Part shown: piece by piece, positions 1-34,107 of the stretch
Layout of the letters: every line of letters starts with the position of its first letter
How positions within the stretch are numbered: the first letter of the stretch is position 1
From: Octopus bimaculoides
Lineage: Eukaryota
Reading direction: 5' to 3'
Assembly (NCBI RefSeq): GCF_001194135.2
Contig: NC_068981.1
Location: 12,671,652-12,705,758 of the forward strand
DNA: 34,107 bases
Notes under the pieces: generated by a model
Database searches by the model: none
What the model was told of the DNA's origin: nothing
The model's input: the letters and a program-made list of their open reading frames with translations, nothing else
Made by a program: the position numbers and the translations under genes

Positions 1-36
1 ATAATAATGATAATAATAACAACAACAACAACAACA
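1..36. repeat. (ATA)n/(ACA)n trinucleotide microsatellite
   Basis: Read directly: ataataatgataataataacaacaacaacaacaaca. Confidence 0.95.
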
Positions 37-39
37 TCG

Positions 40-217
40 AAATATACCTTAGGAATGGGAACCCTGATTCGAAATTTCCCGAAGACACCTGATGATGGCT
101 GGAGGGTATATCAGCCGAAACGTCGTGTTAACAACAAACAAGATCAGCACAAATATCCGTCAATCGAAAATAATGTAAATAATGTACATAATTCCTCAAC
201 TCTTAAATATAGAACTA
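40..217 (+). mobile_element. Probable 3' end (pseudo-LTR) remnant of a Penelope-like element
   Basis: Carries a minimal hammerhead motif at 84-129 and runs into a TA/TG microsatellite at about 218. The PLE-HHR association is established; the family assignment and boundaries are inferred. Confidence 0.55.
84..129 (+). ncRNA. Minimal type I hammerhead ribozyme motif (dimer-type helix III)
   Basis: GACAC(84-88) CTGATGA(89-95) T GGCTGG-loop-TCAGCC(97-116) GAAA(117-120) C GTC(122-124) GTGTT(125-129). Helix I has 5 bp, helix II 6 bp; helix III is the ACGT palindrome; cleavage triplet GUC. Confidence 0.8.
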
Positions 218-1751
218 TATGTATTTATATATGTGTGTGTGTGCGTTTGTGTGTGTGTGGACGTGTCTATATGTGTTGGAGAGTGCGAATTTGCGCATAG
301 TATATGTATGTGGGGCTGTGTATAGTATGTGTGTGTGAGACTATTGGACGGGTACGTGTGCACACGTGTGTTTGTAGCAGCTCATGTGAGTAGCGTGTGT
401 ACATGTGAGTGAGTTTGTACATGAATTGTGTCTCTTCACCTTAAGTGTGTGCGGCACTATAGTATGCATGTGTACTGTATGTGCTTATACAGAAGATCAG
501 GTTGCACAAATTATACTCAGAGTAACTAGAAGATATTTTATTCTGATATACACTCGAGGGAGATAAGAGATATCCAGTGTATGTAATTTGGGAGTTCAAA
601 CAATACTTTTCAAAACATGGATGGAATTTATTGACTAACTTGTATAAAAGCTATTCATAAGCGATTACTTGGGGTTGCAGAGGGAAGTTATCTCTGTTAC
701 ATGTTAGTAGAAAGAGAAAAATAGCGTCATGTTTGGTTGTAAGAGCATGAATTGCATAAAAATTGAAATTTTACTTGACTGATTCTTCTTGTTGCTTACA
801 GAAACACATGCCCTAGTTGAGCGAACCTCTCGTCATATGCATTCAATTCAAGACTGACCTGTATTTACGTATAGAAAACTTCGAAATATATCATATATAC
901 AATGCATTGTTTTAGTAAGATAAGATTTGGCAACTTTAATCGAAACCTCATCATTACCTCGACCACAATAACGCTTTTGAGAGCTCTTTCTCATTTCCGT
1001 CTGTAGTTATTGCTTGTAAAACGAAATGTTATCTTAGCTTTTGGGGAGTGTTTAAGTTTAAATAAAGGAAGTGACAATGTCTTGTCATGTGTAATGTTTG
1101 CATAATTTTATTGGAAATTTTCCAATGGGCGGCTCGTACCATAGCTGGTCGTATCAAACTAATTGTTTGAGGACGAGATACGATCAAACACTCCGCCGAT
1201 AGCGCCTTCTTGAAAAAACAACCACCCGTCTTGATCACACTTTACAATAAATTTTCATGAAGAATGCTAAAATAATCCAAATAACGATTATTTAAATACG
1301 GAGTCACGCTGCACGATTGTAAAACATTGCATAATGTAATGCGAAGTATACTATATCTAATGTTTTATGCCTTCAACTTTTTTGATAAAATGTGTAAACA
1401 ATCAAGAATCACTTAGAGATGAAACTAATAATACGAGCAACTCAATAGCAACGTGCTGGACACAAATATTAGTTATTCTATAGCGGCTAACCACTTCATT
1501 TATCACTTATTTTGCCTACAATATTGTTGTGTGGACATCCCCAGGCGATAGGTAGGCTAGTCCAATACGTATAAATGGCTAGACGAAAATCGTCGAGCAG
1601 AACGCAGGAGCGAAAAATTGGAGTTGAGTTTGAGAAGGGACATATCGTGAGTGAATTGTTATTGAATATTGTTGTTGAAAATTTGTTGAAATTACTGATG
1701 TTATTAATTTTGTTGAAAATTTGAGAATTGTTTGTATACCTTGTGATATAA

Positions 1752-2814
1752 ATGCAGACTACGAGTTACGCGGCAGCGGCTGGCAAAATCCGGTCGGCTG
1801 ACGCTATGGAAATGAAAGAGGTGAACATAGAGATGAAAAAGATAAGGAGACATTTCGAATTTTTGAAGATGGAGGGAGACTGCCTTCGGGTTAGTCAACC
1901 GAAAGAAGTGATAGAAAAAGCAGAAAAGAGAATAGTAATGTATAAAACGTTAAATGTAACAACAAAAAGAATTGATATAGCGGAGGCCGACGAGATTGAG
2001 AAATGTTTAAGTGGAATTATGGAAGTGATAACATTCTACCCGATAGGAAAAAATTATGGTACAGTGGTGGTACATTTCAAAAGCGAGGAAGAAGCGAAGA
2101 AGTACTCGGATAAGTAGGCACTTTTGCCGGTGTAGTGCGGTAGAAGAGCAGCAAGAATAAGATTTGGGAGAATATCCCCCGAGATAGACGTAGGACGGCT
2201 GGTAGCAGCTGTGGTATATAATTGCAAGGGCGAGGTGGATATCGTGAAGGTGGAGAGATCAAAGGAGATTAACTGGTGGTGTTTTGGGTTAGAAATTGTA
2301 ACCCATATAACCCTACCAGACCTGCACAACATTGCAAAGGAGTTGGTGCTCCCCGACGACACACGACTGAGGGTCATGGTAGAGGGGAGGCCACCCGTAT
2401 ACTACAAATGTAGAAGTAGGGGACACATGCAAGCGGTGTGTCCCCGAAGAGAGGTACAGGTAGAGGAGGCAGGGGTCAGTGAAGGAGAAGTGGTAGAAGG
2501 TGAAAAGAAGCAGAAAGAAGAAAAACAGGTGAAAGAAGAAAAAGAGGAACAGGAGATAAATGTGGAGGAAACTGCAACAGGGAGAAAGAGAGCACGAACC
2601 GAATCGCCACCATAGAATGCCCCTAAAAAAGAAAAGGAAAAAGAAGACAGTGGAAGAAGAGGAAAATATTGAGAATCGAACCCAAGAACCTGAGGATAAA
2701 GATAAATATGCAAAAGACCCGAAAAGAGCAGCGAAAATCGAAGAATGGGAGAGGAAAGTAGAAGAGAGGTTGTACGAAGCAGAGATTTTTGAGACACCGA
2801 TAAGAAGACATTAA
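1752..2814 (+). pseudogene. Decayed LINE ORF1/gag-like protein (RRM-like region, CCHC zinc knuckle, acidic/basic tail)
   Basis: ORFs 1752-2117 and 2211-2615 share a frame, separated by TAG at 2115 and 2133. Motifs GTVVVHFKSEEEA and VEGRPPV-YYKCRSRGHMQAVCP (CX2CX4HX4C with first C>Y). A frameshift near 2615-2645 leads into the 2560-2814 frame. Confidence 0.7.
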
Positions 2815-2823
2815 CATACATTA

Positions 2824-3075
2824 ATGTACTATGAAAAAGATATAGAGATAGAACAAAAGATATCGAAAATAAGAAGGCTAAATAGAGTAAGGTTGGATCC
2901 GGTGATAATTGAAGGATATGATAAAGCTGCACCGTTAGAAGAGAACGTGATGAAGAGACTGAAAGAGATATATCCGGAAAATATTATAGCGAGTGGATTA
3001 CATGTGCGATATAATAATCTGCCAAAAGTCATAACGACAGAGGATCTATTGCCATATATAACTATTGAAGAATAA
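2824..3075 (+). CDS. Short ORF of unknown function inside the TG...CA element, possibly the continuation of the decayed ORF
   Basis: 83-aa ATG ORF with protein-like composition, same strand and purine bias as the upstream ORF; no recognised motif. Confidence 0.3.
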   Translation: MYYEKDIEIEQKISKIRRLNRVRLDPVIIEGYDKAAPLEENVMKRLKEIYPENIIASGLHVRYNNLPKVITTEDLLPYITIEE

Positions 3076-3617
3076 AAAGATCATAAACCTGTAAAAAGGC
3101 TGTGTAAGAGAACAATTAAATGAAACTGCAAGATTTGGGGGGCTTGTAAGACATTTCATCGTTTCATTGTAAGTAATTCATTTCATTCATCATTCGTTCT
3201 ATGTACCTCACGTTTTGTTTTGTCTATCTGTCCTCGAATGTCTATTCTGTGTTAAGGTTTAATGCCTATAATAAAGAGTACGTGCAGAAGAGCGAAACGG
3301 GGCCGTCGGTAGAGTAGACGTCGTGTTCGGTAAAGTCGAGTCGTCGGAAGTGAGAGTTGAGTAAAGGTCGTCCGCATGTGTGATATAACAAATATATGGC
3401 TTAAGTTCAAAAATATGACACCTTTCACAATATTTCTTAATGCATGTGATAGAATATTGTCATGTGTAAAATATAATTAAGAATAAAAGGAAATTATTTC
3501 ACCTGCTTGGAAATGCTCCCCATATTTTGACTTCATTTTTGCATTTATGCAAAAAGGATGAAAATTATTCTAAACAGACTATTATGTGTTGCATTTACTC
3601 TATATTATTCCGCACAG

Positions 3618-3802
3618 AAACTGGACATCAAGATATGAGAAACAACTATAAAGAGCTAATTGGTCGATTTATCAAAAGAAGCGTCCTAACAGAGGAAGCC
3701 AATCGAGAGAAAGGAAAATATAAACATCAAAGGAAAGTGTCAGAAACCGCTGAAGCGTTCATCGAACAGAACATTCTTAAAATGGCAATTCTGCAATTCT
3801 AG
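3618..3802 (+). CDS. Candidate terminal exon; segment resembles the TRPC/TRP-channel C-terminal helix
   Basis: Acceptor tattattccgcacAG (3616-3617), then ETGHQDMRNNYKELIGRFIKRSVLTEEANRE...LQF* open to TAG 3802. YKELIGRFIKRSVL resembles the TRPC YQKIMKRLIKRYVL pattern, judged by eye only. Confidence 0.3.
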
Positions 3803-5213
3803 AGAAAAACCCGTCAGAAAAGAAAGTCGATTAGATTTCTTTGGATTAATAAGAGCACACAGTATAGTGAGTAGCACATAAAATAACAATGTATATGGAA
3901 ACAAAACGCAGTGATAAGAAAAGCGATACCCGCTTTTGCTTACGGTTTTATTGTGTCTACACAGTTTCGTCTGATGTCTTGATGTTTGTTATTGTAACCA
4001 TTTCTATATTTAGAAGTATATTATTTGAATAAACCGAGCTTAATGCTAAATTAATTTATAGTAATCATTTCCCCGGCGTAAGAAGCAAATATTGCAAAAA
4101 ACGATCATAAAAGACTATCAAATTCACTCATATGAGAAGATAATTTACAAGATTTACTTTGAAAAGAACATGAAACAGCATAGTAACAATACCAGAGTGG
4201 AATGTGCATAGAAATATATTAGCATTAATACAAATAAGCAATGGTATTCATACTAGTGAAGCTAGGAATATACTATCCTAGATAGCTAAACATACGTAAA
4301 TCGTGGAAAAAGAAGCAACTTAATGTAACCAAACTGGAGTGGAATACTATATATTAAGCACAATATTCATTATGGACTGGAGAAGGTCAAACTTGATAAA
4401 CACTTGGTTGAGATTTTTGTCACCTTATGTAACTGGTATTAAAAAAAAAATCGGAAATATTCAAATGTAATGAGAATATATTAAAACTGCTGCTTCCATT
4501 TTATTCACTGACGAAAAAAGATTTTTCGATTAGGGTAATTGTTATATTTGAGGCTTGTGTGGTACGGATGATTTAAAACTGTTAGTCGTGGCACCGGGGT
4601 AACGAAAGTCGAATAATTTCAAACGGGAATATAAAATGTTAAATTTAATAGAAATGTAAAAATAGCAAAAAATATTTACTAGAAATATGGGAATCTATCC
4701 ACATCTGTTTGAAGTCGACTCACTTCGAAGGTGAATATAAAACGCTGAATTGGAAAAGAAATTTTTAAAAATGACAAGAATTATTTGTTGGAAAGTTGAG
4801 AATGTATCCACATCTTTTTGAACAGAAATGTTACAGAGAAATATACCCTCTTTAAGCAAGTCCCCAACAATATCATTAAGCATTACAACATAGACTCGAT
4901 GGATATAATACAATTTATGAACGAGCGACTGATAAATTAACACAGCTGAATGATACGTAATATGAAATGAGATCATACGCAATATACAATTGGATAAATT
5001 GAAGAAATTGTCATGTATCGTTGGGAATATAATTCTATTTTTCTCTTAGTCTTGGACAGAACTGAAGGAACTGCGGTAAATGTATAATTTCACATCCAAA
5101 TAACAGTTGCAGTGAAAATACGCATTAATGTCAGTGTATTCATTTGCAGAAAGAAAAATTATAGATAGCATTCTGAAGATGTACTCAGACAAACTCATTT
5201 CCTAGACAAGAAT

Positions 5214-5230
5214 CCATATATATGCATAAA

Positions 5231-5275
<45 letters not shown>

Positions 5276-5973
5276 NNNNNNNNNNNNNNNNNNNNNNNNN
5301 NNNNNNNNNNNNNNNNNNNNNNNNNNNNNNNNNNNNNNNNNNNNNNNNNNNNNNNNNNNNNNNNNNNNNNNNNNNNNNNNNNNNNNNNNNNNNNNNNNNN
5401 NNNNNNNNNNNNNNNNNNNNNNNNNNNNNNNNNNNNNNNNNNNNNNNNNNNNNNNNNNNNNNNNNNNNNNNNNNNNNNNNNNNNNNNNNNNNNNNNNNNN
5501 NNNNNNNNNNNNNNNNNNNNNNNNNNNNNNNNNNNNNNNNNNNNNNNNNNNNNNNNNNNNNNNNNNNNNNNNNNNNNNNNNNNNNNNNNNNNNNNNNNNN
5601 NNNNNNNNNNNNNNNNNNNNNNNNNNNNNNNNNNNNNNNNNNNNNNNNNNNNNNNNNNNNNNNNNNNNNNNNNNNNNNNNNNNNNNNNNNNNNNNNNNNN
5701 NNNNNNNNNNNNNNNNNNNNNNNNNNNNNNNNNNNNNNNNNNNNNNNNNNNNNNNNNNNNNNNNNNNNNNNNNNNNNNNNNNNNNNNNNNNNNNNNNNNN
5801 NNNNNNNNNNNNNNNNNNNNNNNNNNNNNNNNNNNNNNNNNNNNNNNNNNNNNNNNNNNNNNNNNNNNNNNNNNNNNNNNNNNNNNNNNNNNNNNNNNNN
5901 NNNNNNNNNNNNNNNNNNNNNNNNNNNNNNNNNNNNNNNNNNNNNNNNNNNNNNNNNNNNNNNNNNTACATAC

Positions 5974-6008
<35 letters not shown>

Positions 6009-6053
6009 TATATATACATACACACACACACACACGCACACATATATATACAT

Positions 6054-6143
<90 letters not shown>

Positions 6144-6170
6144 GTGTGTGTATATATATATATATATTTG
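5214..6170. repeat. (TA)n/(CA)n/(TG)n compound microsatellite spanning an assembly gap (N 5276-5966)
   Basis: Read directly. Confidence 0.95.
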
Positions 6171-6859
6171 CGTGTGGGTGAGAGTGTCTGAAGATTTATA
6201 TGAAAAAGAAAGGGAAAATAGGAGGGAAAACACGAAAACAAGGAACACAAGGGGTGTAGAAACATTCAAACAAACTTGACGGTAATAGATTCAGTAACTA
6301 TGAGTCACAAATGTGTACAGGTCATGGAACGAATAAAATCCAAAGGGATTTTGTTACATACTCTCAAATATTGCATATTAAAATAGCCACATTTGTAAAA
6401 CATTTCTAAATTCAAACGCAAAGTATTCGTGATATTGGTAAAACTTCAACTCACTCTATATTGATGAATTCATAAACAAATTGATTTTACTCTATATTTC
6501 TCTTACTACTGGAAGTATTCGAGAAACTTAGGAAGCTACGTACTACCTCTTTGCTTGGTTCTCTTTACTCATTATTTCGCATGAGTTCTACTTCAATAAA
6601 TTGCACATGAACGCTTGCCTAATATTTATTCCATGTATTTTAGCCTCTTTCGAAAAAAAAAAACTTTGTACACACGCCAAACTCTAGGCATTAGCTGCCT
6701 TCACTTATACTGTTTTGGGTGTGGTTTGTAAAAGGTTTGTACACTAATACTCGCTCTCTCCCTTCAAAACATTATATTTCACAGCCCATTTTTTTTAAGT
6801 CAACCATTTTCCCTCGGTGTAGCGGAGAGGTACATATAATCTATGTTGTGGTTTCATAG

Positions 6860-6900
6860 GATCGTGAATTGCGAAACAGGCTTCTGACAAATCCAGCAAG
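6860..6900 (+). CDS. Candidate 41-nt internal micro-exon (DRELRNRLLTNPA)
   Basis: ttgtggtttcatAG|GATCGT...CCAGCAAG|GTGACT. Only the phase-0 frame is open. No homology recognised. Confidence 0.25.
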
Positions 6901-8399
6901 GTGACTATCTGAAGACTTAAGCGATTCGTAAATTGTTTAAATTTTAAAAAATATATTAATTTAATAAAGAAGTGGAACAAAACCAGTGTGTATGTTTATT
7001 GTTAAAAAACGTCCAACCCAAGAAACATGAAAATCTATTTCAACACCCGAGTTCATATCAAGAATCTTGAAAATCAACCACAAAACCCCCACATATAAAT
7101 GTTTTTGACTATTTGTATCGAGAAAATATACAGGAATATTGTAGCTGTAGCAGATACTACAAACATATGCAGTAAAGAAGATCGTCTGCCAGGAAAGTTA
7201 AATATCAATGCAGCTGATTGATCGGTAAAAATTTGACGGTTATAAGTCATTCTATATTGTCGTGTTTTGGAGGTCACTTTCAAGTATAATTAATAAATTG
7301 TGAAAAGAATAAAAAAACTATATGCTTTGCTTTTGTATTGATTTCATCTTCAACTCTAATATCTAAAGGCCCACAGTATGTTTTAATCATACTCATGTCA
7401 CAAAATTATTGACAAGAATAGCTATATTATTAATTGTCTCTGAATGATGGAGCCCCTCTAACTTACAGAAGAAATTATGTATGTATCACACGTAATTTGA
7501 TGTTTCCATGCAATATTATTTCAGTGTTAATAATCTTCTTTGTCGATTATTTACTCCTTCACCTGTCACTGAATACAATTTCATTAATATCAAAGTAGTA
7601 AGAATTAAATTCAATACACTATGGCCATATTTCAAAAATTTATCATATTCAAGGAATGGCAGATCAAAGAGATTATTTAAAGCAATATAAACTTTAATCA
7701 GCATTATAGTAAAATTTATTGCTCTGAGCCACCATACAATTATTGGGTCTTCTATCATTTGCTCTAAGTAGTAAATTTACTAATTTCATTTCTTTACTTT
7801 GATCTTATTGTTTTGAGAAAAACGAAGTATTTATAGATTTTAATCATTGCTGCCAAAGCATTCGTTTGATTATCAGTAAAATAGATTGCTTGATTGTGTA
7901 GTTAATTGCGTTTGTTATATAATTTGTCTGTTAAACTACATGCAAGTATCTCAGCTGAATTACTCCAAACGATAGAATCTTCTCTACACTTTCCTCAGGG
8001 AAATTTCCTCTATTTATAAACACGTTATAAACTCCTATACCACCGTTTTACGTCATTTGTCTTTAATACATTTTATTCACCAGAGAGATAAAAATTGAAT
8101 TTACTGTGGTTATCAGAAAAACTAAATCTAGCCTCTGGTGTATTCTGGATGGGAAAAAATGCTGTTTTCTTTCAAGTACATCAAAAGTTATAAGCAACTT
8201 TCAAACAAAAATTCATGTGAATGAATGAAAGAAACATTCAGATTTCTCGGTTTAAGTTGGTAATAATCCTGCTTTCAAGTTTTCTTATCATTGAAAACTA
8301 TAGTACTGGATTATGATTTTCGTAATAATGCACATCTACATTCCTCATTTCGATTATTATGGCAACACATAGACACACATCCGCGATAGGATATACCTA

Positions 8400-8630
8400 T
8401 TAAGTATATGTCGGGTAATTATTTGATCGAACCGAAAGGAATGAAAGAGGAGTGCAACACTTTAATGTAGGACGTTTAGGTTTATATTTAACAATTCTTT
8501 CACTCTTCTGCAATTTAAAACAGTTTTATAACAGACACACAGGCCTTGGAATCATAGTGAGACGATGATTTAATACTTCATTGTTATTTTATTTTACCTC
8601 GGTTGGATTTGAAATTAAGCATCAAAGATT
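8400..8630 (+). mobile_element. Degenerate SINE body fragments
   Basis: Segments tttgatcgaaccgaaaggaatgaaag and acctcggttggatttgaaattaag resemble the abundant octopus SINE body as recalled from memory; not verified by search. Confidence 0.35.
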
Positions 8631-8726
8631 TTGTGGCGTTTTCCCTGACAACGATTTTATGCATTAGAAATGATACATCTCTAAATCTCTCAGAGGGACT
8701 TAAGCAGTAGTGATACGATAAAGTAG

Positions 8727-9051
8727 TTGTATGCTGCCAACGTAAAGTGACAGTCCCATGAAGGGAATCATACTACTGCTATTTAGCCCTAGGAAACTGC
8801 ACCGCTTCCTGTCGAGCTTGTCACATTTCTTGTGTCCTTGTGTTTACGAGGGGAAGAGAAGCACCTCCACCCAAATGGTGCTTTCTTTCAAATACACCTA
8901 GATTTAGGTGGAAGTGCTTGTATCCCCCTCGTAAACATAAGGACAGAGGAAATTTGTCAAGGACGACAGGAAGCTGTGCAGCTTCTTAGGGCTAAATAGC
9001 AGTAGTATGACTCTCTTCATGGAACTGTCACTTTAAGTTGACAGCATACAA
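8727..9051. repeat. Fold-back inverted repeat, 150-bp arms, 25-bp spacer
   Basis: Arms 8727-8876 and 8902-9051 align without gaps; 20 mismatches counted by hand (about 87% identity). Confidence 0.95.
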
Positions 9052-9329
9052 GGATTTTAGGAATACAAAATGAAAAAAACGGAAACACGTTGTAGAAATC
9101 ATCCTCCTACAGATAGCAAGACATTTTCTTCAAATAAAACTTAAACCATTAATAATAAGGAAAATCATATAGGACAATGAACTCCTACGTCGGTTATATC
9201 TGAAACAGATGGCGATCCTTGAAATATTTCGGGTGAAAAGTAAGGATTTTTTAATTATATAATAATAATAATATAAACAGTCGAAAAATTGGAGTATTAA
9301 AATATGTATATGGTTATTGACAATAACAT

Positions 9330-9830
9330 AAAAAATACTGAACACGTACTGGAAAGTCAATTTGAGGAATGAGCAAGTGTCTCCTCTGAAACGCATCCGT
9401 AACAGAGTGGACGAATCCAGTGCCCATATCACAAACGAGCGCCCTAGACTTGCTCCAAACCACTGCAAGTTGTGGCGACACGACCAAGTAGTGAAATCTC
9501 TACGTCGGAAACTGTGCAAATAGTGGGGGCTAGAGAGAGGCAAGACGTGGTATGAGCACAAACCGCAGCGAGTGGCAGAATCGGAGACTAGCAAAATCCT
9601 CTGGGATTTCCCAATCCAAACAAAGCAGGTACTAGAGTACAACAGACCGGACCTAGTGCTGGTGAAGGTACACCACAGATGCTATACAGTTGACGGTGCA
9701 TGCCCCTTTGACCCACGAATAGTTAGGAAGGAAGACGAAAAGATAGATAGATACAACCCACTTCAGCACGAAATATCCGGCTATGTAAGATGGAGACGGT
9801 GAAGATAGTGCCAGTTATTGTTGGGTCCTG
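9330..9830 (+). mobile_element. C-terminal restriction-like endonuclease region of an R4/Dong/NeSL-type non-LTR retrotransposon (5'-truncated, decayed)
   Basis: RHDQVV...WYEHKPQRVAESETSKILWDFPIQT...NRPDLVLV...CPFD...KEDEKIDRY..L, then KIVPVIVGSWG. This matches the RLE (PD..D) domain pattern. Short (TAA)n runs at about 9260 and 9882. Confidence 0.85.
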
Positions 9831-9914
9831 GGGTTTGAATAATTCACCTTTCGAAACATGGGTGTTTTGCTCAATTTATGGTAATAATAATAGTTTCTTT
9901 ATTTTCTGCAGAGA

Positions 9915-9980
9915 CAAATAAGATCACCATGACCATCAATGGTTCACACCGTCTTTCCGATCTGAAGCTGTATGCTTAGT
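9915..9980 (+). mobile_element. Small RT fragment of the same RLE clade
   Basis: Translates KITMTINGSHRLSDLKLYA*, matching the clade's FMDDLKLYA motif. Confidence 0.4.
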
Positions 9981-10499
9981 GCATTATCGTTTACTCCTAA
10001 CCATTGTCTCTAGTCGCTATCTTCTCTTCAATGTGAAAAACGAAGATGGAAAACAGTTGATAAGACTGTTACTCAAGAGGAAGTGGTCTATCTTTAATCT
10101 GTTCAGTGTTTTCCCCCACATAATTCCTTTCGCCAGTGTCACCTGGCAGAGGAAAATTAACTGTCGATCCCCATTAGATGCGGATGTAATTCAAATCAGT
10201 CGCACACAATAGGATGTTTTTTCTTATACGTGAAGCTTGCTACTGTATGAATGCGTGCAGTACGCTTTCGTAGTTTCATGCGCATCTCGAAATTCCCATC
10301 TAACGAGACTGCCGAGTCTGTAGATGCTGTCTTAACAGCAGCTGTAACACGCTAACGATTTATGGAAGTCAACTGTAGTTACCCCCGGCCACAATACACT
10401 TTCTATCGGGAAGGTAGTTCATATTTGTCGAACTCTATTCTTTCTCCACGGACTTCAATGTTCTTAACAGAGTAATTAGTTGTATGTGGGAGAAATATG

Positions 10500-11860
10500 G
10501 ATGAAAGTAAGTGTAACACCTACGAAATCAAAAAGAAATTGGATCAGTGGAGACTCTAATGACAAATGCAACCAAAATTATAAAATGCGGTGTAACATCA
10601 CGCTTGTATATCAAATCAGAAATATGAAGGTGATATCCTTCAACAGAGAGATGTAATAATATGAAAAAAAAATTGCGAAATAAACAGCAACAACAATTCA
10701 TTACAGAAAGAAATCTGAATAAAAATCGCAAACACAATGATAAGGCAAATGGAAGATTATAGTGGTGCACAAGAATTGGATTACCCTCTGCAGATATATT
10801 CTAAAGCAAAGTTTAGAGCATCTGATTCAAACTTTCCCATGGCTACCAGTTGAAAGAATTTACAATTTTCAGCAATAAGCAAATGGTGCTGTTAAATGAG
10901 AATATATCACCCAGGGATTTACGATGTGTTTATGTACAGAAACAACTTGCGTGATATTGAATAGAAACGTGACTTTAAATTACCGGTTATTTACTAGTAG
11001 ACATAATTGAAGGAAAAATTACTGGCTCCTATATGAAGAAACATTTAAAATACAAACATCAAAAGAATAAAAGACCAATTACTGATAAATAAGATGGTGG
11101 TTTAAATGTATTGCTGGAAGAAAAAACAAATGATGCATTGCATTTCTCAATTACTGAAAGGCGTTCGACTAGTTTCAGCAAACCTGGATCAAAAGATGAT
11201 TGAAACCACTCACGAACTTGAAAATAATTAGATATCTGACAACAATTCTGAGAGACGTTGAAGAGTGTGGATAATATCAGGAATAGAAAGACCTCACAAT
11301 GAACAATCTTTCAAGATGACAGGCCCTTCTATATTGATCCCATTGTCGATTATGCTAAACAACCGAAGAAGGAGAGTCACTGTCAGAAAATGCGGAAGAT
11401 AGTTCTCATCTCATTTTTTATGCACGATTTATTGCAAAAGAACACCCCATGGATCGTTCACTGGAAGCCTTAATAATATTTCTAGTGATACATAAGATGT
11501 GTTGGAATGGATCCAGCTGATGGCAAGAATATGAAACACTTGAGTGTACAAGAAGCATATAAGCATTCTGGAACAGAGGAGAATTATAAAAGTCAAAGTA
11601 CAAAAATGAAGACACTCTACACACAAAAATATTTTCATACAGTTAAGACTCTAAACTTCCTTTTAAATGCGGGACACAGAATACATGTAAGGGATTTTCG
11701 TGAAGTACAATTAACTAATAATATATGAGAAAAGAATAATGGAGTGCCGGAAAGAAGAATTGCAAGCATCGACAGGAGTACATTGAAGCAGGTGACGCAA
11801 CAGGGAAGCCTGAAACGCTCCAATAAGATGTGAATCATTTCTATTCGAAGAGACCTAAGA
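10500..11860 (+). mobile_element. Heavily decayed reverse-transcriptase region of an R4/Dong-like LINE
   Basis: NY*KAFD at about 11158-11169, broken YA(D)D at about 11420, EAYKHSG (YKYLG), KYFHTVKTLNFLLNAG and IASIDRSTLKQVTQQG (LDRKTRK.LT.HG pattern). Many stops and frameshifts; 5' boundary approximate. Confidence 0.65.
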
Positions 11861-13199
11861 TTGGTGTTAATAATTATTCAACTCGTAGGACAACTTGAGG
11901 AAGTTAGTCTAGAATGGAAATTATAAGCGAACGACTATTTTACAGAGTTCATAGTGTAGAAAGGAAAAAAAGAGCAAACAAAAACGAGAAAAAAGTCGGA
12001 GAGCTGGATAAAAAAAAAAAAAAAAACCGTTACATTCTGTATAAAAACAGGAAAAAAATGCTCCTACTGTAATTTTCGGAAAGAATAACAAGATTAGTTT
12101 GAAGAAGGGTGTATTGAAGAAACAGACGGATGCAATGAATTTACTAGTATAGGAAGTGGATGATGGATAAGTAAGACTTTATTTAAATGAAAAATGTGAT
12201 ACTATACAATGCCAATAATTCCCACATTCTCCTACATCTCAGAATGAATGCAAAATGATTAAACGTAATAATATAGCTGCCATCAGTTCCCGGATTTTTT
12301 AAGGTGGTTTGGTTTTACAACAGAAAATAACTAAAATGATTTTGTGAAACAGAAATGAAACTACTCGAAAAGTTTGAAGTGAAGTTACTATTTTCTGTAC
12401 GAACCAAACAGAAAATAAGAGCAGACAGCAAAAAAAAAACAAAAAAAAACAGGTATGGTAGTCACTGGTGACAAGTAAATATGCCTTGCTGTTTGATATG
12501 CAGCGGAAATATAGAGATAAAAGTGATACGAAACTTCAAATTCGTTAAGGTGAAATAATTGCGATTAAATATATGACGTTAGATTCACTGTTATGTGTGT
12601 AAAAGTACCACATCTCCCCTCCATTAAAACACTAAGCACGCTAACATAGAATAAACCAACTCAACAACTCCAAAAAATTCAGCTTTATGGTTAAATATGT
12701 ATTATATAAACGTGTGTAAGTGCACGTGCGTGCATGCGTTTATACATATTTATATAGATAGATTGATAGATATATAGATAGATCTAAGTATAAGTGTATA
12801 TGTGTATGTGAGTGCGTGCGCGCGTGTGTGTGCGCGCAAGCGTGTGTCTATGTATCTATATACAAATATAACGTCAAAATAGTTTTATAAGCCTCAAGAC
12901 AGAATATTCAAAGGTTTATCGTTTGTGACTTCGGTGATTCGCTTCAAATTGGCTATCTTAGATTATATCTCTTATATTGATAGGAGTATAATTGACAGAC
13001 AGGGAAACTGGCTCCATCATTTTGTTTAAAGTTCATTGCAGAAATTTCTCTTTCTTAATAATCCAAAATAAGATATGTATGAAGGATTTGAAAGAGGAAG
13101 TTGGGTGAAGTGCTGTCATCGAACTTCAATGCATATTTACTGAGTCGGGTTTTTATTGGAATCCTATTTCTTACACGCACCCGCAGTAACGCGGACGCA

Positions 13200-13214
13200 C
13201 GCACACACACATCC

Positions 13215-13247
<33 letters not shown>

Positions 13248-13320
13248 TGTATGTATACACACACACACGCACACACACACACACACACACATGCATATCT
13301 ATATAGGGAGAGAGAGAGAG
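13200..13320. repeat. (CA)n-(TATG)n-(CA)n-(GA)n compound microsatellite
   Basis: Read directly. Confidence 0.95.
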
Positions 13321-13352
13321 GTAATGGTGTCAATTAGACTGAAAGGTATCAG

Positions 13353-13386
13353 GTAATGCTGAGTAATGCTGAGTAATGCTGAGTAA
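13353..13386. repeat. 10-bp tandem repeat (GTAATGCTGA), about 3.4 copies
   Basis: Read directly. Confidence 0.9.
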
Positions 13387-13547
13387 GTGCTATGTATAGA
13401 CCATAGTTAAGTTCTAGGTTCGGTGATTATGCGAATAAGGAGTCCAACGTAGGTCATATATTAGCATGTGTATATATAATTGTTTTTTTTTTCAGAATGA
13501 AATAAACGACCAAGTCTGTGAAGATTTTAGAACATTTAAAATAGAAG

Positions 13548-13595
13548 GTCTTACAGCTGTTTCCAGGATGTTTATTATATCCCTTCATCGGAGAC
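13548..13595 (-). ncRNA. Hammerhead motif, left arm (core U4>C)
   Basis: Minus strand: GTCT CCGATGA AGGGAT-loop-ATCCTG GAAA CAGCTGT A AGAC. Helix I has 4 bp; ACAGCTGT palindrome; triplet GUA. Confidence 0.65.
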
Positions 13596-13915
13596 GGTGT
13601 GAGAAAATGGTTAAACAATAGTTAATTTAGATCAGATACGAAANNNNNNNNNNAAAATGGTTAAACAATAGTTAATTTAGATCAGATACGAAATAGAGAG
13701 TGAAGTGGAGGAATGAAAATACATGTGAGATATGCAGGGATATTGCATTTGTAGATCCGTTATTTAGACAGAATGGTATTAGCACAAGGTATTGGAATCT
13801 TATATGTATATATGCAATATCCCTGCATATATCACATCTATAATCATTCCTTCAATTTACCCTCTATTTCGTATCTTATCTAGATTAAGTGTTGCTTAAC
13901 CATTTTCACATACCA

Positions 13916-13961
13916 TCTCTGATGAAGGGACATAATAAATATCCAGGAAACAGCTGTAAGA
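13916..13961 (+). ncRNA. Hammerhead motif, right arm
   Basis: TCT CTGATGA(13919-13925) AGGGA-loop-TCCAG GAAA(13947-13950); palindrome ACAGCTGT (13950-13957); A13958; AGA. Confidence 0.7.
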
Positions 13962-14034
13962 CCTTCTATTCATGAATATTCTAAAATCTTCACAGCCTTG
14001 GTTTTTATCTCATTCTGATAAATTATTTTAATAT

Positions 14035-14110
<76 letters not shown>

Positions 14111-14124
14111 GTACGCGCACACAC

Positions 14125-14172
<48 letters not shown>
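14035..14172. repeat. (CA)n(TA)n(CA)n microsatellite
   Basis: Read directly. Confidence 0.95.
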
Positions 14173-14174
<2 letters not shown>

Positions 14175-15341
14175 GATGTTGTTTAATAGATTTGAATAAT
14201 AGCGATGAAGAAAAAAATGTATTTACCAGAGCTGAAGTTTTGCCAAAAAAAAAAAAGGAAAAGTGGTAGTGAAGCTAAATGTAATAATCTTTATGTTCAA
14301 AAATATCTAAACGAATGTATATAAATTATGTATGAAAAATTAATAGAATCCAAGAATTTCTCTTAATCACTCGTCATATTTTAAAATCTATTTTCATATA
14401 TTAACGTATAAATATTTATCTGAATAATCACGTTCATATTTTTGCGACTATTAATAGATTTTTCGATTATCTTTGCGGAACATTATTGGAATAGATCTGG
14501 AATAGAAATTCTTATATGCAAGTTCTGATGAAATACATAGCCTTCTGAGATATTCTAAAATCTGCTTTAAGCGAAGTGATAAAAAATATTGAAATAAATG
14601 AGAATCGTGTATGTGAATATAAGATCAAAATTGAAATTCCATGAAGAATTTACTGGAATAATATAATTTGTATAGGATTGTAAGAATTTGATGCTTAAGA
14701 TGCTGATCTATAGAGCACTACATGGTGACTATATCACACTTAAACTAGCATTTTATTACCTGTTCTTTTTTTTGTATATTATTGTAGCCCTACATACACA
14801 TGACTGCAAACTAAGTTTAGACCCGTGGACAACATTAAAACAACACCGAAAATATTCTAAAATAACTGATTCTAATATAAGCACGATGGTTGCAGATTGG
14901 TATGTTATTTTGTCATTCCAGCTAAGCTGGAGAGCAAAAAATGTCTTCCGTTACCAGTTATATTTGAATGCAATAGCAACGAGACACATCAAATACGAAA
15001 TAGCATTTTTCTTACACTCTCAGTGATCTGTTAATCTTAAAAAAAAAACATATATATAATACCCCGCACATACACACACGCATACACGCAAATACATACA
15101 TGTAAATATACAATTTTAAGATAGGATAAAATCTTTATCAGCATTTATCAAGTAGTTAGCGTGAAAAACATCATGAGGGAAACAATATCAATTATTCCAT
15201 TTAACTATATTTATTTATATTAAAGGCATTACTAAACATAAATGCCTCACGCTAGGAAGGACAAACTACAATAAAAAAACACATTGTACCGAACGCAAGG
15301 GAATGTAACTCTCGAAGCGAGCCTTTTAAAGACAGATCCAG

Positions 15342-15375
15342 CCGCAGATTATATGATTTTTAATCGTCAGTGCAG
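15342..15375 (-). ncRNA. Hammerhead remnant with helix II deleted
   Basis: Minus strand: CTGCA CTGACGA TTA AAAA TCATATAAT C TGCGG. Confidence 0.5.
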
Positions 15376-15406
15376 GAATAATCATTTTTAGGTGTTTTTA
15401 TTATAC

Positions 15407-15466
15407 CTGCACTGAAGATTAGAAAGTGCATTTTGTGCACTAATTATGAAATCATATGATCTGCGG
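15407..15466 (+). ncRNA. Hammerhead motif, right arm
   Basis: CTGCA(15407-11) CTGAAGA(15412-18), helix II TTA..GTGCA/TGCAC-TAA, GAAA(15448-51), perfect palindrome ATCATATGAT(15451-60), C15461, TGCGG(15462-66). Triplet AUC; four extra nucleotides before G12. Confidence 0.65.
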
Positions 15467-15599
15467 CTGAATCTGTTTTTAAAAGACTCGCTTCGAGAGT
15501 CGCATCCCCTCGCGTTCGATACAATGTGTTTATTATGGTAGTTTCGATTTTAAAAGTCCCTCCTAGCGTGAGGCATTTACGTATAGTAATGCCCTTAAT

Positions 15600-15778
15600 N
15601 NNNNNNNNNNNNNNNNNNNNNNNNNNNNNNNNNNNNNNNNNNNNNNNNNNNNNNNNNNNNNNNNNNNNNNNNNNNNNNNNNNNNNNNNNNNNNNNNNNNN
15701 NNNNNNNNNNNNNNNNNNNNNNNNNNNNNNNNNNNNNNNNNNNNNNNNNNNNNNNNNNNNNNNNNNNNNNNNNNNNNN

Positions 15779-15821
<43 letters not shown>

Positions 15822-15845
15822 GTATGTATATATGTATGTATGTAT
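15600..15845. repeat. Assembly gap (N 15600-15778) followed by (TA)n(TATG)n
   Basis: Read directly. Confidence 0.95.
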
Positions 15846-17671
15846 AGATTGTTAGGTGTGGTGTACATAAATTGAATATTGAGAAAAACGTTATATATAT
15901 ACATATAAACGCACACTCACACACACACACACACTTTCCTTGCAAACAAACCACACGATTTATAATTGCTTGGCTCTTGTAATACTTCTACATTGGCCTC
16001 CTCAAGATTTAGTATCTATTTGTTATATATTTAGTTTTATGCCACGTTTTACTGCTATCTCTTTCTGTCTACCTATTTACATATTTTTAGTATTTCTTTA
16101 GTACTACGTCTATTGCAATGAACTTACATTTTGTTTCATTTCACATCGTATGCTGTCTGTATCGAACTTCTTATATTTCGAGGCATTTAGGATTTTAAAA
16201 TAAATGTTATTGAAAGCTATCAATGAAATATTTCCATGTTTTAGAATATGGATAGAATGTGAAGTATCATAAAGCCGAACATAATAGATATCTCGGGAAA
16301 ACTATCAGAATATTTTGGAGAATTCTATTAAGTATATATCAATAAATGTTGATATAATTATTTATATAATACATTTGAATGTAAATTCAAGCTTAAATAG
16401 AGATTTAATAGTCCATTTATACACACACACGAACACACTTATATATATTATGTGTGTGTTTCCGTGTTTGTGTATTAATATATATGTATATATATACACA
16501 TATGTAAATATATATACCTTCGTGTATATGCAAACATACATACATAGAAACAACGATATTGAAAGAGCCAAACCATTATAGTGGTTGAATTCTTTACTTA
16601 GTGAATCTGGTCGATTGGTTTAACAATTGTCTTGAGATTTCTTCAACACGCATATAACCCATTCATACATCATTGAATTTTATCATAAATTCATTGAGCT
16701 TATAGAAATGTTGGTTCTGTTGTCCATCATGGGAATGTAAGTAGTATTTCCAGTTATGTCACAAAGATTACACGTCGCTGATGTAGTTCCTGGAAACAAT
16801 ATATGTGACTGACTACTGCTGCTTATCTTCTTCGTAATATGATTCTGATTTTTATTGTGATTGGTATCCGTGAAGCACGCCTTCGAATAGATGACTGTGG
16901 TTTGCCTGTTCTGATTAAGTTTAAACACGTGGGCGTTGTAAACATTTTTACAGAACGTAAATATATCTAATGTGAAATTTACTATAAAAATTCATAGTTG
17001 TTCAATATAACAATAAAACTAAGATTAAAAGGCTCCCATTGATGATAAATAATCATATATGTTGAAATTATGTACACAGGGAGTATAATTTCATATATTT
17101 TGATAAATATCATTAAGAAGAAAGATATTTCATAGTTTGATATTTAATGCTTTGTATACTGAATATTCTAATATTATTACGAACCTTATACTACATAGTA
17201 TATCCAAAATTTCAAAGAAGGGTCCTTGTATTTATAACCTTGCAATGGAAACCGAGATTCATAGTGATGCACCGTAGCAGATCTCAGTAAAGGACAGAAA
17301 TGCGGATGTCCGTTCTGAAGCAGATATCGCTATAGCTTTATTTCGCCTGAGATCAAAACGATTGAACGAGATTCAGATGGCGGTCGCATGACTTAGAATA
17401 AAGTAGAGGCTAAATCTTTCTAAAATCCAGTACAATGCAACTTACTAAAACCGGAAATTCCTATTAAATAGCGTAACCCGTGATACACAATCTAATGCAT
17501 CATGGAGAAGTTGATCATGGTCGATAAGTAATTAGTTATAATTTTCTGCTCAGTCAGGGTAGTTATGCAACTAATCAACGTTACAAAAGTACAACAACAA
17601 CAACTAGATAAGTGTTCTCTTCAGTTTATATTACCCTCATATATCCATTTTGGAAAACGTTATGGTTATAT

Positions 17672-18240
17672 TGATCATCATCCTTTGACCAGCCGCTTTC
17701 CAAACTATACGTCTTTCATTGCTGTGTTCAAATCTCTAATATCCAGCCCTGAGTCCCGAGATATAGTATCTGGAAATATCAGGTTCCTGGAAAAAACACT
17801 TGCGGAGGGATGCCATAGCCGCAAGGAAGAGATAACCTCTTTGTCTGCTCGATGACAGGGGCCAGCAAATTGTAGCCGTTTCTGCTTTAGCTTGAGGGAT
17901 ATTGGTATCAGATTTCCGTAGATGCTACTAAGTGTTGGGTGTGAACTGAGTTCTGTATCTTTCTGAACAGGTTGGTATATATTCCATCGTGTTATTGTTC
18001 TAAGAGAGCCGATAAGATCTATGTCTCTGATTCATAGAGAAGGAAAAAAGATGGTCACATTAGCTTCATTAGCAGGGAAATAAATACAATCCGGCTGACT
18101 AAAGCGCAGTTTCCTTCTTGCAGCTTGTATCACATTAATTTCGCTCATCAATATCAGGCCACAATATTTAGATAATGCCAACCAGCTTATTGGCAAAAAC
18201 TCCACTTAGCAATATGTAACGATCATTAATGTCCAGACGT
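17672..18240 (-). mobile_element. 3' fragment of an RTE-clade LINE
   Basis: Minus strand: FLLYESET*IL..LEQ*HDGIYTNLFRKIQN...PTLSSIYGNLIPISLKLKQKRLQFAGPCHRADKEVIS.LRLW...FPDTISRDSGL...DLNTAMKD; ends in a (GAT)3 tail. Confidence 0.8.
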
Positions 18241-18490
18241 AAGATTTCGTCTCTATGCCTACTCTATTGCTGTTATAATAGACCTTATTTCTTTCCGTTT
18301 TGTTTCATTTTTAACATAACGATACACGTTCCCGTTCAAACACACCAATCAGAAGTGTAAAAAATCACCTGATCTTAGAATGTGATTACTATGAAAAACA
18401 TTTTATTTTGTACCTGCTGCTGATGAAGTTGGAATTTAAAGAGCAAGTAACTTGAACACTATCTGAATAAACACTAAATATAGATACATG

Positions 18491-19342
18491 CACGGAGATA
18501 TCAAAGAGTTCCCGGCTTAGTTCTCTAGTACGCTTAGTTATAAGACAACAGCATACGGTTGCATTTAGAGTGAGAGCTACTCGTGACGTTCGTGAGACAG
18601 TGTGCCCAGTGACATCGCTGTGTTTGCTTGCAAGTTGCGAAATTTGATTTGCGAAATTTTGTCACGGACAGGAGGTTGGAACAAAGAACTAATGTGGAAT
18701 TTTGTATTAAACTTGGGAAGGGTGCTACACAGTCATTGAGCATGCTTCAGCAATCTTACGGTGAGGAGGCAATGGATCGTTCGCAATATTTCAAGTGGTA
18801 TGGGCGCTTCAAACTCGGAAGAACGTTCCTGGAAAACGATGAGCGTTCCGGAAGACATACCATGCGTATCGACCCCTGGAAATGTGGTGAAAAGTCCTCA
18901 GCTTGTGCATGAGGAACACCGAGGTCATTCAATGACGTTTTGAAGAATTTCAAGGATGCCATTTGGCGAAAATGACCGGATATGTGGAAGGCGAAGAATT
19001 GGATTCTTCACGGCGACAATGCACTCTCTCCTCACTCGTAAGTTCCTGGGCAAAGACAACATGGTATCGCCTCCACACCTGCATGATTTGCCAGATTTAG
19101 CACCTGCCGACTTGAATCTCTTCACCAAGTTCAAAATGCAGTTCACCGTTGTCGAAATCCAGATCGAGTTAGAAAAGGTCTTCGAGTCGCTTACAGTAAA
19201 TGACTTCCAGGCTGGATTCTAAATGTCGCAGGAACTCTGGGATCGGTGTATTACAGCGCAAGGTGACTATTTTGAAGGAGATGATGTTAAAACTTAGGTA
19301 AATAAGTTATTTTTTATTAATCATAACTAATCCGGGAACATC

Positions 19343-19345
<3 letters not shown>
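18491..19345 (+). mobile_element. Internally deleted, decayed mariner (Tc1/mariner) transposon
   Basis: EQRTNVEFCIKLGK.ATQ...WYGRFK.GR..LENDERSGR (HTH), WILHGDNA, PDLAPADLNLF, WDRCITAQGDYFEGD. TIR core GTTCCCGG(C/A)TTAGTT at 18508-18522 and inverted at 19325-19339; ends in a TA array. Confidence 0.9.
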
Positions 19346-19423
<78 letters not shown>

Positions 19424-19460
19424 TGTGTGTGTATGTGTGTGTGTGTGTGTGTGTGTCTGT
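19344..19460. repeat. (TA)n(TG)n microsatellite
   Basis: Read directly. Confidence 0.95.
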
Positions 19461-19838
19461 GACTGTGTGTCTGTGTGTACGTTTATAAATGACTGTACTT
19501 GGACATAGTGGTGTCTATGTGTGCAAATTATGTATGGGTGTATAGTGTGTAGGTGGAAGTAAAATAAAATAAGTATGGATGAAACAGAGTAGAGATCAGA
19601 TGCATAGAAATTTAAACTCGAAACTTTCCCTCCAGGGCCGACGGCTTTGAATCTAAGTTCGGCTATAAAATCAATCTGTGCCGCTGTTTTGGGGGTAGAA
19701 AGGCGAAAAAACTGCAGGCTTGTAACATTTATGTAGTTGGAGCACAAAATGTATGGCTATTCAGTATTTAAATATTTGTTTAATCTGGCAACTCGTAGTT
19801 GGCCTGTTAACACGTTAAACCAAATCTACGTAGAATGT

Positions 19839-19985
19839 CTACCTACCTACCTACCTACCTACCTACCTACGTACCTACCTACCTACGTACCTACCTACCT
19901 ACGTACCTACCTACCTACGTACCTACCTACCTACGTACCTACCTACCTACCTATCTACCTACCTACCTACGTACCTACCTACCCA

Positions 19986-20020
<35 letters not shown>
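19839..20020. repeat. (CTAC)n array with interspersed GTAC variants, then (TA)n
   Basis: Read directly. Confidence 0.95.
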
Positions 20021-20028
<8 letters not shown>

Positions 20029-20169
20029 ATTAGAGGATATGTTAACCTTGGGAAGGGAGGGTTGCATCCAAGGAAATACTGTTTCAATACCTATTATTGT
20101 TGAGGGAATGAGATTCCCTTCAAAATAGAGGCATATAATAAGCATATGGTTTACATCCAGTTCAAAGAT

Positions 20170-20452
20170 GGAAAGAAAATGGAGATAGGTAATTTATCAA
20201 TTATTTGTTATTAACAAATTTGTCATCTTCGTTTCTTACAGCCGTTTTATTCAGTACTTTAATTACAAGTTTGTACATTAAATTTGCATTTATGTAACAT
20301 GAGATTAATTTCATCAGAGAAGGAAAAGATGTACCTTGAGATGTTGTGTTGACCTATCAGTTCATTTCAGCAGACTCAATTGAAACGGCTGTAAGAAGCG
20401 AAGATAACCAATTTGTTTAATAATTGTTAACTTCCTTATCTCCATTTTCTTT
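20170..20452. mobile_element. Eroded asymmetric inverted repeat with hammerhead parts
   Basis: 20170-20250 is inverted relative to about 20379-20452; shared segments AAACGGCTGTAAGAA.CGAAGAT.AC.AATTTGTT and TATCTCCATTTTCTTT. Confidence 0.75.
20233..20321 (-). ncRNA. Hammerhead motif with long helix II insertion and G12>A
   Basis: Minus strand: TTCT CTGATGA AATT...(long)...AAT AAAAC GGCT GTA AGAA. The opposite arm keeps an intact AATT GAAAC GGCT GTA AGAAG (20378-20398) but has no CTGANGA core. Confidence 0.55.
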
Positions 20453-20789
20453 TCTTCTTTTAATCTATGTAATGGAAATATATTCATATATATTAAATAT
20501 ATATATCGAAAATATTTTCATATTACAATACAATGCTAAAATTGACCCACAATATATATATATATATATATATATATACGCACACACACTACATACATAC
20601 ATGCATACAAATATATACACGCACACACACTACATACATACATACATATATGTGTGTGTGTGTGTTGTGGACCAATTTTTGTATTGTATTGAGATATGCA
20701 TATATTTTCAATTATCTATTTTTCAGAGAAATTTTATACAGCGTGGGTGTAATGTTATCTATTTTCTTGTCTGATTTTCAGTTGTATTT

Positions 20790-21500
20790 ATTGTAATGTA
20801 CATGCAAGGCCATGATAATCGTATGCGAGAGTGTTGTACTGGTCTGTCCAATGCAACAATCACTGTCGTAAAGTTTGAAACTTTCCGTTTTGTAATCAAA
20901 ATTATAGATCGCGTGTTTGATCATCCGTTGGCTTCTGGGCTCAGATGTTTTCGATGTGTTTAATAAGGAGGCTTTGCATTTGGTGTTTCCATCGTACATT
21001 ATTTATTCAACTGTGCCGTCACATATTAGTGATGGGCAGAATTTTCAGTAGTTCTGTCTCAGCTGTGATAGAAAAGTTTCTAGTTCAGTATATAAATACC
21101 AGTGCACTATGGAAAGCAACTATTATACGTATGACATGTGCAAAATGTAACTATCTTTATCTCATGATTGAACACTTTTAAGTAAACAATTGAGAGACTT
21201 TCTTTCTGAATATATCTTTACACTCCGACATGTTATATAAGCACGTATCAATATATCTACGTTCAGAAATAACAAAAGAACATTTTAACATTTCTATGGT
21301 TGTCATAGATATGTTGTCGATATTTTACTGCACTCTGACTGGAATTCACATGATATAAATATTTAATATATTTCTCCTCAATGAAAAGTTTTGAATGCTG
21401 TACAAGGTGAATGACTACAAGATCACGGATTGCACTCACAAGCCGAATATGAATGAAATTCATCGCTCTGAAAATAATAATATTTTGATCATGCAAGAGG
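20790..21500 (-). mobile_element. Decayed Penelope-like element: RT C-terminus plus GIY-YIG endonuclease remnant
   Basis: Minus strand: HAIYNFDYKTESFKLYDSDCCIGQTSTTLSHTIIM fits the GIY...YIG.TTTTLSRRLTMH pattern. Upstream LVQHSKLFIEE...YRQHIYDNH weakly resembles the PLE RT thumb. Confidence 0.5.
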
Positions 21501-21639
21501 ATTGTATCACATCTTTTATTGTGATAACGGTTAACATATTTTGACGAATATTAGAAATATTTGACAACATGAAATTATTATATCTTCCAAGGTTGTATAT
21601 TTGCTTATCCCAAATCCTATGTGAGCGGCACTCCTTTTA

Positions 21640-24600
21640 CTCAACCCAAGAGTGGGCATAACTTCCCCAACACACAGAGCCAGATCATCAGATATGATGC
21701 CACCACCGCAGAAATATGTGGATGATGCGCACACTGCTCGTAAGAGCAGAGAGAAGTTGCTGAAAAACGAGCTTTTTTTTAGGAGTGGCAAAGAATATTG
21801 TAAGACAGCTGAGCTGGCTTTGACAGAGTTCAAGTGTGAGAAACACGTAGTAGCACTGGAGATCATTTCAAGCGACAAACGTTCCAGTTTGGCCACCCAT
21901 GAAGCCTTTTCGAATATCAGACCAGTGGCCACTACCAACACCCTGTATGTCAACCAGTATTCCTGCTGAACATCAGGGGCATCGTAATGTCCCACCAACA
22001 CAAAACGCATTACCTGAAAGAATTAGTGACATGTAATCAAGTGAGATGAATTGGACTAAAAGAAACACATCTGAACGCGGACATATCCGATGCTGGGATA
22101 CACATACCACAGTATCTTATGTTTCATGCTGACAAGAGAGAGATGACTCTAGGTGGATTAGCAATGTACATCCGGGACTATATCACACCTGGTCCTCCTG
22201 TCAACTGAAACTCAATCTGTGACACATTGGTGATACAGACTAAACAAAGGAAAATAGTAATGGATACTACATGTCGCCCACCAGAGGCTCCAAATCACGA
22301 GGCCTCATTTGACGAGAACTTCTAAGAAATGAAAGAAATGTTAACTAACCTGGATGACAGACTGCACATACTTCTTCTTGGGGACTTCAGCCTCCCTAAA
22401 GTCGAATGGTCTGAGAGCTGCTTTCTCTGAGGTATGTCACTGCATGAACACAGGCAACCAAAGCCTCTTCTTCATCTCAGAAATATGTTCTTCATCGGAA
22501 ATATAGTGCTCCATCCAAAAAGGAGAAATAATGTTCTGGACGTCTGCTTCACAAATAGCGCGGCACTCATCCATAATTTTAAGTTGACCCCAACGATATT
22601 CTCGGACAATAACTTAATAGAACTAACAACGAATGTTTTGCTGAAAACTGCAGACATGCAGGCTACTTGAATCACCCAAATACTCTCCAGCCTGAAGCTT
22701 CGCAAAGCTGATTGGAAGGGAACTGAGAAAGGGATCATGGCAGATAACTGGTCTATCAGTCTAACTACGCTTGATATCGACATAAACATACAGCACTTTA
22801 TGGATACTTATGCACGACGTAGCAGTAATGTTCTCCAGAAAAAATGCCAAACCAAAATAAAAATATAATTCCCAGTGATATGAGGATTCTAATGAGAGAA
22901 TGATAAAAAATATCTAACTGTCTAAATGGGCCACTACATTATAGCAAAGGATCCCATCTCAAGCAAACACTGCCACTATTATGACAAATTCTAAAATCTT
23001 CTATAAATATGCAAAAACATGCTTCGGTACATTAAAATATAGGGCTACTGTTTGAAGAAACTTGCTCGCCGACTGCAGACCCCAGAGGATCAGTGAATTA
23101 CTGACTGTGCAATGCAAGAGTGTTTTTATAACTTCACTGGGGCACTTTCAGGTAGCTATAACTATGAGATCTTCAGCATCATAGCTCTACAGAAAGAAAT
23201 GGTAGTTATTGATAACATCAAAATAGCAGAAGCAGATGTAATATCAGCCATTGATGAAATGAGCTCAAACTCAGCCACAAGCCCTGATGAATTCTCAACA
23301 ATCCTCCTAGAGAAATGCAAAGGGGATCTAGCAAGACCATCAGAGATTCCTTTTTTAGAGTTTCCTCCAAATTGAGAGACTTCCAAAAATTTCAGAGGAA
23401 GGCATATGTCCTATCCATAAGGTAGGTAGCAGAGCGGATGCTAAAAATTATAGGCCTGCCTCTCTAACCTCCAATCTCAGAAAAGTCAGGAAGGGTATTG
23501 TCAGCAGGAAACTGAGTGCGTTCCTCAGCCAAAGGAAGAAGCTGCCTTACACAGCTTTTGTAACATTATGATTGGAAGTTGAAACGATTAATGAGTCACT
23601 CAAGCGTGGGTATGTTATATCTCGATTTTGCAAACACCTTTGATAAATTTGACCACGGGATGATATGTCACAAGCTACGACGACTCGGTGTGGTCGGAAA
23701 ACTGGGAGATTTGTTACATGACTTCTTGAATGACAGCAGTGAGGCTGTGTAAACCAATGGAACCCTCTTCAAGGAGAGAGTAATAGAGAGTAGAGTGCCT
23801 TAGGGGACTGTATTGCAGTCGCTAATGTTCATGGGGGCTATTTCAGACATGACATCAGTTACACAGACAATCACACTTACTAGCTAAGCCAACACCACAA
23901 TAACAGTACGAGCAGTCAAAGAACGTTAAGATATTAATTTTCTACAGTAATACCTTGGTGCCATTTACAAATGGGCTGACGAAAACTACATGCAATTTAA
24001 TGCAGGAAAATTACAAGCCCTCTGCTTCCAGCAAATTGGTGATCACAAGTCTCAACAACGATGCTTTGAACCAAAGGGAGCGGCAATCCCAGACGCATGT
24101 ACAATGCCTGATCTGGGGATTGATATGAGCAACGATGACTCGATTCATGTACATATTACCAAGATTGTGGCAAAGTGCCATCGAATTGCCGAATGATTGC
24201 TGAGGAAATTTAGAACAAAGGACCAAGTAACTATGCTTATTCTATGGAGGACATTTGTACTCGGCCGTCTGGACTACTCCTCTTTCAACTGTAGTCATTC
24301 TACAGTGTTAAATTAAAAGCAATTTTAGAAGTTGTTCAGCGGTGCGACACGAAGATGGTCGCGTCAGTGGGACAACTGAGTTAATGGGGGTAAGTGAAAG
24401 AGGTATGATTCTACGCCCGGGAGCGAAGACGGGAGAGGTATACCAATGAAAGAGCCTGGAGCTGCTATACCATCTCCCGCACTGGACGTCACTGAACTGT
24501 TCCAAATGTCTCAACCAACCTGTCTAGGAAGAGAACCATGTACTGCAACAATGTGCTCACACACATATAAAACGTTGGCTAAAAATCTGAGGGTTGTTCC

Positions 24601-24790
24601 TACTATCTAAGGTCCCAAGTGAACCTATAAAAGATAGGGAACTGAAAAGAGGGCAGCAGTGTCGAAACCCCTCTTTCACCAAAAGCCATAAGATTGGCCA
24701 TTGAGAGGGTCGTTACACTGGCGGTGATCCAGTATGGCAGCAGGCTGTGGGGTAAAAAGTATAAAAGAATAAAAGAGTAAAAGAATATAT
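21640..24790 (+). mobile_element. Decayed CR1/L2-group (APE-RT) LINE, near full ORF2 with deletions
   Basis: APE: IGLKETHL..DISDAGIHIPQY, GGLAMYI, CRPP, LLLGDFSLP, VLDVCFTN, SDNNLI. RT: AIDEMSSNSATSPDEF, KNYRP.SLTS, YLDFANTFDKFDHG (23618), VP*GTVL, *ANTT (YADDT), QFNAGK. 3' tail (TAAAAGAR)n at about 24762-24788. Confidence 0.9.
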
Positions 24791-25637
24791 CTATCTGTGT
24801 ATCTATCTCTATCTATACGCGTGTGTGTTTGTGCGAGTTTGTCCTGTGTTGTCTTTAAACATACAAAAATATTTTCATTTAGACGTGTATATCTGATAGA
24901 TTAAAATTTCATGAGAGTGTGTGCGCTTGGCTTTTGCGCCTGTGTGAAACGGTGTGTAAGAAACATTCTGCAGTACACTTCTAATCAGAATTATGTGGAG
25001 TAAATGTTGAAAATGTGTATTTCACAACATATAACCGTTTTAATGTATTTGTTTTTTTGAGGTTTTATTTTTTATTCACATATTATCTCTTCTTTAGATC
25101 CTAATTATATACATGTATGAGAAATTTGTGGAAACGAAAATTACCTAAATAATTCTTTGAGAAGCATTGATAATCCACTCCACAATATACTGAGAAATAT
25201 TACTGCTCTTTATATTTCGATCGCAGGCATAACCTCTATGTAATTCAGAATTCACCTGCTGATATTCTATAAATGCTTTTGTACTCATGTTCAAAAATTT
25301 GTTTTATATAATTCTTTGATATTTCTATTTATGAGAATAATATTCTTACGATAATTTGAAATAATAAAGTAAGCTGTTCTAAAATACGTTTGATTTATAT
25401 AATGTCTCTTCGAAAATAAACGAATATACAAACATACACATATATGTACATACAAATATACTCACATACATATATACATACATAAAACATGTATAAGTAT
25501 GTTTGAATTTATGAATCGCCAAAGGATCTCTGTATGTGCATAAAAGCAGTTTCATGTATAGTAGCAGACGAGAATCTTCTGTCCTGGACGCCGTAATTCA
25601 CATATCACATGCTTTCATTCTATTGGAAATTATTATT

Positions 25638-25680
<43 letters not shown>

Positions 25681-25682
<2 letters not shown>

Positions 25683-25870
25683 GAAATTTACAGAAGAACA
25701 AAAGAGGAAGATAGGTGTATAAACAACAAAGAGGTGTATTAGCTTGACGCTCGGGAAGGTGAAAAACTCTTTTGCGTTTCGAGCCTGCACTCTTAAACGC
25801 AAAGGAACACGCGGAAATAAACAGAGAGAGAATAAAAAACTTTTGGAGTTAGCGGTCAATTATGGCGACA
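25681..25870 (-). mobile_element. PLE-like 3' remnant with a decayed hammerhead scaffold (25769-25804)
   Basis: Minus strand: CTTT GCGTTTA A GAG TGCAGG CTC GAAAC GCA AAAG. Helices I and II and GAAAC are kept; the core and triplet are degenerate. The 3' end abuts (TA)n at 25642-25680. Confidence 0.45.
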
Positions 25871-25875
25871 TACAT

Positions 25876-26000
25876 TGTGTGTGTGTGCGTTTGTGTGTGT
25901 GTGTGTGTGTGTGGGTGCGCGCGTGAGTGTTTGTCTGTGTCTATACATGCATGTATATTTGTATGCATGTGTACATGTGTGCGTTTGTGTGTACGTATGT
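25876..26000. repeat. (TG)n-rich low-complexity tract
   Basis: Read directly. Confidence 0.9.
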
Positions 26001-26019
26001 ATGTATTTAGGTATGAATA

Positions 26020-26130
26020 GGTGCAGGCGTCACCGTGTAGTAAGTAACTTGCTTTACAACCGCAAGCTTCGGGATACACTCCCACTGCATGCCACCCAGA
26101 CTAGTGTCTTCAACTGTAGACCCTGAAGCA
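26020..26130 (+). mobile_element. tRNA-derived SINE 5' head, degenerate
   Basis: ggtgcaggcgtcaccgtgtagtaag (A-box-like) ... cgggatacactcccactgc (B-box-like) ... agtgtcttcaactgtag. Resembles the common octopus SINE head as recalled from memory. Confidence 0.55.
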
Positions 26131-27250
26131 AAATCACTATCATCTTCCCTAATTAATAAAGATATTTACAACTCACTTTTGTCCTTTTATCATAGGCGTA
26201 CCATTTAACGAGAAAAACTATATTCACATACAAAATAAACAGAAGGCATGTACATTCGTTTCAAAAACTTAGTATTTTATTTAAGTCGCTGAGAAGTGTA
26301 ACGATTCGATTTTGATAAACTGGGCATAGACCTTGTCGTCACGGGTTTAAGTTGAATCTCTGCCTCTAATGGGTTCATGTAGGTTCGACCTCGTACGCGG
26401 GAAACATTTTTCGTAGTATCCTTGAATTCTGTCCAGAGTATTCTATGGTTTAACCAATGCCACATTTTTTACTGGACATGTCGTATAGTCTGTTGTCCCA
26501 TACACTTTATCAAGGTTATCATGTGCTGTGAAGCCTCATTTGACGACGTCTATGCTACAATTAATCAAGAATTGTATACCCGGGCTGAGAAGTTTTCAAC
26601 ACCGCATCGACCACGAATTGTTGAAGAAAACCTCAAAATTAGATACTTATATTTATTGTGGTAGGCAGAAAATATTCGTATTTTAAAACGATGATTTCAT
26701 TTGTGAAACAGAGCGAGATATAAGTTCAAAAGATTTATTCCTGGAAAAAATAATGGACTTTAGGAATATGATACAAATACGGCGAGAATAACTAAATAAT
26801 TTTGTCATTTATATATATTTATCTACACTACACTTGATCACCAGTGGCACACCTTTATGTGCCCCACATTAAATGATATTTGTAGAATTATTAATCGCAT
26901 CAAGTTAATTTACACACACACACACATATATATAAATGTAATTAAAACAGGTGCAATAAAATTTTATCCATGAAATCTTAAATTTATATTTTAGAATCAC
27001 TAAAGCAGTGTTATGGTTCATTGATTATTTGAGACATTGGAGTAAATGTTAATGATTTTTTACACTTTATCTTAAATAAAAGGCTAATACCCATTAAACT
27101 CTTGAAAGAAAATGTATTGTATTATCATGAAATCTGCTGAGCAGCTTTTACAAATCGATTCCAATCTATGTCGGAATGACTGCATGTCAAGGCACTTATT
27201 TTCCAATATATTTCATTAAGTTAAAACAGCCTTTTGTTCGTATATATATA

Positions 27251-27350
27251 NNNNNNNNNNNNNNNNNNNNNNNNNNNNNNNNNNNNNNNNNNNNNNNNNN
27301 NNNNNNNNNNNNNNNNNNNNNNNNNNNNNNNNNNNNNNNNNNNNNNNNNN
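27251..27350. other. Assembly gap (100 N) within a TA array
   Basis: Read directly. Confidence 0.99.
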
Positions 27351-28129
27351 ATATATATATATATAGTCTTGTATCTGGGGAGTGTCATTCTCTTTTAGTG
27401 CCTTATTATTCAACACACTCACCGGTTCGATTTCTACTCATTTACTTATCTTTTCTAAAATTTTCGTTACGTCTTGCAGCCATTTCAATAGTCATTGATA
27501 TACATACATACACACATACATACATACATACATACACATACATACATACATACATATACGTGATTGTATTTGGTTTTCAGTTGGTCTTCACATCCTACAC
27601 TTGGCTAGCCAAGTCAGTCGTTGTGTCGGAATGAAAACTGAATATACATAACAGAATATACATAACAATTTTATACTTTTATTTTCTGAATAGTACGATA
27701 ATGATATTAGAATATTTCATTTGGATAATAGTTGGATATTAGTATGCATGTCATTCTCTCTCTAAAACACCTCACTACGTATTTCTTGTTTGTATTTCTG
27801 TTTCATATTTTCCGTTTTGTGATTGTACATACCCTATGTGTATATCTGCGGTATCACACAACAATTGTAATTTGTATGCTGATCCCCATCGAATTAGTGT
27901 GCATTGAACTGATTTACAGTAACTATTCCACGACTTTGGTATTTACACTGGCTAGAAAATTCTGAAGATCATCTGTGCAGAAAATTAATGTGATCGTATT
28001 TTCTGCTTATCTAAAACTATGCTTGTCTATGCCTGTTTTATATATTACTAGAACTTATATGTAATGGAAGAGCGATTTAGAGTATCAGTTAAGTAGACGT
28101 CAGTTTAATGCATGGCCTTGCTTGACAAC

Positions 28130-29000
28130 TTAATCTGATATTCCTTCGTTTAGTTCTTAAAGATGACATTTGTGCAGGAAATATACTTTTTGTTTGGTTC
28201 TCTTCATCTCTTTTGCCGACGTTGCTACATATACAATAATCTTCCTCGATTTTACTCTGTCCCATCTCTATTAAACTTCTGCAGTCATCTTGGAATATGA
28301 AGGCATAGTTTTCGAATATTGTTCAAAATTTTCAACTCATTTATATCATTATTTATTCATGATATAATTATTTGTTGGATGGTTTTTAGATATTTAATCC
28401 TGAGCTTTTTATATCGTTGTTATTGAAGCATGGAGTGCGTTCCTTTTCAGTTCGTTTGTCTCCACGTACAAATATTATATTACATAAGCCTTTTGTTAGA
28501 TCTAGTTTGTAGTTTTCTTATGCTTTTAATGTTTCTGCAAGCCTTTCACCTGCTCATATGATATTTCGATCTTTCATTTACCATATTGCATTTTCTATTT
28601 CTTTTAAGTAGTGGGCATTGATTGTCTGTTGTTATCACCACACGACTCTTTTATGCATTTCATTCATCTAGACGCTATCTTCAGATCATCAAAATGCATC
28701 TTTCCATTTGTGTCCTTAATGTTAGTATTTCGTCCACTCATGCATTTGCTTTCTCTGATCTCAATTATTTTTACTTACATTTATTTGGATTTATGTTGTT
28801 TTCTCAAGGTTTTCAACTTCTTGGCATCAATCACTCATCCATTTCACTTTTGATATTCTACATTCAGAACAGATCGATATATGTAGGTTGTTATAAATAC
28901 ATTCAACAATGTTCTTGTATTTCTTTCCTTCACCCGTTATTGATGGAATATCATCTATCATCCACGAATTCTTTTCCATTTCAGTTTCAATCAAATGTTT
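28130..29000 (-). mobile_element. Very decayed RT region, probably R4/Dong-like
   Basis: Minus strand GKMHFDDLKIAS (about 28660-28705) matches FMDDLKL; LCLHIPR resembles RLY.PR; strand bias is A-rich on the minus strand. Boundaries approximate. Confidence 0.35.
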
Positions 29001-29812
29001 TCTCTAGTGATGTTTACATACAAGTTACATATCTTCTATTTATATTCTATGATATGGTTCTTATATATATATATATATATATATATTATTGGGTAACTAT
29101 CCTTGTTTTATAATGTTTTCCTTTGTGCTGTGTTTGTGTTAGTAAGTTTTAGTTTAATTCGTTTTGTTTAGCGATTTTCATTTCCTTAATTTTCATTTTT
29201 TCTCCCTAAAATGTATTTTATGGTCAAAAGATTTTGTCTGCTCCAGGAATGTTTTTGCAATCTTCCCAAACTCTTCACTGCAAATGTATCACTGTGCTCT
29301 GTGATTTTGTAACCTGCATTCTTCTGCAATTAGACGTTTCTTGATGACAATATACATGCACATATCACAAGGAATAGTGAGTAATCATCACATTTTCTAA
29401 TAAGCGCAAACCTAACAAACAGAGGTTGCTTTTTAGAGACATAAAGAGAAGGCATAGATGCTCAAAGAAGTTAAACACCCTACAAGTGTGATTAATCCTT
29501 CCAAAATCAGCAAAAAGGAGTCGACTGCTTTGAAACTTGCAACTCCTCTATCTCGTTTATACATTTGCGTCCGTAGCAATAATCATTAATGGATATAGTT
29601 AAGATAGTGACTGCGTTAATCACAATCTAATGAAGCAGAGTTTGGCGTAGAAAAACACGTACCTTAGAAATATAATCTGCGATTTGCAGAATAAAAGCAA
29701 GACGCAGACAATGTTCGACATGTAATGTCATATGTTCTTCCTATTATCAAAACTCCAATAACAGAGCGTTTGTTTCTTTGCTAGAAAGCACCAAATCTTT
29801 CGAGAAGGAATG

Positions 29813-29848
<36 letters not shown>

Positions 29849-29852
<4 letters not shown>

Positions 29853-29932
29853 TAAAAAGATAAAGAGAGCAATTGTAAAGGTGGAAATATATATTTCCAA
29901 CTTTACCATTGCTCTCTTTATCCTTTTATATA
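29849..29932. repeat. 84-bp spacerless palindrome
   Basis: Arms 29849-29890 and 29891-29932, 42 bp each with 3 mismatches; adjacent to (TA)n. Confidence 0.95.
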
Positions 29933-30068
29933 TTTATACATACACACGCTAATACACGACTTATAATCTCCAATCCTGTTCATACAACGACTGGGGCATA
30001 ACTGTCGGTATACAACACTTACTCGGTATTACCTGTATCTATTTGGGTTTCGTTAAATCCAATACCCT

Positions 30069-30069
30069 C

Positions 30070-30101
<32 letters not shown>

Positions 30102-30287
30102 TTAGATATATATATGTATGTATATGTATGTATGTATATATANNNNNNNNNNNNNNNNNNNNNNNNNNNNNNNNNNNNNNNNNNNNNNNNNNNNNNNNNN
30201 NNNNNNNNNNNNNNNNNNNNNNNNNNNNNNNNNNNNNNNNNNNNNNNNNNNNNNNNNNNNNNNNNNNNNNNNNNNNNNNNNNNNNNN

Positions 30288-30318
<31 letters not shown>

Positions 30319-30341
30319 CATATATATATATATATATATAA
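30069..30341. repeat. (GATA)n/(TA)n/(TATG)n microsatellite with gap (N 30143-30287)
   Basis: Read directly. Confidence 0.95.
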
Positions 30342-30476
30342 TTAAGGGCATAGAAAAAGCTGTGCTATATACTGAAAGAGACACTAAATCGTCCACCCAA
30401 TTTAAATCCTCACATATTACACACATGCTGAAATCGAGAGAGTTAGCTGACAGAATTTCATAAAATAATACAGTTA

Positions 30477-30532
30477 GCTTTGGATTGATGAGTTTCTGGA
30501 TTAGTCTAATGGCTTTTCCTCGTCAGCAAAGC
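30477..30532 (-). ncRNA. Hammerhead motif, left arm
   Basis: Minus strand: GCTTTG CTGACGA GGA-loop-TCC A GAAA CTCATCAAT C CAAAGC; helix I has 6 bp. Confidence 0.65.
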
Positions 30533-30695
30533 ATACTTAGGGAATTTAATGACATATTTATGCGTACACACAGGAAAGCGAAAGGGAAAGCTGCGATTAC
30601 AAATAAATACCACAAATACATCCATATCGAGTTTCTGCTTTGTGTTTTGCTTTCCTGTAGGTATGTACAAGTATCTCATTTATTTCTCCAAGTAT

Positions 30696-30751
30696 GCTTT
30701 GCTGATGAGGATAACTAATTAGATTAATCCAGAAATCGATCAATCCAAAGC
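30696..30751 (+). ncRNA. Hammerhead motif, right arm
   Basis: GCTTTG(30696-701) CTGATGA(30702-08) GGAT...ATCC A GAAA(30732-35) TCGATCAAT C(30745) CAAAGC(30746-51). Triplet AUC; near-palindrome ATCGATCAAT. Confidence 0.75.
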
Positions 30752-30965
30752 TAATTGTATTATTTTTTGAATTTCTGTTAGCTTACTCCCTCGATTTCAA
30801 CAAGTGTTTAATATGTGATGATTTAAAGTGGATTATTTTTTTCTCTATGCCCTTAATTATAACTATATATATATATATATTATTTCACCTTAGTCGGTCT
30901 ATTATTTATTGTTTGGCCAGTGATAAAATTTTTACGATTTTATGCTTTAGCTTATATATATATAT

Positions 30966-31376
30966 NNNNNNNNNNNNNNNNNNNNNNNNNNNNNNNNNNN
31001 NNNNNNNNNNNNNNNNNNNNNNNNNNNNNNNNNNNNNNNNNNNNNNNNNNNNNNNNNNNNNNNNNNNNNNNNNNNNNNNNNNNNNNNNNNNNNNNNNNNN
31101 NNNNNNNNNNNNNNNNNNNNNNNNNNNNNNNNNNNNNNNNNNNNNNNNNNNNNNNNNNNNNNNNNNNNNNNNNNNNNNNNNNNNNNNNNNNNNNNNNNNN
31201 NNNNNNNNNNNNNNNNNNNNNNNNNNNNNNNNNNNNNNNNNNNNNNNNNNNNNNNNNNNNNNNNNNNNNNNNNNNNNNNNNNNNNNNNNNNNNNNNNNNN
31301 NNNNNNNNNNNNNNNNNNNNNNNNNNNNNNNNNNNNNNNNNNNNNNNNNNNNNNNNNNNNNNNNNNNNNNNNNNNN
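30966..31376. other. Assembly gap flanked by TA repeats
   Basis: Read directly. Confidence 0.99.
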
Positions 31377-32398
31377 GATATATGTGTGTGTGTGTGTATA
31401 TATAAATTGATATATACACAGATATATAAGAGTAATATTGTTTTTTGTATTATTTTCATATATATGATGTTTAATTTATAAAATTATTAAACATCTTTTT
31501 TTTTTTAAAGAAATGATGAAATTCCGTCATTAATATTTTGCATATGAAGTTTAGGATGTCTGACAACATCATTATCATCAATTCAAGTCTAAGGCCAATA
31601 CCAATCTCAGGAGAGTGCTTCTGTAGTAGAAATACAGATCCGCACATCCCATTTCCTAAATAGCATACTGAGAAACTTGCTCTTACAACCTATATGTTCG
31701 TAATTTTACTCGTATTCCATTGATTTGTAAGTTCCTGGTAATTCCCTTAACGTGTTAAAGTAAGATACAGCACGCGGGCTGAAGCACGCCTTCTAGAATG
31801 AGACACGTCGAAGAGAGTCTCGAATAAGAAATATATCTGATTGATAGCACTTTACAATCGTAGATTTATATCATTGGAGATACACCTGACGTTTTATATC
31901 ACTGTATGTATTCCATCTACGTTACGAATTTGTGCACATTCGCCTTAGCCGTAGCTATAATTCTTTCCCTGATCCAATATAAGTATTAGGTTATTACTGA
32001 AATATTCGACTCTATCTCTTTACATTTTAAATTGGTTTCTTCCTTGTCAGAAAGAATCAAAATTTAGAATGTGCGTTGAACGAAGTAACGCATAAAGTTA
32101 TCGAAATTCCAGTGGCGCTTTGCCAAGAAACATAATTGATCGAGAATGCACAATATAACTTTCTTAAGAGAATTCTATATCGCATCACTTAAAATAAATT
32201 TACTGGAAAAAATTTTCAAAATCATGGCATGTTGAAAATTGCTTCCGTTATTTCTCATTGGATTACACTTTATATTACAAATTACATATGTTCATTGCTC
32301 ATTGTGCAATTTGATGTAAAACCGTCACAGTGTTTATTTGAAAGACTTCCTTACTTATCATTATGTATTATACATTTTGATGCGCGACGATTTATTTC

Positions 32399-32429
32399 AC
32401 AAATAGTCGCAAACAAATAGTCGCAAACA
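32399..32429. repeat. 14-bp tandem duplication (ACAAATAGTCGCAA x2)
   Basis: Read directly. Confidence 0.85.
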
Positions 32430-33816
32430 ACGGCGTATGAAGAAACATTGAACTTGTCGCTATAGATAAAATGCACATATATCATGTTTATGTTACACAT
32501 GTACGGCAACATCTAAACTGCTATATAATTTTCTGGTGATTCGATAAAAAGAATCTAATTCGCCATCTATGTTCATATTATTCTGTGTAATACAGTGATA
32601 ATATCATTTGACGTTAGATACATCGATTTTTTTCCTCTATGGCATAAATCTGTAGGAGCAATTTAGGAAGGCAGAGAAAGAAACACATACATCGAGTGAG
32701 AGATGTGCAATGGTAAATATGACTGAAAAATGGAAAACGATATTAGAAGTGATTATTTTATTTAAACAATATACCGACAAAATAAAATGAAATTGAAGAC
32801 ACGTTTTTCATTATTTCCTTTATTACAACTCAGATTTCTTTTAATATCGTTAACATGATTATAGGAAGATACAGACCCCATAATCACTCAATCTAAGAAC
32901 TGAAATAGTTTTCATATATACCATACTTTTAAATGTAAGATATATAATAATTCTGAAAGTATATGCCATGTAGGTGATAGATGTATACTGAAGATGTATT
33001 ATAAAGTACTTACGATAAATATACACGCAATTTATTGTTAACGTTTCCAAGAATGAAGTACCAGAACCGTTTGAATGCCGGCGAAATACGTTGTAATACT
33101 CGTGCTACGTTTTTACATTCAGAACTCAAATCCAGTGGCAGTAAATTTTGCCGTTCCATCATCTGGATTTCAAAAGAGTATAGTCGCATATAAGAATTGG
33201 AACCGACATTATTTGCTAAGTACATATCTTAAAATATGGTGCCAATATGATTTAAATAGGAACAATAGTGTGAATCACCTGAAAAGGAAAATTTATACTG
33301 CATATCTTACATATTAAATATATGCATGCCATTAATATTGACAATATTCAAGTTGAATATGACATAAAATTGTTGTTTGCAGAAATTAATTATTTAAATG
33401 TTGAAACCAGAAAATCTCTATGCATATGTGATAAAGGTGGAAATAAAAATCAGCTTCTTTCGTTAGATGCAAATTATCAGACAACAGTGTATCTGTGATG
33501 TCATTTACAATTCGTCGGTAGAATCTGTTTCACAAAATTCAGTGAATGATAGGTTCAATTTTATGAATTACTTTGCATTAAAATGTCACAAAACCATAAT
33601 TTATTGATTTGGTTAAACTGAAACAGTTTGCAAAAATGATTATTGTAGTTTTGAGAAACACACAATGTATATTGCATGACAGAACTAATAACCTAATAAC
33701 AAATGACAATTTCTTCCGTTGGAAAGAATATTTGCTGTCAGCAAGTTTGTTACAAACTTCCTCGATTCAAACAAAGAATTTGTGACGAATTCATTTTTCA
33801 GTGTTGCTACATTCAG

Positions 33817-33873
<57 letters not shown>
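33817..33873. repeat. (ATT)19 microsatellite; on the minus strand it is the (TAA)n tail/target of the adjacent LINE
   Basis: Read directly. Confidence 0.95.
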
Positions 33874-33876
<3 letters not shown>

Positions 33877-34107
33877 TAGTTTTATTTTTATAACGTGCTT
33901 TCACTTCACTACCGAGCGCAGCTCTGTGCGCCTTGGGTATGTGCTGTGGTTTGCTGTGGTGCTCTTATGTTTACTGTATTGAAAGTGTTTTGCGTAGAAT
34001 GTGTGCAGTACCCAGTAGTGCAATTTTCTGTATGTTATATATATTTGTAAGTCCTGGTGTTTTTGTTATGTATTTGTCTGAATATTTTTTTATTATACCT
34101 AAGGCAC
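33874..34107 (-). mobile_element. 3' end of a young R4/Dong-like RLE retrotransposon, continuing beyond the window
   Basis: Uninterrupted minus-strand frame 34105-33971: ALGIIKKYSDKYITKTPGLTNIYNIQKIALLGTAHILRKTLSIQ*. This is the typical RLE-element C-terminus (Q.A.LLGTA.ILRK.L), followed by a ~100-bp 3' UTR and (TAA)n. Confidence 0.85.

What the first reader, a model, noticed from the sequence alone, without database searches (positions are those of the whole stretch)
1525..3390. Integrase-style TG...CA element with 5-bp TSD carrying only a LINE-ORF1-like zinc-knuckle gene
Seen in sequence: exact AATAT duplication, TGTT...AACA termini, CCAAT/TATA near the 5' end, one decayed RRM-like plus CCHC ORF, a G6 polypurine-like tract before TGTAAG (3145), and AATAAA 115 bp from the end. 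There is no RT, integrase, APE or poly(A) tail. Established: TG...CA with a 4-6 bp TSD is the signature of LTR retrotransposon (BEL/Gypsy) or Ginger integrases, whereas the VEGRPPVC..C...GH....CP context is typical of L1/Tx1-type ORF1p. Inference: this is either a giant solo LTR that captured an ORF1 gene, or a new non-autonomous element encoding only an RNA-packaging protein.
Basis: partly seen in the sequence, partly recalled or inferred. Interest (0 to 1): 0.75.

Follow-up and report, generated by a model that had tools for sequence, protein, structure and literature searches.

The report
Decayed ORF1-only LINE copy in octopus
This is a broken copy of an octopus "half-LINE", a jumping gene that keeps only the RNA-binding ORF1 protein of an L1/Tx1-type LINE and must borrow the copying enzyme.

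Summary
The window is octopus DNA. Positions 1752-3075 are one decayed ORF of about 440 aa: two RRMs, a CCHC knuckle, a linker and a conserved C-terminal domain. It belongs to an octopod multi-copy family.

In three relatives (L001, L006, L008) this ORF is the ORF1 of a LINE whose ORF2 has APE, RT and zf-RVT domains, which marks it as L1/Tx1-like. In four other copies, as here, no ORF2 follows. ORF1 runs into a conserved 3'UTR and the LINE's own tail (TGCCTATAATAAAGAG), which a SINE-like element also carries.

Homology to all relatives starts at about 1612-1616 and stops at about 3283. An imperfect 14-19 bp target duplication flanks exactly these points (empirical p about 0.002). An equivalent duplication flanks copy L002 (p about 0.001).

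So the retroelement is 1616-3283. It is a HAL1-like, ORF1-only LINE derivative inserted by target-primed reverse transcription.

The TGTT...AACA ends and the AATAT repeat bound a separate 184-bp GC/CpG-rich unit that it landed in. That unit may be a solo LTR or may be chance.

This is a new member of a known kind and of modest interest.

The parts
1520..1524 (.). AATAT, left copy of the 5-bp repeat that flanks the outer unit
   Evidence: Read directly. Weak on its own: 157 TG..CA + 5-bp pairs occur in the window.
1525..1596 (+). Left arm of the outer GC/CpG-rich unit. It starts TGTTGTGT and holds CCAAT (1562-1566) and TATAAA (1570-1575). It is not part of the LINE-derived element.
   Evidence: For 1525-1617, GC is 48% and CpG o/e is 1.34, against 30% GC in the left flank. 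No significant similarity to the flanks or 5'UTRs of any relative.
1597..1615 (+). 5' copy of the inner target-site duplication, GCAGAACGCAGGAGCGAAA
   Evidence: Matches 3284-3297 at 14 positions with one 5-nt gap. Only 0.18% of equally spaced random 30-nt pairs from the window score as high.
1616..1751 (+). 5'UTR of the ORF1-only LINE derivative (AATTGGAGTTGAGTTTGAG...). It includes a GTGAGT motif at 1649.
   Evidence: Homology with O. bimaculoides copy L003 begins at window 1612 (73.7% over 99 nt) and is absent upstream.
1752..3075 (+). Decayed ORF1. Approximate layout: N-terminal region and RRM1 about 1863-2106, RRM2 about 2136-2393, CCHC knuckle 2400-2441 with its first Cys now Tyr, acidic/basic linker 2442-2811, conserved C-terminal domain 2815-3072, stop TAA at 3073. 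Defects: TAG 2115, TAG 2133, TAG 2613 with a frameshift near 2613-2630, TAA 2812.
   Evidence: 59% identity to O. bimaculoides A0A0L8HDN2, E 3e-86. 204 relatives found. Family alignment. AF2 model of an intact member has pLDDT above 90 over residues 30-230, and Foldseek's top hits are tandem-RRM proteins. Defect coordinates.
3076..3283 (+). 3'UTR and LINE tail. Conserved blocks include GGGGGGCTTGTAAGACATTTCA (3137-3158) and the tail TGCCTATAATAAAGAGT (3263-3279, with AATAAA at 3270-3275).
   Evidence: Aligns with the 3'UTRs of ORF1-only copies L002, L004 and L005, with the tails of autonomous LINEs L006 and L008, and with a SINE-like element. Similarity stops in all of them a few bases after AAAGA.
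3284..3297 (+). 3' copy of the inner target-site duplication, GCAGAAGAGCGAAA
3298..3390 (+). Right arm of the outer GC/CpG-rich unit. It contains a 21-bp 1.9-copy repeat at 3306-3344 and ends GATATAACA.
   Evidence: For 3287-3390, GC is 52% and CpG o/e is 2.05, against 26% GC and no CpG in the right flank. TRF result. No similarity to the flanks of relatives.
3391..3395 (.). AATAT, right copy of the 5-bp repeat

Best explanation
Positions 1616-3283 are a dead copy of a non-autonomous, ORF1-only derivative of an octopod L1/Tx1-type LINE, a 'half-LINE' comparable to mammalian HAL1.

**Anatomy (shown).** The RNA carries a 136-nt 5'UTR. It has one ORF for a type-I ORF1p (RRM-RRM-CCHC-linker-C-terminal domain). 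It then has the 3'UTR and the tail of the parent LINE.

**Mechanism (inferred).** It has no endonuclease or reverse transcriptase. It must therefore have been copied by the ORF2 protein of a related autonomous LINE acting in trans. That protein would recognise the shared tail (...TTGTGCCTATAATAAAGAG) and insert the copy by target-primed reverse transcription. This left a target duplication of about 14-19 bp (1597-1615 and 3284-3297). The ORF1p presumably coats the element's own RNA.

**Outer unit (inferred, about 0.4).** The copy landed inside a 184-bp GC- and CpG-rich unit (1525-1615 plus 3298-3390). The TGTT...AACA ends, the AATAT duplication and the CCAAT/TATA motifs belong to that unit, not to the ORF-bearing element. 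Its best reading is a small solo LTR. Otherwise the signature is chance.

The copy has since decayed: three in-frame stops, one frameshift, a lost knuckle cysteine and an indel in the duplication.
For: 1. The ORF family is LINE ORF1.
   - In L001, ORF1 (P0026) is followed 35 nt later by an ORF beginning MALLKVGSINVRGLG.
   - In L006 and L008, ORF1 is followed by an ORF2 with Exo_endo_phos (E 4e-15), RVT_1 (E 2e-31) and zf-RVT (E 2e-8).
   - The L008 RT matches human L1 ORF2p best (E 9e-40, against 3e-24 for R2).
2. The fold is two tandem RRMs plus a CCHC knuckle, with no capsid-like match. This fits type-I ORF1p as defined in PMC5203782.
3. The ORF1-only layout recurs. In L002, L004 and L005 the ORF1 stop is followed by a homologous 3'UTR and tail with no ORF2. 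L010 has the same layout but has lost its tail.
4. The tail is shared by ORF1-only copies, autonomous LINEs and a SINE-like element that has a 13-bp TSD. Similarity ends just after AAAGA in all eight sequences.
5. 5' homology with L003 begins at 1612 and none is found upstream.
6. The inner direct repeat sits exactly at these two break points, with an empirical p of 0.0018.
7. L002 has a 19-bp TSD at the equivalent points, reached in 1 of 1000 shuffles. LINE L008 has a 17-bp TSD.
8. The outer arms differ in composition from both the inner UTRs and the flanks.
Against: - The inner duplication is imperfect: 14 matches with a 5-nt gap.
- Only distant relatives could be fetched. Protein identity is at most 59-76% and UTR identity about 72-74%. 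No near-identical copy shows the boundaries directly.
- No second copy of the outer unit was found, so its identity as an LTR is untested.
- TGTT...AACA plus a perfect 5-bp repeat lying within about 15 nt of both composition shifts is unlikely by chance (rough estimate 0.5%). So some unit does end at 1525 and 3390, and I cannot exclude that the composite later moved as a whole.
- L003 has TGTTGTGT 165 nt upstream of its 5'UTR homology. That is about a 1% coincidence if it means nothing.
- Trans-mobilisation by ORF2p is inferred, not shown.
Confidence: 0.68

Rival explanations
1. The whole of 1525-3390 is one integrase-mobilised unit with TG...CA ends and a 5-bp TSD. It would be either a giant solo LTR that captured an ORF1 gene or a new non-autonomous element. 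In its weaker form, a short LTR was hit by the ORF1-only LINE and the composite LTR was then propagated.
For: - TGTT...AACA and a perfect AATAT repeat. Only 3 such pairs occur in the window.
- The ends coincide with GC/CpG composition shifts.
- CCAAT/TATA lies near the 5' end.
- L003 has TGTTGTGT upstream of its copy.
- L009 shows an ORF1-like gene lying next to an LTR-type pol.
Against: - Homology to all relatives ends at about 1612 and about 3283, not at 1525 and 3390.
- The unit contains an internal LINE/SINE tail and an internal TPRT-type duplication.
- There are no terminal direct repeats.
- The outer arms match nothing in other copies.
- An R region of about 1.7 kb would be needed if this were a single LTR.
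Confidence: 0.1
2. A LINE-type retrocopy whose RNA ran from 1525 to 3390. The ORF1-only element would have an extended 5' leader and a 3' read-through (transduced) segment, inserted by TPRT with a short AATAT duplication. TG/CA would be coincidental, and the inner repeat would be the TSD of the source copy carried along.
For: - The composition of both outer arms differs from the flanks.
- LINE 5'UTRs in this family are variable. L001 and L006 carry a TTTGT(T)GTGG motif inside their 5'UTRs.
Against: - It requires transcription to start upstream of the source copy and also to bypass the tail.
- The outer arms show no significant similarity to any LINE 5'UTR.
- A TATA box would lie inside the transcript.
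Confidence: 0.1
3. The inner element is as in the best explanation. The outer signature would be pure chance and the GC-rich arms would simply be local host sequence such as a CpG-rich patch. There would be no outer mobile unit.
For: - TG..CA plus a 5-bp repeat is expected about 0.5 times within 300 nt of any element here.
- AATATTGTTG occurs twice within 150 nt (1520 and 1665).
- No other copy of the outer unit was found.
Against: The 4-nt inverted ends plus the repeat fall within about 15 nt of both composition shifts.
Confidence: 0.1

Closest known systems
HAL1 (half-L1) of mammals
   Same: It is a non-autonomous LINE derivative that keeps the 5'UTR, ORF1 and the 3' end, has lost ORF2, and depends on the parent's ORF2p. 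It forms lineages of its own (PMC5753468). Here four other copies from three Octopus species show the same ORF1-only layout.
   Different: - The parent here is a mollusc L1/Tx1-like LINE with a type-I ORF1p (RRM-RRM-CCHC) rather than the coiled-coil/RRM/CTD Transposase_22 protein.
- There is no poly(A) tail. The 3' end is a specific tail also used by a SINE-like element.
- Subfamilies differ by up to about 70% at the protein level yet keep the layout.
L1/Tx1-clade LINEs with type-I ORF1p (Khazina & Weichenrieder classification, as summarised in PMC5203782)
   Same: The ORF1p has RRM(s) plus a CCHC knuckle. Relatives have an ORF2 with APE, RT and zf-RVT. Some relatives are site-specific, sitting in (ATT)n, as Tx1-group elements often are.
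   Different: This copy has no ORF2. The clade was not assigned by RT phylogeny here.
Solo LTR of a Gypsy/BEL/Copia-type retrotransposon
   Same: This applies to the outer 184-bp unit only. It has TGTT...AACA ends, a 5-bp duplication and CCAAT/TATA near the 5' end.
   Different: No second copy, no partner internal region and no family assignment were found. The ORF and the AATAAA do not belong to it.
SINEs that share the 3' tail of a partner LINE
   Same: The same tail (…CCCTCTxTGTTxAGxCCxTTGTGxxTAxTAAAGA) ends the ORF1-only copies, the autonomous LINEs and a SINE-like element with a 13-bp TSD.
   Different: This element is 1.7 kb and protein-coding. It has no small-RNA head.

Membership tests
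LINE type-I ORF1p (L1/Tx1-like) | At least one RRM followed by a CCHC zinc knuckle | tested here: met
   The AF2 model of intact member P0012 has pLDDT above 90 over residues 30-230. Foldseek's top hits are two-RRM proteins (IMP3 RRM12, UP1, Sxl, HuR). The knuckle is CX2CX4HX4C in relatives and Y-YK-C-RSRG-H-MQAV-C in the window. A PDB profile search hits only CCHC knuckles. Pfam itself finds nothing in the window copy.
LINE type-I ORF1p (L1/Tx1-like) | Encoded directly upstream of an APE-RT ORF2 in autonomous members | tested here: met
   L001, L006 and L008. Pfam finds Exo_endo_phos, RVT_1 and zf-RVT. The best PDB match is human L1 ORF2p.
LINE type-I ORF1p (L1/Tx1-like) | Clade placement by RT phylogeny (L1 versus Tx1 versus others) | not tested
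   No reference RT set was at hand. The zf-RVT domain and the L1 ORF2p best hit are only indicative.
HAL1-like ORF1-only non-autonomous LINE | ORF1 retained, ORF2 absent, and the parent's 3' end retained | tested here: met
   The stop at 3073 is followed by 208 nt of conserved 3'UTR plus tail. No RT or APE ORF lies in 1400-3500.
HAL1-like ORF1-only non-autonomous LINE | Several independent copies with the same layout | tested here: met
   L002 and L010 (O. vulgaris) and L004 and L005 (O. sinensis). L003 (O. bimaculoides) is cut by an assembly gap 45 nt after its stop.
HAL1-like ORF1-only non-autonomous LINE | TPRT hallmarks: variable-length target duplication at the element's own ends | tested here: met
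   Window: 14-19 bp, imperfect, p about 0.002. L002: 19 bp, 1 of 1000 shuffles. L005 is inconclusive (7-11 bp, not significant).
HAL1-like ORF1-only non-autonomous LINE | Mobilised in trans by the ORF2p of the parent LINE | not testable with these tools
   Inferred from the shared tail only.
Integrase-type element (solo LTR, or LTR/Ginger-like unit) spanning 1525-3390 | TG...CA ends with a 4-6 bp target duplication | tested here: met
   TGTT...AACA and AATAT are present. The simple version is common by chance: 157 pairs in the window.
Integrase-type element (solo LTR, or LTR/Ginger-like unit) spanning 1525-3390 | Related copies share sequence up to these same ends | tested here: not met
   Similarity to all relatives starts at about 1612 and stops at about 3283. 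The outer arms match no flank of any relative. Only distant relatives were available.
Integrase-type element (solo LTR, or LTR/Ginger-like unit) spanning 1525-3390 | Terminal direct repeats (complete LTR element) or a full-length parent with pol between two such units | tested here: not met
   No direct or inverted repeat is found between the first and last 300 bp beyond the short inner duplication. No second copy occurs in the window. The genome-wide search for a parent could not be run.
Retroviral/LTR-retrotransposon Gag | Capsid (CA) fold upstream of the NC knuckle | tested here: not met
   The confident part of the model is two RRMs. No Gag/CA structure is among the top Foldseek hits, and only the knuckle matches NC by sequence.
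Penelope-like element / retrozyme with hammerhead ribozyme | Hammerhead ribozyme in the terminal repeat | tested here: not met
   A CTGATGA...GAAAC...GTC core seen by eye in the flanks of L004 and L005 gave no Rfam hit. This held at gathering score and at E up to 10, in the loci and in window 1400-3500. The repeat that carries it is an independent foldback repeat.

The most novel reading that the evidence does not exclude
The composite 1525-3390 is, or was, itself mobile. A short LTR would have acquired an ORF1-only LINE and then been propagated by an LTR retrotransposon's integrase. Octopod LTR elements would then carry a LINE-type RRM-CCHC packaging gene. The Logan contig L009 points the same way: a decayed member of this ORF1 family runs straight into an NC-type knuckle and an LTR-type pol with YLDDIL. 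It could equally be a nested insertion followed by a deletion.
Probability: 0.08. Interest if true: 0.65.

Novelty: new member of a known kind. Interest (0 to 1): 0.3.

Why it matters
For annotation, it shows that a TG...CA-plus-TSD signature around an ORF in AT-rich octopus DNA can come from nesting. It should not be read as an integrase footprint without other copies.

Biologically, octopod genomes appear to hold a diversified and apparently long-lived lineage of ORF1-only 'half-LINEs'. Some members still have intact ORFs that are annotated as genes in three species. They share a 3' tail with autonomous L1/Tx1-like LINEs and with a SINE-like element.

That makes a tidy system for two questions. 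One is what a LINE parasite gains by carrying its own RNA chaperone. The other is how tail recognition by ORF2p works outside mammals. I found no paper describing this for cephalopods, but the principle is established from HAL1.

Tried and rejected
1. **Hammerhead / Penelope-like pLTR idea.** It was prompted by CTGATGA..GAAAC..GTC downstream of copies L002, L004 and L005, and by a 213-bp direct repeat around L005. Rfam gave no hit. The repeat is an independent foldback repeat that also occurs alone in the window at 8663-9059. Dropped.
2. **Flank homology between the window and L003 or L002 seen by eye** (ATAGCGG.TAAC, CGAAAA..GTC.AG). Not significant against dinucleotide shuffles. Dropped.
3. 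**Outer arms as part of a LINE 5'UTR** (TGTTGTG..GGGGCCG in L001). Not significant.
4. **LTR-like or TIR-like terminal repeats within 1525-3390.** None found.
5. **Pfam on the window ORF.** No hit.
6. **Word-index search with the C-terminal half.** No hit.
7. **Word-index search with the 30-sequence profile.** It was swamped by low-complexity words and returned only 3 proteins.
8. **Exact look-ups of the two closest proteins.** Not on record.
9. **JGI metagenome scans** for the outer 5' end and for the ORF. Nothing found.
10. **ARAGORN on the SINE-like insert of L004.** No tRNA found, so I call it SINE-like only.
Full report
**What is in the sequence**

The window is AT-rich (34% GC), rich in microsatellites, and broken by runs of N. 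This is what a draft animal genome looks like.
- AATAT at 1520-1524 and 3391-3395.
- TGTTG at 1525 and ATAACA ending at 3390.
- CCAAT at 1562 and TATAAA at 1570.
- G6 at 3137-3142 before TGTAAG at 3145.
- AATAAA at 3270-3275, 115 bp from 3390.
- No RT, integrase, endonuclease or poly(A) tail.

The element occurs once in the window. It has no terminal direct or inverted repeats.

**The ORF**

Frame 1752 runs to 2612 with two in-frame TAG stops (2115 and 2133). After a frameshift near 2613-2630 the reading continues in the frame of 2560, with one TAA at 2812, to the stop at 3073.

The closest proteins are Octopus bimaculoides 'CCHC-type domain-containing' gene models, at 59% and 76% identity. 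An exhaustive profile search found 204 relatives. All 24 that carry names come from O. bimaculoides, O. sinensis, O. vulgaris or Argonauta hians.

The family alignment shows that the window's last 86 codons (2815-3072) are a conserved C-terminal domain that ends at the family's stop codon. So this is one complete gene of about 440 aa, now broken. It is not a fragment.

An AlphaFold model of an intact member has pLDDT above 90 over residues 30-230. Foldseek's best PDB matches for it are two-RRM proteins: IMP3 RRM12, hnRNP A1 UP1, Sxl and HuR. By sequence, only the knuckle matches solved structures. The layout is therefore RRM-RRM-CCHC-linker-CTD. That is the 'type I' ORF1p described for L1/Tx1-group LINEs of non-mammalian animals and plants (PMC5203782). 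There is no capsid-like domain.

**The family is LINE ORF1, and a branch of it has lost ORF2**

Three relatives sit directly upstream of a second ORF:
- In L001 that ORF begins MALLKVGSINVRGLG.
- In L006 and L008 it has Exo_endo_phos, RVT_1 and zf-RVT domains.
- The L008 RT matches human L1 ORF2p best (E 9e-40).

These are autonomous L1/Tx1-like LINEs. L006 and L001 lie in (ATT)n. L008 has a 17-bp target duplication.

Copies L002 and L010 (O. vulgaris) and L004 and L005 (O. sinensis) resemble the window instead. The ORF1 stop is followed by a few hundred bases of conserved 3'UTR and then the tail, with no ORF2. L010 has lost its tail.

**Where the retroelement ends**

I aligned eight 3' ends: four ORF1-only copies, two autonomous LINEs, a LINE tail upstream of L008, and a SINE-like insert in L004 with a 13-bp TSD. 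They show one shared tail...TGTCCCCTC..TGTGTT.AGGCC.TTGTG.CTATAATAAAGA. Similarity stops in all of them a few bases after AAAGA. In the window that point is about 3280-3283.

At the 5' side, similarity to the O. bimaculoides copy L003 starts at window 1612 and is absent upstream.

A direct repeat sits exactly at these two break points:
- GCAGAACGCAGGAGCGAAA at 1597-1615.
- GCAGAAGAGCGAAA at 3284-3297.

Only 0.18% of equally spaced random segment pairs from the window align as well. Copy L002 has a 19-bp duplication at the equivalent positions, reached in 1 of 1000 shuffles.

This is the footprint of target-primed reverse transcription. The element proper is therefore 1616-3283.

**What the TG...CA ends belong to**

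The stretches left over are 1525-1615 and 3298-3390, which make 184 bp when joined. They are 48-52% GC with CpG o/e of 1.3-2.0. The flanks are 26-30% GC and the inner UTRs 27-34% GC.

These stretches match nothing in the flanks or UTRs of any relative. They have no second copy in the window or in about 115 kb of fetched octopus DNA. They were not found in JGI metagenomes.

TG...CA plus a 5-bp repeat is common by chance here, with 157 pairs in the window. TGTT...AACA is rare, with 3 pairs, and both ends lie within about 15 nt of the composition shifts.

My reading is a nested structure. A short GC-rich unit with integrase-like ends, most simply a solo LTR carrying the CCAAT/TATA, was later hit by the ORF1-only LINE. 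I hold the inner claim at about 0.7 and the solo-LTR sub-claim at about 0.4.

**Mechanism**

Shown:
- The gene content.
- The shared tail.
- The inner duplication.
- The recurrence of the ORF1-only layout.

Inferred:
- The RNA is transcribed from an internal 5'UTR promoter and coated by its own ORF1p.
- It is reverse-transcribed at a nicked target by the ORF2p of a related autonomous LINE that recognises the tail. This is how HAL1 depends on L1 (PMC5753468) and how SINEs depend on partner LINEs.

**Verdict**

The integrase interpretation is not supported.

It is a new member of a known kind, and this copy is dead. What I could not do is search an octopus genome by nucleotide. That single step would confirm or overturn the nested model (see next steps).

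Noticed in passing
window 18628-18909 (+): Fragment of a mariner/Mos1-type transposase N-terminus (Pfam HTH_48, E 1.8e-8). It is an unrelated DNA-transposon relic.
   Followed up: partly
window 8663-9059; L005 3763-4175 and 6117-6325; L010 3315-3887; L002 5674-5820: A foldback repeat of about 400 bp occurs alone in the window. In L002, L005 and L010 it lies, together with a spacer of about 100 nt, just upstream of the ORF1-only copies. In L002, L004 and L005 the 3' junction is followed, after an 11-19 nt TSD-like stretch, by the same foldback-centre motif AC(T/A)(G/T)(A/T)TGA...GAAACT. This suggests a Tx1-like site preference for that subgroup.
   Followed up: partly
L009 1-2832 (Logan SRR11869391 contig, seen in 5 samples): A decayed member of the ORF1 family (about 615-1390) lacks its C-terminal domain and tail. 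It runs straight into an NC-type knuckle (CFGCGKIGHKNSHC) and a pol with RVT_1 and YLDDIL, which is the LTR-retrotransposon type. The sequence ...CA|TGGTGGCCACGTGG at 84/85 looks like an LTR end plus a primer-binding site. It could be a chimeric gag, a nested insertion followed by a deletion, or an assembly artefact.
   Followed up: partly
L006 9720-9778 and 15347-15380; L001 10-23: The autonomous LINEs of this family are bounded by (ATT)n on both sides, so they look specific for this microsatellite. The window itself has (ATT)19 at 33817-33873.
   Followed up: no
L004 5453-5688: A SINE-like insert with a 13-bp TSD (GTTATGATGTTTC) lies inside an ORF1-only copy. It ends in the same tail as the LINEs. 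ARAGORN finds no tRNA in it.
   Followed up: partly
window 1649-1757; L003 about 4501; L006 about 9853; L008 about 3391; L002 about 5946: A donor-like GT(G/A)AG motif (GT(G/A)AGT in all but L002, which has GTGAGA) lies 12-75 nt from the 5' end of both autonomous and ORF1-only members. In the window an acceptor-like TGCAG overlaps the ATG at 1752. This may be a 5'UTR intron or a conserved promoter element.
   Followed up: no
L008 3300-3378 and 8610-8720: A LINE tail lies directly upstream of the L008 LINE, and its 5'UTR-like sequence recurs after its own tail. This points to head-to-tail arrays of this LINE.
   Followed up: no
proteins P0034 (1041 aa) and P0073 (654 aa): Gene models join an ORF1-like piece to WD40 repeats (P0034) or to a long unrelated N-terminal region (P0073). 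They are either chimeric annotation or exonised ORF1 fragments.
   Followed up: no
window 3-216; L005 10019-10473: Another repeat family is shared at 77-86% identity. In L005 it forms a 440-bp palindrome.
   Followed up: no
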